Positions 1-64,000 of a DNA stretch of 64,000 nt are shown piece after piece. The notes under the pieces are model-generated. The model worked only from the letters and a program-made list of their open reading frames with translations. It had not been told where the DNA came from and did no database searches. The translations under genes and the position numbers were made by a program. The DNA is taken from contig CBDUTJ010000006.1 in assembly GCA_965370415.1 (NCBI GenBank), positions 28,496 through 92,495 on the forward strand, given 5' to 3'. Within the stretch, counting starts at the first letter, position 1. Every line of letters begins with the position of its first letter. The DNA is from an uncultured bacterium (GTDB lineage Bacteria; Cloacimonadota; Cloacimonadia; Cloacimonadales; TCS61).

Positions 1-1
1 T

Positions 2-460
2 TTCAATCGTATAGAAAACGATAACATCTCCAAACAGGCAGTTGAACTCAGTTTTAAGCATTACTTCGGAATTTCTGGTAATCTGGTGGTGGCTGCAGGT
101 ACAAATGCAAATGTAATAGAAAATAAAGCTCTTACCGCCTTTGAAGTGTTCGAACTGGGCGGTAGCCGGAATCTGCGTGGGTTCAACGAAAATCAGTTCT
201 CCGGTTACAGGATTCTCTGGTCGAACCTGGAATTGCGCTACCTGTTATCAAGAAATTCCAGAGTATTTTTATTCTCAGATTACGGTTACGTTCACAACGA
301 TGAATATACTTTTAATAAATTATTCGGTTTTGGTTTCGGTTTACGATTTGAAACCCGTTTGGGTATTTTGAGACTCGATTATGGTTTCAGTTATTTTGAG
401 GATGAACTTAGAAATCCACTTGACGGAATTATTCACTTTGGATTAGAAACGAAGTTGTGA
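2..460 (+). CDS. Omp85/BamA-family outer-membrane protein, C-terminal beta-barrel portion (5' end outside window)
   Basis: Frame is open from nt 2, with no stop before the listed ATG at 86. Alternating-hydrophobic strands and LELRY..FGFGFGLRFETRLGILRLDYGF resemble D15/Omp85 barrels. Confidence 0.65.
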   Translation, partial: FNRIENDNISKQAVELSFKHYFGISGNLVVAAGTNANVIENKALTAFEVFELGGSRNLRGFNENQFSGYRILWSNLELRYLLSRNSRVFLFSDYGYVHNDEYTFNKLFGFGFGLRFETRLGILRLDYGFSYFEDELRNPLDGIIHFGLETKL

Positions 461-466
461 GAAAAG

Positions 467-494
467 TGGTTCTGGGTTCCGGGTTCTGGGTTCA
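467..494. repeat. 4 x 7-bp tandem repeat TGGTTCT GGGTTCC GGGTTCT GGGTTCA
   Basis: Read directly, just after the Omp85-like stop codon. Confidence 0.85.
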
Positions 495-514
495 CTTGAA
501 AAAAGTTTTGAAAC

Positions 515-546
515 TTGACACAAGTCGAATGATCTTGTGTTATACT
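515..546 (+). promoter_or_regulatory. Candidate promoter TTGACA-N20-TATACT containing the 7-bp inverted repeat ACACAAG/CTTGTGT
   Basis: Hexamers at 515-520 and 541-546. The 20-nt spacer is longer than optimal, and the hairpin (518-540) could equally end the upstream gene. Confidence 0.25.
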
Positions 547-565
547 GAAGTGTATGTTTTTCAAG

Positions 566-640
566 TTTGGAATTTGTAATTTATTTTGCTATTTGGAATT
601 TGAGATTTGGAATTTATTTGTTATTTTTTATTTGAAATTT
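566..640 (+). repeat. Four direct copies of TTTG(G/A)AATTT in the leader of the NYN-CSD gene
   Basis: Copies start at 566, 592, 606 and 631, between the candidate promoter and the AAGGAGG RBS at about 652. Confidence 0.7.
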
Positions 641-662
641 GATATTTTAATAAGGAGGTTCT

Positions 663-1478
663 ATGGACAAAAAAGGAGAATTAAAAGTTGGAGTTTACGT
701 TGATGTATCCAACATTGCTCAAAATGGTGGATTTGGAATGCAATATGATGTTCTGCGCGAATTTGCCTGTCGTAATAATGGCGTTGCTATCAGGTTAAAT
801 GCATATGTAGCTTTTGATGAGGAACGTTCAAAAACACAACCCGAGTATAAGATCAAATCAGAGAATTTCCATTCCATGTTACGTGATTTTGGTTTTAAAG
901 TGATCGTAAAGATAGTTCGGTGGTTCGTAGATGAACATGGTGTTCGTTATGGAAAATCAAACGCCGATCTGGATATGGCTGTTGATACTTTAATGCAATC
1001 TGAGAGACTGGATTACGTTCTGCTGGTTAGTGGTGATGGTGATTTCATTCAGGTTGTACGCGCGCTGCAGAATAAAGGCTGTCGGGTAGAAGTGCTGGCT
1101 TTTAAAAATGTGGCTCACAACTTAAAGAACGAAGCAGATGTTTTTACTTCCGGTTATCTTGTACCCAGACTTCTTCCCATAGAAATGCACGACCCAAATA
1201 ATGGTAAACAGATAGTAAGAGGTATTTGTTACTCCTTTTTTCCTGATAAAGGTTTTGGTTTTATGCGCTTTATGAAAGAGCTAAGTGGTGGTTTGTGGAT
1301 CACCGATTCCCGTAAAAGCGAATCACCCTACGAAACTGCCTTTGTGCACAATACACAATTTCCTGATAAAGTAGACCAATCTAAACTTCCAAACCGTGAA
1401 ATGATATTTGAATTTGAACTGAAGGAAGTAAAGGAAAAAGGTCTGCAGGCAGAAAATATAAAACTTCTGGAATCCTGA
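663..1478 (+). CDS. NYN (LabA-like) nuclease-domain protein fused to a C-terminal cold-shock-like domain
   Basis: Strong RBS TAAGGAGG. N-terminal VYVDVSN...ADLDMAVD...LVSGDGDFIQVVRALQNKGCRVEV matches the NYN/PIN-like pattern. C-terminal GICYSFFPDKGFGFMRF resembles the RNP1 region of cold-shock domains. Confidence 0.7.
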   Translation: MDKKGELKVGVYVDVSNIAQNGGFGMQYDVLREFACRNNGVAIRLNAYVAFDEERSKTQPEYKIKSENFHSMLRDFGFKVIVKIVRWFVDEHGVRYGKSNADLDMAVDTLMQSERLDYVLLVSGDGDFIQVVRALQNKGCRVEVLAFKNVAHNLKNEADVFTSGYLVPRLLPIEMHDPNNGKQIVRGICYSFFPDKGFGFMRFMKELSGGLWITDSRKSESPYETAFVHNTQFPDKVDQSKLPNREMIFEFELKEVKEKGLQAENIKLLES

Positions 1479-1491
1479 TAAGGATCAATTT

Positions 1492-2397
1492 GTGAATAAT
1501 AAATTTGCTGTTATAGACGTGGGAACGAACAATGTTCTGTTTCTTATTGCCAGGAAAAATAACAACAAGTTGGATATCCTGCATCGTGATTCTAATATCT
1601 CAGCTTTCGGTAAGAAAATGCAAGATGGATATCTTAACACAACAGCAATTAATAAAACAAAAAGAATACTATCTGATAATATTAATTATGCCAGATTATT
1701 TACAGAAAACATTATAGTGGTAGGAACCAGTTGCTCGCGGGATGCAAAAAACATTGATATTATAGAGCAATGGCTGAAAAAAAAATTCGGTTTGAAATAC
1801 AATATCATTAGTGGTGAAAAAGAAGCCCAACTGAACGGGCTGGCCAATATTACAGAATTCAGGGAATTTAACAATATAGTTATGTTCGATGTGGGTGGCG
1901 GCAGTACGGAATTTACCTATTTTCATAATGGAAAGATGATTTATAATCAAAGCTTGAACCTGGGCATTAGAAGACTACATAATTCCAAAGATACAAATTA
2001 TTCAGAAAGATTAAGAAACACACAAAAGGCATTGAATGATCTTGTTCTACCAGATTTTAAAGAATTTAAAATGATCGGGATCGGGGGAACAGTTACCAGT
2101 TTGAGTGCAGCCAAATTCGGCTTGCAAAAATATGATGCCGATGTAGTTCATAAAAGCATTCTTCATAATTCCGAGATCAAAGAAATGTTAGATCTTTTCC
2201 AGCGTATGAGCAATAATCAAATTGCACAATTAATGCCTTTCGACCGCTACCGGGCAGATATCATCACCACCGGAACCATGATCGTAAAAGAGATCATGGA
2301 TTTCTATGGAAAAGATGAGATGATAGTAAGTGATAGGGGACTGCAATTCGGCATTCTGTTACAGGAAGAAAAAGATTTGAGGGAAATGCTTTCCTGA
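1492..2397 (+). CDS. Ppx/GppA-family phosphatase (exopolyphosphatase-like)
   Basis: GTG start. Motifs AVIDVGTNNV, VGTSCSRDAKN, ISGEKEAQL and FDVGGGSTEF are typical of ASKHA-fold Ppx/GppA proteins. Confidence 0.8.
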   Translation: MNNKFAVIDVGTNNVLFLIARKNNNKLDILHRDSNISAFGKKMQDGYLNTTAINKTKRILSDNINYARLFTENIIVVGTSCSRDAKNIDIIEQWLKKKFGLKYNIISGEKEAQLNGLANITEFREFNNIVMFDVGGGSTEFTYFHNGKMIYNQSLNLGIRRLHNSKDTNYSERLRNTQKALNDLVLPDFKEFKMIGIGGTVTSLSAAKFGLQKYDADVVHKSILHNSEIKEMLDLFQRMSNNQIAQLMPFDRYRADIITTGTMIVKEIMDFYGKDEMIVSDRGLQFGILLQEEKDLREMLS

Positions 2398-2410
2398 TGG
2401 GATTATCAAA

Positions 2411-3226
2411 ATGGAAAATATATTAAAAAAACTCAAACATCAAAATGGCGAACCGGTTGAAATTAAAATAAAAGGAAAGATAATCAGCAGAGATCATTTT
2501 ACCTTTATTGCCGGACCCTGCACAATAGAAAATTATGATGATCTGCTGAAAATTGTTAAGCATCTTCAGAAAATGGGAATTAATTTCTTCCGGGGCGGTG
2601 CTTACAAAATGCGTACTTCACCTTATAATTTTAAAGGGCTGGGAAAGACCGGACTGGAATTTATAAAAAAAGTTGCGCACGAAACCGGTATGATATCTGT
2701 TTCTGAAATAGTCGCTGAAGAAGACGTAGATGAAATGAGTGAATACGTGGACATTTTGCAGGTGGGAACGCGTAACATGCACAATTATCGGCTGCTCTGG
2801 AAACTGGGAAAAGTGAACAACCCCATCATTTTAAAGCGTGGTATGAGCAGCACTATCGAAGAATGGCTGCTGGCAGCAGAACATGTCATCGAAGCTGGAA
2901 ATCCGAAAGTAATATTATGTGAGCGCGGCATCCGCACTTTTGAAAATTTTACACGTCATACACTGGATATTTCTGCTATTCCCGCTGTGAAAAGCTTGAG
3001 CAACCTGCCCGTCATCGTCGATCCATCCCACAGTTCGGGACGTCGTGAAATGATAAAATCACTAAGTTGGGCTGCCATGGCTGCGGGCGCAGATGGACTT
3101 CTCATCGAGACGCATTTCTCACCGGATAGTACAGTGTGCGATAGCGAGCAGACAATAGATTTTGAGATCTTAGCGAAAATATTGGAGAAAAAAGAAGAAC
3201 TGCTTGGATTGTGGGGAAAAAAGTAG
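2411..3226 (+). CDS. 3-deoxy-7-phosphoheptulonate (DAHP) synthase, class I-beta type
   Basis: Motifs IAGPCTIE, FRGGAYKMRTSPY.FKGLG, LQVGTRNM, LKRG, CERGIRTF and DPSHSSGRR. Confidence 0.85.
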   Translation: MENILKKLKHQNGEPVEIKIKGKIISRDHFTFIAGPCTIENYDDLLKIVKHLQKMGINFFRGGAYKMRTSPYNFKGLGKTGLEFIKKVAHETGMISVSEIVAEEDVDEMSEYVDILQVGTRNMHNYRLLWKLGKVNNPIILKRGMSSTIEEWLLAAEHVIEAGNPKVILCERGIRTFENFTRHTLDISAIPAVKSLSNLPVIVDPSHSSGRREMIKSLSWAAMAAGADGLLIETHFSPDSTVCDSEQTIDFEILAKILEKKEELLGLWGKK

Positions 3227-3302
3227 GATTTTCATTTCGACTCGAAAGTGAAGCGTCGAGTCGAGAAATGATAACATATCTTTTCTTCTCAAGTCGTCGT
3301 AC
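3227..3302. repeat. ~75-bp intergenic repeat, copy 1 (GATTTTCATTTCGACTCGAAAGTGAAGCGTCGAGTCGAGAAATGATAACA...TTCTTCTCAAGTCGTCGTAC) with internal hairpin 3237-3264
   Basis: Aligns by eye with 6912-6988, with about 8 mismatches. The TCGACTCG/CGAGTCGA stem was read directly. Confidence 0.8.
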
Positions 3303-3332
3303 CTGTGAACCAACTATTTGATACAAAAAATC

Positions 3333-4190
3333 TTACAATAAAATCGAAATATCAGATTTAACAATATTGTTTTTTAATTTATAATAATACGGTTTAGATT
3401 CTAAAAAATCATACAAAGTATTTCTATCATTTTTATAATCATTTTTTGCACCAATAATAATTTCTTCAAAAGGATGTTCTATCTCTTCATCATGTAAACT
3501 TAATGAAATATAAGGAACACTTTTTTTATCTTTTATTTTCGTTTCAATAATTCGTTTCGCATATTCTTTCTCAACAAAAAATGTAAATCTATATTCTTTT
3601 TCATTATACCAATCATTCTCATTCTTGAAAAATATTGAATAAAAATATAAAAAAGTTCGAGTTGCATCTGTATTATAATTATGATCTTCTTGATTGGGTG
3701 TATGATGAAATATATAAGCTTTGATGTTTTTATCAATAATGTCTTGCTTTATTGATTCGGAATAAATAATTTCACCATCATCAAAAAACATTTTTAAATT
3801 GCCATTTTCTTCAATTATTTCATAATTATTTAAGATTTTTCTAAGTTTTTCAATATTGAATCCAATATTGTAACCATCATATTTATATTTTGGATAGTTT
3901 GTCCATAATGCCTGAGAGTTTTTATCAGAAGATGTAGAAAAAACAAATACATCATAATAACCTTTTATTCTCTCGAATTCATTCAAAACATTCTTTACAG
4001 TATTTTTGGATATGAGATTTCTCTTTTTATATGACTCTAGATAATAATTTAAATATTTCAACTCATAGGGGTCATTCATATTATCTATATTTGTTAAATG
4101 TAAACTACGACTTTCTAATATGCCAAATAATCCATCCTTATGTGTATAATGATATATTATTCCATCATTTTTTCTTTTTATTGCACTCAT
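3333..4190 (-). CDS. DUF2971-like protein, function unknown
   Basis: N-terminal IYHYT..GL.GIL.S..L....I..MNDP.E pattern recalled from the DUF2971 family. Very AT-rich gene. Confidence 0.55.
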   Translation of the reverse strand: MSAIKRKNDGIIYHYTHKDGLFGILESRSLHLTNIDNMNDPYELKYLNYYLESYKKRNLISKNTVKNVLNEFERIKGYYDVFVFSTSSDKNSQALWTNYPKYKYDGYNIGFNIEKLRKILNNYEIIEENGNLKMFFDDGEIIYSESIKQDIIDKNIKAYIFHHTPNQEDHNYNTDATRTFLYFYSIFFKNENDWYNEKEYRFTFFVEKEYAKRIIETKIKDKKSVPYISLSLHDEEIEHPFEEIIIGAKNDYKNDRNTLYDFLESKPYYYKLKNNIVKSDISILL

Positions 4191-4302
4191 TTAACCCCAT
4201 TATTGTTTCAATGATTTAGCTTTTTCAAATAAGTTGTACCTATAAAATTATAATAATACTAATTAGAGAATACTATGAATGGTTAGATTTTTTAGTTGCA
4301 TC

Positions 4303-4545
4303 TCACACTTTCTTAATAGTTGGTTTAGAAGCTTTTATTTTACCCTTCTCAGCTAGTTTTGATTCCATTGCGTCTATAAGCTTTTTATCTCTATAAAGAA
4401 GTATTTCTTTCTTTAAATCAAATACATGTCCACATTCTGTACAAGTAAACTTGCTATTTGAAAGATCCCGTTCTTTCATATTTACTTTAAATAGTTTATT
4501 GCAATTGGGACATCTTTCATCTTGTGTAATTGAACTTTTGCTCAT
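4303..4545 (-). CDS. Small zinc-ribbon protein (CPNC...CTEC)
   Basis: Two CxxC pairs. AAGGAGA RBS is spaced for the third-codon ATG (4545) rather than the listed start at 4551. Confidence 0.5.
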   Translation of the reverse strand: MSKSSITQDERCPNCNKLFKVNMKERDLSNSKFTCTECGHVFDLKKEILLYRDKKLIDAMESKLAEKGKIKASKPTIKKV

Positions 4546-4588
4546 ATTCATCTCCTTTTAACATATACATAATAAGACAATATTTTTT

Positions 4589-6607
4589 TTATGGTAAAGT
4601 ATTTCCATCTGAGTCCGTCTTAATTAACCAGACATCACTTCCACCATTCCCGAAAGAGTATGTATAACCTGTAATGATATATCCACCATCTGTTGTCTGT
4701 TGAACGGAAGAACCCGAATCAGTCTCATTTCCACCGAATGTTTGATTCCACACTTCATTCCCATTTGAATCAGTCTTGATTAACCAGATATCAAAAGAGC
4801 CATTTCCGAAAGAGTGTGTATAACCTGTAATAATATATCCACCATCTATTGTCTGTTGAACGGAATTACCAACATCACCACTAGTCCCACCAAATGTCTG
4901 ATTCCATTCTTCATTTCCATTTGAATCAGTCTTGATTAACAAAATATCTCCACTACTTCCGTAAAACGATATAACACCTATAATGATATAACCACCATCT
5001 ATTGTCTGTTGAACGGAATTACAAAAATCACTATCACTTCCACCAAAGGTCTGATTCCATTCTTCATTTCCATTTGAATCAGTCTTGATTAGAAAGAAAT
5101 CATGAATACCATTACCGAAAGAGCTTGTATAGCCAGTAATGATATATCCATCATCTGTTGTCTGTTGAACGGAATTACCAACATCTACACCAGTTCCACC
5201 ATGTGTTTGATTCCATTCTTCATTTCCATTTAAATCAGTCTTAATTAACCAGACATCAGAATAACCATTCCCGAAAGAGTATGTTCTCCCTGTAATTATA
5301 TATCCACCATCTATTGTCTGTTGAACGGAATAACCACTATCATCACTACCTCCACCGAATGTTTGATCCCATTCTTCATTTCCGTTTTGATCAAACTTAA
5401 TCAACCAGACATCTTCACCGTTCCCGGAAGAGTATTTATAACCTGTAATGATATATCCACCATCTGTGGTCTGTTGAACGGAATACCCTTTAGCCTCACT
5501 ATTCCAACCAAAATTATGATTCCATTCTTCATTTCCGTTTTGATCAGTTTTTATCAACCAGACATTTTTCTCATCAATCCCGAATGATATATAACCTGTA
5601 ATTATATATCCACCATCTGTGGTTTGATCAACGGAATTTCCTCCATCATTACTACTTCCACCAAATGTTTTCATAAACCAGTCATGTGAATCACCTAATT
5701 GAATATTACTATAAGATTGTAATCCCCATACATCCTCAATAACTACTTGATAATATCTTACTACATTTTCAACAATTCCTGTAACAATATAACTTGTTTC
5801 AGTATTATCGGTGGTTATAAATATTTCAGTTTGATTACTCATATCAGGCAAATCAGATTCATATAGAGTATAGGATTCAAAATCATCATCATCGTTTTGA
5901 GACCAAGAAATATAAAATGAGTTATTGTCATAAATAATTTGATATATTTCAACAGATATAGGATTATCATCTAAAATATAATAACCACTTCCAGTAGTTG
6001 AAAATCCTACTGAATCTGTAACGTTTACCCAATACCACCTCGGTTGTAATGGATTAAAATCAGTAATTACACAAATAGTATCATTTATCTCACTAACTTC
6101 AGTGATCAAAGATTTTTCTCCGTCTTCAGTTTCCGAAATTAATAGTTCATAGAAGTCAAAATCATTGTCTGTGGATTTGTTCCAAATAATTGTCATTTCA
6201 AGTAGAGTATAATCAATTGAAATAATATTGATTGGTTGAGGATATGATCCAGAATTATCAACCATTAAAGTGATTGCATTACTGTCAGTCACATTATTAC
6301 TTTCATCGTATGCTCTAGCTCTTAAAGTGTGATATGATCCATTTTCCAAAGTTGTGGTATCCCAAATTAAAATATACGGCTCAATTTCATCTATTATATT
6401 TGTTGCTTCTCCATTAACCCATAATTCAATTTTTTTTATTCCTATATTATCTGAGGCAATACAATTAATAATTACGATTTCGAAAGCTATTGAACCAGTT
6501 TGAGGATTAGTAATTGTAACTGTAGGTGGAATTGTATCCGGACTGGTTTGTTTTTCACATGATATTATAAATATAAAAACAATAATAAAGAAAATAAAAT
6601 GTTTCAT
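4589..6607 (-). CDS. Surface lipoprotein: Ig-like domain + two FN3-like modules + seven ~52-aa tandem repeats (beta-propeller-like)
   Basis: Start moved to MKHFIFF... (6607), which has an AGGAGGA RBS and the lipobox IISC. Seven units of [40 protein letters not shown]. Confidence 0.8.
4592..5665 (-). repeat. Seven in-frame tandem coding repeats of ~153-156 bp
   Basis: For example, CCACCATCTATTGTCTGTTGAACGGAAT recurs at 4839 and 4992, which is 153 bp apart. Units counted from the translation are 51, 51, 52, 52, 51, 52 and 49 aa. Confidence 0.85.
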
Positions 6608-6805
6608 AAATCCTCCTTTTCGTTTAATGATGTATCCTTTATTATAAAATTCCATCATCGAATTTACCAGTATATTTTACTTTTTTCAATATCACATTTT
6701 GCCTTGAAATTTACTTGAGTGAAAATGAGAAAATCAAAGCTAAGTGTCAAATAGAAAATAATTAAATGTTGTGAAATAAAGGAGAGAGGTATAAAAACTG
6801 AATAC

Positions 6806-6905
6806 CGTTCCCAAAGATGGCTTTGGGAACGAGTACTGAGGTTATTTCTTCTCGAGTCGTCGTGCATGATATTAATCACCGTTCCCAAAAAGAGCTTTGG
6901 AAACG
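6806..6905. repeat. Two REP-like hairpins of the GTTCCCAA..TTGGGAAC family (6806-6832, 6880-6905) plus a partial copy of the 75-bp repeat tail (6846-6865)
   Basis: CGTTCCCAAAGATGGCTTTGGGAACG and CGTTCCCAAAAAGAGCTTTGGAAACG were read directly. Confidence 0.8.
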
Positions 6906-6911
6906 AGGTCA

Positions 6912-6997
6912 GATTTTCATTTCGACTCGAAAGTGAAGCGTTGAGTCGAGTAATGATAACAAACTCTCTTCTCGAGTCGTCGTGCTTTACGACTCGA
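6912..6997. repeat. ~75-bp intergenic repeat, copy 2, plus a second hairpin TCGAGTCGT-N8-ACGACTCGA (6972-6997) abutting the psuG stop
   Basis: Aligns with 3227-3302 in the same orientation. Confidence 0.8.
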
Positions 6998-7002
6998 AAA
7001 TC

Positions 7003-7905
7003 TTACAGTTCCTTTGCAATCTCACAAGCCAGCTGTACATTATTCTCAACCAATTTGATATTTGCTTGCAGTGATCTACCTTCGGTTATCTTTACAATTT
7101 CCGATAATAAAAAAGGTGTGAGTTCCCTACCTGTGATGTTGTTTTTTTTCGCTTTCTTCAAAGCCAGATTAATATATTCTTCCATTTCAGCAAAAGGAAT
7201 TTCATACTTTTCAGGAATCGGATTGGCAATTAGTATTCCGTTATTCAAACCAAATTCGATATTGGTTTTATAAATATCTGCGATCTGCCGGGGCGTATCT
7301 ATTTTATCTACTTTCAAGTTACTCTGGTAAGAATAAAAAGCGGGAAATCTGTCAGTTTTATATCCGTAAACCGGCACACCCATTGTTTCCATGTATTCCA
7401 GCGTTTTGGGTAAATCCAGAATAGCTTTGGCTCCTGCTGAAACCACTATCACCGGAACCCGTGATAGTTCTATCAGGTCGTTGGAAATATCAAAAGTATC
7501 TTCTGCATTCCTGTGTACACCACCGATTCCACCAGTGGCAAAAACCTTTATCCCTGCCCGGTTGGCTGCTATCATGGTGGCAGCCACGGTGGTAGCTCCC
7601 ACGTTCTTCGCATATATGATCCTGCCAATATCACGGCGTGATACTTTAGCTACATCGTTCGCTTTTGCCAGGATTTTCAGATCATCATTTTCTAACCCGA
7701 TCTTTACTTTCCCATCAATCAGGCAGATGGTAGCAGGAATCACACCCATCTCGCGGGCAATTGCTTCCAATCTGCCAGCAACTTCCATGTTTTGCGGATA
7801 TGGCATTCCATGCGAAATGATAGTAGATTCCAGTGCAATTACCAGTTGTTTATTTTTTAAAGCTACTTTTACATCTTTACTGAATTGCAGGTATTTTTTC
7901 ATCAA
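7003..7905 (-). CDS. psuG: Pseudouridine-5'-phosphate glycosidase
   Basis: [26 protein letters not shown] and [11 protein letters not shown] match the IndA/PsuG family pattern. Confidence 0.85.
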
Positions 7906-8366
7906 TTGGTTCCCAGCACTTCCACCCGCATCTTTTTTACACCATGCGCAATAAGCCCGATCTCCTGGGCTGCTGCATAAGAAAGATCCAGATCTCGCCC
8001 TTCAATAAAAGGTCCGCGGTCATTAACCCGCACCACAACACTTTTTCCGTTATCTTCGTTAATAACCTTAAGCCGTGTTCCAAATGGCAGTGATTTATGG
8101 GCGCAGGTTAATTTATACATATCGAAGATCTCACCATTGGAGGTTTGCCTGCCGTGAAATTTCTTTCCGTAATAGGAGCAAACAAAATAGTAAATCTGTC
8201 CTTTTTTTACTTCTTTCACTTGAGTTTCTATTTGTGTGTTTCCAAATTTATTATGTAATTTCTTCCTGGAAACGCCCTTTGTTTCATACAAGTTTCCACT
8301 GGAACATCCAATTATTACAAGCATCAACAAAAATGGAGTAAAATATTTCAAAACAACCTCCGGCAT
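7902..8366 (-). CDS. rlpA: RlpA-family lipoprotein (DPBB domain)
   Basis: Lipobox IIGCSS. YYG..FHGR.T.NGE.FD....[27 protein letters not shown]. 4-nt overlap with psuG. Confidence 0.8.
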
Positions 8367-8379
8367 TTAATACACTTCC

Positions 8380-8407
8380 ACAAAATTGCTTCTAATCACA
8401 ATTTTGT
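8380..8407. promoter_or_regulatory. 9-bp inverted repeat ACAAAATTG-N10-CAATTTTGT in a divergent promoter region
   Basis: Read directly between rlpA (minus) and the M20 peptidase gene (plus). A TTGACA lies at about 8424. Confidence 0.3.
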
Positions 8408-8478
8408 CTATCAATTTTTCCTGTTGACAGAATAAGCTTTAAAAACATCTTTAATAAAAATTTATTAAAGGATAATTA

Positions 8479-9600
8479 ATGGATAACACAATAATCGAAT
8501 ATTTTTTGAGTTTAATTAAAATCGATAGTGAATCAAAAAACGAAAAAGCAGTTGCTGAAAAACTGGAAAAGGACTTGAAAGAATTAGGAGCGGAAGCACT
8601 ATTCGACAAAGCCCATCAAAAAACCGATGGTAACGTGGGAAACCTTTATGCCTTCATTCCTGGCAGCATCGATAAATCTCCCATTCTTTTCTGTGCACAC
8701 ATGGATACGGTAAAACCCGGAAACGGTATTAAACCTCAGATTAAAGATGGTGTGATCACTTCAGATGGAACTACCATCCTGGGAGCCGACGATAAATCCG
8801 GCATTGCAGAAATAATCTGGGCGATCAAAGAACTCAAAGAATCCGGTGAGAAGCACGCTCCAGTGGAAATCCTCTTTACGATCTCTGAAGAGATCGGACT
8901 GCTGGGTGCAAAATATCTCGATTATTCCATGATAAAATCAAAAACAGGTTATGCACTTGACAGCCACCAGGTTGGTCGTCTTTGTATAGGCGCTCCTTCA
9001 CAGAACAGCATAAAAATTGTAGTTCACGGCAAGGAATCTCATGCTGGTGCGACACCCGAGAAGGGGATCAATGCTATTCGCGTAGCTTCCGAAGCGATCT
9101 CAATCATGCCCCAGGGCAGGATAGACAGCGAAACCACCTGTAATGTTGGAATTATCAAGGGTGGTAAAGCTACCAATATCGTCCCAAATGAAGTGATCAT
9201 TGAAGCAGAAGCACGCAGTCATAATGAAGATAAATTGGAAAAAGTTACCGATGAAATGTGCCAAGCTTTCAGAGATGCAGTTAAAAAATTCCAGGTGGGA
9301 GAATACAAAGCCAAAGTTGAAATTAAAGTCGAGGAAGAATACCAGGCTTTCCGTCTAAATGAAAACGTTGAAGTAGTCGTTTTAGCCAAAGACGCAGCAA
9401 AAAAATCTGGTATTGAATTCAAAACAGAGATCGGCGGTGGCGGCAGCGATGTAAATATTTTCAACCAGCATGGTTTGCAGATGGCAGTTGCCGGTACAGG
9501 CATGGAAAAAGTACACACGGTGGATGAATGCATCAAGACATCTGAACTGGAAATTGGTGCTAAATGGATGTTGGAAATCATCCGTGAATATTCAAAATAA
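8479..9600 (+). CDS. M20-family metallopeptidase/deacylase (peptidase T-like)
   Basis: CAHMDTV, GADDKSGIA and SEEIGLLGA metal-ligand motifs. Sits directly upstream of dapB-dapF. Confidence 0.7.
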   Translation: MDNTIIEYFLSLIKIDSESKNEKAVAEKLEKDLKELGAEALFDKAHQKTDGNVGNLYAFIPGSIDKSPILFCAHMDTVKPGNGIKPQIKDGVITSDGTTILGADDKSGIAEIIWAIKELKESGEKHAPVEILFTISEEIGLLGAKYLDYSMIKSKTGYALDSHQVGRLCIGAPSQNSIKIVVHGKESHAGATPEKGINAIRVASEAISIMPQGRIDSETTCNVGIIKGGKATNIVPNEVIIEAEARSHNEDKLEKVTDEMCQAFRDAVKKFQVGEYKAKVEIKVEEEYQAFRLNENVEVVVLAKDAAKKSGIEFKTEIGGGGSDVNIFNQHGLQMAVAGTGMEKVHTVDECIKTSELEIGAKWMLEIIREYSK

Positions 9601-9612
9601 CAAGGAAGTATA

Positions 9613-10365
9613 ATGATAAAACTTGCAATAATCGGATATGGGCAAATGGGCAAACTGATAGAACAGCTTGCATCTGAACACGATTTTGAGGTTGTTTCTA
9701 TTATCGATCCCCTTCTGGGAAACGACATCTCGGAAGAATCACTTACCAAAGCAGACGTCTGTATCGAATTCACTACTCCCGATGCAGCTTTTACAAATAT
9801 CCGGAAAATCTGCGAACTTGGAAAGAACCTGGTGGTAGGTACTACCGGTTGGTTGAATAAGCTGAAAGAGACACAAAAACTGGTTCAACAAAACAAGATC
9901 GGAATGGTTTATGGTTCAAATTTTTCTTTGGGTATGAACGTGTTCTTTCAAATGGTAAATTCCGCAACCAAGCTGATGAATAAGATAGAAAATTATGATG
10001 TTTTTGGTCTGGAATTGCATCACAATAAAAAGAAAGACAGTCCTTCCGGAACTGCTAAAATTCTTGCTGATATCGTATTGAAAAACACTGATAATAAAAC
10101 ATCTGCACAATTTGAAAAATTAGACAGAAAAATTAAAAAAAGTGAATTCCATTTTGGCAGTATAAGAGCAGGAAATATACCCGGAACTCATCTTATCGGG
10201 TTTGATTCCGCAGCCGATACTATCGAATTGAAACACACGGCAAGAAACCGTGAGGGTCTGGCTCTTGGTGCTTTAAAAGCCGCAGAGTGGATCACAAAGA
10301 GAAAAGGGCTATATAATTTTACCGAGCTTTTTTCTGAGATAATAGGAATTGAACATGAAGCTTGA
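9613..10365 (+). CDS. dapB: 4-hydroxy-tetrahydrodipicolinate reductase
   Basis: N-terminal IIGYGQMG Rossmann motif, VGTTGW, and ELHHNKKKDSPSGTA. Confidence 0.85.
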   Translation: MIKLAIIGYGQMGKLIEQLASEHDFEVVSIIDPLLGNDISEESLTKADVCIEFTTPDAAFTNIRKICELGKNLVVGTTGWLNKLKETQKLVQQNKIGMVYGSNFSLGMNVFFQMVNSATKLMNKIENYDVFGLELHHNKKKDSPSGTAKILADIVLKNTDNKTSAQFEKLDRKIKKSEFHFGSIRAGNIPGTHLIGFDSAADTIELKHTARNREGLALGALKAAEWITKRKGLYNFTELFSEIIGIEHEA

Positions 10366-11137
10366 TTTCTTTAAAATGCATGCCCAGGGGAACGATTATA
10401 TTTACTTTGATTTTACCGAAACTGAAATGCCTAAAATTGATTTTTCCAAATTAGCTATTAAGCTTTCTCAAAGGCACTTTGGTGTTGGTTCCGATGGGAT
10501 CGTGCTGATACTTAAGGATGATGACAGCGAAGCTTTTATGAAAATATTTAATGCTGATGGTTCCGAAGGAAAAATGTGTGGTTCTGCTCTTATGTGTGTT
10601 TCATCTTACCTGGGAAAAAAGTTAGCTAAGAAAACATTGAATATCGACACCATTTCCGGTATAAGGACCGGGTTAATACTCGATGAAAAATTCAATGAAG
10701 TCAAGATCAATCTGAGCTCCCCCGAGATCATTTCCAAAGAACCACTTACTGTAGAGAATTTCTCCGGTTACCTGGTGCAGATCGGAAATAAGCATTTCGT
10801 TACTTTTATAAACAATCTTTCGGCTGACATGGCTGCAAAATTCGGTCCGTTCATTGAAAATAACAAATCCTTTCCTGATGGGATAAATGTGGAATTTGTT
10901 AAGATCAAGTCAAAAAACTCTATTGAATTGAGCGTCTGGGAACGAGGTAGCGGAGCAACTCTTTCCTGCGGCAGCGGTGCCTGTGCTTCTGTGTATGCCG
11001 GTATTACGTATGATCTTCTTTCCAATACCGTAAAAGTGAAATTACCCGGTGGTGAAGTATTCGTGGAATATGAGAATGGAGAAATATTCCTGACAGGTAT
11101 TGTTTCTTTTGTGTTTACAGGAACAGTGGAGATATGA
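10349..11137 (+). CDS. dapF: Diaminopimelate epimerase
   Basis: F.KMHA.GNDY plus the two catalytic-Cys motifs MCGSA and SCGSGACA. Confidence 0.85.
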   Translation: MNMKLDFFKMHAQGNDYIYFDFTETEMPKIDFSKLAIKLSQRHFGVGSDGIVLILKDDDSEAFMKIFNADGSEGKMCGSALMCVSSYLGKKLAKKTLNIDTISGIRTGLILDEKFNEVKINLSSPEIISKEPLTVENFSGYLVQIGNKHFVTFINNLSADMAAKFGPFIENNKSFPDGINVEFVKIKSKNSIELSVWERGSGATLSCGSGACASVYAGITYDLLSNTVKVKLPGGEVFVEYENGEIFLTGIVSFVFTGTVEI

Positions 11138-11457
11138 AAAAGATCCTATTACTTCTAATAATCTTTTTACTCTTCTCCTGCCTGCAGGCAGAAAACCTTT
11201 GGCTGGGAAAAGATAAAGTAATGCATTTCACAGGAAGCGCATTTCTCACTTTTTGGAATTACGGTTTCAGCCAGGACATTTTGGAAAATTCCAATGAAGA
11301 AAGCCTATATTTTTCGATCAGTTTTACAGCATTACTGGGAACAGGCAAAGAATATAGTGATAAGAGAAGTAAATCTACAGGATGGAGTTGGCCCGACCTG
11401 ACATACAACCTTGCCGGCATCGCTCTGGGTATGGTTTTGATAAATAATTTGAGGTAA
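11134..11457 (+). CDS. Small exported/membrane protein, function unknown
   Basis: Signal peptide and C-terminal hydrophobic segment. 4-nt overlap with dapF. Confidence 0.5.
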   Translation: MKKILLLLIIFLLFSCLQAENLWLGKDKVMHFTGSAFLTFWNYGFSQDILENSNEESLYFSISFTALLGTGKEYSDKRSKSTGWSWPDLTYNLAGIALGMVLINNLR

Positions 11458-11460
11458 ATT

Positions 11461-12075
11461 ATGGAAAATGTAGCTTTGATAGAAAGCATTGGCGCATATT
11501 TAAAATCATTAAGAGAACAGAAAAAAATAACCCTTGAAAAAGTATCTGAAAATATAAGAATCAAAGTCCGACTGCTGGAAGATATAGAAAACAACGTTTT
11601 TACAAACATGGGCGGTATGGGTTATGCTAAAGCTATGATAATAAATTATGCGCGTAACCTGGGCGCAGACGAAGAAAAGATACTGCATCTTTTCGATGAG
11701 CAAATGAATCAAAAGCCCAAGTTTGTTCCCCATGTTAAATCCATCCAACCCAAAAAATTGATCATTCCTCCTAAGATTTTCCTATTCTTTTTGTTGATAA
11801 TAGTCATAATTGCACTTACTTATCTGGTTATACATTTATATAAAAATAATGTTCTAATCTGGCCTCCGTTCAAGAAAACGGAACAAAAAACTGAGACGAC
11901 CCAAAAGGTGAAAACCCCTGTTAAACCGATAGAATTCGATCTGCAGGAAAAGAGTGATGAGTTGAAGGAAATTGAGCAAAGTACTATTAATGAAACTGCC
12001 TTGAAAGATACTACCAACTACCTGAATGAATTCATGTTCAAAGATAAGGAAAGTCCTTTTAATTTCGACGAATAG
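11461..12075 (+). CDS. RodZ-like HTH membrane protein
   Basis: N-terminal XRE-type HTH (LREQKKITLEKVSENIRIKVRLLEDIE), one TM segment and a charged tail. Confidence 0.6.
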   Translation: MENVALIESIGAYLKSLREQKKITLEKVSENIRIKVRLLEDIENNVFTNMGGMGYAKAMIINYARNLGADEEKILHLFDEQMNQKPKFVPHVKSIQPKKLIIPPKIFLFFLLIIVIIALTYLVIHLYKNNVLIWPPFKKTEQKTETTQKVKTPVKPIEFDLQEKSDELKEIEQSTINETALKDTTNYLNEFMFKDKESPFNFDE

Positions 12076-12082
12076 ATCTTTG

Positions 12083-14533
12083 ATGAGTTTTAAAAAAATA
12101 CAATTCCAGCACCTGCTGGCTTCGGTGCTGAAACCTGCTCGTTATATTAACCAGGAATTGAATAGTTATTCAAAATCACCTTCAGACAAAACAGAGAATT
12201 TCTGCCTGGCTTTTCCTGATGTTTATGAAGTTGGTTTTTCACATCTCGGACTAAAGATATTATATTCAATTTTAAATAAAGAACCGGATTGTGTTGCAGA
12301 CCGTGTTTATGCTCCCTGGCCGGATTTTGCTGAACTCCTGAAAGAAGAGAACATCCCGCTTTTTGGAATTGAAAGCACAGTAGCTCTGAAAGATTTCGAC
12401 CTGATAGGTTTCACCTTACAAACAGAGCTTACTTTCACGAATGTTTTATATATGCTCGACCTAGCGCAAATTCCGCTTCTTTCCACAGAGCGACGTGAAA
12501 GCGATCCAATCATCTTTGCCGGTGGACCTTCTGCAACTAATCCACAGCCTATGGCAGATTTTTTCGATAGCTTTTTGATAGGTGATGGCGAAGAAGTAAT
12601 ACTCGAGATCAAGAACTGCCTTAAAGAAACTAAAAATAGTTCTCGACTAGAAAAACTGAAAGCACTCAGTCAAATTGAGGGAGTGTACATTCCGGTTTTG
12701 TATAATGCACAGTATGGCAAAATAAAAGCTCGTAAATTCATGGATTTTGATAACCCGAAAAAAACACATGATAATCAACTTGTTCCCTGGGTAATGCCCA
12801 CTCATTACCGCTATGTTTCGGAGATCATGCGGGGTTGTTCTCGCGGTTGTAGATTCTGCTTTGCAGGAATGTTCTACCGTCCTGTAAGGGAACGAGACCC
12901 AAAAGTGATCTTAAAGAACTTGCAGAAAGAAGTAAAAAAATACGGTTGGAATGAAGCTGCTCTTACTTCCCTCTCTTCCAGTGATTACAGTTGTATCAAA
13001 CCTCTTTTAATGGAAATCTATAAAAACCTGAATAAAGCCAGCCTTTCGCTACCTTCATTGCGAGTCGACAGCATCGATGATGAACTAACTACACTGATGA
13101 ATGCCATGCGTCAGACAGGACTTACTATTGCCCCGGAAGCCGGCAGTCAGCGGTTGAGAAATATCATTAATAAAAACATTTCGCAGGAAGAGATCTTCCG
13201 CAGCGTGGAAATAGCATTGAAAAACGGTTGGCAGCTCATTAAATTTTATTTTATGATAGGATTGCCATTTGAAACTGATGAAGACATCGAAGCAATCATT
13301 AAACTTATAAATGACATCATACTACTTTCCAAAAAGAAGCTGAGAATAAACATAACAGTTTCTCCATTTGTACCCAAGCCTTTTACTCCATTCCAATGGG
13401 CAGAAATGGAAAACAAAGATGAACTTCTCCGTAAAGCAAAATGGATAAAAAATTCATTTAGAAGTTATAAATTTATCAAGATAAAATACCACGATGTGGA
13501 ATCATCTCTGCTGGAATGCGTGATGGGTCGTGGTGGACGTGAAGTGGGAAAACTTATCTTTCAAGCTTACAAAAACGGAGCAATATTCGATGGTTGGAAT
13601 GAGCATTTCTGTTTTGAGAACTGGGAAAAAGCAGCAGAAAAAATCGGGATGGATATCACAGCTTACACAAAACAAATTCCCTTTGATAGTCAACTTCTCT
13701 GGCATAATATCGATATTGGCATCACAGAAGAATTCCTGCTTTCCGAATGGAAAAAATCTGAATCAGAGGTAACAACTGAGGATTGTAAAACTGGAAAATG
13801 TACAGACTGCGGTGTATGTACTAAAGAAATTTTTCCAAGATACGTTAAAGAAATCCCCACAAAACCCGTGGAATTAAGAAAACATGTAAGCGATAATTCA
13901 CCTAATATTCATTACCGGGTTTTCTTTAGCAAAATGGGAAAAATCTGTTTTGTTCCGCATCTCGATCTTGCCCGGATGATCTACAATATAATGCGCGCTT
14001 CCGACTTACCGATAGCCTATTCACAGGGATTCAATGTGCGTCCGATTCTCAGTTTTGGTCCCCCTCTTCCCCTGGGTATGCAGGGTCGCAATGAGTATTT
14101 TGATTTCATCCTGAAAGAAGAAATGGATACCGGATTTCTATATTCTGAAATCGGTAAAGTAATGCCACCACAATTAAAATTGAATAACATCGAACCTATA
14201 CCATTAAAAGCGATGCGAGCTATGAGCTATTATGTTTTTGAAAAAATATCCGTGATTCTTCCAACAGAATTTGCGGAGTTGTTTGAAAAGGAAACTGCTT
14301 CTTTTCAGAAATGTTCAGAACTCCTTTTTACCCGCATCAGGAAGGAAAAAGAACGAACTGTAGATCTAAAAGAAATAGTTCAAACCCTTAATTGGACAGG
14401 TGAAAAACTGGAGATCATAAAAAAGATAGTCGGTGCCAGTATTTTTGATGTTTTAGAACAGGTTTATAAAACCAGAAGAAATAAAACTAATAAGTTTGAG
14501 ATTATTCGCGAAGAATTGATTTCTGATGAATAA
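12083..14533 (+). CDS. Radical SAM protein (B12-binding-like N-domain + CxxxCxxC core) fused to a DUF2344-like C-terminal domain
   Basis: CSRGCRFC cluster motif and the conserved N-terminus LL..V.KPARY. Start moved from 12026 to the ATG at 12083, which removes a 50-nt overlap. Confidence 0.8.
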   Translation: MSFKKIQFQHLLASVLKPARYINQELNSYSKSPSDKTENFCLAFPDVYEVGFSHLGLKILYSILNKEPDCVADRVYAPWPDFAELLKEENIPLFGIESTVALKDFDLIGFTLQTELTFTNVLYMLDLAQIPLLSTERRESDPIIFAGGPSATNPQPMADFFDSFLIGDGEEVILEIKNCLKETKNSSRLEKLKALSQIEGVYIPVLYNAQYGKIKARKFMDFDNPKKTHDNQLVPWVMPTHYRYVSEIMRGCSRGCRFCFAGMFYRPVRERDPKVILKNLQKEVKKYGWNEAALTSLSSSDYSCIKPLLMEIYKNLNKASLSLPSLRVDSIDDELTTLMNAMRQTGLTIAPEAGSQRLRNIINKNISQEEIFRSVEIALKNGWQLIKFYFMIGLPFETDEDIEAIIKLINDIILLSKKKLRINITVSPFVPKPFTPFQWAEMENKDELLRKAKWIKNSFRSYKFIKIKYHDVESSLLECVMGRGGREVGKLIFQAYKNGAIFDGWNEHFCFENWEKAAEKIGMDITAYTKQIPFDSQLLWHNIDIGITEEFLLSEWKKSESEVTTEDCKTGKCTDCGVCTKEIFPRYVKEIPTKPVELRKHVSDNSPNIHYRVFFSKMGKICFVPHLDLARMIYNIMRASDLPIAYSQGFNVRPILSFGPPLPLGMQGRNEYFDFILKEEMDTGFLYSEIGKVMPPQLKLNNIEPIPLKAMRAMSYYVFEKISVILPTEFAELFEKETASFQKCSELLFTRIRKEKERTVDLKEIVQTLNWTGEKLEIIKKIVGASIFDVLEQVYKTRRNKTNKFEIIREELISDE

Positions 14534-14543
14534 TACAAGCTTA

Positions 14544-14888
14544 TTAAACTTCGGAAGTTTGGGTTAAAGAAAATTTTGTCTTTAATTCAATTAACATATT
14601 TCTAAATTCCGTTTTTAATTTATATATTCCCCTCTTTTCATCTTTCATTATTCTATCAACCATAGTAATAATAACTTTTTTTCTAGAAGCTTTAGTTTTG
14701 TCATTTTTAGTTTTATTAATTATGTTTATAGATTCATTTATTATTCTAATTTTATTATCTAATGATCGTTTGCGGAAATTTGATTCTTTGATATTGCATT
14801 CTTTGCAAAGCCCTCTATTGTTAAGTTGAAAGATAAAAAATGCTTTTTTACATAATTTGCATTTTTTTATCATTTTCGTTTTAGTCAT
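14544..14888 (-). CDS. Small basic protein with CKLC...CKEC zinc-ribbon
   Basis: GGAGAGAGAAAGG RBS favours the MTKTK start at 14888. Confidence 0.45.
   Translation of the reverse strand: MTKTKMIKKCKLCKKAFFIFQLNNRGLCKECNIKESNFRKRSLDNKIRIINESINIINKTKNDKTKASRKKVIITMVDRIMKDEKRGIYKLKTEFRNMLIELKTKFSLTQTSEV
14546..14560. repeat. Palindrome AAACTTCGGAAGTTT between convergent genes
   Basis: Read directly. Related copies at 24579-24610 and 30491-30506. Confidence 0.6.
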
Positions 14889-15046
14889 CCTTTCTCTCTC
14901 CTTATGAAGACACAACTCGTAAGTTGCCCCTTCAATTTAATTCCAGCCAGCTATTATGTGTCGTGTCAGGCCATACAGAAACTTAATAATAATACCACTA
15001 ATAACAATACGCAAAAGCCAGATGAGAATTTGTTTTGTTGAGAATT

Positions 15047-15409
15047 TTAATGTTCCAGCCAATCCAGATCATATTCGATTCTATCGTAATCACCATGAGA
15101 AGATAAATCAAAGAAAATAGCATCATCAACTGCCGACATACCTGCTCCAATATCAGCACCATTCGCAAAGTAGGCAAAGCCTGTATCAATTATTGTGCTT
15201 CCGCTTATTGCTTTAACATCACAACTTACATTATAACCGGTTTTATTACCAGTATTTTTAACAGTTATCTCGATATAGGGGCAATCGTAACTTGTCATGC
15301 CGGTTGAAATGTTAACAATTTCAAAATCAGCGGATTTTTCGTTTTCATCGCAACCGGTAGATGCAAATGTCAGGACAATTATCATAAACAGTAAACATAT
15401 ATTTTTCAT
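15047..15409 (-). CDS. Small lipoprotein, function unknown
   Basis: Signal peptide with lipobox ASTGC and a GGAGG RBS. Confidence 0.6.
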   Translation of the reverse strand: MKNICLLFMIIVLTFASTGCDENEKSADFEIVNISTGMTSYDCPYIEITVKNTGNKTGYNVSCDVKAISGSTIIDTGFAYFANGADIGAGMSAVDDAIFFDLSSHGDYDRIEYDLDWLEH

Positions 15410-15424
15410 TTGTTGCCTCCTCTT

Positions 15425-15458
15425 AAAAATGTCACGGATTTGGCATTTTTAAATTGCT
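15425..15458. repeat. ~35-bp intergenic motif AAAAATGTCACGGATTTGGCATTTTTAAATTGCT, copy 1
   Basis: About 90% identical by eye to 16035-16071. Both copies lie at the 3' end of a minus-strand secreted-protein gene. Confidence 0.75.
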
Positions 15459-15462
15459 GCAA

Positions 15463-15939
15463 TTAAAAATCCATTTCATCAGAAGCATTGCTAAGCTTTT
15501 CAATAAGTGTGTTTCTGGATTCCTCGAAGCTGGTTAATGCTCTGGTGATTTCTTTTTTGTTCGGATAATAGCCATTATCTTCATAAGTACCCAGATCATA
15601 AACGAGCTTGATCCTGTTTTCATTAAAAAGTATTTTCAGAGTGTAATTTAAATGAAACGATGAGAGACCAACCTTTACCTTTTGTAGCAGATTTAAAACG
15701 ATTTTTCCTTTTTCAGGCTCATCCGTTTCAATTATATCTTCGATCTTTTTTGTGTAAACATCCTTCATTTGACTTAAATAGAATTCCTTAACAACTGGAT
15801 AAGTGACGTTCATCAAGCTGTCGGCTGTAATAACAAATTCGTAATGACCCTCACCTTTTGGCATTTTAAATGCAGTTGCACTTAGAGATACCGCTGATAC
15901 TATGACCAGCAGCATGATAAGAATTAACATCTTTTTCAT
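15463..15939 (-). CDS. Secreted protein, function unknown
   Basis: N-terminal signal peptide and a GGGAGGA RBS. Confidence 0.6.
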   Translation of the reverse strand: MKKMLILIMLLVIVSAVSLSATAFKMPKGEGHYEFVITADSLMNVTYPVVKEFYLSQMKDVYTKKIEDIIETDEPEKGKIVLNLLQKVKVGLSSFHLNYTLKILFNENRIKLVYDLGTYEDNGYYPNKKEITRALTSFEESRNTLIEKLSNASDEMDF

Positions 15940-15996
15940 TTTAAATCCTCCCTTTTGTCCCGGCGTAGCCTTGGCGAAGCCGGATTGTTTTTTTTT

Positions 15997-16024
15997 GTAA
16001 GGGCAACTCGTGAGTTGCCCTTAC
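15997..16024. repeat. REP-like hairpin GTAAGGGCAACT-CGTG-AGTTGCCCTTAC (12-bp stem)
   Basis: Read directly, preceded by T9. A partial relative (CAACTCGTAAGTTG) lies at 14913-14926. Confidence 0.8.
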
Positions 16025-16034
16025 ACGCTGATAT

Positions 16035-16071
16035 AAAAAAGTGTCACGGGTTTGGCATTTTTCTAATTGCT
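16035..16071. repeat. ~35-bp intergenic motif, copy 2
   Basis: AAAAAAGTGTCACGGGTTTGGCATTTTTCTAATTGCT. Overlaps the stop codon of the 16063-16557 gene. Confidence 0.75.
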
Positions 16072-16557
16072 TGCAACGATTAATATGATAGCAGTTATTG
16101 CAACACTAATTCCAATACTTGTACCCCAAATATTCCACATTGTTTTGCGGACTCCATGAATTTCATTAACCTGTAACTGTGTAAGATACAACTGGAATTC
16201 ACGATCTGTCATTTCGTTAATACCGTCTTTTGTCAATTTACCAGGTGTAAATAAGCTAAGGTCTTCTTTTGTTTTTGAGATCAATTCTATAACGTCCTGA
16301 GATCCAACCCAATTTTGCATGAAATCCTTTTTCTTGTATATCAGCCCAGTTACCGGCTGGTTGCCCTCGTTCTTAATTTCCTTAACGAGATCTCGATTGA
16401 TCAAATAGATATTACCGTCTGAATTCAGATAAATTTGATCACTCTTTTTACCAACAATTTCACCCTTTAATGTGCGCCCATCATTAAGAATAACCGACTC
16501 ACCCCAGATTATTGTGAACATGAACAATAGCACGATCATAACTAATATCTTTTTCAT
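16063..16557 (-). CDS. Exported protein with a C-terminal TM anchor, function unknown
   Basis: GGGGAGGAA RBS supports the MKKILVM start at 16557. Has a signal peptide and a terminal hydrophobic helix. Confidence 0.6.
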   Translation of the reverse strand: MKKILVMIVLLFMFTIIWGESVILNDGRTLKGEIVGKKSDQIYLNSDGNIYLINRDLVKEIKNEGNQPVTGLIYKKKDFMQNWVGSQDVIELISKTKEDLSLFTPGKLTKDGINEMTDREFQLYLTQLQVNEIHGVRKTMWNIWGTSIGISVAITAIILIVASN

Positions 16558-16620
16558 TTTGTTCCTCCCCTTTTTTGGACAGCTCACAGAGTTATCCCTA
16601 CGTAATTAATACCTATGTTT

Positions 16621-16743
16621 GGCAAAGCTGAGCTTTGCGTTCAATTACGTTCCCAAGTGCAACTTGGGAACGAGTTAAAAAACTCACTCTCCATACATCT
16701 TAATTGTGTGAAAAAAAGCGTTCCCACGCAGAGCATGGGAACG
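16621..16743. repeat. REP cluster: GCAAAGCTGAGCTTTGC (16622-16638), CGTTCCCAAGTGCAACTTGGGAACG (16648-16672), CGTTCCCACGCAGAGCATGGGAACG (16719-16743)
   Basis: Read directly. Both GTTCCCA hairpins are followed by AGTTAA. Confidence 0.8.
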
Positions 16744-16760
16744 AGTTAATATTATATTTT

Positions 16761-17537
16761 CTATTTAAACTCCACAGTAATTTTCTCATTCATTTCATTT
16801 TTAAAGCCCGGAGCATTCTGCATTTTATCTTTCATTTCTTTTTCACTAACATTATCGCTGGATGAAAATATCTTCATGTATTCATCATTGGTCATCATTT
16901 CATCAAAATCCATTTCAGAAATCGTAACCACATTTCCATCTACGAACATAGCATTGGAATCTGTTATCTTACCATCGAACTTGATCTTGAATGACAGCTT
17001 CATGCCTGCATACATTGCTTTTACCATTTCAATCGACTGTTGTTGATCTTCTTCGCTGAGGGGTTCACCTGTTTCTTCTGTATATTCTTTACCTGCGGGT
17101 TCTTCTTTTTCCGGTGGAAAAATAATAGTAAATTGTGAAGTTTTTCCTTTATTGAAATCAAAAGTAATATACTCTATTTCTGCTGGCATCCCGGTGCCCT
17201 GCACAGCTTTTGCTGCCAGGTTCGTCTCCAGAGTCAGTTTTGTGATATCGTCAAAAGCATAAACAGCCATATAGCCTTTCAAACCGTTTTCCTCGATCTC
17301 TTTGCTGGATACATAACTCACATTTTTGCCAAATGTAACTGCATCGGCTTTAAGCTTCTCTACATCATGCAGGCTTTGGCCTCCCATATTTTTTCCCATT
17401 TCAGTTGTAACTAAAAATTTTTCTTCGATTGTTCCACTACCGTCTTTTTTTACGTTGATAGTTCTATGCACCTGGAAACATCCACTTAATAAAACTAAAA
17501 TTGAAAGCAATAATGTAAAATTTCTGATACTTTTCAT
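16761..17537 (-). CDS. Lipoprotein, function unknown
   Basis: Lipobox LLSGC and a GAGGAGGAA RBS. Confidence 0.65.
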   Translation of the reverse strand: MKSIRNFTLLLSILVLLSGCFQVHRTINVKKDGSGTIEEKFLVTTEMGKNMGGQSLHDVEKLKADAVTFGKNVSYVSSKEIEENGLKGYMAVYAFDDITKLTLETNLAAKAVQGTGMPAEIEYITFDFNKGKTSQFTIIFPPEKEEPAGKEYTEETGEPLSEEDQQQSIEMVKAMYAGMKLSFKIKFDGKITDSNAMFVDGNVVTISEMDFDEMMTNDEYMKIFSSSDNVSEKEMKDKMQNAPGFKNEMNEKITVEFK

Positions 17538-17687
17538 TTTTCCTCCTCAATATTTTTTTTCATGTTTACAAAATAAATTGATTTTCTGATTGTCAAATCA
17601 AATTTAACAGTAACAATATATAAATTCCAGTTGACATACCAAATAGTTTATGAATCTTAGAAATAGATTTTAAGTAATGGAGAATCA

Positions 17688-19127
17688 ATGAATAACGAAA
17701 TCAGGGTACGTTTTGCACCCAGTCCCACGGGCTACTTGCATGTGGGAAGTTTGCGAACAGCATTATATAATTATTTATACGCGAAAAAAACAGGCGGGGA
17801 ATTTATACTTCGCATTGAAGATACAGATCGCAGCCGTTATGTGGAAGGTGCTGTAGAAAATCTGATAGAAACACTTCAAGCAGTTGGTTTGGAATGCGAT
17901 GAAGGACCCGATAAAGGTGGAGATTTTGGACCATATTTCCAATCCAAACGGACTGATATTTACAAAAAATACGTCCGGGAACTCCTGGATAAAGATGCAG
18001 CTTATCATTGTTTCTGCACAGAAGACGATCTAAAAAAAATGCGGGAAGAACAGATAGCAAATAAAATGGATATACGCTACGATGGCAGGTGTAGAAATCT
18101 TTCTGAAGAACAGATTCAGGAAAACCTGGATCAGGGTAAACTATTTGTTATACGGGCAAAAATACCAACAGAAGGTGAAGTTGTTTTCTTTGATATTGTA
18201 CGGGAAAGAATAAGCATCAAGTGGAAAACTGTGGACGATCAGGTACTTATCAAATCGGATGGCTATCCCACCTATCACCTGGCAAATGTAGTGGACGATC
18301 ACCAGATGGGAATTACTCACGTAATTCGCGGTGAAGAATGGATATCCAGTGTTCCTAAACATCTTTTCCTTTACAATGCTTTGGGTTGGAAACCACCCAA
18401 AATGTGCCATCTTCCTCTTCTATTAAATCCCGATAAAAGCAAGCTCAGCAAACGCCAGGGAGATGTGGCAGTGGAAGATTTCCTGAAAAAAGGTTATCTG
18501 CCGGAAGCTCTTTTGAACTTCGTTGCTCTTCTGGGCTGGCATCCTGCTGGTGATCGCGAACTTTTCACGTTGGATGAACTCGTTCAAGAGTTTTCGTTGA
18601 AAAGAATTAGTAAAGCCGGTGCGGTGTTCGATATGGAAAAATTGAACTGGATGAACGGACACTACCTGCGTGATCTTGAACTGGGTTACATTGCGATAAA
18701 AGCCAAACCGTATTTTACAGAAGCAGGTTTTGATATCAGCGATAATGAAAAATATCTTAAAATAGTAGATGTAGCCAGGAATAGAATATCAACGCTTTCA
18801 GAGATCATCGAAGCAGCAAAACCGTTCTTTACTGTTTCAGCATATTCAGATGAAGACCGGAAGATCATTGACAATGAAAATTCGCAAAAATTATTTACTT
18901 TCTGGCTGGAAAATCTGAAAGCAATGGATTCTATTACCGAAGAAAATGTAAACCAGCTTCTTAAACAAAGCACGGAAGAACTGAGCATCAAGGGAAAAGA
19001 TCTTTATTTTCCGTTACGTCTTGCTTTATTCGGTAGTGTTCACGGTCCTGAACTTCCGGTGATCTTTGATATTCTTGGTAAAAATGAAGTTATCAATAGA
19101 CTTCAAAAATTAGTTAAAGGGATCTAA
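17688..19127 (+). CDS. gltX: Glutamate--tRNA ligase
   Basis: RFAPSPTGYLHVG (HIGH) and KLSKR (KMSKS) class-I motifs. Confidence 0.9.
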   Translation: MNNEIRVRFAPSPTGYLHVGSLRTALYNYLYAKKTGGEFILRIEDTDRSRYVEGAVENLIETLQAVGLECDEGPDKGGDFGPYFQSKRTDIYKKYVRELLDKDAAYHCFCTEDDLKKMREEQIANKMDIRYDGRCRNLSEEQIQENLDQGKLFVIRAKIPTEGEVVFFDIVRERISIKWKTVDDQVLIKSDGYPTYHLANVVDDHQMGITHVIRGEEWISSVPKHLFLYNALGWKPPKMCHLPLLLNPDKSKLSKRQGDVAVEDFLKKGYLPEALLNFVALLGWHPAGDRELFTLDELVQEFSLKRISKAGAVFDMEKLNWMNGHYLRDLELGYIAIKAKPYFTEAGFDISDNEKYLKIVDVARNRISTLSEIIEAAKPFFTVSAYSDEDRKIIDNENSQKLFTFWLENLKAMDSITEENVNQLLKQSTEELSIKGKDLYFPLRLALFGSVHGPELPVIFDILGKNEVINRLQKLVKGI

Positions 19128-19128
19128 T

Positions 19129-19698
19129 ATGAAATATTTCAAAAAACTGATCGGGAAAAAATGTTATCTATCTCCCATTAGCGTGGATGATGCAGAGCAG
19201 TATTGCGAATGGATAAACGATGCGGAAGTTAATAAATTCATGGTCTTTTCTTCGCATCAGATCGGCATTGAAAAAGAAAGAACTATCCTGGAAGACATGA
19301 TAAAAAGAAATGCTCAGATCTTCGCTATCATCGACATTAAAAAAGATGAACTTATCGGGAACTGCAGTTTATTCGATATTGATCATCTCAACATGAAGGC
19401 AGAGTTTGGCATTTTCATTGGAAATAAAACTTACTGGGGAAAGGGTTATGGAACCGAAGCAACCATGCTGATATTAGATTACGGTTTTAATATTCTGAAC
19501 CTGAACAACATAATGCTTAGAGTTTACAGTTATAATAAAAGAGGAATTCGTTCTTACAAAAAATCCGGCTTTAAGGTAATTGGTAATCATAGAGAAGCCA
19601 AGATAATCGGTAGTAAAAAATACGATGAAATATATATGGATATCCTTGCCAGTGAATTTAAAAGCATCTACATAAAGAAGATAATGGACAAAAAATAA
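19129..19698 (+). CDS. GNAT-family N-acetyltransferase (RimJ/RimL-like)
   Basis: WGKGYGTEA acetyl-CoA loop and the overall GNAT pattern. Confidence 0.7.
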   Translation: MKYFKKLIGKKCYLSPISVDDAEQYCEWINDAEVNKFMVFSSHQIGIEKERTILEDMIKRNAQIFAIIDIKKDELIGNCSLFDIDHLNMKAEFGIFIGNKTYWGKGYGTEATMLILDYGFNILNLNNIMLRVYSYNKRGIRSYKKSGFKVIGNHREAKIIGSKKYDEIYMDILASEFKSIYIKKIMDKK

Positions 19699-19701
19699 AT
19701 T

Positions 19702-20826
19702 ATGTTCAATAAAATAAAAGGTCAGGATAAAGCGATCTCAATTTTAAAACGAGCAATGGAGAACGATAAGATAGCGAATACTTATCTTTTCTACGGACCG
19801 GATGGAATAGGAAAATTCACAACTGCTCTATATTTTGGAATGGCATTAAATTGTCATGCTACATTAGATAAACGACCTTGCGGAGCCTGTTCGTCCTGCA
19901 AGAAATCTTTAACATTTTCGCATCCGGACCTGATCTACGTCTTCCCTTTTCCCAAAGAAACAAACAAACCGGATATTTCTATCGACAGAGAGATCAAATC
20001 CGAAAAAATACTGGAAGAGTATACAAACTACATCGAGAATAAGATCAAAACCCCCTGGAAAGAGTTCTTCTTCACCAAAAATACCGGAATTCGCATCGCC
20101 AGCATCAGGATGCTGGAACACAGGATACAATTAACTCCCAATGAAGGAACTTATAAAATATGTATCATCGAGGATGCTGATCAAATGACCACTCAAGCAG
20201 CAAATGCTTTCCTGAAAACCCTGGAAGAACCTCCATCGGATACTATTATCATTCTTACTTCTTCCAGACCGAATTCACTACTGCCTACTATTACATCTCG
20301 TTGTCAACAGATACCATTTGTACCGATTGCCAGAAAATTGATAGAACAGAAACTGGAAGAAAATAAATCACTGGAAAATATTGAAGCTAAAATGTATGCC
20401 CGTATTGCCAATGGTAACATGGAAAAAGGACTTCGTCTGGTGGAAGAAGGAAGAATAGAAACCCGCGAACAGACAGTTGAATTCCTGCATATCCTTATAA
20501 ATCAGAACGATCTCAGTTTCCTGGATTTTGTAAGCCGATATAGAAGTTCAAAGATGCTGAATAAACTTACAGAAATGATATTACACCTGATAATCTGGAT
20601 TAGTGATATTTCTTATTTCAAGCATGCTCATTCCGAGATCGTTAATCTGGATAAAACCGATATGATCGAAACACTTTACCAGAAAAATTCGGATGTAGAT
20701 GAATATGCTTCCGACCTGATAAACTTCCTGGAAGAAATGCTGCGCAAAATCGACGGTCACGTGAACCAGCAACTGGTTTTAATAGCAATTTATAATAGGC
20801 TATCAAAAACGTTCTTTCCCGGATAG
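19702..20826 (+). CDS. holB: DNA polymerase III delta' subunit
   Basis: YLFYGPDGIGK P-loop-like motif, CGAC..C zinc module, and AANAFLKTLEEPP. Confidence 0.8.
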   Translation: MFNKIKGQDKAISILKRAMENDKIANTYLFYGPDGIGKFTTALYFGMALNCHATLDKRPCGACSSCKKSLTFSHPDLIYVFPFPKETNKPDISIDREIKSEKILEEYTNYIENKIKTPWKEFFFTKNTGIRIASIRMLEHRIQLTPNEGTYKICIIEDADQMTTQAANAFLKTLEEPPSDTIIILTSSRPNSLLPTITSRCQQIPFVPIARKLIEQKLEENKSLENIEAKMYARIANGNMEKGLRLVEEGRIETREQTVEFLHILINQNDLSFLDFVSRYRSSKMLNKLTEMILHLIIWISDISYFKHAHSEIVNLDKTDMIETLYQKNSDVDEYASDLINFLEEMLRKIDGHVNQQLVLIAIYNRLSKTFFPG

Positions 20827-20837
20827 GAGAATAAGCA

Positions 20838-22508
20838 ATGAATAATGAAGAAACAACAAATTTCATTAGAAATATTATCGATGAAGATATAAAAGCAGGA
20901 AAACACGAAGGAAGAGTTCATACACGCTTTCCACCGGAACCAAATGGTCACCTGCACATTGGTCATGCCAAAGCCATTTTGCTGAATTATGGTATAGCAG
21001 TAGATTATGATGGCAAATTCAATCTTCGCTTTGACGACACCAACCCGGAAAAGGAAGAAGAAGAATATGTAAATGCTATTATCAATGATATCAAATGGCT
21101 GGGCTGCGACTGGGAAGATCGCCTGCTGCATGCTTCCGACTACTTTGAACAGATGTACGAATATGCTGTTCAATTAGTTAAAGATGGAAAAGCTTATGTG
21201 GACAGTCAGAGTCCTGAAGATATACGGAAAAATCGCGGTACAGTGACAGAGGTGGGAAAAGACAGTCCGTTCAAGAACCGTCCCATCGAAGAAAATCTCG
21301 ATCTTCTGGAGAAAATGAAAAATGGAGAATTTGAGGAAGGAGCACATGTTCTGCGTGCAAAGATAGATATGGCTTCAGCAAATATGCTGATGCGTGATCC
21401 GCTGATGTACAGGATTCGCCATGCCGAACACTATCGAACAAGCAATAAATGGCACATCTACCCGATGTATGATTTTGCCCACTGCCTGGAAGATTCCATC
21501 GAAGGCATAACCCATTCGCTCTGCTCTATCGAATTTGAAAATAACCGTCCCCTTTACGACTGGTTCCTGGATCAATTAAACGTTCATCATCCTCAGCAGA
21601 TCGAATTTGCTAGACTTTATTTAAGCCACACAGTACTGAGCAAGCGCAAACTTATCGAATTAGTGGAAGGTGGACATGTTCACAATTGGGATGATCCCAG
21701 GATGCCCACCATCTCCGGCTTAAGAAGGCGTGGTTATACTCCAGATTCTATTCGCAATTTCTGTGACAGGATCGGCTTGGCAAAACGACAAAGCATCGTA
21801 GATATGGCGCTGCTGGAATTCTCCATCCGAGAAGAACTAAATAAAACAGCTCAGCGTAGAATGGCTGTTCTTGATCCCTTAAAGGTGGTAATAGAAAATT
21901 ATCCGGAAGACCTTGTAGAAGAGATGGATGCAGTAAATAATCCTGAAGACCCGGATGCCGGAACACGAAAAGTGCTGTTCTCAAAAATCATCTATATCGA
22001 ACGGGAAGATTTTATGGAAGAACCTCCCAAAAAATTCTTTCGTCTAGCTCCCGGACGGGAAGTTAGATTACGTTATGCTTATTTTATTAAATGTGAGAGA
22101 GTTATAAAAGATGAAAAAGGCAACATCATCGAATTGCACTGCAGCTATGATCCCGAATCGCGTGGTGGAAAATCACCTGATGGTAGAAAAGTGAAAGCAA
22201 CCTTGCACTGGGTTTCTGCTGAACATGCTATCGATGCGGAAGTTCGCCTGTATGAGCATCTATTTACAGTTGCCGATCTAAGTGCTGTGGAAGGAGATTT
22301 CAAAGAATATATAAACCCGGATTCGCTGAAGATCCTAACCGAATGCAAACTCGAACCGAGTTTACTTAATGTGGAAAAAGGAAACAGATTCCAATTTGAG
22401 AGAAAGGGATATTTTTACGTCGATCCGGACTCATTAAAAGAGAAACTGGTTTTCAATAGAACTGTTACGCTGCGTGATGAATGGGCAAGATTACAGAAGA
22501 GAAAGTAA
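20838..22508 (+). CDS. glnS: Glutamine--tRNA ligase
   Basis: [14 protein letters not shown] (HIGH) and VLSKRKL (KMSKS) motifs; length 556 aa. Confidence 0.9.
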
Positions 22509-23191
22509 TGAAAAAGCTTATCGCAATAGTTGATGATGAACTGGATATTCTGGATTTGGTTGCCATAAACCTGGAAAAAACAGGTTTCCAGACAGCTAAA
22601 TTTGAAGATGCTTCCGGTTTATTGAACTTTCTGGAAAGTAAAATCCCCGACCTGATCGTGCTCGATCTGATGCTGCCGGATATCGATGGTTTCGATGTAT
22701 GCAAGAACCTGAAAAAAAATGATAAATTCTCCTCGATCCCCATCATTATGCTAACTGCCAAAGGAGAAGAAACAGATCGGATTTTGGGTCTGGAATTCGG
22801 CGCAGACGATTATATAGTAAAACCTTTTTCTCCACGTGAACTTGTTGCGCGGGTTAAAGCTGTCCTCAGACGAAGTGATCCCAAGCAAAAAGAAAAAGAA
22901 GTTCTGATAGTTGGTAAAATCCTGAAGATTAACACAAATAAATTTGAAGTATTTGTAAAAGATAAAAAAATCGATCTGACTTCGACCGAATTCAATCTTC
23001 TCAAACTCCTTACCAAAAGGATCGGCTGGGTTTATTCCAGGAATCAGATACTCGATCATCTATGGGGAAACGATAAAATAGTCATAGATAGAACAGTGGA
23101 TGTTCATATAAAAAACCTGCGGGAGAAACTGGGACCGGCAGGTAAATTCATAAAAAATATTCGCAGTGTGGGATATAAAATAGAAGAGTGA
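22508..23191 (+). CDS. phoB: OmpR/PhoB-family response regulator
   Basis: Start moved to [11 protein letters not shown], where TAATG overlaps the glnS stop. Receiver motifs DL.LPD.DG and TAKG, plus a winged-helix C-terminus. The symbol is inferred from the PhoR-like partner and the pst neighbourhood. Confidence 0.75.
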   Translation: MKKLIAIVDDELDILDLVAINLEKTGFQTAKFEDASGLLNFLESKIPDLIVLDLMLPDIDGFDVCKNLKKNDKFSSIPIIMLTAKGEETDRILGLEFGADDYIVKPFSPRELVARVKAVLRRSDPKQKEKEVLIVGKILKINTNKFEVFVKDKKIDLTSTEFNLLKLLTKRIGWVYSRNQILDHLWGNDKIVIDRTVDVHIKNLREKLGPAGKFIKNIRSVGYKIEE

Positions 23192-23215
23192 AATGAAACT
23201 ACAAATTAAAATCTT

Positions 23216-23245
23216 GTTCCTATCCAGCAGCTGCCGGATGGGAAC
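23216..23245. repeat. REP-like imperfect palindrome GTTCCTATCCAGCAGCTGCCGGATGGGAAC between phoB and phoR
   Basis: Read directly. Arms belong to the GTTCC...GGAAC family. Confidence 0.7.
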
Positions 23246-23263
23246 GCAATAGAGAAGACTAGT

Positions 23264-24580
23264 ATGAAACTTTTCAACAAAGCAATTCGTACATTTTCCA
23301 TCACTCTGATATTGTATGCAATCCTGGTTTTTGTTCTCATCGTTCACGTGATACCGTTCACCAGCCTCCTGCTGGCAATATCGCTGATCACTATTATAGT
23401 CCTACTCATCTCGATCTTCTATTCATATTCCATTATTAAACCTGTTGAAAACCTTAATGAGCAAATCGGGAAAATTGCAGAAGGTGATTTCTCCGAATTA
23501 AAATATCCTAAAAATCTCGAATACAGGGATATCTTCAACAATTTAGATAGCATTTCTAAAAAACTTCAAAAATATGAAGCTAAGCTTTCCAAACAAAAAG
23601 AAGGATTTAATACCATCATCGAATCGATTAAAGAAGCTATCTGGATTCAGGATAAGAAAGGATTTATTACAACTTCAAACCAGAGCTTTATGAACCTTGT
23701 ACAGCAAAGGAATGTAAAAGGTCAGTATTTCTGGAATGTGATCCGGGGAAAAGAACTTTATGATGTTGCTGACAACATCTTTAAAAAACCAGAGAACAGA
23801 ACCGAAGAAATAGAGATGGATGGAAAACACTACCTTTGCAGCACATCCCATTCCCTGCTTACGGAAGAAACAGTTTTTATCCTGTATGATATTACCGAAA
23901 TCCGCCAATTAGAGAACATAAAAAAAGATTTTATACTTAATGTTTCCCACGAACTGCGAACTCCGCTCACTTCCATAAAAGGCTACATGGAAACCCTTGA
24001 AGATGAGATCGGTGATGAACATCCAACTTATATCGAGGTCATAAAACGCAACACAGATCGGTTGATAAACATCGTTAAAGACCTGCTTACCCTTTCCAGG
24101 CTGGAACACGATATTTCCCTGGAAAAAGAAGAGATAGAACCAGATGAATTTCTGAAGAATATCAACAAGATTTTCGAGCATCGTCTTAAAGAGAAGAAAC
24201 TGAAATTCAGCTATACTATCGAAAATAAGCTGGAAACGTTTGTTGCAGATAGATTCAAATGGGAACAGGTTTTCATTAACCTGATAGATAATGCCATTAA
24301 ATACACCGAAAAAGGTGAAATAAAAATAGAAGTAAAACAGGAAGATGACAAAATCATATTTGAGATCATTGATACTGGAAATGGAATTGCACCGGAACAT
24401 CTTCCCCGCCTTTTTGAACGCTTCTACACGGTAGATAAATCGCGTTCCCGCAAAATGGGCGGAACAGGACTGGGACTTTCCATCGTGAAACATATCGTCA
24501 ATCTTCACAAAGGAACGATAAAAGTGGAAAGCAAAGTTGGACAGGGAACAAGATTTGTTGTTAAGCTCCCAATAAATTAA
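23264..24580 (+). CDS. phoR: Sensor histidine kinase (TM-HAMP-PAS-HisKA-HATPase), PhoR-like
   Basis: H-box SHELRTPLTSIKGY, N-box NLIDNAIKYT and G-boxes DTGNGI and GGTGLGLSIVK. Confidence 0.8.
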   Translation: MKLFNKAIRTFSITLILYAILVFVLIVHVIPFTSLLLAISLITIIVLLISIFYSYSIIKPVENLNEQIGKIAEGDFSELKYPKNLEYRDIFNNLDSISKKLQKYEAKLSKQKEGFNTIIESIKEAIWIQDKKGFITTSNQSFMNLVQQRNVKGQYFWNVIRGKELYDVADNIFKKPENRTEEIEMDGKHYLCSTSHSLLTEETVFILYDITEIRQLENIKKDFILNVSHELRTPLTSIKGYMETLEDEIGDEHPTYIEVIKRNTDRLINIVKDLLTLSRLEHDISLEKEEIEPDEFLKNINKIFEHRLKEKKLKFSYTIENKLETFVADRFKWEQVFINLIDNAIKYTEKGEIKIEVKQEDDKIIFEIIDTGNGIAPEHLPRLFERFYTVDKSRSRKMGGTGLGLSIVKHIVNLHKGTIKVESKVGQGTRFVVKLPIN

Positions 24581-24610
24581 ACTTCCGAAGTTTTCAAAAC
24601 TACGGAAGTT
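24579..24610 (+). terminator. Hairpin ACTTCCGAAGTTTT-C-AAAACTACGGAAGT after phoR
   Basis: Imperfect 13-bp stem overlapping the stop codon. The tail TTTAT is only weakly T-rich. Confidence 0.5.
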
Positions 24611-24679
24611 TATAAAAAAGTTGCTAAAAAATTCGGCATAATTAATTTGTAATTAGTTTAAAATAAAGAGGAAAAAGAA

Positions 24680-24967
24680 ATGAATAGAGATGAGATTTTA
24701 ATTGTTTTAAAAAAAAATAAAAAAACATTACAAACAAAATTTAAAGTGAAACAGATAGGTCTTTTCGGTAGTTTCGCCAGAAATGAGCAAAATGAAAATA
24801 GCGATATCGACATATTTGTTGAGACCGAACCGAAAATTGAGTATCTTTTTGGAATTGAAGATTTTTTAAAAAGCAGATTACATAAAAAAGTAGATGTTAT
24901 TAGAAAGCATAGATTTATTAGAAAAAGATTTTTGCATTCCATTGAAAAGGATATAATTTATGTTTAA
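24680..24967 (+). CDS. mnt: MNT-type nucleotidyltransferase antitoxin
   Basis: GLFGSFARNEQNENSDIDIFV matches the GS-X10-DxD minimal NTase motif. 95 aa; overlaps the next gene by 8 nt. Confidence 0.8.
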   Translation: MNRDEILIVLKKNKKTLQTKFKVKQIGLFGSFARNEQNENSDIDIFVETEPKIEYLFGIEDFLKSRLHKKVDVIRKHRFIRKRFLHSIEKDIIYV

Positions 24968-25328
24968 TGAATTGATATTTAACATTTTAAATGATATACA
25001 AGATTCAATTGAAATTATTTTAAAAAGAATAAAAGAGATAAATACTGCTGAAGATTTTCTTGAAAATGATTTTAATCTCACAATTTATGATGCTGTTGTT
25101 ATGCGTTTGCAAGTTATTGGAGAATTGATAAAAAGTATTCAAAATAAAAATCTAAATTTTCTTAAACAATATAATCTAATCGACTGGAATGAAATTATCA
25201 GAATGAGAGATAAAATTTCTCATCATTATTTGGATTTAGATGTCGAGATAGTCTTTAATATTTGCAAAGAAAACATCCCTGAATTAAAGAAGGTTATTAA
25301 TATCATTCTAAATGATTTTAAAATGTAA
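24960..25328 (+). CDS. hepT: HEPN/DUF86 toxin (HepT)
   Basis: RMRDKISHHY matches the R-X4-6-H HEPN motif. 122 aa; paired with the upstream MNT. Confidence 0.8.
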   Translation: MFNELIFNILNDIQDSIEIILKRIKEINTAEDFLENDFNLTIYDAVVMRLQVIGELIKSIQNKNLNFLKQYNLIDWNEIIRMRDKISHHYLDLDVEIVFNICKENIPELKKVINIILNDFKM

Positions 25329-25346
25329 AAAACCTTTACCTTTTTT

Positions 25347-25409
25347 CAAGCATCCTGGCTGAAAAATATTGTTAATCTTCACGAGGGAACACTGTGTATC
25401 TGGTTATGA
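25347..25409 (+). pseudogene. Relic of a histidine-kinase 3' end (..LKNIVNLHEGTLCIWL*)
   Basis: 25362-25391 matches phoR 24488-24519 (KHIVNLHKGTI) at about 25 of 32 nt by eye. No upstream kinase ORF is attached. Confidence 0.4.
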
Positions 25410-25429
25410 AACCGGAGTTTCGTAACCAG
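25400..25429. repeat. REP-like hairpin CTGGTTATGAAAC-CGGA-GTTTCGTAACCAG
   Basis: Read directly; 13-bp stem with one G-U/mismatch position. Confidence 0.7.
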
Positions 25430-25486
25430 CAGAAACGAGATTCATTATGAAATTACCAAAGTTAATTTAATAATGAAGGAGTTTAT

Positions 25487-26593
25487 ATGAAGAATCTTTT
25501 TATCATCGTTTTATTATTAGTTATTAGTACATCACTTTTTTCAGATGATTTCTATGAAATTTTGAATGAAGATTTTTTACCAACAGATAGCCTAATTCGG
25601 AATCAAATACAATATAGATTTGGTCATTTAATTGACTCAATTGGTCATTATTTGATTGGATATGATTTCTCCAATCTCAGTGTATTTGGATTTAAAGATA
25701 ATTATATTGAACTTATTCACACATTTGATATTAAACATTTGAACTTAGGATATAAAAATCAGTTTAAGTGTATTGTAGGAGATTTTAATAATAATAAAGT
25801 TGATGAAATTATCTTTTACTTGAACAAGCGAATAATCTTATTTGAATGGAATGGTCATGAGTTTCAATTAACAGAATATGAAAGCCCTTACTATATCCAT
25901 CAATGTATAATTGGTGATGTTACAAATAATGGAAAAAATGAACTCATAATGAGTTGTATGGATGATTCATTAGAGAAAGTGTATCCTCATGGAGAATATG
26001 ACACTCATCTTAGAGTATTATTAGCAACGCTTGAGTCTGGAAACATTGCTTTTTTTTATAATAAAAAAACTGACTTAAACTTAAGAATTAATGCTATTAT
26101 GCCTTCTGATAAATTAGTTGCAACTTTTGATATAGATAATAACGGAATAAATAAATTAATTATTTCAAATATGCAATCAGATGTAAGTCCAACTTATTAT
26201 AGAATATATTTGTGGGATAATGAATTAAAATCATTTAATTTGTTTAATCAATTTGAAATTACAAATCTTCATTTGAATCCAACTCAGCTTAAATATGAGA
26301 ATTTGATAAATTATGTGACAGGTACTTTACATCCAATAAGTTTAAATAAAACAAATTATTTCTTAGCTAATATTTGGGGTGCTAATAAGTCATTCACAAG
26401 TCATGCTAGATTACTTTCAATTGAAGATAACAACTTAATGTGTCATGGCGAGATAGAAGAAAAAGGATGTTGGGCTTATAATACTTTCATTTTTCAGACT
26501 GATAACAACACAATTTGTATCTTACTTTTGTCTTTGAAAAACTATAACCGAGAGTACAAATTGTATTACAAGCTTGGCTATGTTCACTTCTAA
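25487..26593 (+). CDS. Secreted protein with FG-GAP/integrin-alpha-like repeats
   Basis: Signal peptide. Recurrent GDFNNNKVDEII, GDVTNNGKNELI and FDIDNNGINKLI loops. Very AT-rich. Confidence 0.55.
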   Translation: MKNLFIIVLLLVISTSLFSDDFYEILNEDFLPTDSLIRNQIQYRFGHLIDSIGHYLIGYDFSNLSVFGFKDNYIELIHTFDIKHLNLGYKNQFKCIVGDFNNNKVDEIIFYLNKRIILFEWNGHEFQLTEYESPYYIHQCIIGDVTNNGKNELIMSCMDDSLEKVYPHGEYDTHLRVLLATLESGNIAFFYNKKTDLNLRINAIMPSDKLVATFDIDNNGINKLIISNMQSDVSPTYYRIYLWDNELKSFNLFNQFEITNLHLNPTQLKYENLINYVTGTLHPISLNKTNYFLANIWGANKSFTSHARLLSIEDNNLMCHGEIEEKGCWAYNTFIFQTDNNTICILLLSLKNYNREYKLYYKLGYVHF

Positions 26594-26599
26594 TAGGTC

Positions 26600-27067
26600 A
26601 TGAATAAAGACAAAATCGCAACTGAATACCTTCCACTTGTGAGAAGCATTGTAAAGAAATTTGCTCATCTCGGTGTTCCCACTGAAGACCTGGAGCAGGA
26701 AGGAATGATCGGTCTTCTGGAAGCTGCTGATAGATTTGAAGATGATAAAGGTGCAAAATTTAGCACTTATGCAACTTACTGGATAAAGAAAAAAATGCTG
26801 GCAGCAATAGATAAAGAAAAGAAGAGTTCTCTGGATTCGATAAAACTGACAGAAGAATCGGTTGAAACCAAAGAAGGTGAATTAATAACCAGCCAGTATT
26901 TAAAACTCCCACAAAATATGCCCGATCTCGAAAGAAAGATATTACGAATGCTATTTGAAGAACAACTTACTTTAAAGGAAATTGCACAGGAATTGAAAAT
27001 CTCGCGGGAACGTGTTCGACAACTGAAAGAAAAAGCTTTAAGACGGATGAGGGCGGAAAAGCTGTAA
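26600..27067 (+). CDS. Minimal sigma-70-family factor (regions 2 and 4 only, 155 aa)
   Basis: DLEQEGMIGLLEAADRFEDDKGAKFSTYATYWIKK (region 2.2-2.4) and LTLKEIAQELKISRERVRQLKEKALRRMR (region 4.2). Confidence 0.75.
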   Translation: MNKDKIATEYLPLVRSIVKKFAHLGVPTEDLEQEGMIGLLEAADRFEDDKGAKFSTYATYWIKKKMLAAIDKEKKSSLDSIKLTEESVETKEGELITSQYLKLPQNMPDLERKILRMLFEEQLTLKEIAQELKISRERVRQLKEKALRRMRAEKL

Positions 27068-27221
27068 AGTGAGCTGCCAGTTCGCTAACGAGAAACAGAG
27101 ATTTTGATTGTAGCAACAATAAAACCTTCACCCCTATCATTAATATTACGATATAAAACACACAAATAATGGAAACCAAATGCATTCAATTTTCTTCAAA
27201 ATTCCTCATCCAAGCTCAATA

Positions 27222-28079
27222 TCAAAATATGATGATTCCAAAAGTAACAGCTAAACATCTGTATTGATTTTTGAAAATTTGGTGAGGATCGTTTATCTTA
27301 TATTTGCGATAATTTATCTGGTACATTATACTCAGGTTATATCGATCACTGAAAATCATTTCCAGACCACTTCCCAAAAATAAACCTCCATCATTATCTT
27401 CAAAGAGTTTACTATCTTCTGTTACAAAAAAATTGTATCCACATTTTGCAGATAAGAGAAAATAGAATATTTCATGAGAATATATCTGGTAGGAACCGAA
27501 AGCAAAAATCGGCAAAAAATAGAATTCACTTTCATCAACTTTCTTCACTTTCCGAAACAGCTGATAAGTAGTACCAATGCCAACATCCAGTTTATTGGTT
27601 ACTTCATAATAACCACAAATAGTTCCCGAATAGCCAGGCTTCACATCGTGTGTCATAGTAGTATCCTGCTCTATGATTTCATATTCAGATTTCAACTTAC
27701 CCAGAGTTTCAAGACCTAAATTGATTTTCAATTTTATCTTGCTGTTACGCGGTTTAGGAATATGGATAACTTCGCTGAACTTAGATTCATCGAAATCGTA
27801 TCTTTGATCACCTTCGAAAATAATATCCATTTCATGGGAAGTAGTTTTATCTATCAACTCAATCACACTGTCTTTGATAATATAGAGAGTATCATTTTTT
27901 GCAATATAGTATTTTCTGTTTCGCACAAATAGCAAGTCACCTTTTATGGGTAGATTGTTTTTTACAGTCACTTCTATCGCTGACAAACCGGAAAGCAAAA
28001 TCAGCAAAATGTAAATCATTCCAAAACAATAAAGTTTTTTCAAAATGTCTCCTTTGAACTTATAAATCGATGATAGCAT
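27222..28079 (-). CDS. Putative outer-membrane beta-barrel protein
   Basis: Hydrophobic N-terminus, alternating strands in the C-terminal half, and a terminal ...TFGIIIF ending in Phe. Confidence 0.45.
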   Translation of the reverse strand: MLSSIYKFKGDILKKLYCFGMIYILLILLSGLSAIEVTVKNNLPIKGDLLFVRNRKYYIAKNDTLYIIKDSVIELIDKTTSHEMDIIFEGDQRYDFDESKFSEVIHIPKPRNSKIKLKINLGLETLGKLKSEYEIIEQDTTMTHDVKPGYSGTICGYYEVTNKLDVGIGTTYQLFRKVKKVDESEFYFLPIFAFGSYQIYSHEIFYFLLSAKCGYNFFVTEDSKLFEDNDGGLFLGSGLEMIFSDRYNLSIMYQINYRKYKINDPHQIFKNQYRCLAVTFGIIIF

Positions 28080-28321
28080 TATTTTGTCTTAAATAATGTC
28101 AATTTTTTTAAATACAATCAAGCTCTATGTCATTTGACTCTTTCAGGATTGGAATAAAACCGAAATGAATGAAAAATTGCCAAAGGCAGGTGAACCTTGA
28201 AAGCGCTAAGCAAGTAGAAGTATTGAAAGAAACCTTTTCCAAAGTTAATCAGTAGCAGGAGTACATCCTAAGAATCTTTTATTATCGCACAACTCCTACT
28301 CCTAATAACATTCATAATCTT

Positions 28322-28376
28322 CTTAACACAATCTTAACATTCACCATATACTAACTTAACTTTCCCTCCGTATAAT
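28322..28376 (+). promoter_or_regulatory. Pho-box-like array (CTTAAC(A) at 28322, 28333 and 28355, 11-bp phase) followed by TATAAT at 28371
   Basis: Read directly. The geometry (direct heptamers on an 11-bp phase, ending ~9 nt before the -10) mirrors PhoB-dependent promoters, though the sequence differs from the E. coli CTGTCAT. Confidence 0.4.
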
Positions 28377-28459
28377 AAAGTTGAACGGACAAAATAAATG
28401 TCCGAAAAAATCCGGCTTCTCCGGCAGCCGCCGGATACACCGGGATAAAGGAGGAGAAA

Positions 28460-29527
28460 GTGAAAAAAGTATTACTGATTGTAATTTTAACAATCGTTGC
28501 ATTTGGTATTTTGAATGCAGAAACAAAACTGAAAATGGAACTGTGGAATCGTTGGACGTACCAGACGATCGATGGTGAAGTAACAAAAAATGAGCTGGCT
28601 CTCAAGAGAGGTTACTTTCGTCTTGAACCAAAATTCGGGAACAACATTAAAGGTCGTTTCAATGTAGATTTCTTCAGCAGTGACAAGGATACTGATACTA
28701 ACGGTGCAGGTCTGAAGATCAAGTATGCTTACCTGGATTTCAGCAATATGCTTCCTATCAAAGATTCCAAAATTACTGTGGGATTAATGAAAACGTATTT
28801 CGGAACTATCTATGACTGGACTTATATAACTATCGATAAAGATCCTTCCGATAAGTACAAGTTCGTTAGTTCAACGGATTACGGTTTTGGTGTAACAGGT
28901 TATTTACCAAACGGATTTGGTACTTACGCTCTGGCAGCTTACAATGGTGAAGGTTACAAAAAAACTGCTGGAGACATCAATAAAGACCTCAACTTTGTTG
29001 CCAACCTGCGTGTAACTCCCATTGTCGGTGTTACTGTTGGTGGTTCATATATGATGAAAACAAAATACGACAGCGAAATCGATGATGGAACAGGCAACAT
29101 GATCGACAATCCAGATAGAGAAGAATACAGCATGATCGCCGGTGTTGGAAAATTTGCTTTCGGTCCTTTCAGTCTGCTGGCTCAATACCTGATGAAAGAC
29201 AAAAACAAACCGAACGTAGATGATTATCAAAAAGTTAAAACAACTGCACTATCTTTACTGCCAATCTTCAAAGTTAATAACAACTTCGATATTCTGGCTC
29301 GTTACGACATCTATGATCCCGATACGGAAACAGACGATGATGGATATAACACGATTGTTGCTGGTTTTAACTATCACATTATGAGAGATGCAAAGAACAA
29401 TCCGAAATTATTCGTCCAAACCAACTATCAGATAAAACAATATGAAGCTGAAGATTCTGATGATGTAAGTGAACTTATGATGCAGCTTCGCTGGATATTC
29501 TCAGAAACAATTAATAAAGGTAAGTAA
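28460..29527 (+). CDS. Beta-barrel porin, probably phosphate-selective by context
   Basis: GTG start after AAAGGAGGAG; signal peptide; alternating beta-strand pattern. First gene of the pst cluster. Confidence 0.55.
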   Translation: MKKVLLIVILTIVAFGILNAETKLKMELWNRWTYQTIDGEVTKNELALKRGYFRLEPKFGNNIKGRFNVDFFSSDKDTDTNGAGLKIKYAYLDFSNMLPIKDSKITVGLMKTYFGTIYDWTYITIDKDPSDKYKFVSSTDYGFGVTGYLPNGFGTYALAAYNGEGYKKTAGDINKDLNFVANLRVTPIVGVTVGGSYMMKTKYDSEIDDGTGNMIDNPDREEYSMIAGVGKFAFGPFSLLAQYLMKDKNKPNVDDYQKVKTTALSLLPIFKVNNNFDILARYDIYDPDTETDDDGYNTIVAGFNYHIMRDAKNNPKLFVQTNYQIKQYEAEDSDDVSELMMQLRWIFSETINKGK

Positions 29528-29532
29528 ATTAG

Positions 29533-29650
29533 ACGCAGATGAACGCTGATTAATTATGATAAAATTATGAAAAAAATGCTTTATTTTCAATATTAAAACT
29601 CAATGAACAAAATCATAAAAAATCATATTAAATCTGCGAAAATCAGCGTC
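29533..29650 (+). other. Long-range inverted repeat GACGCAGATGAACGCTGATT ... AATCTGCGAAAATCAGCGTC enclosing ~80 nt of AT-rich spacer
   Basis: CGCAGAT/CGCTGAT heptamers in arm 1 are complementary to ATCTGCG/ATCAGCG in arm 2. Lies between the porin and pstS. Confidence 0.6.
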
Positions 29651-29668
29651 AAAAAAAAGGAGAAACAA

Positions 29669-30481
29669 ATGAAAAAAATTATACTTATACTCACCCTTTT
29701 TGCACTCATCGCAGTTTCTGCGTTTGCAAAAAAAGGAAACAAGATAACCATTGCCGGATCAACCACTGTACTTCCCATTGCCCAAGCAACTGCAGAAGTT
29801 TTTATGGATAACAATCCTGAGATCAATATCTCGGTTCGTGGCGGCGGTTCGAGTGTGGGAATAGCTGCAATTATGGCAGGAACGGTCGATATTGGAAATG
29901 CTTCACGACATATTAAAGCAAAAGAACTGGCATCTGCTCGTGAAAAGGGAATCAATCCTTACGAGAATGTTGTTGCGAACGATGGGATCGTTATTGTGAT
30001 CCACAAAGATAATAATGTAAAAGACCTTACATTGGAACAGATTAAGGGCATCTATACTGGCGAGATCAGCAACTGGAAAGAGATTGGCGGACCTAGCCTG
30101 CCGATAGTTGTTATTTCCCGCGATGTATCTTCCGGAACCTTTGAAGTCTTTAATAAAATAGTTCTGAACAATGCAAAATGCATTGACAGTGCTTTAATGC
30201 TGGCTTCCAATAATGCAGTAGTTTCCACTATTGCTACCACACCCGGAGCTATCGGTTATGCTGGTCTGGGCTACTTGAACGATACAGTTAATGCTGTTAA
30301 GATCAACAGAGTTATGCCTTCCAAAAAGACTATCCAGAATGGTTCTTATCCTATTGCACGTACACTGCATATGTACACAAACGGTGCTCCCAAGGGATTG
30401 GCAAAAAGATATATCGATTTCATTCTTTCTGCTGAAGGACAGAAAATAGTTGAAGAACAAGGATTCATTAGTGTTAAATAA
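29669..30481 (+). CDS. pstS: Phosphate ABC transporter substrate-binding protein, copy 1
   Basis: Start moved to MKKIILIL after AAGGAGAAA. AGSTTVLPIAQA and SVRGGGSSVGI motifs. Confidence 0.8.
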   Translation: MKKIILILTLFALIAVSAFAKKGNKITIAGSTTVLPIAQATAEVFMDNNPEINISVRGGGSSVGIAAIMAGTVDIGNASRHIKAKELASAREKGINPYENVVANDGIVIVIHKDNNVKDLTLEQIKGIYTGEISNWKEIGGPSLPIVVISRDVSSGTFEVFNKIVLNNAKCIDSALMLASNNAVVSTIATTPGAIGYAGLGYLNDTVNAVKINRVMPSKKTIQNGSYPIARTLHMYTNGAPKGLAKRYIDFILSAEGQKIVEEQGFISVK

Positions 30482-30490
30482 CTATTTTGT

Positions 30491-30538
30491 AAACTTCCGA
30501 AGGTTTCTCTTGTTCCCACGCTCCTGCGTGGGAACAAG
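30491..30538. repeat. AAACTTCCGAAGGTTT palindrome + REP hairpin CTTGTTCCCACGC-TCCT-GCGTGGGAACAAG
   Basis: Read directly between the two pstS paralogues. Confidence 0.8.
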
Positions 30539-30566
30539 TAGCTCTATTCCAAAATAAAGGATTAAA

Positions 30567-31385
30567 ATGAAATCATCTAAAATACTGGCTTTGCTCATTA
30601 TCGGTTGTGTGATGCTTAATTTCATTGCAGCCTGCGTGCAGAAAACAAATCGGATAAATACTGCCGGTTCTACAACTGTTCTTCCTATCGTTCAGGCAGC
30701 TGCAGAAATTTATATGCAGAAGAATCCGAAGATCAATATTTCTGTGCGTGGCGGTGGAACCGGTATCGGTATCAAATCTATGATCAACGAAACGATCGAT
30801 ATCGGCAATGCATCCAGGAAGATCAATAAACGTGAATCTGACCTGATAGATAAAAAAAATCTCATCGAAACAGCCATTGCAAAAGATGCGATCTCCATCG
30901 TTGTTCATAAAGACAACCCTGTTAATGAATTGAATTTAAAACAGCTTAAAAAGATTTATTCAGGAAAAATCAATAACTGGAGATCAGTTGGTGGAAACGA
31001 CAAAAAGATCATCGTAATTTCCAGGGATATTTCTTCCGGCTCTTTTGAAGTGTTCAACGAAGTAGTGCTGGATAGTACAATGGTTAAAAACGATGCGATG
31101 AAGCTTTCATCCAATAATGCAGTGGCAACCGCTGTTAGTTACACACCCGGTGCTATCGGGTATATCGGATTGGGTTATGTGAGAAATGAACTTAAAGTGC
31201 TGAAAATTGACAAAGTGCTTCCCACCAGCAAAACAGCAATGAACAATGAATACAAATTAACCAGGTTTTTATATATGTATACAACAGATACTCCGAAGAA
31301 GCTTGCTCAGGATTTCATCGATTTTATCCTTTCCGAGAAGGGACAGAACATCGTGGAAGAACAGGGATATGTAAGGATAAAATAG
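30567..31385 (+). CDS. pstS: Phosphate ABC transporter substrate-binding protein, copy 2 (tandem paralogue)
   Basis: Lipobox-like IAAC. Shares AGSTTVLPIVQA, SVRGGGTGIGI and PGAIGY.GLGY with copy 1. Confidence 0.8.
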   Translation: MKSSKILALLIIGCVMLNFIAACVQKTNRINTAGSTTVLPIVQAAAEIYMQKNPKINISVRGGGTGIGIKSMINETIDIGNASRKINKRESDLIDKKNLIETAIAKDAISIVVHKDNPVNELNLKQLKKIYSGKINNWRSVGGNDKKIIVISRDISSGSFEVFNEVVLDSTMVKNDAMKLSSNNAVATAVSYTPGAIGYIGLGYVRNELKVLKIDKVLPTSKTAMNNEYKLTRFLYMYTTDTPKKLAQDFIDFILSEKGQNIVEEQGYVRIK

Positions 31386-31405
31386 TGAATAAATTCAAGG
31401 AGAGA

Positions 31406-32257
31406 ATGTTCAAAGGGATCACTTATACTGCTTCATTATTTACTATTATTGTTCTCTTTGGCATTATTGCAACTTTGTTTTCAGAAGGCTTACCGATCCT
31501 GAAGCACGTGAATATAAAAGATTTCTTAACCAGTACTTCCTGGCATCCTACCCATTTTCCTGCCGATTTTGGAATTCTGTCGTTGATCGTTGGTTCGCTG
31601 GTGGTAACTGCCGGAGCATTGATCATCGCAATTCCGCTGGGATTGGGTTCTGCCATCTATATTTCGGAAATTGCAGGTCATCGTTCAAAGGAAATAATCA
31701 AACCCATTATCGAACTTCTGGCGGGAATTCCATCCGTTGTTTACGGTCTATTTGGAATGGCATTTCTCTCCCCGTTCCTGATAAAAGTCTTTGGAATTCC
31801 CTCCGGATTGAATGCATTTTCTGCTTCGATCGTTCTGGGAGTGATGGTGGTTCCCATAATATCCAGTATGAGCGAAGACGCACTTTCTACAGTTCCCAGA
31901 AACTTGCGAGAAGCTTCTTTTGCAATGGGAGCAACCAAGTGGGAAACTATAACTCAAATAGTTTTACCTGCAGCTCGTTCCGGTGTTATCGGCAGTATAA
32001 TGCTGGGTTTTGGCAGAGCTATTGGTGAAACAATGGTTGTGATAATGATAGCCGGCGGAGCTGCACAGATTCCCAAAAGCATATTTCAACCGGTACGTCC
32101 GATGACAGCAGCTATTGCTTCCGAAATGGGAGAAACCGTTATCGGCAGTCCGCATTTTCACGCTCTTTTTGGAATTGCAATCGTATTATTTATCATCACA
32201 TTTATTACAAATCTTATCACGGAATTCGTATTCCTGAAGAAAAGGCATCAGGCATGA
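31406..32257 (+). CDS. pstC: Phosphate ABC transporter permease PstC
   Basis: AAGGAGAG RBS favours the ATG at 31406 over the GTG at 31385. EAS.A.GATKWET EAA-loop region. Confidence 0.85.
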   Translation: MFKGITYTASLFTIIVLFGIIATLFSEGLPILKHVNIKDFLTSTSWHPTHFPADFGILSLIVGSLVVTAGALIIAIPLGLGSAIYISEIAGHRSKEIIKPIIELLAGIPSVVYGLFGMAFLSPFLIKVFGIPSGLNAFSASIVLGVMVVPIISSMSEDALSTVPRNLREASFAMGATKWETITQIVLPAARSGVIGSIMLGFGRAIGETMVVIMIAGGAAQIPKSIFQPVRPMTAAIASEMGETVIGSPHFHALFGIAIVLFIITFITNLITEFVFLKKRHQA

Positions 32258-32508
32258 TTAATACAAGAACAATGATCAGTCATTCTGAGAGAATCTACCT
32301 GCTTTTCCCACGAAGAATCTCATCTTGTATAGACTCTTCGTCGAAAGCCTTTGTGGGTTGTACTCAGAGAGACGAAACTTTATTTTCTGAAGAATCTCGT
32401 GAGAATTCTTGCAGCTTTACTTCTCGTAAAATAATGAGAATCTTCCTGAGAAAAATCCGGCAACTGCTGAATCAAGAAAACCAAAAATTTAAAACTCGAA
32501 GGAAATAA
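32254..32508 (+). CDS. 84-aa Ser/Arg-rich ORF exactly filling the pstC-pstA gap (hypothetical; may instead be a repeat-derived spacer)
   Basis: Its ATG overlaps the pstC stop (ATGA), and its TAA ends 1 nt before the pstA ATG. No recognisable domain or TM segment. Contains five GA(G/A)AAT(T)CT words and imperfect hairpins. Confidence 0.3.
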   Translation: MINTRTMISHSERIYLLFPRRISSCIDSSSKAFVGCTQRDETLFSEESRENSCSFTSRKIMRIFLRKIRQLLNQENQKFKTRRK

Positions 32509-32509
32509 T

Positions 32510-33364
32510 ATGACTAAAAGAGAATTAAAGCAGTTTCTCGGAGTAAACGCCCTACGGCTTTTCATAGCCATTACAGCAATATTCCTGATTCTATTCCTGT
32601 ATGTAATAATCTCTAAGGGTGGCAAGATGATCTCCTGGTCATTTCTTACGGAATCACCAAAAAAATATATGACGGAAGGCGGAATATTTCCTGCTATTGT
32701 GGGAACGTTCTGGCTCACCATTATCTCGATCGGGATTTCACTGCCATTGGGAGTTTTCACCGCTATTTATATGGTGAGCTACGGAAAGCCTGCCTGGTTC
32801 GTGAGATCTGTCCGAATAGCCATCAACACACTCGCCGGTGTGCCGTCTATCATTTATGGATTGTTTGGTCTTACAGTATTCGTGCAATTAATGCAGCTCG
32901 ATGTTTCCATTCTTGCAGGTTCACTTACTTTGGCAATCCTGGCGCTTCCGGTTATGATCAATGCCAGCGAAGAAGCGTTGCGATCAGTTCCACAGGATTT
33001 CAGAGAAGCTTCTCTGGCACTGGGGGCTACAGAAAGACAAACAATCTTGCGAGTTCTTCTGCCCACTGCTCTTCCTAATATTCTCACGGGAACCATCATC
33101 AGCATCGGTCGCGTGGCAGGTGAAACTGCTCCAATTTTGTTCACAGCCGCTACATTCTACACTCGAAGATTACCAACATCCGTGATGGATGAAGTGATGG
33201 TTCTACCCTATCACATTTATGCTTTGATGACAGAAGGTGCACACGCCGATAAACAGGTTCCCATCGCTTATGGAACTGCTGTTGTTTTGCTTGCGCTGGT
33301 TCTGCTGGTAAGCACTATTGCCATTATAATTCGATATAATATAAGGAAAAAAAGAAAATGGTAA
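32510..33364 (+). CDS. pstA: Phosphate ABC transporter permease PstA
   Basis: EAS.ALGAT..QTI EAA loop and six hydrophobic segments. Confidence 0.85.
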
Positions 33365-34113
33365 ATACACATATCAGAACCGAAAACCTAAATTTATGGT
33401 TTTCGGAGAATCACGTTCTTCAAGACGTGAACATCCCGATATATGATAAAAAGATCACTGCTTTGATTGGTCCTTCTGGCTGCGGGAAATCTACACTTCT
33501 TCGATGTTTCAATCGTATGAACGATCTAATCCCGGAAGCAAAAATAAAAGGGAAAGTTTTTTTGAATGAACAGAATATCTACGAATCCAGAATAGATGTA
33601 ACACAGGTTCGCACCAAAGTTGGAATGGTTTTTCAGCGTCCCAATCCATTTCCCAAATCTATTTACAAGAATATTGCTTATGGCTTAAAAATTCGCGGTG
33701 AAAAAAAATCTGTAATAAATGAAGTTGTGGAAAAAAGCTTGAAGGAGAGTTGGTTGTGGGATGAAGTGAAGGACAGGTTGAATGAATCTGCTTTATCACT
33801 TTCCGGTGGTCAGCAGCAGCGATTGTGCATTGCACGAGCACTGGCAAATAACCCGGATATTATCCTGCTGGATGAACCTACATCTGCTCTCGATCCGCAA
33901 TCTACAGCGAAGATAGAAGAGCTGTGTATGGAATTAAAAAATAAAGTCACAATCCTCATCGTAACGCACAACATTGCTCAGGCAGGAAGGATTTCAGATT
34001 ACACTGCTTTTATGTACCTTGGTGATATGGTAGAATTCGGAGAAACTAAGAAGATGTTCACCGTTCCCAAAGACAAACGAACTGAAGCCTACCTGAGTGG
34101 TGTATTTGGATAG
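33358..34113 (+). CDS. pstB: Phosphate import ATP-binding protein PstB
   Basis: Walker [10 protein letters not shown], signature LSGGQQQRL and Walker B ILLDEP. Confidence 0.9.
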
Positions 34114-34124
34114 GAGAAAACTAA

Positions 34125-34511
34125 ATGAAAAAAACAATAGCACTCGTCGCCCACGACGATCAAAAAGTAAACATGGCTGAATGGACAAATAAACACATAC
34201 AACAATTGAGCAAACATAACCTGGTGGGAACAGAAGGAACTTGCGAAGCAGTTGAGAATATCACCGGACTTACGGTACAAGTTTTAGGTCACGGACCCGA
34301 TGGCGGCGATATCATCGTTGCCAATGAAGTGCTGCAGGGCAATATTGACATCCTGATATTTATGATCGATGCCAGAACTCCGCACGGGCATGAACATGAT
34401 ATCCAGACACTGATCCGCATTTGCGTTTTAAAAGATGTTCCCATTGCTTTGAATAAAAAAAGCGCCGAGCTCATGTTCTCATCTGAAATGATGAAAGAGG
34501 AAATGGAATGA
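34125..34511 (+). CDS. mgsA: Methylglyoxal synthase
   Basis: IALVAHD, GTEGT, GP.GGD, IDILIF..D and PH.HE.D..L.R pattern, colinear with E. coli MgsA as I recall it. Confidence 0.8.
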   Translation: MKKTIALVAHDDQKVNMAEWTNKHIQQLSKHNLVGTEGTCEAVENITGLTVQVLGHGPDGGDIIVANEVLQGNIDILIFMIDARTPHGHEHDIQTLIRICVLKDVPIALNKKSAELMFSSEMMKEEME

Positions 34512-35518
34512 AAAAAATATTATTTGCTTTATTATTACTTATTCTTCTGGCAGGATGCAATAAAAAGAACCAGGTTTATCTGTTGGGTGCGGGAGCTACA
34601 TTTCCTCAACCTTTATATGAAAAGATGTTCAAGGAATTTTACAATGAAACAGAAATTAAAATAAGTTATCACGGTATAGGCTCCGGCGGTGGTATTTTCC
34701 GTCTGAAGGATAAACAGGCAGATTTTGGAGCTACCGATATTATTGTAGAGGACAAAGTTTTTTCCGAGAAGATCGTGCATATTCCAATTTGTCTCGGTGC
34801 TGTAGCCATCACTTATAATCTTCCGTCTGATATACCGATAAATTTTTCACCGGAAGTTTTAGCTGCAATATTTTCCAGAAAAATTACAAATTGGAATCAT
34901 AAGAAGCTAACAGATTTGAATCCGAATGTTGTTCTTCCAAACCAGAGAATCTTAGTTATTAACCGATCAGATGAAAGCGGCACAAGTAAGATATTTAATG
35001 ATTATTTGTGCAAAATCAGTACGAAATGGGCAGATCGTAAAGAAAACCCTCTCAAAAAAATATTCGAACTATCTGCTCCCAGCAATTTTGAAATGGCTCT
35101 TTCTATTAGAGAGACATTCGGAGCTATCGGTTATATGAGTTATTCCTATGCTAGATCAAATAAAATATCCTGCGGAAAAATAATGAATCAGGCAGGAAAC
35201 TTCATTGCACCCGAATTGAAATCCGTGAGTTGTGCAGCAGAATGTGAGATTCCTAATGATACAATGATTTACCTTACAAATACATTGGCAGAAAATGGAT
35301 ATTCCATCAGTAGTTTTTCCTGGCTGATTCTTTACAAAGATTTGGGATATATGGAAAAAGAAAAAGCCGAGAAGCTGATAAAAATGGTTAACTGGATGTT
35401 ACATGATGGACAGGAATATTCACCATCATTGCATTATGCACAACTGCCACCGGAAACAGTGCAGAAAGCTGAAGTTCTGCTGAAATCCGTTACCTGGAAT
35501 AATGAAAAAATTAATTAG
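34508..35518 (+). CDS. pstS: Phosphate-binding lipoprotein PstS, copy 3 (canonical PstS type)
   Basis: Lipobox LLAGC; GAGATFPQPLYEKM; GIGSGGGI; ATGA overlap with mgsA. Confidence 0.8.
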   Translation: MKKILFALLLLILLAGCNKKNQVYLLGAGATFPQPLYEKMFKEFYNETEIKISYHGIGSGGGIFRLKDKQADFGATDIIVEDKVFSEKIVHIPICLGAVAITYNLPSDIPINFSPEVLAAIFSRKITNWNHKKLTDLNPNVVLPNQRILVINRSDESGTSKIFNDYLCKISTKWADRKENPLKKIFELSAPSNFEMALSIRETFGAIGYMSYSYARSNKISCGKIMNQAGNFIAPELKSVSCAAECEIPNDTMIYLTNTLAENGYSISSFSWLILYKDLGYMEKEKAEKLIKMVNWMLHDGQEYSPSLHYAQLPPETVQKAEVLLKSVTWNNEKIN

Positions 35519-35529
35519 GAGTAAAAACA

Positions 35530-36180
35530 ATGCTTAATGAAAAAATTGAAGAATTAAAAAAGAACATTATCGAAGAAGCAAATCTGGTTGAAACTATGAT
35601 CGAGCTTTCCTTTGCAGGACTTCTGGAAAAAGACAATTCCAAGCTGGAAAAAGTATTTGAATTGGAAGAACAAATAAACAGCAGGGAAATAGAAATCGAA
35701 GAAGATGTCATCAGCCTTATCGCTTTATATCAGCCGGAAGCAAAAAATCTGCGGACAATAATGATGATCTTGAAAATGAATAATGACCTGGAACGAATGG
35801 GAGACCTGGCAATAAACATCGTGCAAAGTGCACAATATCTCATCAGGAAACCGTTCATTAAAAAACTTATCAATCTGCCGGCTATGGCAGAAGAAACGCA
35901 GAAAATGCTGAAAAATTCCATTACTGCTTTCATCGATGAAAATACCAAACTGGCAAAACAGGTCTGTATAGACGATGATATCGTGGATGATCTGAAAGAA
36001 TACATTTACCGCGTGCTTATCACATATATGATGGACGATCCGGCAACTATCAAAAGAGCGTTTCACATAAATAAAATATCTTCCAACCTGGAACGTATTG
36101 CCGACCTTTCCACCAATATTGCAGAAGATACAATTTATATGGCAAAGGGAAAAGTTATTAAACATCATATAGAAAATTGA
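35530..36180 (+). CDS. phoU: Phosphate signalling complex protein PhoU
   Basis: Two PhoU repeats, each with E...ND.ERMGD / ERIADL motifs. Confidence 0.85.
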   Translation: MLNEKIEELKKNIIEEANLVETMIELSFAGLLEKDNSKLEKVFELEEQINSREIEIEEDVISLIALYQPEAKNLRTIMMILKMNNDLERMGDLAINIVQSAQYLIRKPFIKKLINLPAMAEETQKMLKNSITAFIDENTKLAKQVCIDDDIVDDLKEYIYRVLITYMMDDPATIKRAFHINKISSNLERIADLSTNIAEDTIYMAKGKVIKHHIEN

Positions 36181-36268
36181 CTAAAACTTCTCATAAAAAA
36201 TAATAAATTTGACAGTTCGAATCAGGTATAGTTTTTTATCAAAAAATCTCTAAGGAGCAATTATTTTA

Positions 36269-37930
36269 ATGATTGTAACCATTTTCAAGTTGTTAGGAGC
36301 ACTCGGAGTTTTCCTGTATGGAATGCGCGTGATGAGTGAAGGTATACAGAAAGTTGCCGGCAAAAAAATGCAATCTATCCTTAATTATATGACAGCCAAT
36401 CGCGCAGTTGCCGTTCTTACCGGTTTTCTTATAACCGGGCTTGTACAGTCATCTTCGGCTACTACAGTTATGGTAGTTAGTTTTGTGAATGCCAGTTTAC
36501 TTACTCTTACACAAGCTATCGGCGTTGTGATGGGAGCCAATATAGGAACCACCGTAACTACCTGGCTCATATCTATTATTGGTTTTAAATTCAGTATAAC
36601 GGCTATAGCTCTTCCCATAGTTGGGATCGGTTTGCCTTTCATGTTCTCGAAATATAAGAAAAGAAGGGATATCGGCGATATCCTGATCGGTTTTGGTTTG
36701 TTGTTCCTGGGCTTAATGTTCCTGAAAAGTTCTGTACCGGATATCAGAAGTAACCCGGAAGTTTTGGAATTTTTAAAAAATTATACCGAACTGGGATTTA
36801 TGTCGTTCTTGATCTTTGTAGGAGTTGGTTCTATACTTACAGTTATCGTGCAATCTTCCAGTGCTGCCATGGCTATCACGGTTACGATGGCATTCATGGG
36901 CTGGATAGGTTTTGAAACTGCCGCAGCGATAGTATTAGGAGAGAACATCGGAACCACTGTAACAGCTTATCTTGCTTCTATTGGAACTTCTGTAAATGCC
37001 CGCAGAACAGCCCGTGCTCATTTCCTGTTCAATTTCTTTGGCGTTATCTGGATGGCTTTTATCTTTAGATATTTCACTGCTTTCATCCTGAAGATCGCAC
37101 CCTGGAATTCCAGCCTGCAAGAAAATCTACCATTAAATCTCTCTCTGTTCCATTCGGTATTTAATATTATTAATACTCTCATATGTCTACCGTTCATAGC
37201 CCAATTTGCAAAATTAGTAAATATACTTGTAAAAGCCAAAGAAAGCGATCTATCCAAAGAATATAAATTGAAATTCATATCAACAGGACTTCAAGATACA
37301 GCCCAGATGAATATCCAAACTGCTAAGATAGAACTCACAAAAATGGCTCTTGTTACAGAGAAAATGTTCACCACTTTCCTGAATGTATTCCGCAATCCGG
37401 ATAAAAAGATGGGTTCTAAAGTGGAAAAAGTAAAAGAAATGGAAAACCTTACCGACCAGATGCAGGAAGAGATCACAAAATTCCTGGTGGAATGTTCAAA
37501 AGAAGAACTCAGTGAACGCAGCATAATGAACGTTACCGCCATGATGCGTGTGGTGAATGAACTGGAAAATATCGGTGATAGTTGTTATAAATTGATGATC
37601 CTTACAGAAAGAAAATATGATAACAAAATTCAACTGCATAATAAAGCGATGGAAGAATTTAACGATTTTACTTCTATACTGCTGGAATTCATGGGAATAT
37701 ACAAAGAACACATGACCGAACACCTGGAAAAGAAGCTTCTTGAGCTTGCCTATAAATTGGAAAGGAAGATCAATCATCTACGGGATAACTTGAAAAAAGC
37801 AGCTCAAAAACGCCTGCAAGTTGGTGCAGATGTTAAATCCGAATTACTCTACCTGGACCTTTTAAAACACTTTGAACATATCGGTGATAATTCGCTCAAT
37901 ATTGCCCAGGCACTCAGGCAAGTTTATTAA
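36269..37930 (+). CDS. Na+/phosphate symporter family protein with a C-terminal PhoU-like domain
   Basis: Duplicated Q.SSATT / QSSSA. motifs in the membrane domain. C-terminal ELENIGD and FEHIGD PhoU-like repeats. Confidence 0.8.
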   Translation: MIVTIFKLLGALGVFLYGMRVMSEGIQKVAGKKMQSILNYMTANRAVAVLTGFLITGLVQSSSATTVMVVSFVNASLLTLTQAIGVVMGANIGTTVTTWLISIIGFKFSITAIALPIVGIGLPFMFSKYKKRRDIGDILIGFGLLFLGLMFLKSSVPDIRSNPEVLEFLKNYTELGFMSFLIFVGVGSILTVIVQSSSAAMAITVTMAFMGWIGFETAAAIVLGENIGTTVTAYLASIGTSVNARRTARAHFLFNFFGVIWMAFIFRYFTAFILKIAPWNSSLQENLPLNLSLFHSVFNIINTLICLPFIAQFAKLVNILVKAKESDLSKEYKLKFISTGLQDTAQMNIQTAKIELTKMALVTEKMFTTFLNVFRNPDKKMGSKVEKVKEMENLTDQMQEEITKFLVECSKEELSERSIMNVTAMMRVVNELENIGDSCYKLMILTERKYDNKIQLHNKAMEEFNDFTSILLEFMGIYKEHMTEHLEKKLLELAYKLERKINHLRDNLKKAAQKRLQVGADVKSELLYLDLLKHFEHIGDNSLNIAQALRQVY

Positions 37931-37950
37931 CATTAAATTACTTTCTGGAT

Positions 37951-37969
37951 CCCCCTTTTCAAGGGGGAA
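37951..37969 (+). terminator. Hairpin TCCCCCTT-TTC-AAGGGGGA after the Na/Pi gene
   Basis: GC-rich 8-bp stem 20 nt after the stop, with no clear T-tract. A related CCCCTTT.AAAGGGG motif lies at 38858. Confidence 0.4.
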
Positions 37970-38129
37970 TTAAAGGGGGTTGATTTTCGAATCCAATCTC
38001 GTTATACAGGCTTCATCAATCTCATCACAGAATGCTCAACTCGATGCAAGCTCTCGAGTCGAAACATTATTATTCTAACAATTATTGCATAAATAGTTCT
38101 TCTACTTATCTTCACTTTTGTGGAAAACA

Positions 38130-38456
38130 TCATTCTTTTAGAAAATATAACAACCCTAAAGAACCTCTCGTGATAAGCCCAAAAGAGAGAAAACCATGAA
38201 ACCAGTTATATCCCGGAAATTTGAAATAGATAATAGCCATGATAGCACCCAGGAAAGAAGCATGTAAAGCGGAAGCTTTAAATAAAAGAACCATTTCCCG
38301 CTCATCCGGCATGTCCCTGGTGGCAATTAATCCTGCAAAGAACAGTATTAAACCCAATAAACCATAATCACCAAAAGTTAACGTTAGAATAAAAACCAAT
38401 ATCCCTGAAATTACTTCGATACTAAAGAATAATGTGTTGTTTCCTCTAATTTTCAT
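38130..38456 (-). CDS. Small three- to four-TM membrane protein
   Basis: Hydrophobic segments. 4-nt overlap with the upstream XRE regulator gene. Confidence 0.55.
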   Translation of the reverse strand: MKIRGNNTLFFSIEVISGILVFILTLTFGDYGLLGLILFFAGLIATRDMPDEREMVLLFKASALHASFLGAIMAIIYFKFPGYNWFHGFLSFGLITRGSLGLLYFLKE

Positions 38457-38662
38457 TTTTCCTCCAGATAAAATATTTCTTCTACATTTGTTTTGAACAC
38501 TTTAGCAATATTTAAAGCCAACCTTACCGATGGATTGAATTTTCCTTTTTCGATGGCTATTATCGTCTGACGGGAAACTCCTACTTCTTTTGCAAGCTGC
38601 TGTTGAGTCATCTCATCATTCATGAATCTGAACTGTCTTAATTTATTTTTCAGCTCATCCAA
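38453..38662 (-). CDS. XRE-family helix-turn-helix transcriptional regulator (69 aa)
   Basis: MTQQQLAKEVGVSRQTIIAIEKGKFNPS matches the HTH_3 pattern; AAGGAGG RBS. Confidence 0.8.
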   Translation of the reverse strand: MDELKNKLRQFRFMNDEMTQQQLAKEVGVSRQTIIAIEKGKFNPSVRLALNIAKVFKTNVEEIFYLEEK

Positions 38663-38704
38663 TTTCTACCTCCTTTATTTCACTCACGAGTCAAAGTCAT
38701 TTAT

Positions 38705-38759
38705 TGTTTACTTTATGTCAAGTTTTATTTACATTATGTTGTGTTTTGTTTACCTTGGT
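38705..38759. promoter_or_regulatory. Three direct repeats T(G/A)TTTAC.TT(A/G).G at exact 21-bp spacing (38705, 38726, 38747): candidate operator array
   Basis: Read directly, 43-97 nt upstream of the XRE regulator start. Confidence 0.45.
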
Positions 38760-38764
38760 TTTCA

Positions 38765-38789
38765 ACACAGAGTCACAGAGACACAGAGA
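38765..38789. repeat. 3 x 8-bp tandem repeat (A/T)CACAGAG
   Basis: CACAGAG occurs at 38766, 38774 and 38782. Confidence 0.85.
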
Positions 38790-38857
38790 ACATGGTGTTA
38801 AAATTTGGTAAAACAGCATCGGCACGATCAGAAGTTTTGTTCTCCCCCATATTTTAG

Positions 38858-38934
38858 CTCCCCTTTAAAAGGGGAGAAGTCCGGCACCTATTTTAAAAAA
38901 GAATTTCTTTAAAAAAAGCAAATAGGTGCGGGAC
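38858..38934. repeat. Hairpin CTCCCCT-TTAAA-AGGGGAG followed by a 15-bp inverted repeat GTCCGGCACCTATTT-N26-AAATAGGTGCGGGAC
   Basis: Read directly. One mismatch in the 15-bp arms, and the loop is itself A/T-palindromic. Confidence 0.8.
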
Positions 38935-39053
38935 AGAAGGGTTTAACACACTTAACAGCAAACTTTTCACTCTATCTCCTTACAGAAAAATTAAATGGCT
39001 TGACGTAGATTAATAATTTTCTTTTTTTCACTTTTGTAACAAAGGATAAGGAA

Positions 39054-39161
39054 ATGGGATATTTACAAGAAGCTGAGAATAATTATTTACATAAAGTATG
39101 TAAAACGCAATCTACCATTTATGAAGTAGTTAAGCAACATCATGAAACAAAATTTAAATAA
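39054..39161 (+). CDS. Candidate 35-aa ORF coupled to the downstream membrane-protein gene
   Basis: Not in the supplied track. AAAGGATAAGGAA precedes the ATG, and its TAA ends 2 nt before the ATG at 39164. Confidence 0.25.
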   Translation: MGYLQEAENNYLHKVCKTQSTIYEVVKQHHETKFK

Positions 39162-39163
39162 AG

Positions 39164-39820
39164 ATGAGTAACATAATAATTAAAATTGCTGATATCTTTC
39201 TTGAAACAGAGGAATCATCATTTGATTGGAAAAAAGATAAAAGTATTATGATTTCATGGTATATTTTATTCTTTTTAGTTTTAATTGTGATATTATATAA
39301 AGGATTAATAAATTTACTTATGCCCCAATTAAGTAATTCTATTAAACTGACTTATATTTTCAGAATCGGAAATTTAAGCCTTGCAACTTTTATGATATTT
39401 GCTCTAGGACATTTAACCTTTCGATTTTATCGATTTATCATATATGCAAATAATAGGATTTATTTTATAAATATTATTTATTTCTATATAATGAGTATTT
39501 TACTTTTTAGTTATGCATATAACCTACTTAACCAAATCAACTCTGAGTTTTTTATATCAACAATTGACTTACCTGTACATTCAGAAACTTATGTTAATCA
39601 TGGTTTAATGAGATTCTTAACAGGTTTAAAGTTTATGCTATATAGTGCTTTGCAGAGCGTTACAGGTAATTTTAATGGTATAAACTCGAATTCTGTTATT
39701 GTAAGTATTTACAACTATTTACAGAACATTTATACTATATCTTTATTATCCTTATTGATTTCTACATTTGTAAGTAGAAATTCAAATAAACATTCAGATA
39801 AACATAATAACGTTGCCTAA
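39164..39820 (+). CDS. Multi-pass membrane protein, function unknown (possible pore-loop architecture)
   Basis: At least 3 N-terminal TM helices, then FMLYSALQSVTGNFNGI followed by a final TM helix. Extremely AT-rich. Confidence 0.5.
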   Translation: MSNIIIKIADIFLETEESSFDWKKDKSIMISWYILFFLVLIVILYKGLINLLMPQLSNSIKLTYIFRIGNLSLATFMIFALGHLTFRFYRFIIYANNRIYFINIIYFYIMSILLFSYAYNLLNQINSEFFISTIDLPVHSETYVNHGLMRFLTGLKFMLYSALQSVTGNFNGINSNSVIVSIYNYLQNIYTISLLSLLISTFVSRNSNKHSDKHNNVA

Positions 39821-39973
39821 CAATATGTATAAAAAATTACTGGATAGTAATAAAATTGAGTGTTTTAATTCGTTTCAAAATCGGTGTGTCTTGATAAAAA
39901 ATCGCTTCGAAGATAGTAACTTTTCATACACTAACCGTTAACAAATAATGTATAATCCCAGATTCCTTCTTAC

Positions 39974-40015
39974 ATTCCACTCCAGCAACTACCTAATAGG
40001 AATGAGAAAAATACT
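39974..40015. repeat. Degenerate remnant of the right end of the composite REP element (CATTCC...GGAATGAGAAAAATACT)
   Basis: 39999-40015 matches 46766-46786 (GGGAATGAGAAAAAAATACT) by eye. Confidence 0.5.
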
Positions 40016-40050
40016 TTGTTCGTTTTTGTTCGTTGTTACAAATCCTTAAG

Positions 40051-41712
40051 CTACAGAATCACACTTTCTTTATATTCACCGAATTCTTGACGTAACACAC
40101 CGCAGATCTCACCGAGAGTAGCATAAGCTTTTACTGCTTTCAGGATATGCAGCATCAGGTTATCATTTGAATTAGCTGCTTGGCGAATATTTTCCAGTTT
40201 GGTTTTTACAATCTTGTTATTTCGTTCACTCTTAACCAGCTTAAGTTTCTTGCACTGGTTCTCACCGATAACCGGGTTAACTTTCAAGAGTTCGGGTCTG
40301 GTTTTTTCTTCTGCCGTAAATTCGTTCACGCCCACTACAATCCGTTCTTTGCTTTCAATGGATCTCTGATAATCATAAGCGCTGTTCTGAATATGCTGCT
40401 GCACGAATCCTTTTTCGATAGCAGAGACCATTCCGCCCATTTCTTCTATTTCATCGATCATTTCTTCTGCTTCTTTTATCATATCGGAAGTAAGTGATTC
40501 CACATAATAAGAGCCAGCCAGCGGATCGATCGTATTGGTTACTCCGCTTTCATGTGCAACTATCTGCTGGGTACGAAGTGCGATCTGAACAGAATCTTCT
40601 GTGGGAAGAGCCAGAGCTTCATCACGAGAATTTGTGTGTAGGGATTGTGTTCCTCCCAGAACTGCTGCCAGGGTTTGAATAGCCACCCGAACAATATTAT
40701 TATCCGGTTGTTGGGCTGTGAGAGTGCATCCGGCAGTCTGTGTGTGAAAGCGCAGCATCAAGCTTTTGAGATTTGCAGCTCCAAATTTTTCTTTCATTAT
40801 CTTTGCCCACAAAAAACGTGCAGCACGGAATTTTGCAACTTCTTCCAAGAGGTCGTTATGTGCATTGAAGAAAAAAGAAAGTCGAGGAGCAAAATCATCT
40901 ACATTCATGCCGCTTTCGATAGCAGCTTTCACATAAGCAATTCCGTCTGCCAGGGTGAATGCTACTTCCTGAGCTGCTGTGGAACCTGCTTCTCTAATGT
41001 GATATCCAGAAATCGATATTGTATTCCAGTTTGGAACTTCTTTGCTGCAAAATTCAAATGTGTCGGTAATTAATCTCATGGAAGGTTTGGGTGGGAAAAT
41101 GTAAGTTCCACGAGCAATGTATTCCTTTAAAATATCATTCTGGATAGTTCCTCTTAATTGATCAGCAGAAACTCCCTGTTTTTCTGCCACAACGATATAC
41201 ATTGCCAGCAGCACAGCAGCGGGAGCATTTATGGTCATGGAGGTGGAAACTTTATCGAGTGGGATTCCATCAAAAAGAACTTCCATATCTGCCAGTGAAT
41301 CGATGGCAACACCAACCTTTCCCACTTCGCCTTCGCTCATCAGGTGATCGCTGTCATAACCCATTTGCGTGGGAAGATCGAAAGCAATGCTGAGTCCTGT
41401 CTGTCCTTTTTGCAGCAGGAATTTGTATCTTTCATTGGATTCCTGTGCATTTCCAAAACCAGCATATTGACGCATCGTCCATAAGCGTCCTCGATACATT
41501 GTGGGCTGAACTCCGCGGGTGTACGGATAAACTCCGGGAAAACCGAGAGATTCTTCATAACTTATATTTTCTGTATCTTCTTTTGTATAAATTCTTTCAA
41601 CTTCTTTATCTGAACCGGTGAGGAATTTTTCCTTTCTTTCCGGGAATCTGCTTAAAGTTTTTTCCACAGACTTTTTAAAAAGTTCTTTCTGTTCATCGAA
41701 TGACTTTGGCAT
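40051..41712 (-). CDS. Methylmalonyl-CoA mutase-family large subunit (catalytic TIM-barrel domain only)
   Basis: [26 protein letters not shown] and [18 protein letters not shown]. At 553 aa it lacks a fused B12-binding domain. Confidence 0.85.
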
Positions 41713-41800
41713 AACATTCTCCTGATCAATGTTTTATGTTCAATTCGTATATTACATGTTTTATGTCAAATATAAAAGGTTTGTACAGCTTACAAATAAA

Positions 41801-42613
41801 TTACACAATTGAAATAAAAATAATTACAATTACAAATAATATTCCTATAATTATAAAACCCTTTCTCACAAGCGTTTTTTCATATTCCATATCTCTTGAT
41901 GGAAAATAAAAACTCTCTTTATCAATTTCTTTCTTATAACGGTTTTGAATTATAAATACAGGCATAAAGGAACTAATCATGATCGAAATATAGCCCAATA
42001 ATGCTACTATAATTTTCACTTCAGTAACTGTTATAATTGAAAATATCACAAAAAGTAATAACCATTCTATGAATATAATAAATGTTAGTCTAATTCCCCA
42101 TTTCTGCATTATTTCAGCATTGAAGATGGCTCTTGTAAATTTGAAAAGCTTCTTATGGTAATAGACTTCAGATTTTCTTGAAGCATCTAAACCTTTTTTC
42201 ATTTCGATCACAAATTCGTATGCATCCTTGAAAACCAGGAAAATCCTGATTTTTTGCTCATTTGTATATAGTTTTATGGATGACCTATTGTGAAAAAATG
42301 TGAATTTCATTTTCTTTACATCATTAAAAGGAATTGTTTTTGTGGATCTGCGATTTGTATATATTATCTGCTTGGAATCGATACTTGCTTTAATGCCATA
42401 TACCCTGTGATTATTGTATAACTGAATTCCAAACAATAAAAGACAATATACAATAACAAAAATAATCTGATCTATTGAATCTTCAAAGATTTCACCGTAT
42501 TTAATAAAGTAAATAATCGGATAATATACAAAAAATGATGCCATAATCCAAATCAGAATAATTGAAAAAAAAGCATTTTCTTTATGTTCCTTTCCAGGCT
42601 TGTATTTTTTCAT
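41801..42613 (-). CDS. Membrane protein, function unknown
   Basis: Start moved to MKKYKPG (42613). TM pairs flank a soluble middle segment. AT-rich. Confidence 0.5.
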   Translation of the reverse strand: MKKYKPGKEHKENAFFSIILIWIMASFFVYYPIIYFIKYGEIFEDSIDQIIFVIVYCLLLFGIQLYNNHRVYGIKASIDSKQIIYTNRRSTKTIPFNDVKKMKFTFFHNRSSIKLYTNEQKIRIFLVFKDAYEFVIEMKKGLDASRKSEVYYHKKLFKFTRAIFNAEIMQKWGIRLTFIIFIEWLLLFVIFSIITVTEVKIIVALLGYISIMISSFMPVFIIQNRYKKEIDKESFYFPSRDMEYEKTLVRKGFIIIGILFVIVIIFISIV

Positions 42614-42708
42614 AATTTTCCTTCTTACATAAATCACTATATATTCCGATTATTGTCAAATAAAAAAGCGGCATTTCTACCGCTTTCAATTCTATCTTTT
42701 ATTATATA

Positions 42709-43890
42709 TTAAATAATTCCAACTGCTTTACCGATCTTTTCAAATTTTTCCAGGGCTTCATCGAGCTGCTTCCTGGTGTGAGTAGCCATAAAGCTGGTGC
42801 GGATAAGTGTGTCATTTGGAGGAACGGCTGGCGGAACAACCGGATTTATAAAAACACCTTCATCATCGAGTTGTTTCCACATTTTAAAGGCATTCATCAT
42901 ATCTCCCACGTGAAGCGGTATAACCGGTGTACAGGAAGTTCCTGTATTATATCCCATAGCTTTAAAATTTTCCATCATATAATGTGTATTTTCCCAGAGT
43001 TTATCTATGCGTTCCGGTTCTTCTTTCATGATCTTCATTGCTTCTAATACTGTGGCAGCAGAAGCTGGTGGCAGTGATGCGCTGAAAATTAACGAACGGG
43101 CATGATGTTTGAGGAAATGTATAACCTCTTTGCTGCCGGCGATAAATCCACCCACAGAAGCCAACGATTTACTGAAAGTTCCCATAATTAATTCAACATC
43201 ATCTGTGCAGCCAAAATGCATGGCAGCGCCTGCACCCGTTTTGTGCAGAACTCCCAACGAATGTGCTTCGTCCACCATTACACTGGCACCATGTTTCTTT
43301 GCCAGTTTGCAGATATTAGGAACATCCGCAATGTCACCTTCCATACTGAAAATTCCATCAACAACTATCAGAGCACCTTTCCCTGCCACTTTGTTCTTCA
43401 GAACCGTATCGAGATGTTTCATATTATTATGATTGAATCGTACCATTTTTCCCTGGGAAAGCATACAGCCATCCAGAATTGAAGCATGATCGAATTTATC
43501 AGTAACGATATATTCTCCCTTATCCACCATAGCAGAGATGGCACCCAAATTTGCCATATAACCTGCAGCAAAAGCCAGCGAAGCTTCCTTGCCAACCAGT
43601 TTGGCCAGTTTATCCTCAAGCTCTATATGAATGTCCAGAGTTCCGTTCAGGAAGCGGGAACCGGCACAACCAGTGCCATATTTATCGGTTGCCTTTTTGG
43701 CAGCTTCTATTACGCGCGGATGATTGGTGAGACCCAGGTAGCTGTTCGAGCCCATCATCAACATACGTTTACCATTACAGCTTACTTCGGTATCCTGTTC
43801 AGAATCTATAATCCTGAAATACGGATAATGACCCAAAGCCATAATTTCTTTAGCAAGGGTAAATCCTTTAACTTTATCGAGTAAACTCAT
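42709..43890 (-). CDS. Alpha-oxoamine synthase family PLP enzyme (2-amino-3-ketobutyrate CoA ligase / AONS / SPT-like)
   Basis: GSNSYLGL, GSRFLNGT, VDEAHS.G and GTFSKSLAS.GGF with the PLP lysine. Substrate not resolvable by eye. Confidence 0.75.
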   Translation of the reverse strand: MSLLDKVKGFTLAKEIMALGHYPYFRIIDSEQDTEVSCNGKRMLMMGSNSYLGLTNHPRVIEAAKKATDKYGTGCAGSRFLNGTLDIHIELEDKLAKLVGKEASLAFAAGYMANLGAISAMVDKGEYIVTDKFDHASILDGCMLSQGKMVRFNHNNMKHLDTVLKNKVAGKGALIVVDGIFSMEGDIADVPNICKLAKKHGASVMVDEAHSLGVLHKTGAGAAMHFGCTDDVELIMGTFSKSLASVGGFIAGSKEVIHFLKHHARSLIFSASLPPASAATVLEAMKIMKEEPERIDKLWENTHYMMENFKAMGYNTGTSCTPVIPLHVGDMMNAFKMWKQLDDEGVFINPVVPPAVPPNDTLIRTSFMATHTRKQLDEALEKFEKIGKAVGII

Positions 43891-43968
43891 TTAACCTTCT
43901 TTAAATATTTTATTTAAAATTCAAAAGCAGATTTTCAATATACACTGTCAACAAAATAAAGTTTTTGA

Positions 43969-44086
43969 CTCTCATTACGAAGCTTCCGCTTCGTAATGCA
44001 CTAACTTTAGAAGCTGCCGCTTCCATAGTGCGAAGTAAAAACTTCGCAGGTTATTGCATTCCCAACTGGAAAGTTGGGAATGAGAG
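43969..44086. repeat. Composite REP element copy 1: four hairpins (43973-43998, 44010-44023, 44030-44047, 44057-44082) bounded by CTCTCATT / AATGAGAG
   Basis: All stems read directly: CATTACGAAGC-TTCC-GCTTCGTAATG; GAAGC-TGCC-GCTTC; GCGAAGT-AAAA-ACTTCGC; CATTCCCAACT-GGAA-AGTTGGGAATG. Confidence 0.85.
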
Positions 44087-44091
44087 AAAGT

Positions 44092-46638
44092 TTATTTCAT
44101 CAATAGCATTTTGCGGGTAAAAGTATTATCTCCTGCGATCAACTTGTAAAAATAAACTCCGCTGGAAACCGGTTTTCCGGAATCATCAGTACCGTCCCAT
44201 AATATTTCTCTCGCCCCTCCCGATAAATCGGGATTTGGGAACGTATCAAAAACTTTTACTTTCTGTCCCTTCAAATTATAAATGACAAGTTTTGCGTTCA
44301 CAGCATCCTCTGCGGTTAAAGATAATGAAATAGTTGTTGTTGGATTGAAAGGATTAGGATAATTCCCCAAAAGTTTTGTCTCCAGAGTTAAAATATTATC
44401 CGCTGATACAAATAAGATTTCAAATTCTATCGGATTGGATTCAAATAAGTATTCATAAAAAGCTGTAAGCCCTACTAAGTAGGTTTGACCACTAATAAGA
44501 TCATATATATCATAGGAAAGTTCAGTCGTTTCTTCCAGTAACTCTCCATTCAGGTAAATCCTGTAATTCAGAAATGGAAATGTACTTCCCGGTTCAGGTT
44601 CCTGCCAGGTTAGATGAATATGGTCATCCATTATTTCATAGGAAGCATTTGTAGGAGGATAACATATATATCCCCAACCATCATCAATAATTATTTCTGA
44701 TTCACCTTCTTCATAAACGGCAGAAACTCCGGTAATGTATTGCTGTCCAGGTGTAAGATTGGTATATTGATATTCAAATACATCTATACCAACTGTAGCT
44801 AAAGGAAATGTCATATCATCCAGGTATACGTTATAACCAATTAATGTTGCATTTGAATATTCCGGAGGTTCCCAGAAAATAATCCACATAAAAGGATTTA
44901 ATACAACGTTTGTTGGTGGATTGAGTGGATGAGGACATATAAATTCTGCCCCAACTAATTCAGATGAGCCAGCTTCGTAATTTGCACATACTTCAGCTAA
45001 GTAATTTTGCCCGTATACTAAATCAGTAAATATCCAAGTCTGCTCATTTGTAGCTGCCACATGACATCCATCTAAAAAAACACAATAATGTCCAAGAGGA
45101 TCAGGAGGTGATGTACTTCCCGGCTCTGGTGGATCCCATGTAAATATAGCACAGTTATTATCAATTGTAACTTCAGGATTCTGCGGTGGATTGAGGATGT
45201 GAGGAATATAAATTGTTGTATCAATTATTGCAGATTCATAAGCTCCCTCATAAACATAACTAACTCCATAAGTATATTCACCCAGAAAAATAAACGGGAT
45301 AAAAATTAATGGACTAGTTATTAAGCATCCTATAAGTACACCGTTTTCATAAAGATTCCATCCAATAATAAACAATGGTAATGTAGGATATGCAATTCCA
45401 GTTGGACCTAAGATTAACACAGAGTTTCCACTTACTGATACCAAAAATGATGTAGGTGGTGCATAAGGCGACAATGTCGGTTCATAATCCACAATTCCAT
45501 AAGCAGGATTATCGTTACCGTCAATTATAGAAACATTGATAGGTGGATCGGTATCCCAAACAGTATTTTCAGCTTTCACATCCATGGCACTGGCGTTGTA
45601 AACGCTATATTCCTCGCCTGTATAAAAAATATTATCATAAATGCAATTATAACCATCATCGTCTGTGCTGGTGTTTTCCAGATCGCCCAGATTGGCTGTG
45701 GCATCAGAAGCAAGATAAAAACCTGTATAATTTCCGGTAACCTCATTGTAAGTGAATGTGCCATCTGCTCCGCTTCCATAAAGCATTACACCTGCACCGG
45801 AATCTGGATTATTTTCCATAAAATTATGATGAATGTGATTATGCGCATAATAACCTTTTGCATTGTATAAATAGATGCCGGTATAATTATATGAAATTAT
45901 ATTGTTCTCCACGGTGGGAGCCATCTCATTATAATTGAACAAATTACCCATCGTAATGCCCTGCTTGCCGTTGTGATGAATATAAGAATTGGAAATGGTA
46001 GGGCTACAATCGTGGGCACTGTTTTGTAATGCAAGCTGGATGGCAGCATAAAATTGAGCTCCCAGTCCACATTGTGTAACTTCGCAGGAATCCACCAGCA
46101 CATTGGAATTATCTGTGATCAATATTCCATTTTTCTCACAATAAGCAACTTTGGAATTCTTAATTTCCATTAAGGATGGTGTAGTTCCGGTCAAAGCAGA
46201 AAAGTGCACTCCTTTTTGGTGGTCATCTATGTATGAATGATTAATCAAAACCAGACTATTTATGGAATAAATTCCATAATCATTCGTATCATTAGTGTTG
46301 GAAATGCGGCAGTGAATGAATTCACTTTGCACGGTTTCGTTTTCCAGGCGAATTCCTCCCCAGTTCAATCCATTATTCCCATGAAACCGGATCGAGTCGT
46401 TTTGGGTACCAATAGACAGAATATTTCCCAATGCTGTGATCCTGTAATTTCCCATAGCAATTACTTCTACGCCTGCTTGTATTTCCAGGGTTTCACCAGC
46501 AGGAACGGTGATTTCTCCTATCATATTGTAGGGATTATTATCGGGTGACCAGATACCCGATTGGTTACCGGATACATCAATTGCGATGAGAGAAATGGTG
46601 AAAAGTGTTAATATAGAACTAATTAATATTTTTTTCAT
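44092..46638 (-). CDS. Secreted parallel-beta-helix + 3x FN3-like protein with a T9SS-type / FlgD-Ig-like C-terminal sorting domain
   Basis: Signal peptide. Repeated N/G-rich beta-helix turns. FN3-like W.PPEPGST modules. C-terminal NYPNPFNP...IYNLKGQKV...WDGTDDSGKPVSSGVYFYKL. Confidence 0.8.
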   Translation of the reverse strand: MKKILISSILTLFTISLIAIDVSGNQSGIWSPDNNPYNMIGEITVPAGETLEIQAGVEVIAMGNYRITALGNILSIGTQNDSIRFHGNNGLNWGGIRLENETVQSEFIHCRISNTNDTNDYGIYSINSLVLINHSYIDDHQKGVHFSALTGTTPSLMEIKNSKVAYCEKNGILITDNSNVLVDSCEVTQCGLGAQFYAAIQLALQNSAHDCSPTISNSYIHHNGKQGITMGNLFNYNEMAPTVENNIISYNYTGIYLYNAKGYYAHNHIHHNFMENNPDSGAGVMLYGSGADGTFTYNEVTGNYTGFYLASDATANLGDLENTSTDDDGYNCIYDNIFYTGEEYSVYNASAMDVKAENTVWDTDPPINVSIIDGNDNPAYGIVDYEPTLSPYAPPTSFLVSVSGNSVLILGPTGIAYPTLPLFIIGWNLYENGVLIGCLITSPLIFIPFIFLGEYTYGVSYVYEGAYESAIIDTTIYIPHILNPPQNPEVTIDNNCAIFTWDPPEPGSTSPPDPLGHYCVFLDGCHVAATNEQTWIFTDLVYGQNYLAEVCANYEAGSSELVGAEFICPHPLNPPTNVVLNPFMWIIFWEPPEYSNATLIGYNVYLDDMTFPLATVGIDVFEYQYTNLTPGQQYITGVSAVYEEGESEIIIDDGWGYICYPPTNASYEIMDDHIHLTWQEPEPGSTFPFLNYRIYLNGELLEETTELSYDIYDLISGQTYLVGLTAFYEYLFESNPIEFEILFVSADNILTLETKLLGNYPNPFNPTTTISLSLTAEDAVNAKLVIYNLKGQKVKVFDTFPNPDLSGGAREILWDGTDDSGKPVSSGVYFYKLIAGDNTFTRKMLLMK

Positions 46639-46656
46639 TTTTTCTCCTTTTTAACT

Positions 46657-46776
46657 CTCTCATTACGAAGCTTCTGCTTCGTAATGCATTTACCCCGGAA
46701 GCCTCTGATTCCATATAGATGCGAAGTAAAAACTTCGCACATTATTGCATTCCCAACTAGAAAGTTGGGAATGAGA
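46657..46776. repeat. Composite REP element copy 2, same orientation (hairpins 46661-46686, 46697-46712 degenerate, 46721-46738, 46748-46773)
   Basis: About 85% identical to copy 1 by eye. Begins CTCTCATT and ends AATGAGA. Confidence 0.85.
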
Positions 46777-46810
46777 AAAAAATACTGAACCGATACCTAC
46801 AAATCAATCT

Positions 46811-46862
46811 GTTTCCGAACTTTCCAGTTCGGAAACCAATAACATTAGAAGCTTCTGCTTCT
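46811..46862. repeat. REP hairpins GTTTCCGAACT-TTCC-AGTTCGGAAAC (46811-46836) and AGAAGC-TTCT-GCTTCT (46847-46862)
   Basis: Read directly. The second hairpin ends 2 nt from the RAYT stop codon. Confidence 0.85.
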
Positions 46863-47440
46863 CTCAAATCTCAATCCTATCTAGCTCGATAATTATCGAA
46901 TCATCCCAACCTTTGTTATTAGCTGAACTATATTTCCAATCCTCGGGATTGTTGACAAAACCACGTTTCACTGGATTATAGTGTAAATATTCTACTTTTT
47001 GTGCAAGCATTTTATTAGAAGATATCAACTGAGGATGAAAACCTTCCTGCCAGATTTGATAATTAGTAATTTTATGTTTCTTTTTATAAAACTTCATTAA
47101 ATCATATTTCCATTTATAATTATCATTCTTCAATTCATCAAGTATCCTATCTGCTGTATATCCCTTCAAAGAGCGCATTACATCAGACAATTTTGGATGA
47201 GATACGATCAAATGAAAATGATTATCCATAATTACATAATAAAACAACTTTAAAGCTTTTTCTGTTTTACAAAAATTCAGAGAATCAATAATTATTCTAA
47301 AATATTTTTCAGAGGTGAAGATAGGAATCCATTCGATAATTGTAGCGCTTACAAAATAAATTCCATTTGATTCAACAACTTTGTAACTACTTCTCATAAT
47401 TGTTCTCTCAAAGCCTCTCTCATTACGAAGCTTCCGCTTC
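46847..47440 (-). mobile_element. RAYT gene with flanking GAAGCTTCYGCTTC hairpins
   Basis: Hairpins at 46847-46862 and 47427-47440 share the core and orientation and bracket the ORF. Confidence 0.6.
46864..47397 (-). CDS. REP-associated tyrosine transposase (RAYT; IS200/IS605-type Y1 HUH transposase fold)
   Basis: HUH motif MDNHFHLIV and tyrosine motif VEYLHYNPVKRGFV. 177 aa, flanked on both sides by REP hairpins, with no TnpB-like partner. Confidence 0.8.
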   Translation of the reverse strand: MRSSYKVVESNGIYFVSATIIEWIPIFTSEKYFRIIIDSLNFCKTEKALKLFYYVIMDNHFHLIVSHPKLSDVMRSLKGYTADRILDELKNDNYKWKYDLMKFYKKKHKITNYQIWQEGFHPQLISSNKMLAQKVEYLHYNPVKRGFVNNPEDWKYSSANNKGWDDSIIIELDRIEI

Positions 47441-47501
47441 CTCTTTAAGGCGAAGTAGAAACTTCGCGTTTTATCTTCTTCCCAAGCAGAAGCTTAGGAA
47501 G
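47417..47501. repeat. Truncated/divergent composite REP copy 3 (CTCTCATTACGAAGCTTCCGCTTC.., GCGAAGT-AGAA-ACTTCGC at 47450-47467, CTTCCCAAGC-AGAA-GCTTAGGAAG at 47478-47501)
   Basis: Read directly. The first hairpin lacks its GTAATG arm. Confidence 0.75.
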
Positions 47502-47549
47502 GAGGATTTATTACTTTCACAAATAAAATTGGGAAAAAGTGAAATTCAG

Positions 47550-48179
47550 TCAAATAATATTTCTCCTCTTCTTCACATAATTACTAACAATCACATACGC
47601 TAAAGCAACAGCAGCAATTATAGCTCCCAGCCATTTGAGTGAAGTTAAAAAACTTACTACAACTCCTGCGATAAGAACACCAAAGAAAATGAATAGAATG
47701 GATTTCCAAAAGCTGAGCCCGAGAAGATAGGCAGCCAAAGAACCTGTCCAGGCTCCGGTTATGGGAAGTGGAATAGCCACAAAAAACATTAAACCGATCT
47801 CTTCATATTTTTCTATAACAGCGCTTTTACTTCTCGTTCTGCGGAAAATGGCTTCTAATAATTTCTTCAGGAAAGGTACTTTAAAGAATAATTTGGTAAT
47901 AAGATCGAAGAAAAGCAGGATAAAGAAAATGGGTATCATATTCCCGGCAATGGCAATAGGAAAAACCTTCCAGAGGGGAAGTTTATATGATAAAATTCCA
48001 ATTGGAATAGCCCCCCGCAATTCAAATATCGGGATCATGGCAATGAGGAAAACTTTCACTTCGGAAGATACATTTATCCGTTCGATCTTTGTTTGCAGTG
48101 TTTCTTTAAATCCCGATGCTGCGAGCAGAGATGCCGTTAAAGCTATGAGCAATAAGATCATCAGCATTTTAACCTTCAT
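47550..48179 (-). CDS. Small multidrug-export-like membrane protein (COG2426-type)
   Basis: IPIFELRGAIPIG motif and 5-6 TM segments. GGAGAGGAAGGG RBS supports the MKVKM start at 48179, giving an 11-nt overlap with pcm. Confidence 0.6.
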   Translation of the reverse strand: MKVKMLMILLLIALTASLLAASGFKETLQTKIERINVSSEVKVFLIAMIPIFELRGAIPIGILSYKLPLWKVFPIAIAGNMIPIFFILLFFDLITKLFFKVPFLKKLLEAIFRRTRSKSAVIEKYEEIGLMFFVAIPLPITGAWTGSLAAYLLGLSFWKSILFIFFGVLIAGVVVSFLTSLKWLGAIIAAVALAYVIVSNYVKKRRNII

Positions 48180-48825
48180 ACCACCCTTCCTCTCCAATAA
48201 GCGGCACAAATGCACAGCCACCGTGATTTGTGTGAATAGTTCCTTCACTGGTTTTATTTATCACGATAAGATTTTGAAATGCTCTATTGCCTGTTGGAAT
48301 CACCATTTTCCCATCCATAGCTAGTTGATTTATTAAACTCTCTGGAATATCCGGTGCTGCAGCTGCTACAATTATCTTATTAAATTCAAGACAGGAAGGA
48401 ATTCCATTTTCCCAACCTTTTGTACCATCTCCAATCTTATAAAAAACATTTTCATAACCCATTTCGTTTAAAAGATTTCTTGCTCTGTTCAAAAGAACAG
48501 GAATCCTTTCCACAGTATACACCTCTTTTGCAATCTCTGCCAGCAGAGCTGTTTGATAACCCGATCCTGTCCCGATCTCTAAAATTATATCAGAAGACTG
48601 TATATCGATCAAGTCCATCATCAAAGCTACGATATAAGGCTGTGAAATTGTTTGTCCTTCGCCAATTCCCAAAGGTGAATCATTATAAGAAAGATGTCTT
48701 ATCTGCCGGGGAACAAAGAGTTCACGAGGTACTTGCAAAAAAGCTTCGATAACTTTTTCGGAAGCCACTCCCCGAGCAAGTAAATGATGTTTTACCATTG
48801 CTTTTCTTTGATCTTCAAATCTCAT
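48169..48825 (-). CDS. pcm: Protein-L-isoaspartate O-methyltransferase
   Basis: GQTISQPY and the SAM motif ILEIGTGSGYQTALLA. Confidence 0.85.
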   Translation of the reverse strand: MRFEDQRKAMVKHHLLARGVASEKVIEAFLQVPRELFVPRQIRHLSYNDSPLGIGEGQTISQPYIVALMMDLIDIQSSDIILEIGTGSGYQTALLAEIAKEVYTVERIPVLLNRARNLLNEMGYENVFYKIGDGTKGWENGIPSCLEFNKIIVAAAAPDIPESLINQLAMDGKMVIPTGNRAFQNLIVINKTSEGTIHTNHGGCAFVPLIGEEGWYEG

Positions 48826-48838
48826 TTCACCTCAAAAG

Positions 48839-49594
48839 CTAATATTTATTCTTCTTAACCCAGTTTTCCATTTTCTGATAGGACTGGTACCTGGAAAAAT
48901 TTGGATAAATGGGAGTAATGGAAATATAATTTTCGGAGATCGCTTTGAAATCTGTGTTACCTTCTTTGGACCAGAGAGGTTTTGCTCCGCCGATCCAATA
49001 TATTTTCCTGCCCCTGGGATCGGTTTGTTCTTTCACAAAATCCTGGTATTTTCGATGACCCACCTGAGTGATCTTGATCCCCTTGATATCTTCTATCTCT
49101 ACATTCGGGATATTGATATTGAAAACTTCGTTGTTGTCTATAAGTTTGTGCAGACCGTTTTCCAGCATCTTGTTCATGCAGTTGGCAGCGGTTTCAAATT
49201 TTTGATCGACATAGGCAGCCAGGGATACGGAAATTGCTTTAAATCCCAGGAACATAGCTTCCAGAGCAGCAGCAACCGTACCGGAATACAGGATATCCTC
49301 ACCCATGTTCTGTCCCCCGTTGATGCCGGAAATGACCAGGTCTACAGGTTCTTTCAAGACAATTTTTTCTGCCAGGATAATGCAATCAGCCGGGCTGCCG
49401 GTAACTGCGAATTTGTTGTCTTTCCTTTGCAATAATCTGAGTGGTTGATGAAGTGTTATCGAATGGGAAGTGGCACTTTGTTCTTTATCGGGCGCTACTA
49501 TTATTATTTCATGCCCGTTATTTTCCAGAACTTCTGCCAGAGTATTTATTCCTGGTGCATCTATTCCATCATCATTGGTTAATAATATTCTCAT
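48839..49594 (-). CDS. surE: 5'/3'-nucleotidase SurE
   Basis: MRILLTNDDGI.APGI and SGINGGQN..EDILYSGTVAAA. Confidence 0.9.
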   Translation of the reverse strand: MRILLTNDDGIDAPGINTLAEVLENNGHEIIIVAPDKEQSATSHSITLHQPLRLLQRKDNKFAVTGSPADCIILAEKIVLKEPVDLVISGINGGQNMGEDILYSGTVAAALEAMFLGFKAISVSLAAYVDQKFETAANCMNKMLENGLHKLIDNNEVFNINIPNVEIEDIKGIKITQVGHRKYQDFVKEQTDPRGRKIYWIGGAKPLWSKEGNTDFKAISENYISITPIYPNFSRYQSYQKMENWVKKNKY

Positions 49595-50289
49595 TTTTTC
49601 TCCAGTTTATGTATCATTTCATAACATACTATTTCAATGAAATTCTTTATATCTCTAAAATGTGAAATATAACTTCTTTGTCCATCATAAATGGTAGCGA
49701 TAGGTACGAAACCTATCCTGCCACCCGCCTTGGCAACCTTTATGATAATTTCTGTTTCGAACTGATATCTTTTCGTACGAAACTTGAAATTTTTGATCAT
49801 ATCCAAATTGTAGAGTCGGTACCCGCATTGTGAATCTGCGATTTTCTGCCTTGTTTTTAACGAAACTATACAGCTGGTAAGCCGGTTGCTGCAGATCCTG
49901 GGAAAGGGCATTTTGGAATGGGAAAAATCTCTTTCTCCAATAACCAGATCAAATTTGTAATCATTTTGTTTTTTAAGGAAATCAGGAAAATCTTCCGGTT
50001 TATGCTGCATATCACTATCTATTGAAAACGCGAACTTGAAACCCTTTTTTACTGCCGCGTTAAAGCCAATCTGCAATGCATTTCCTTTACCCTTATTTAC
50101 AGGAATATTTATAAGATTAATATTGAATTTATCACAAATTTCAACCGATCTGTCTTCCGATGCATCATTAATGGCAAATATGTTTTCTTTCGGAAAGAAC
50201 TTAAATATCCTCCCGAAAAGTTCTTCCAGATATTCTGCTGAATTAAATATTGGAACAACTACTGCCGTATTTTTTCGATCTGCTTCCAT
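49591..50289 (-). CDS. Family-2 glycosyltransferase
   Basis: VVVPIFN, NDASED and D.D DxD-type motifs; GT-A pattern; 4-nt overlap with surE. Confidence 0.7.
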   Translation of the reverse strand: MEADRKNTAVVVPIFNSAEYLEELFGRIFKFFPKENIFAINDASEDRSVEICDKFNINLINIPVNKGKGNALQIGFNAAVKKGFKFAFSIDSDMQHKPEDFPDFLKKQNDYKFDLVIGERDFSHSKMPFPRICSNRLTSCIVSLKTRQKIADSQCGYRLYNLDMIKNFKFRTKRYQFETEIIIKVAKAGGRIGFVPIATIYDGQRSYISHFRDIKNFIEIVCYEMIHKLEKK

Positions 50290-50426
50290 ATTCCATCTTC
50301 AAATTTTTTTATATAGAAAATCCAGAACCGTATATGTCAAGCAAATCATTTTTCAAAAACAATTTGACACTAAACTAGAGAAAGCGGAATAAGTTTCCCG
50401 AATTTATAAATATAATAGGAGCAAAA

Positions 50427-51671
50427 ATGGTCGAAAAATTAGTTCATGGAACCATAAGCACAAAAAAGGCAATGATGCTGGAAGAAACCTATGGTGCTCA
50501 CAACTATCATCCTCTTCCCGTAGTTCTAGCAAAAGGTCAAGGAGCTAAAGTATGGGACCCGGAAGGAAACCAATATTACGATTTTCTTTCTGCTTATTCT
50601 GCAGTTAATCAGGGACATTGTCATCCCAAGATAATAAATGCATTAGTTGAACAGGCTAAAACTCTCACATTAACTTCTCGAGCTTTTTTCAATAATAAAC
50701 TTGGTGAGTATGAAAAGTTCATTACAGAATATTTTGGTTATGAGATGGTTCTACCTATGAATACCGGAGCAGAAGCTGTAGAAACAGCTATGAAACTTTC
50801 CAGAAAATGGGGATATGAAAAGAAAGGTATTCCCGAGAATGAAGCTATTCTTGTTTTTGCAGAGCAGAACTTTCATGGCAGAACAATTGCAGTTGTCTCT
50901 GCATCTACCGATCCTGTTGCCTATAATGGTTTCGGACCCTTCTTGCCTGGTATAGAGAGAATACCTTATAATGATCCAAAAGCTTTAGAAAAAATTCTAA
51001 ATGAAAAGGGTGATAAAGTGGCAGCTTTCATAGTTGAACCCATCCAGGGTGAAGCTGGAGTATTTGTCCCGGATGAGGGATACCTGAAAAAATGTTTTAA
51101 TATTTGCAAAGAGCATAATGTACTCTTTGTAGCAGACGAAGTTCAAACAGGAATTGCCAGAACCGGACGCCTGCTTGCCTGCGATTGGGAAGGTGTTCAT
51201 CCTGATATTTTAATCCTTGGCAAAGCTATTTCCGGTGGAGTACTTCCGGTTTCTGTAGTACTTTCTTCCAGAGAAATAATGATGGTAATAAAACCCGGTG
51301 AACACGGTTCCACTTTTGGTGGTTTTCCACTGGCTTGTACAGTTGCTAAAGCAGCCCTGGAAATCGTCAGAGATGAAAAACTTACGGAAAGGGCTGAAAA
51401 ACTGGGAAAAATATTCCGTACAGAACTGGCAAAGATCGATTCACCACTCATTGAGAAGATCAGGGGAAAAGGTCTTTTAAATGCAATTGTAATAAAACCT
51501 GCGTATGGTGTTCAAGCATGGGATGTATGTGTAAAGCTGAAAGAGAATGGCCTCCTGGCAAAACCTACTCACGATCATATCATTCGCTTTGCTCCACCGC
51601 TTGTTATTACAGAAAAGCAATTAATGGAGTGTATCGGTATCATCAAGAAAACATTCTTAGAATTAAATTAG
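50427..51671 (+). CDS. rocD: Ornithine--oxo-acid aminotransferase
   Basis: [28 protein letters not shown] and DEVQTG.ARTG with the PLP Lys in LGKA. Confidence 0.85.
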
Positions 51672-51709
51672 AAAAATAATTACAGTAAAGATCTAGGTTT
51701 TTAATTTTA

Positions 51710-51746
51710 AAGCCACCCTGACTGTTCTATACAGGGTGGCTTTATT
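51710..51746 (+). terminator. Rho-independent terminator AAGCCACCCTG-N11-CAGGGTGGCTT + TATTT
   Basis: 11-bp GC-rich stem followed by a T-rich tail, 40 nt after the rocD stop. Confidence 0.75.
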
Positions 51747-51752
51747 TGCATA

Positions 51753-52667
51753 ATGGAGGTAAATTTGAGAAAATATCTGATCCTTATCGTTATCTCAATT
51801 CTCTTTTGGGGATGTACCAAAAAGGAAGAAACCAGGCTTATCGTGGGTATTATCCAGCCATCTTTGAATCACCTGCCACTAAATTTTGGCTTCGAAAGTA
51901 GCGCTTTGGAAAAAGAAGCATATATTATCAAAAAATTCTCTTCGGGTTGGGAAACAAATGAAGCACTTGTAGCGGGAAAAATCGATGTAGCTATATTACC
52001 TTTCACATACATTTGGAACGATGTTTCCAGAGGGAAAAAAGTGAAAATAATCTCTTTCCTGGAAAGAGAAAGTGATGGAATTATAACTTCAAAAGAATTG
52101 AAAGAAATTAGTGAACTCGATGGGAAAAAAATTGGTGTTTTGCGAGCTTCTACTCTGGATCTTTTTGCCGAGATATTTAAGGAAGAGATGAACATCAGTT
52201 TTGAAATGGTGTACTTAAGAACTCCAATGGATATGGCTTCTGCTCTACGTAAAGGTGAAGTAGATGCGCTTAGTTTTTATGTGCCGCCTATTCTTAAATT
52301 CGATGATAAGAAATTTCATATAATCCATTGGTATAGTGAGTTATTTCCTCTGCATACCTGTTGTGATATTGCAGCAACAGAGCAAGCATTGAATAAAAAA
52401 TCCGGGCAAATAAAAAGATTCCTGCAAGGTATGGGGCAAGCTGTTGATGAAATGAATAATAATCCCCGGGTATCTTATGAAGCTGCCAGAGAGTTCTACG
52501 ACCTATATTATCACATTGCAAAACAGTCTATGCATCATACTAAATTCGTGATGGGATTAGCTGAAAAGTATAAATTGTTTGAAAAAAGAGTTTTTGAGAT
52601 AATGCTACAGAAAGGATATGCTGATAATGAGATCGGTATGGATAAGGTTTATCAACAAATTCAATAG
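51753..52667 (+). CDS. ABC transporter substrate-binding lipoprotein, NMT1/THI5-SsuA-like (NitT/TauT family)
   Basis: Lipobox FWGC. Two-lobe periplasmic-binding pattern (GKIDVAILPF, GKKIGVLR). Confidence 0.6.
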   Translation: MEVNLRKYLILIVISILFWGCTKKEETRLIVGIIQPSLNHLPLNFGFESSALEKEAYIIKKFSSGWETNEALVAGKIDVAILPFTYIWNDVSRGKKVKIISFLERESDGIITSKELKEISELDGKKIGVLRASTLDLFAEIFKEEMNISFEMVYLRTPMDMASALRKGEVDALSFYVPPILKFDDKKFHIIHWYSELFPLHTCCDIAATEQALNKKSGQIKRFLQGMGQAVDEMNNNPRVSYEAAREFYDLYYHIAKQSMHHTKFVMGLAEKYKLFEKRVFEIMLQKGYADNEIGMDKVYQQIQ

Positions 52668-53370
52668 TACCTCTTTTTTTGCTGTTTTATTGATCTTTCT
52701 GATCTTCCTCCTTTTAGCAATTTCACTGGATGTGAGTTTCTCGGATATCTTCCGTATTAAACTTTCTGCAAGTAGAGTACTTTTTGATATTCTTATAACT
52801 TTCTTGCGAGTTAGTATCACAACTTTATGCGCCTGGATCTGCGGAATAGCTATTGGATACTTTCTGTTTCAAAGTAATATATTAAATAATTTATTACTAC
52901 CCACAATTAATTTGATACGTCATATTTCTCCATTTGCCTGGTTGCCTTTTGCTATTATCTGGTTCGGACTGGGTGAACCTTCCATCTTTTTTGTAATGTT
53001 TATCACACTATTCTTCCCTACCGTGATAGCTGTTTCGGAATTTTTTTCTACAATTCCCGGGGAATATATCGATGAAGCTCAAGTTTGTGGAGCCAACCGA
53101 TCCCAACTGTTTTTTCAGATCGAACTTCCCCTTATTTTAAATAGTCTGTTAAATCTTCTTCGAGTGATCTGGGGATTAGGCTGGTCGGTTATTGTGGCAG
53201 CGGAAATGCTGGGAGTGAACAGCGGTCTTGGTTTCCGTTTGCTGGATTTTCGTTACCTGCTCAAATATCCGGAAATGCTTATTTACCTTCTTGTAATGGG
53301 AATATTGGGAATCCTGTTCGATAAATTTCTTTTCTTCTTGATAAAATCATACAAAAATAAAAACTGTTAA
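52618..53370 (+). CDS. ABC transporter permease (NitT/TauT family)
   Basis: ISPFAWLPFAIIWFGLGE and the EAA-like loop DEAQVCGANRSQLFF.IELP. Start uncertain (50-nt overlap with the upstream gene). Confidence 0.7.
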   Translation: MLIMRSVWIRFINKFNSTSFFAVLLIFLIFLLLAISLDVSFSDIFRIKLSASRVLFDILITFLRVSITTLCAWICGIAIGYFLFQSNILNNLLLPTINLIRHISPFAWLPFAIIWFGLGEPSIFFVMFITLFFPTVIAVSEFFSTIPGEYIDEAQVCGANRSQLFFQIELPLILNSLLNLLRVIWGLGWSVIVAAEMLGVNSGLGFRLLDFRYLLKYPEMLIYLLVMGILGILFDKFLFFLIKSYKNKNC

Positions 53371-53374
53371 TGAT

Positions 53375-54019
53375 ATGTTAAATATTCCTTTAAAAAACAT
53401 TAGAAATATTGTTATCATCGCTAACGGCGAAGAAATAAAACAGGAAATTATTAAAAAGGAATTAATCGATGATCCAGTAATAGTAGCAGTCGATGGGGGG
53501 CTTCTATTGTGCAAAAAGTTAAACATAATTCCTCATTATATCCTGGGAGATTTCGATTCCATACCCGTTAAAATAATAGAAGAATATGATTCTTCCAAGC
53601 TCATTCTCAAGCCTAACCAGAATTCCACAGACCTTCAAAAAGCATTCGAGTTTGCTTCTTCTTTAAATCCCAGGAAAATAAAAATATTTGCAGCTACTGG
53701 AAAGAGAACAGACCATACTTTTGCAAATCTATTGATTTTCACCGATTACAAAGGAAAGGCTATCCTGCAACAATTTGATAACTACGGAATTATGAAGCTG
53801 CACCTTCCTGGAAAACATTTGATTGGCGGAAAGAAAGGACAGAGGATCTCTTTTTTCTCGTTGAAATCGGTTACTAAACTATCGTTACTTAAAGTTAAGT
53901 ATCCCATTAAAGATATGAATATCACCGGTCACTTTTTCAGTTTAAGCAATGAATTTGTTTCTGATAAATGTTTATTGGAATTTGAGAAGGGAAAGATTAT
54001 TTCCTATATCGTACTATAA
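53375..54019 (+). CDS. Thiamine diphosphokinase
   Basis: VAVDGG, GDFDS, STDL.KA and the GKRTDH motif order typical of TPK. Confidence 0.75.
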   Translation: MLNIPLKNIRNIVIIANGEEIKQEIIKKELIDDPVIVAVDGGLLLCKKLNIIPHYILGDFDSIPVKIIEEYDSSKLILKPNQNSTDLQKAFEFASSLNPRKIKIFAATGKRTDHTFANLLIFTDYKGKAILQQFDNYGIMKLHLPGKHLIGGKKGQRISFFSLKSVTKLSLLKVKYPIKDMNITGHFFSLSNEFVSDKCLLEFEKGKIISYIVL

Positions 54020-54102
54020 TTAGCATAATAAAAAAAACTTGCATCAATAACTAAGTTAATAAAAATAGTGATTATTAAATTAATAAGATTGTTGGAGGAA
54101 AA

Positions 54103-55698
54103 GTGAAAAAAATTATACTCTTTCTCTTTGGTATCATTCTATTGACAGGTTCGTTGTTAGCCAATCCACAAAAGGTCGCCATTCTCAATTTTGAAAAGAA
54201 TGACAGGCAAAGTGATTATGTTACGAATGCAATGATGAAGCGTGATTTCGCAAAAGTATTTGAAGAATTTGAAGACTTTGAACTAATCGACATTAAAACC
54301 TCTAAAAAAATATTTGAGAAATCAGGATTTACAAACCTTTCCTATATTGGAAAAGATGATATATTCATAATGGGTGAAGAACTCGATGCCGACATAATAT
54401 TATGGGGTAGTGTATCTTCCATATCCAGTACAGATTTTAAGATCACAGCAAAAATCTTCAGCATGAAATCCAAGGACGTTGTTGTAGTTACATTTAATGT
54501 AAAAAAGGATAGCAAAAAGCGTCGCGAAGCTATGAAAGAAAACCTTGTAGTAAAGATCGAAGAATTCATCCTGGGTGAAGTGGAAAAGTTAATGAGTATT
54601 GCACTCCAGCATTTCAACAGTAAAAATTTCAGCCAGGCTGAAGAGGCTTTTATCAACTTGATAAATGTAGATTCCAAAAACAAAGACGCTTTTTTCTATC
54701 TTGGTCTACTTAAATACATCGAAGAGAGTTATGAAAAATCAGTAGAATATTATAAAAAAGGGTTGGAGATTGATGCGAGTGACAAAAACATTCTGGATTA
54801 CTTAAGTAGATCTTACATCAAATTAGAACAATACGAAAATGCTGTGGAAGTATTGATAAAAATAACCGAGACGGAAGAAGATAATTGTGAGATCTGGCTT
54901 AGAATAGGTAACATATATTCCGAGATCGAATATTATGATGAGGCACAAGAAGCATATGAGAAAGCATTGGAAATAGATGCTGAATACAATGAAGCATATT
55001 ACGTTTTGGGTGTTCTGTTCTTTGAGCAGGAGATGTATGATGAAGCTATTGAACCGCTGGAAAAAGCCACGGATGCTTTCCCCGAAGTAGATCATTTGCA
55101 GAAAAAACTGGCGAAATGTTATTACAAAACAGGAAAACTGGACAGTGCCATAAACAAGTATAAACAAGTTATCGTGGAACAGCCCGATAATGTGAATGCT
55201 TATTTAAATTTAGCTGGAGCTTATCGAGAAACCAACCAAAATCAGGAAGCTCTGGACATTCTTATCCAGTTAAAAGAATTGCAACCCGATATGCCTAAAG
55301 TTTACCAACGTCTTGCTGATGTATATATTGCACTGGAAGAATATTCCAAAGCTGAACAAAGCGCAAACAAAGCAATCGAACTGGATGCAAACTTATATGA
55401 ATCTTATAGGATCCTTGCTTCAATAAACCAAAACCTTGGCTACAAAAAATATGAGAAGTACCTTGACTACGAAGAAAAATATCAAGATAAAAGCGTCTAC
55501 TATGGTGAAAAAGCAGATGAACTGGTAGAAAAAAGAGACAGAGTTAAAGCTGAAGCTCATGCTTATTTTATGAAAACTGAGAATTATCTGAATGAGGCAG
55601 AAGCTCGGACTGATATACCCCCTGTGCTTAAAGACATAAAAAAGAATAGAAGTTTGTTAAAACAGCTTAAAGACGCAACGAAAGCTGGCGGATTTTAA
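54103..55698 (+). CDS. Exported tetratricopeptide-repeat protein
   Basis: GTG start, signal peptide, and at least 7 A..Y.KALE.D....AY..LG TPR units. Confidence 0.75.
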   Translation: MKKIILFLFGIILLTGSLLANPQKVAILNFEKNDRQSDYVTNAMMKRDFAKVFEEFEDFELIDIKTSKKIFEKSGFTNLSYIGKDDIFIMGEELDADIILWGSVSSISSTDFKITAKIFSMKSKDVVVVTFNVKKDSKKRREAMKENLVVKIEEFILGEVEKLMSIALQHFNSKNFSQAEEAFINLINVDSKNKDAFFYLGLLKYIEESYEKSVEYYKKGLEIDASDKNILDYLSRSYIKLEQYENAVEVLIKITETEEDNCEIWLRIGNIYSEIEYYDEAQEAYEKALEIDAEYNEAYYVLGVLFFEQEMYDEAIEPLEKATDAFPEVDHLQKKLAKCYYKTGKLDSAINKYKQVIVEQPDNVNAYLNLAGAYRETNQNQEALDILIQLKELQPDMPKVYQRLADVYIALEEYSKAEQSANKAIELDANLYESYRILASINQNLGYKKYEKYLDYEEKYQDKSVYYGEKADELVEKRDRVKAEAHAYFMKTENYLNEAEARTDIPPVLKDIKKNRSLLKQLKDATKAGGF

Positions 55699-55717
55699 TA
55701 ACGCAAGGATGTATCTA

Positions 55718-55743
55718 AAAGCCCCGTATTCGGGGCTTTTATT
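55718..55743 (+). terminator. Rho-independent terminator AAAGCCCCG-TATT-CGGGGCTTT + TATT
   Basis: 9-bp stem and T-rich tail, 20 nt after the stop. Confidence 0.8.
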
Positions 55744-55753
55744 GTATACGTAA

Positions 55754-55793
55754 CTCGACCAGCTTGGTCGAGAGAGCGACCTAGCAGATCGCT
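55754..55793. repeat. REP hairpins CTCGACCAGCTTGGTCGAG (55754-55772) and AGCGACCTAGCAGATCGCT (55775-55793)
   Basis: Read directly, abutting the radA stop codon. Confidence 0.8.
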
Positions 55794-57134
55794 TTACGAT
55801 TTGGGAAAAAGTACTGGAAAAAGTTGTTTTATATGTTTTATTTTTGAGATAATAATTTTTTTACTGATATTTTTCGTTCTAGCTGAAATGATAATATTAT
55901 CAAAACCCAATTTCTGAGCTTCCTTTAACCTTTTCTCAAGCTGAGAAACAGGACGGATTTCTCCATTTAATCCAACCTCTCCCAAAAGAAGAGTATTTGC
56001 AGGTAGCGCTCTTTCTTTGAAACTGGATATGATCGCTGCAATAATAGCCAGGTCAAGAGCCGGTTCCAACACTTTCATACCCCCGGCAAGATTTATAAAC
56101 ACATCATTATTTCTGAGATTTAGAGAAAGATTTTTTTCGATTACTGCCAGCAGAACTGCCAGTTTACGATGATCGAAACCGAGGGCAACTCTCTGGGATG
56201 TGCCATAGTTAGCAGGAGAAACCAACGCCTGAACCTCAACTAAAAAAGCGCGGGATCCTTCCAGCACACAACCTACAGCCGACCCAATATTGTTATCTTC
56301 CCTGCTTAAAAAAAGTTGAGATGGATTCTTTACTTCTAGCAAACCGCTTGATTGCATCTCAAATATACCAATTTCATTTGTTGAACCGAAGCGGTTTTTT
56401 GTAGCACGTAAAATCTTGAATTGGTTTTGGGATTCCCCTTCAAAATAGAGCACAGTATCCACCATATGTTCTATTATCTTGGGACCCGCTACAATTCCGT
56501 CTTTTGTAACATGTCCTATCAAGAAGATCGGAATATTTGTCTGTTTTGCTATTCGTGTGAAAATGCTTGTGCATTCACGAAGTTGAGAAATACTTCCTGG
56601 TGAGCTGTCCCTGGAATTAAGGTAAATTGATTGGATAGAATCGATTACTACGATATCGGGGACAAAACTAGTAATCGCTCTCTCTATTTCGTCAAAATCA
56701 GTTTCGCAAAAAAGATATAAACTTTGCGAATTACATTTCAGTCTATCACTGCGAAGTTTAATTTGTTCATTACTTTCCTCTCCGGAAACATAGAGTACTT
56801 TTCGACCATCTTTTGCTACCCTATCAGATATTTGCAGCATTAAGGTTGATTTTCCTATACCTGGTTCTCCCCCTATTAGAATGACCATTCCCGGCACGAT
56901 GCCACCTCCGAGCGTTCCGTCGAATTCCGCAAAGCCAGATGATATTCTAGCTTGTTTACCGGAACCAACTTTAATTAATTGTTCAGGTTGTGATGCTTGA
57001 CCAGGAGTGAGTGTTCTTGTTTTTCTTTTACCAGTTACTTTAGTTGTTTCTTTAAGAGAATCCCAGGCTCCGCAAAAAGGACATTTTCCAGCCCATTTTG
57101 CTGTTTCAGCTCCGCATTCCGTACAAAAAAACAT
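55794..57134 (-). CDS. radA: DNA repair protein RadA/Sms
   Basis: N-terminal C.ECG...W.GKCP.C zinc finger, Walker A GGEPGIGKST, KNRFG and a Lon-like C-terminus. Confidence 0.9.
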   Translation of the reverse strand: MFFCTECGAETAKWAGKCPFCGAWDSLKETTKVTGKRKTRTLTPGQASQPEQLIKVGSGKQARISSGFAEFDGTLGGGIVPGMVILIGGEPGIGKSTLMLQISDRVAKDGRKVLYVSGEESNEQIKLRSDRLKCNSQSLYLFCETDFDEIERAITSFVPDIVVIDSIQSIYLNSRDSSPGSISQLRECTSIFTRIAKQTNIPIFLIGHVTKDGIVAGPKIIEHMVDTVLYFEGESQNQFKILRATKNRFGSTNEIGIFEMQSSGLLEVKNPSQLFLSREDNNIGSAVGCVLEGSRAFLVEVQALVSPANYGTSQRVALGFDHRKLAVLLAVIEKNLSLNLRNNDVFINLAGGMKVLEPALDLAIIAAIISSFKERALPANTLLLGEVGLNGEIRPVSQLEKRLKEAQKLGFDNIIISARTKNISKKIIISKIKHIKQLFPVLFPKS

Positions 57135-57152
57135 AATTTACCTCTTCATGTA

Positions 57153-57225
57153 AAGCGAGCAGCTTGCTCGCTTAATCTCGACCAAGCTGGTTGTTATTTT
57201 CTTTTCCTCGACCAGGCTGGTCGAG
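57153..57225. repeat. REP cluster AAGCGAGC-AGCTT-GCTCGCTT (57153-57173), degenerate CTCGACCAAGCTGGTTG (57177-57193), CTCGACCAGGCTGGTCGAG (57207-57225)
   Basis: Read directly. The last hairpin lies inside the 3' end of the ribF ORF. Confidence 0.8.
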
Positions 57226-58144
57226 ATACAAAATACTCTCTGGTCAATTTGATGTCTTTCTCTATCATGCCAATTAATTTATCTATACTCTCGAAATGCA
57301 ATTCATTCCTTAATTTCTTATGAAAAAATATTTCAACTGGAGTGTCATAAAGATCACCTTTAAAATCCAGGATATGTGTTTCGATTTCTTTGATGCCGGT
57401 GTTTTTAAGAGTAGGGCTGTATCCTACATTGGTAACAGCTTTGTATCTGCTGCCAAGAAATTCAGCTTCACAAATATATACACCTATTCCTGGAATAAGT
57501 TTATGATTATCTGCAGGGTGTAGATTAATGGTGGGAAAACCCAGTTCATGTCCAATACGATGTCCTGCTTTAACAACTCCTGATACGGAATATTTTCTCC
57601 CAAGAAACTCAGATGTATTTATCATATCACCTTCGCGTACCAGATCGCGGATAAATCTGCTACTAACTATTCTGTTGTTTATTTTATAAGGTTCGATAAT
57701 ATCCATTTCGTAACTGTATTTTTTTGAATTTTCCTCCAGAAACTGAAAATTACCAGATCGGTTTTTGCCAAAATGTGTGTCATAACCAATCATGATTGCC
57801 TTTGCTTTTACTTCACCAATAATTATTTTACAAAGAAAATCTTCTGCTGATAAATTCACCATATTTTCATTGAAATCAAGGTAAAGAACGAAATCGACAC
57901 CATGCTTCTTCAATAATTCTTCTTTCTTCTCTTTTTCTGTAAGCAGGTAAGGAAATGTAGATTTATGGATTGTTTCCAGAGGATGGTGATAATAAGTTAT
58001 CACAACTGCTTCTCCACCATGTTCCCTGGCTTTAATCTTTAATTCCTGCAGCAATTTTTGATGACCAAGGTGTACGCCATCGAAAGTTCCCATGGTAATA
58101 ACAGGAAAAGTAAAATTGCATTTCTGGTTTTTAAAATATTTCAT
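57194..58144 (-). CDS. ribF: Bifunctional riboflavin kinase / FMN adenylyltransferase
   Basis: Start moved to MKYFKN (ATGA overlap with the truB stop). GTFDGVHLGHQ, GYDTHFG and the PT.N..P motif. Confidence 0.85.
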   Translation of the reverse strand: MKYFKNQKCNFTFPVITMGTFDGVHLGHQKLLQELKIKAREHGGEAVVITYYHHPLETIHKSTFPYLLTEKEKKEELLKKHGVDFVLYLDFNENMVNLSAEDFLCKIIIGEVKAKAIMIGYDTHFGKNRSGNFQFLEENSKKYSYEMDIIEPYKINNRIVSSRFIRDLVREGDMINTSEFLGRKYSVSGVVKAGHRIGHELGFPTINLHPADNHKLIPGIGVYICEAEFLGSRYKAVTNVGYSPTLKNTGIKEIETHILDFKGDLYDTPVEIFFHKKLRNELHFESIDKLIGMIEKDIKLTREYFVSRPAWSRKRK

Positions 58145-59007
58145 AAAAATACGATCCTGGGTTTCAGCAGATTCCCGTCTATGGATGCAAATCCCAGACA
58201 TGTTCCTTTAGCATCCAAGATCATAATTTCCCCTACGTTTTCTGTGTCAACTTCGAATGGTCTTCCATTTTGAAAGTCGTTAAATTCATTTATAGAATTT
58301 ACTACTAATTTCGGTATATCTTTAAAAAATTGATTCAATGGAATCATGTGATCCTGCCAGTTCGTAGAGTTAATTTCATTTAAACTTACAGCCGACTCAA
58401 TTTTAATATCACCAATTTCTGTTCTTCGTAGTTCTACTGTAGTGGCAATTGTGTTCAGTTTTTCTGCGATAGTTTCCGTTAGTGAACGAATATAAGTACC
58501 TTTGCTTACTTTTGTTCTATATACAAGGTAAGGCAAATTCAATTCGGAAATCTCAAAAGAGAGAATTTTAATAGGTCTGGGCTTTAATTCAACCTGTTTA
58601 TTTGCTCGAGCAAGTTCATAAGCTTTTTTACCATTCACTTTAACAGCAGAAAACTTATGTGGAATCTGTTCTTCAATAGAAAGTATTTGCGGAATTGTTT
58701 TTATAATATTTGCTAATGTAAGTTTCGGAATAGCTTTCGTTTCAATGATAGAACCTGTATTATCACCAGTATTTGTTCTGATACCAAACTGCATAGTAAC
58801 AACATATTCCTTTTCTTTACTGCTAAGTTTGGAAGAAATCCGGGTGGCTTTACCAATGCATACAGGCAAGAGACCGCTGGCAAATGGATCGAGAGTTCCG
58901 GTATGACCGATTTTTCTTATTCCTGTGATCTTCCTGATCTTTTTTACAACATCAAAGGAGGTTATCCCAACAGGTTTATCGATCAAGATTATGCCATAAA
59001 CCGACAT
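58141..59007 (-). CDS. truB: tRNA pseudouridine(55) synthase
   Basis: GIILIDKP.G.TS and the catalytic GHTGTLDP motif. Confidence 0.9.
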   Translation of the reverse strand: MSVYGIILIDKPVGITSFDVVKKIRKITGIRKIGHTGTLDPFASGLLPVCIGKATRISSKLSSKEKEYVVTMQFGIRTNTGDNTGSIIETKAIPKLTLANIIKTIPQILSIEEQIPHKFSAVKVNGKKAYELARANKQVELKPRPIKILSFEISELNLPYLVYRTKVSKGTYIRSLTETIAEKLNTIATTVELRRTEIGDIKIESAVSLNEINSTNWQDHMIPLNQFFKDIPKLVVNSINEFNDFQNGRPFEVDTENVGEIMILDAKGTCLGFASIDGNLLKPRIVFL

Positions 59008-59994
59008 TTATAACTGTTCCCTGATATCTTCTAAAATTGTTTGTTTAATTGTATCAAGATTCCCTTTGATTTCACAGCCTGAAGCTTTTTTGTGCCCACC
59101 ACCACCATATTTTGTTGCAATCTTATTCACATCAACGTAATTTGAGCGTAAACTAAGACGATAACGATCTCTGTTCACTTCTTGAAAACAGATACCTATC
59201 TTCATGTTTTTTGTGCCTTTTACCCAGCGAGTAAGTTTGGTATTGGCCTTCAGATCCAGCCCGTTCCTTTGAAGCATATCCAAAGTGGAATCGATAAACA
59301 GAATCGTATCGTTATCAAATGTTTGAATTGAAGAGAGCACTTCACCAACAAACCGCATCTCATTGGCGGATTTACTTAGTAGAAACAACTCTGTTATCCT
59401 GCCCGGTTGAATATCGTACTTCATTAGCTTTGAACAAATAGCAAAAATCTCGGCATCGACATTGGTATTAAGAAAGTTATCTGTATCATTAAGTATGGAA
59501 GTGTAGATTGCCCTGGCTATGTATTGAGCAGATTCAGGGGGAAGAGCATCGATCTCATCCTCAAACATTTGAAAAATCATTGCACCAACACTTACAGTGT
59601 CTATATCTATAAAAGTATCTGAGTCAGGTATCAGCTCACCTTGAAGGTGATGATCGAGTGCAATAACCTTTTGAGAGAAAGGAATAAGAGGTTCGCATCT
59701 GCCAACCCGCTCTTTTTCGTGGCAATCAAGTATGATTAAAAGATCATAACGCAGGTTTTCGGAGAATACAATAGTCCTTCTTTCACCATCCAAAAAATCA
59801 TAAACAGCAGGAATTGGTTCTTCCAAAATAACATCGGCTTTCTTATTCCAGCAGGTAAGTAATTCCTGCATTGCCAGAGAAGCACCCAGACCATCTCCAT
59901 CTGGTGTTTTATGAGTAATTATTCCAATCGAATCATACTTGTTTATAGCCGCATTGAAATGCTGCTTCATGGTAACTAATTCTCTAATTCTCAT
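59008..59994 (-). CDS. nrnA: DHH/DHHA1 phosphoesterase (NrnA-like oligoribonuclease/pAp phosphatase)
   Basis: H..PDGDGLGA, DHH and GGGH..A.G motifs. Confidence 0.75.
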   Translation of the reverse strand: MRIRELVTMKQHFNAAINKYDSIGIITHKTPDGDGLGASLAMQELLTCWNKKADVILEEPIPAVYDFLDGERRTIVFSENLRYDLLIILDCHEKERVGRCEPLIPFSQKVIALDHHLQGELIPDSDTFIDIDTVSVGAMIFQMFEDEIDALPPESAQYIARAIYTSILNDTDNFLNTNVDAEIFAICSKLMKYDIQPGRITELFLLSKSANEMRFVGEVLSSIQTFDNDTILFIDSTLDMLQRNGLDLKANTKLTRWVKGTKNMKIGICFQEVNRDRYRLSLRSNYVDVNKIATKYGGGGHKKASGCEIKGNLDTIKQTILEDIREQL

Positions 59995-60341
59995 TTTTTA
60001 TTCTCATTATGGATCCTGGCAAATATATCATCCAAATGGCGCGCTTTTTCTTCTGTAGTATCAAATTCAAAGGAGAGTTCGGGAATTATCCGCATAAATT
60101 TTGCTGCTGCTATTTCACGTTTAATAAATCCAGCACTTTTTTTCAAAGCTGTTGCAACCGCATTTCTATTGTTAATATCGAGGTGAGAATAGTAGATTCT
60201 GCAATGCGAAAAATCATTGGAAAGCTGAAGGTGAGTGACTGTGACCATTGCCAGGTTCTTATCACGAAGTTTGAAATTAACCACGGTGCTGATCAATTTA
60301 AATAGTTCACTTTCCAGCCGTTGAATACGTATTCGAGCCAT
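59991..60341 (-). CDS. rbfA: Ribosome-binding factor A
   Basis: 116 aa. VT.....S.D...C.IYYS and IPEL.F..D pattern; sits downstream of infB. Confidence 0.8.
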   Translation of the reverse strand: MARIRIQRLESELFKLISTVVNFKLRDKNLAMVTVTHLQLSNDFSHCRIYYSHLDINNRNAVATALKKSAGFIKREIAAAKFMRIIPELSFEFDTTEEKARHLDDIFARIHNENKK

Positions 60342-60353
60342 TATTATTCCAGA

Positions 60354-62753
60354 TTATTTGTTAAGTTTTCGAGTTATTTCTTCTATTATGTAATTTTCAA
60401 TAATATCATTTTCTTTGATGTCATTATATCCTTTGACACCTATACCGCATTCGGAACCAGCCTTCACTTCATCCACTTCATCTGCATAGTGTTTCAAAGA
60501 AGAAAGTTCACCTTCATGGATCATGATATCATTCCTGTAAAGACGCACTTTCCCGGTGTTCTTAATAGTTCCCTTTGTTACTGCTACACCGGCAATAGTA
60601 CCTACATCTTTGATTTTGAAGACCTGTTTAATAACAGCGCTTCCCAGGAATACTTCCTTCAACTCAGGAGCTAGAAGACCCTGCATAGCCAGTTCAATAT
60701 CTTCGATTGCTTCGTAGATCACCTGGTAAAGTTTTATTTCTACTTTTTCTTCTTCCGCTAGTTTTTTTGCTATACTGTTCGCTCGAACATGAAAACCGAT
60801 TATAATAGCATCGGATGCAGAAGCAAGATTAATATCTGCTTCGTTTATACCGCCCACAGCTTTATGGATAATATTAACGATCACTTCATCTGTACTGAGT
60901 TTCTGAAAGGAATCGCATAATGCTTCCACTGAACCGTCTGTATCGGCTTTAACAATTAGTTTGATCTCGGACATTTCATGTTCTTTGATCTTCTGGAACA
61001 GATTATCGAGGTTGGTTTTAGTCTGATATTTTTCACGTTCACGGCGAATATTCATTCTCTCGGAACTTATCTGACGTGCAGTTTTTTCATTTTCTACCTG
61101 GTTCAGTATATCCCCCGCTTTAGGAACGCTGTTCAATCCAAATATCACAGCTACATCGGAAGATTGGATTTTCGTAATTTCTTTACCACGTTCATCTTCC
61201 ATTTTACGTACCTTCCCATAAGTAGCACCGCATACAATGCTGTCGCCTTTCTTCAGGATTCCTTCCTGCAACAGGATAGTAACGATTGTACCTATACGCT
61301 GATCTTTCATGGATTCAATGACAATACCTTTTCCATGTACTTTTTCAGGAGCTTTGAGTTCCTTCATTTCTGCCGAGAGAAGAATGGTATCCAACAATTC
61401 ATTAATACCTTCTCCTGTTTTAGCAGAACACTGTGTCCAGAGTATATCACCTCCATAGCTTTCCAGCATAACCTTCTGCGCCATCAGGTCTGAAATAGTT
61501 TTATCGATGTTGGCATCTTTCAGGTCGATCTTATTTATTGCAACGATAATAGTAACTCCAGCAGCTCTGGCATGATCTATTGCTTCGATGGTTTGCTTTT
61601 TTACACTTTCATTGGCAGCTACAACGATCACGGCAATATCGGTTACATTAGCTCCCCGTGCTCTCATGGCAGCAAATGCTTCATGTCCGGGAGTATCTAA
61701 GAATGTTATCTTCCTGTTGTCGTATTCTACTTGGTAAGCTCCAATATGCTGTGTAATTCCACCTGCTTCTCCTGCTACAACATTTGTAGAACGTATCCTG
61801 TCCAAAATAGCTGTTTTACCATGATCTACGTGTCCCATAATAGTTACTATCGGTGGTCTATGCACCTTTTCTACATCCAGTGTTTCCTCGATTTGTTCCT
61901 GCAATATTTCAGCACCGTATTCTTCCTGGAATTCAACGTCAAATTCAAATTCATGGCAGATCATCTCCAACGATTCTTTATCCAGACGTTGATTAATTGT
62001 AACCATTTGCCCCATCATAAAGAATTTTGAAATGATATCTGTGGCAGAGACATCCGTTAATTTTGCTAATTCACTTACAGAAGTAAATTCACTTATGACT
62101 ATCTTAATATCACCAAGTTCTGTATCTTTTTCTTCCTTTTTGTATTTCTTTTTCTTAGATGAAGAAGATAAAGTTTTACGAATGCTTTTGGTGATCTCAG
62201 CCTGTTCTATTTCAGTAGGAATGAATTTCTTTTTCCTGCCACCTTTTTTGAGACTTTTAAGTTTAGCTTGTAAATGCTTGTTTTTTTCTTCGAATTTTTT
62301 CGCTGTAGCTTTTTTATCATCTCTGAATTTCTTTTCAGGAATAATATCCGGTTGCGTTGGAGGAGCTTTGTAAACCATACCCGCAGCATCTCTCTTCCCG
62401 GGTTTAAACGAAGATTTCGTTGCTCTTATTTCAGATTTCTTTATGCTTTTTTCTACAAAAACGGAAATCTCTTCCCTCTTGGATTTTTCTATTTTTGCAA
62501 GTCTGTCCTTTTTAGCTTCATCTTTCTTTTTGTCAGCCAGAATGATTTTCTTGTGAATGATCCTTCTATCTTGCTGAAGCTGTTTAACAGCGCTCATCTC
62601 TTCGTTGAATCTGGCACGTAATTTCTTTACTACTTCATCATCCAAAGGACTCATGTGGCTTTTTACTATAACACCTAAGTCACCAAGGTGCTTTTTCAAA
62701 GCCGCAGTTGATATTTTGAATTCTTTTGCCAGCTCATGTACTCTGATAGACAT
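60354..62753 (-). CDS. infB: Translation initiation factor IF-2
   Basis: [13 protein letters not shown] and NKID GTPase motifs, with a Lys-rich N-terminal region. Confidence 0.95.
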
Positions 62754-62765
62754 ATTTCCTCCGGG

Positions 62766-63071
62766 CTAAACGATTAAGCTCAATATTCCCTTTGCAAAAT
62801 TCGAATCATTTACAGTCATAATTCCAGTTTCACGTATTTTAAATGCACTCCCGAAATTCTTTTTAGTACCTAATTCTATAATCTTTACGTTATTTGTTTG
62901 AACCATTTTAATCAAATTTTTCCGAGTATTTTGGGAGAGATCGGAAGCATAGATCACAAGTTTTGCATGAGAGCTAAAGCAGGCGCGCTCACAAGCATCA
63001 AAACCAAACTGCAGTTTACCTGCCTTTCTGGCTAAGTGCAATAAATTTAAGATCTTATTTTCCAACTTCAA
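62766..63071 (-). CDS. L7Ae/YlxQ-family RNA-binding protein
   Basis: 101 aa between ylxR and infB. L.LA.KAGK...G pattern. Confidence 0.65.
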   Translation of the reverse strand: MKLENKILNLLHLARKAGKLQFGFDACERACFSSHAKLVIYASDLSQNTRKNLIKMVQTNNVKIIELGTKKNFGSAFKIRETGIMTVNDSNFAKGILSLIV

Positions 63072-63300
63072 TCCTTTTTGTTTTCTTTAAATACTTACTC
63101 AACCACTTTTCCAGTTTCAGTAAACATTCATTATTATTGCAAACATAATAACCACGGCATGCCAATTTTTTTCTTATATCGAATACAATTTCTCTATCGA
63201 TAATAGCAAACCGCATTAACTCATCCTGCCTTGTTTTATTTTTACAAACCACACAGGTACGCTTGGGTATATGCCCTGCTTTAGATGATCTGTTTGGCAT
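63055..63300 (-). CDS. ylxR: YlxR/RnpM (DUF448) family protein
   Basis: RTCVVCK....Q.EL.RF motif; directly downstream of nusA. Confidence 0.75.
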   Translation of the reverse strand: MPNRSSKAGHIPKRTCVVCKNKTRQDELMRFAIIDREIVFDIRKKLACRGYYVCNNNECLLKLEKWLSKYLKKTKRIEVGK

Positions 63301-64000
63301 TAGAAATACTTTGATGATTCCTTGATCTTAGTTGCAGTTTTTTTGCCCAGACCTTCCAGGTTGCATAATTCTTCAGTGCTGGCCTCATAAATATCCTGAA
63401 CCGATGTATAACCGTGATTTTTTAAGACTTCTGCCACCTTAGAGGTTACCCCGTCAAGATCACTTACATGGCTGGTGATCCTTCTTTCTTCAGAGATCTT
63501 ATCCTCAAATTCTGTTTCCGTGTAAATATCGAGTTTGAAGTCAGTTAATTTTGCTGCCAGTTTTACGTTCTTACCTTTTTTCCCGATTGCCAAGTTTTTA
63601 TTAGCTTCATTTACAATGATACGGGCAAATTTACCTCTTTCAGCTAAATAAACTTTCTCGACGAGATCCGGTCCAATGGCATTTGCTATCAATTGCTCGG
63701 GAGATTCATCCCACAAAACGATATCGATCAGCTCGCCATTCAATTCTTTTCGAATTGATTCGATACGAACACCGTGCGGACCAAGACAAGCTGCGGTAGC
63801 ATCTATCTGGTTATCCAGCGAATGAACAGCTACTTTTGTTCGCATGCCTGGTTCACGAACGATCTTCTTAATTTCCACTTCATCTGCATTGATCTCCGGT
63901 ATTTCTGCTTCAAATAATTTCTTAACAAATTCCGGTCTGGTTCTGGACAAAAGGACAATAACATCATTTTTACGTTTACGGATGTTTATGACATAGGCAC
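63300..64000 (-). CDS. nusA: Transcription termination/antitermination factor NusA (N-terminal part outside window)
   Basis: Frame stays open past the listed TTG at 63950 to the window edge (..VINIRKRKNDVIVLLSRTRPEF..). Has EIPEI, KH-domain GP.G.R and a C-terminal HhH region. Confidence 0.9.
   Translation of the reverse strand, partial: AYVINIRKRKNDVIVLLSRTRPEFVKKLFEAEIPEINADEVEIKKIVREPGMRTKVAVHSLDNQIDATAACLGPHGVRIESIRKELNGELIDIVLWDESPEQLIANAIGPDLVEKVYLAERGKFARIIVNEANKNLAIGKKGKNVKLAAKLTDFKLDIYTETEFEDKISEERRITSHVSDLDGVTSKVAEVLKNHGYTSVQDIYEASTEELCNLEGLGKKTATKIKESSKYF

Follow-up and report, generated by a model that had tools for sequence, protein, structure and literature searches.

The described system that our locus matches best is the REPtron of Escherichia coli TnpA-REP (YafM), as it is presented in PMC6006769 from the work of Ton-Hoang 2012 and Messing 2012, the structure of the protein being available as PDB 4ER8. 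REPs are viewed as species-specific. Their canonical 5'-GT[AG]G foot is that of subclasses 2.2, 2.4, 2.5, 2.7 and 2.8, and atypical feet are already known from subclasses 2.6 and 3 (Quentin 2018). A REP of Desulfatibacillum alkenivorans (GTATGCATTCCCACGCAAAGCATGGGAACGAG, ACL04004.1) was recorded once, under subclass '0/?', with a RAYT that falls outside the eight subclasses (Quentin et al. 2018, Table S1). A second described system is the REPIN-RAYT pair of Neisseria, whose repeats are the CGTC-1/dRS3 elements (ATTCCCGCGCAGGCGGGAATC) and whose RAYT is placed in Group 2 (Di Nocera 2013 PMC3733652; Bertels et al. bioRxiv 10.1101/2021.07.10.451892). Di Nocera et al. 2013 (PMC3733652) give the CGTC super-family a 5' tag (CGTC, TGTC or CCTC), an 8-9-bp stem that starts from A-T pairs, a 4-5-nt loop and a CCA tail, and report ATTCCC/GTTCCC 'CGTC-like' palindromes without a transposase outside Neisseria.

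The insertion sequences of the IS200/IS605 type share the Y1 HUH transposase fold with the RAYT described below, and their subterminal hairpins are recognised on single-stranded DNA. In IS608 and ISDra2, both end hairpins lie on the same strand, and IS200 has a terminator and RBS-occluding stem-loops.

The window, by which we mean the whole 64-kb stretch of DNA that was analysed, contains one copy of a RAYT gene, and this gene is surrounded by the following features.

46864-47397, minus strand: RAYT (TnpA-REP) gene of 177 aa, with the HUH motif at H60-F-H62 and the catalytic tyrosine at Y137
46847-46862, minus strand: right-end mini-hairpin on the gene side, AGAAGC-AGAA-GCTTCT when read in gene sense, 1 nt past the stop codon
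46807-46840, minus strand (that of the gene): right-end REP, GTTTCCGAACT-GGAA-AGTTCGGAAAC, with its stem at 46811-46836, about 28 nt past the stop codon
47417-47509, no strand assigned: degenerate composite E3 upstream of the RAYT gene, made of a truncated REP/mini-hairpin fusion (47417-47441, including the hairpin at 47427-47440), a mini-hairpin (47450-47467) and the left-end REP (47473-47506, plus strand, opposite to the gene, 31.3 bits)
46657-46780, no strand assigned: composite E2, a REPIN-like doublet of four hairpins (50.9 and 41.2 bits; folding z = -8.2), made of a REP (46657-46690, minus), two mini-hairpins (46697-46712 and 46720-46739) and a REP (46744-46777, plus)
43969-44086, no strand assigned: composite E1, a REPIN-like doublet that closely follows the 3' end of the T9SS gene (48.5 and 39.8 bits; folding z = -10), made of a REP (43969-44002, minus), two mini-hairpins (44010-44023 and 44029-44048) and a REP (44053-44086, plus)

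The original prediction had seen in this ORF an HUH motif and a tyrosine motif, and both are present as described (in VIMDNHFHLIV and VEYLHYNPVKRGFV); a family alignment of 32 sequences shows no variation at H60 and Y137, and almost none at H62. The Y1_Tnp model (Pfam PF01797), which had been proposed as a check, gives 29 for a cut-off of 23, and the curated REP_Tyr_transpos model NF047646 gives 111.3 bits for a cut-off of 80. A phmmer search matches the protein to 4ER8 with both motifs aligned, and 4ER8 is also the best PDB match of its AF2 model (pLDDT 88; TM 0.62/0.66), followed by the TnpA of ISDra2 and IS608. The curated model, the fold and the catalytic motifs thus support the RAYT identity that had been proposed. 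The protein lines up with E. coli TnpA-REP in its HUH, W-Q and Y-x-x-x-NPV motifs, with a structure-based identity of just 18%. The BLAST comparison with 13 published RAYTs and TIRYTs, which aimed at Bertels Groups 1-5 and Quentin subclasses 2.1-2.8, gives only 17-26% identity to any of them, too low to assign a group. The closest of these references are the acidobacterial TIRYTs aba_3477 and tsa_392 (23-26%, E 1e-13; Di Nocera 2013, Additional file 5), which share the C-terminal NPVKRGLV...PE.W.WSS motif; besides the low identity, these TIRYTs differ in their flanks, which are long terminal inverted repeats and not short REP hairpins. At the gene level, the protein is ordinary, and annotation pipelines already call such proteins RayT. 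One neighbouring gene encodes a DedA-like membrane protein and the other a T9SS beta-helix protein, so that the TnpB partner is indeed absent, as had been noted.

The cognate REP has a perfect stem of 10-11 bp, a loop of 3-4 nt and asymmetric single-stranded flanks (TGC...GAG), and in gene sense it reads 5'-(R)TGC-[G/A]TT[C/A]C[C/G]AAnn-NGGA/RGAA-nnTT[G/C]G[G/T]AA[C/T]-GAG-3'. For the foot, the consensus is T(0.56)-G(0.64)-C(0.84), with no canonical 5' GT[AG]G in the REPs of this family. Between each REP and the gene lies a mini-hairpin of 5-7 bp that repeats the top of the REP. The two hairpins that had drawn attention to the locus belong to this accessory class. The first, AGAAGC-TTCT-GCTTCT at 46847-46862, lies one base from the stop codon; it is a partial match to the REP model R1 (positions 11-24) and has a counterpart at the equal place in other loci. 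The second, GAAGC-TTCC-GCTTC at 47427-47440, lies 29 nt from the start codon. Their positions were correctly given, but the conclusion of a direct orientation, unlike the usual picture, came from this choice of 5-6-bp mini-hairpins. We rejected it after modelling the full REPs, which have 11-bp stems and are inverted as in classical REPtrons: 47473-47506 on the plus strand upstream, and 46807-46840 (30.5 bits, E 1e-7 with R1) on the minus strand downstream. The GAAGCTTCYGCTTC core that was said to recur at 43979 and 46667 is found, with at most one mismatch, five times in the window (43979, 44010, 46667, 46848 and 47427), for 0.03 copies expected by chance, and none of 100 shuffles reached five.

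The composites E1 and E2, of about 120 nt, correspond to both ends of the gene joined with the gene missing, which makes them resemble REPINs. They are repeated pairs of inverted REPs less than about 130 nt apart, as REPINs and BIMEs are, E3 being a degenerate case. A single long hairpin is not formed from the doublets: E2 folds as four separate hairpins, and pairing between the termini of E1 is limited to 7-8 nt. In the Cloacimonadota unit, the REP of the left end and that of the right end belong to different subtypes (TTCCCA and TTACGA), so the doublets cannot fold as one long REPIN hairpin.

The original prediction had also held that the same hairpins litter the window. For the GAAGCTTCYGCTTC word this does not stand, since all five copies are confined to 43979-47440, within 3.5 kb of the RAYT gene. 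What is dispersed is the wider hairpin family, of the TTCCCAA/TTACGAA type. The R1 model, trained solely on sequences from other genomes, finds 12 REPs in the 64-kb window, all of them intergenic, in seven spacers and between co-directional genes; a strict REP pattern gives 8 sites for 0.005 expected. Six of the 12 lie around the RAYT gene, and the other six are distributed over four other spacers.

6802-6909, plus strand: two dispersed intergenic REPs in direct orientation, 6802-6835 (34.1 bits) and 6876-6909 (15.3 bits, E 0.013)
16622-16747, plus strand: a right-end-like module, with a mini-hairpin (16622-16638) and a REP (16644-16676), followed by a second REP (16715-16747); 32.6 and 23.3 bits
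25398-25431, plus strand: dispersed REP, GGTTATGAAAC-CGGA-GTTTCGTAACC, 23.6 bits
30507-30540, minus strand: dispersed REP of the TTCCCACGC type, 28.2 bits

The further proposal that this RAYT lies behind the hairpin families of the window would fit the same-family hairpins of the other spacers, but not the hairpin families that do not belong with them. One of these is the CGACTCGA family, observed at 3214-3302 and 6847-6997.

The arrangement is by no means particular to the window. The order REP, mini-hairpin, RAYT, mini-hairpin, REP is found at about 85 loci of other phyla, including homologues of Planctomycetota, Nitrospinota, Bacteroidota, KSB1 and Ignavibacteria. Related RAYT clusters number 50 at E<=1e-30 and 1,267 at E<=1e-10. 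We measured the association in 80 metagenome loci whose RAYT is 39-77% identical. A REP lies within 300 nt of the RAYT gene upstream in 51 of 76 loci and downstream in 54 of 79, at median distances of 47 and 31 nt, respectively. The nearest upstream REP is opposite to the gene strand (34:2) and the nearest downstream one is on it (41:4). Close to the RAYT gene there are 3.3 REPs per kb, against 0.24 farther off and 0 within the gene. The copy numbers per genome come from a contig scan; they are lower bounds, and we make no quantitative use of them.

Taken together, these data make it probable that the locus is a REPtron, in which a RAYT (TnpA-REP) gene, present in single copy and inherited vertically, stands between its cognate REP hairpins. 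Like the E. coli REPtron, it combines a probably single-copy gene (one in 64 kb), inverted flanking REPs, nearby doublets and dispersed intergenic REPs. It differs in that its REPs have an (R)TGC foot and a 3' GAG tail rather than a 5' GTAG, a stem devoid of bulge, and an additional mini-hairpin between each REP and the gene. A role of the RAYT in generating the REPs fits this picture. Its binding, cleavage and present-day mobilisation of REPs would follow by analogy: judging from its homologues, E. coli TnpA-REP and IS608 TnpA, an active site made of HUH and Tyr137 would bind the folded REP on single-stranded DNA, reading its foot, loop and apical pairs, and would cleave and rejoin next to it, so that REP singlets and doublets may be copied into intergenic spacers. 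Several findings count against the REPtron explanation. There are just 12 REPs in 64 kb, and the GT[AG]G foot is missing; among the residues reported to contact the foot in E. coli, conservation extends to W94 and Q95 but not to E100, H101 and R104. The two REP subtypes with no long REPIN fold and the IS-like past movement of the whole unit, which is discussed below, have also to be counted here.

The window REPs share with the Neisseria repeats a stem base of the [A/G]TTCCC...GGGAA[T/C] type, a 4-nt loop, short unpaired tags and tails, a distribution over several phyla and an organization in inverted doublets. Their stem is, however, 2-3 bp longer, with AA/AC inserted before the GC apex, and their tail is GCA/GAG and not CCA. 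The REP H4 of the window, for instance, is TCTC-ATTCCCAACT-TTCC-AGTTGGGAAT-GCA. Set against the CGTC super-family, it is possible to read a (C)CTC tag and an [A/G]TTCCC stem base, together with a 10-11-bp stem, a GCA tail and a loop polarity that is apparently opposite; back-translated intragenic CGTC-1 peptides resemble the window REP, with tag, tail and loop polarity not reconciled. The REP of D. alkenivorans agrees in essentially every respect (TGC foot, TTCCCACGC stem, mismatch, CGAG tail) with the window REP at 16715-16747 (GCGTTCCCACGC-AGA-GCATGGGAACGAG); neither the clade nor the architecture is described in that record (Quentin et al. 2018). The RAYT lineage shares no more than 26% identity with the published RAYTs and TIRYTs compared; it keeps the same two-hairpin ends and an almost unchanged REP sequence in hosts from Cloacimonadota, Planctomycetota, Nitrospinota, Bacteroidota, Ignavibacteria, Balneolales and Campylobacterota. 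This sharing of a REP sequence by several phyla distinguishes it from the E. coli REPs and runs contrary to the species-specific view.

We suggest, as a tentative reading that may well not hold as a whole, that these RAYTs form a clade not previously described as such, with the unit REP–mini-hairpin–gene–mini-hairpin–REP. In the same reading, their REP (CG-TT[C/A]C[C/G]AAGC-NGGA-...) would be conserved over about ten bacterial phyla, they would be the dedicated enzyme of the 'CGTC-like' ATTCCC/GTTCCC palindromes, and the mini-hairpin would be a second recognition element whose apex changes with that of the REP. The lineage would in this case provide a candidate enzyme for these widespread palindromes, whose transposase was previously an open question.

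Other explanations of the locus have to be considered. One is that it is an ordinary autonomous insertion sequence of the IS200/IS605 type, with the REP and mini-hairpin modules as its ends and the composites as MITE (PATE-like) derivatives. The ends do lie at fixed distances from the gene over the roughly 85 loci, the composites are a left and a right end minus the gene, the fold is common to the TnpA of IS608 and ISDra2, and the hairpin pair that precedes the gene is reminiscent of the terminator and RBS-occluding stem-loops of IS200. Furthermore, the contexts of the unit in other phyla are unrelated, as between the V-ATPase A and B genes; together with the stereotyped, tight ends, this shows that the whole unit moved during evolution in an IS-like fashion. 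We nevertheless find this explanation unlikely. In place of the many near-identical copies and same-strand end hairpins of IS200/IS605, we find a single locus, with no second gene copy in the 64 kb, and inverted ends. The exact protein occurs on 5 contigs with an identical context each time, corresponding to one locus in five assemblies, and synteny is kept at orthologues of 72-79% identity, between species whose synonymous sites are saturated. The protein also stays below the cut-off of the IS200 model NF033573 (25.8 bits for 55) when it exceeds that of the RAYT model, and TnpB is lacking. A unit that is fixed within Cloacimonadota and that has clearly moved between phyla blurs the distinction of a 'domesticated' RAYT from a mobile IS.

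It is also improbable, in our view, that the gene encodes a domesticated single-strand DNA nuclease with a host function, for which the REPs would be fixed binding or processing sites, their copying having ended; the hairpins might then also insulate or stabilise transcripts. This would agree with the fixed locus and the strong purifying selection on the gene (dN/dS 0.04-0.09), with the position of the REPs between co-directional genes, where transcription would cover them, and with a cross-phylum REP conservation suggesting constraint beyond selfish spread. However, E1 is found in the window lineage only, being missing from the equivalent spacer of the orthologous loci L006 and L009, and the REPIN copy number varies between orthologous spacers, with at least three tandem composites in L006, which points to turnover. 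As for a role in RNA, the terminator-pattern scan of 43800-47700 gives 3 sites for 2.3 expected, so the hairpins are not ordinary intrinsic terminators, and the window gave no match to Rfam (at gathering thresholds) or in tRNA/tmRNA scans, so the hairpin clusters do not represent a known RNA family. For GC skew, computed at 8-kb resolution, the noise was too high to tell the leading from the lagging strand, and a full-text literature search with the REP words returned unrelated primer sequences only.

If the hairpins were generic terminators or structural palindromes that lie near the RAYT by coincidence, this would account for their intergenic position and for a few Firmicutes matches flanked by A-runs and T-runs like bidirectional terminators (L037, L061, L099 and L111), but this very improbable explanation is already contradicted by the stereotyped orientation and fixed distances of the REPs and by their 14-fold higher density within 300 nt of RAYT genes, and it is further opposed by the conservation of the asymmetric flanks and loop, by REPs without a T-run and by the background level of the terminator scans.

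The lineage offers a compact, sequence-defined substrate of about 34 nt for the biochemistry of non-GTAG RAYTs. Its six or more apex variants, among them AGC, CGC and GGC, constitute a natural covariation series for mapping what the enzyme reads. Of 42 loci, 29 have a mini-hairpin with the same apex as the REP next to it, for 9.1 expected.

The 177-aa minus-strand ORF at 46864-47397, originally predicted to be a RAYT with HUH and tyrosine motifs, is present and contains DNHFHLIV and VEYLHYNPVKRGFV. It scores 29.1 bits with the Y1_Tnp HMM (Pfam cut-off 23) and 111.3 bits with the NCBIfam equivalog REP_Tyr_transpos (NF047646, cut-off 80), while its 25.8 bits with the IS200 model NF033573 are below the cut-off of 55. 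By sequence, its sole solved relative is the E. coli TnpA-REP 4ER8, in an alignment spanning the HUH region and the Y-x-x-x-NPVK-G motif. Across 32 aligned homologues there is no variation at H60, Y137, W116-Q117-E118, H121-P122, N141-P142-V143 or G146, and hardly any at H62; the AlphaFold model computed from this alignment (mean pLDDT 88) has 4ER8 as its top PDB match (TM 0.62/0.66), followed by the ISDra2, IS200 and IS608 transposases. The E. coli residues reported as contacts of the GTAG foot are only partly conserved: W94 and Q95 are kept, E100, H101 and R104 are not. Identity to 13 published RAYTs/TIRYTs is 17-26%, the acidobacterial TIRYTs being the closest of these, and in a library of 1.84 billion representatives the number of matching clusters is 50 at E<=1e-30, rising to 1,267 at E<=1e-10. 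At the gene level, the window RAYT belongs to an already nameable family.

The gene is under purifying selection and appears to be long-resident, and is probably not a recently multiplying IS. Five metagenome contigs encode the identical protein, all with the order SurE, PCMT, DedA-like, RAYT, T9SS beta-helix protein and aminotransferase; its close homologues are, by their source names, Candidatus Cloacimonadota, and two orthologues (P0002, 79% identity; P0015, 72%) occupy the same position among the same neighbours. The 64-kb window has one copy. Against four orthologues, dN is 0.14-0.18 and dN/dS 0.04-0.09, with synonymous sites near saturation.

We searched the window, with filters off, using R1, a REP covariance model built from 76 of the non-window pattern matches described below, and found 12 sites:

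46657-46690, minus strand, REP, 50.9 bits
43969-44002, minus strand, REP, 48.5 bits
46744-46777, plus strand, REP, 41.2 bits
44053-44086, plus strand, REP, 39.8 bits
6802-6835, plus strand, REP, 34.1 bits
16644-16676, plus strand, REP, 32.6 bits
47473-47506, plus strand, REP, 31.3 bits
46807-46840, minus strand, REP, 30.5 bits
30507-30540, minus strand, REP, 28.2 bits
25398-25431, plus strand, REP, 23.6 bits
16715-16747, plus strand, REP, 23.3 bits
6876-6909, plus strand, REP, 15.3 bits

All 12 are intergenic and lie between co-directional genes, intergenic DNA being about 10% of the window. For the mini-hairpins, the accessory hairpins between REP and gene, the match to the model is confined to the apical part, so the minus-strand RAYT gene is flanked by an inverted REP pair: the upstream one (47473-47506) on the strand opposite to the gene, the downstream one (46807-46840) on the gene's own strand, about 28 nt past the stop. 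The two hairpins first noticed beside the gene, AGAAGC-TTCT-GCTTCT at 46847-46862 (one base off the stop) and GAAGC-TTCC-GCTTC at 47427-47440 (29 nt off the start), are where they had been placed, but the direct orientation ascribed to the flanking hairpins was an artefact of such mini-hairpins. The observation stands, and its main interpretation, a RAYT within its own REPs, was right, its activity being presumed.

Intergenic DNA of the window holds clusters of perfect hairpins (stem 11 bp, loop 4 nt), and three composite elements align with one another:

43969-44086, composite E1
46657-46780, composite E2
47417-47509, composite E3, a deleted version

A full element has four parts, in gene sense:

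first, REP, CTC-ATTCCCAACT-TTCY-AGTTGGGAAT-GCA
second, mini-hairpin, TGCGAAGT-TTTT-ACTTCGCA
third, mini-hairpin, GGAAGC-nnnn-GCTTCY
fourth, REP, (A/G)TGC-ATTACGAAGC-RGAA-GCTTCGTAAT-GAGAG

Folded as single-stranded DNA, the composites give four separate hairpins (z -8 to -10), and the E1 termini TCTCATT and AATGAGA pair as well. From this structure and folding, the outer hairpins represent a single motif in two versions, oriented oppositely, and the core GAAGCTTCYGCTTC of the original prediction is the apex common to one outer hairpin and one mini-hairpin. Hairpins had been said to litter the window, which holds for the wider family but not for this core, whose five copies (0.03 expected) are confined to 43979-47440. 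The window yielded no Rfam families or tRNAs. With their order of left REP, two mini-hairpins and right REP, E1 and E2 correspond to the gene unit's two ends joined with the gene left out, and so are analogous to REPINs/BIMEs or to the MITEs of IS200/IS605. Two related loci (L006 and L009) lack E1 in the orthologous spacer, and in L006 the 589-nt spacer downstream of the 79%-identical RAYT (10535-11122) has three or more composites in tandem, along with an assembly gap of Ns, so REPIN copy number at these spacers differs between species. These repeats break assemblies.

The architecture of a gene flanked by inverted REPs recurs across the clade. A metagenome scan with the family alignment gave 565 relatives among 600 stretches, and the best 80 loci (39-77% identity) were retained, with 243 R1 matches in 242 kb. 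A strict pattern places a REP within 300 nt of the gene on the upstream side in 51 of 76 loci, and on the downstream side in 54 of 79. In the best 80 loci, the nearest upstream REP is on the opposite strand (34:2, median distance 47 nt) and the nearest downstream one on the gene strand (41:4, 31 nt); REP density is 3.3/kb within 300 nt of the gene, 0.24/kb further off, and nil within it. Side by side, the loci read CCTCG-REP-CGCA, about 8 nt, mini-hairpin, about 20 nt and ATG upstream, and stop, mini-hairpin, about 8 nt and (AAG)TGC-G-REP-CGAG downstream. In 29 of 42 loci, the downstream mini-hairpin has the same three apical pairs as the REP next to it (9.1 expected; maximum 18 in 10,000 permutations, a p-value that is optimistic because the loci are related). 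There are seven REP apex types, the apex-matching loci showing AGC, CGC, AAC, GGC, AGT and AAT.

Homologues that have the motif to either side, usually in the form CGTTCCCAAGC-loop-GCTTGGGAACG, occur in Planctomycetota (P0070), KSB1 (P0061), Bacteroidota (P0107, whose genome also yielded many pattern matches) and Nitrospinota (P0093). P0070, 53% identical to the window RAYT, is found on at least 24 contigs; together with its two inverted REPs it separates the genes for subunits A and B of the V-type ATPase (L130/L131, 2929-3687), which are normally in one operon. In tblastn searches, RAYT homologues adjoin the hairpin in Cloacimonadota (L075, L084), Ignavibacteria (L029) and Gracilimonas (L122, L079).

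An exact-pattern scan for TTACGAAGC-N4-GCTTCGTAA, with one genome per species, matched at least 118 stretches with at least 135 hairpins. By record title, the matches listed span Cloacimonadota, Ignavibacteria, Planctomycetaceae, Bacteroidota, Desulfobacterota, Gammaproteobacteria, Calditrichia and others, as well as Gracilimonas (including isolate DSM 21985) and Campylobacterota (Sulfurovum, Nitratifractor); a few Firmicutes matches among them, flanked by A-runs and T-runs, are probably unrelated terminators. The flank-oriented consensus of 133 non-window copies among these listed matches is T-G-C-[G/A]-TT[A/C]C[G/C]AAGC-N-G-G-A-GCTT[C/G]G[T/G]AA-C-GAG. The eleventh stem pair, not enforced by the selection, is kept in 65 of 76 sequences, through four Watson-Crick types (GC, AU, CG, UA) and G·U wobbles in 3 of the 65. 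In the Cloacimonadota units with both flanks available, TTCCCA-type REPs lie upstream and TTACGA-type REPs downstream (window 46807-46840 against 46657-46690; L138 and L139 on both sides, L006 and L009 upstream, L137 downstream only); in most other phyla TTCCCA is at both ends. Stem positions 3 and 5 vary by paired substitutions (A-T to C-G, G-C to C-G), so that a single enzyme appears, on this covariation, to tolerate both types.

The E. coli TnpA-REP acts on single-stranded DNA, where it binds the folded REP together with the 5' foot and cleaves and rejoins it, and IS608 TnpA uses subterminal hairpins likewise (summarised in PMC6006769). By analogy with such relatives, the window RAYT would read four features of its REP, namely TGC foot, GAG tail, NGGA/RGAA loop and apical pairs, and H60, H62 and Y137 would cut and rejoin, leaving REP singlets and doublets in intergenic DNA. 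The mini-hairpins could possibly be a second binding site or, in the case of the upstream one, an IS200-like insulator or a translation-occluding stem.

Quentin et al. 2018 describe REPs as species-specific, the canonical ones with a 5' GT[AG]G foot, with atypical structures in subclasses 2.6 and 3; their Table S1 has one REP of the present type (D. alkenivorans ACL04004.1, subclass '0/?'). That REP is nearly identical to the window REP 16715-16747, GCGTTCCCACGC-AGA-GCATGGGAACGAG, including its C/A stem mismatch, which, being conserved between phyla, may be functional, for instance if the enzyme reads it as a bulge. Di Nocera et al. 2013 (PMC3733652) reported CGTC-tagged REPs in five phyla and concluded that they have no dedicated transposase; their CGTC-1, back-translated as CGTC-ATTCCCGC-GAAA-GCGGGAAT-CCA, resembles our motif at the stem base. 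Bertels et al. (bioRxiv 10.1101/2021.07.10.451892) later linked the REPINs of Neisseria, ATTCCCGCGCAGGCGGGAATC, with a Group 2 RAYT and limited REPIN association to Groups 2 and 3. The REP type, the twin-hairpin ends and the cross-phylum conservation have apparently not been described in these terms before.

A second intergenic repeat and hairpin family, unrelated to the RAYT REPs and without a match to R1, is built on CGACTCGA (3214-3302 and 6847-6997) and interleaved with the two RAYT-family REPs at 6802 and 6876; it could serve as REP for a different enzyme elsewhere in the genome:

3214-3276 and 6899-6961, 63-nt unit, 87% identical
3284, 6847 and 6967, word TCTTCTCGAGTCGTCGTRC
6972-6997, hairpin

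Seven tandem coding repeats of 153/156 nt (4577-5670, 60-81% identical) lie in the 689-aa minus-strand ORF 4589-6658, which is thus a repeat-domain protein. Strong intergenic hairpins outside the REP family are at 15996-16025, 55716-55741, 55754-55772 and 57207-57225, and include TGTAAGGGCAACT-CGTG-AGTTGCCCTTACA, the terminator-like TAAAAGCCCCG-TATT-CGGGGCTTTTA and CTCGACCA-nnn-TGGTCGAG, which occurs twice.
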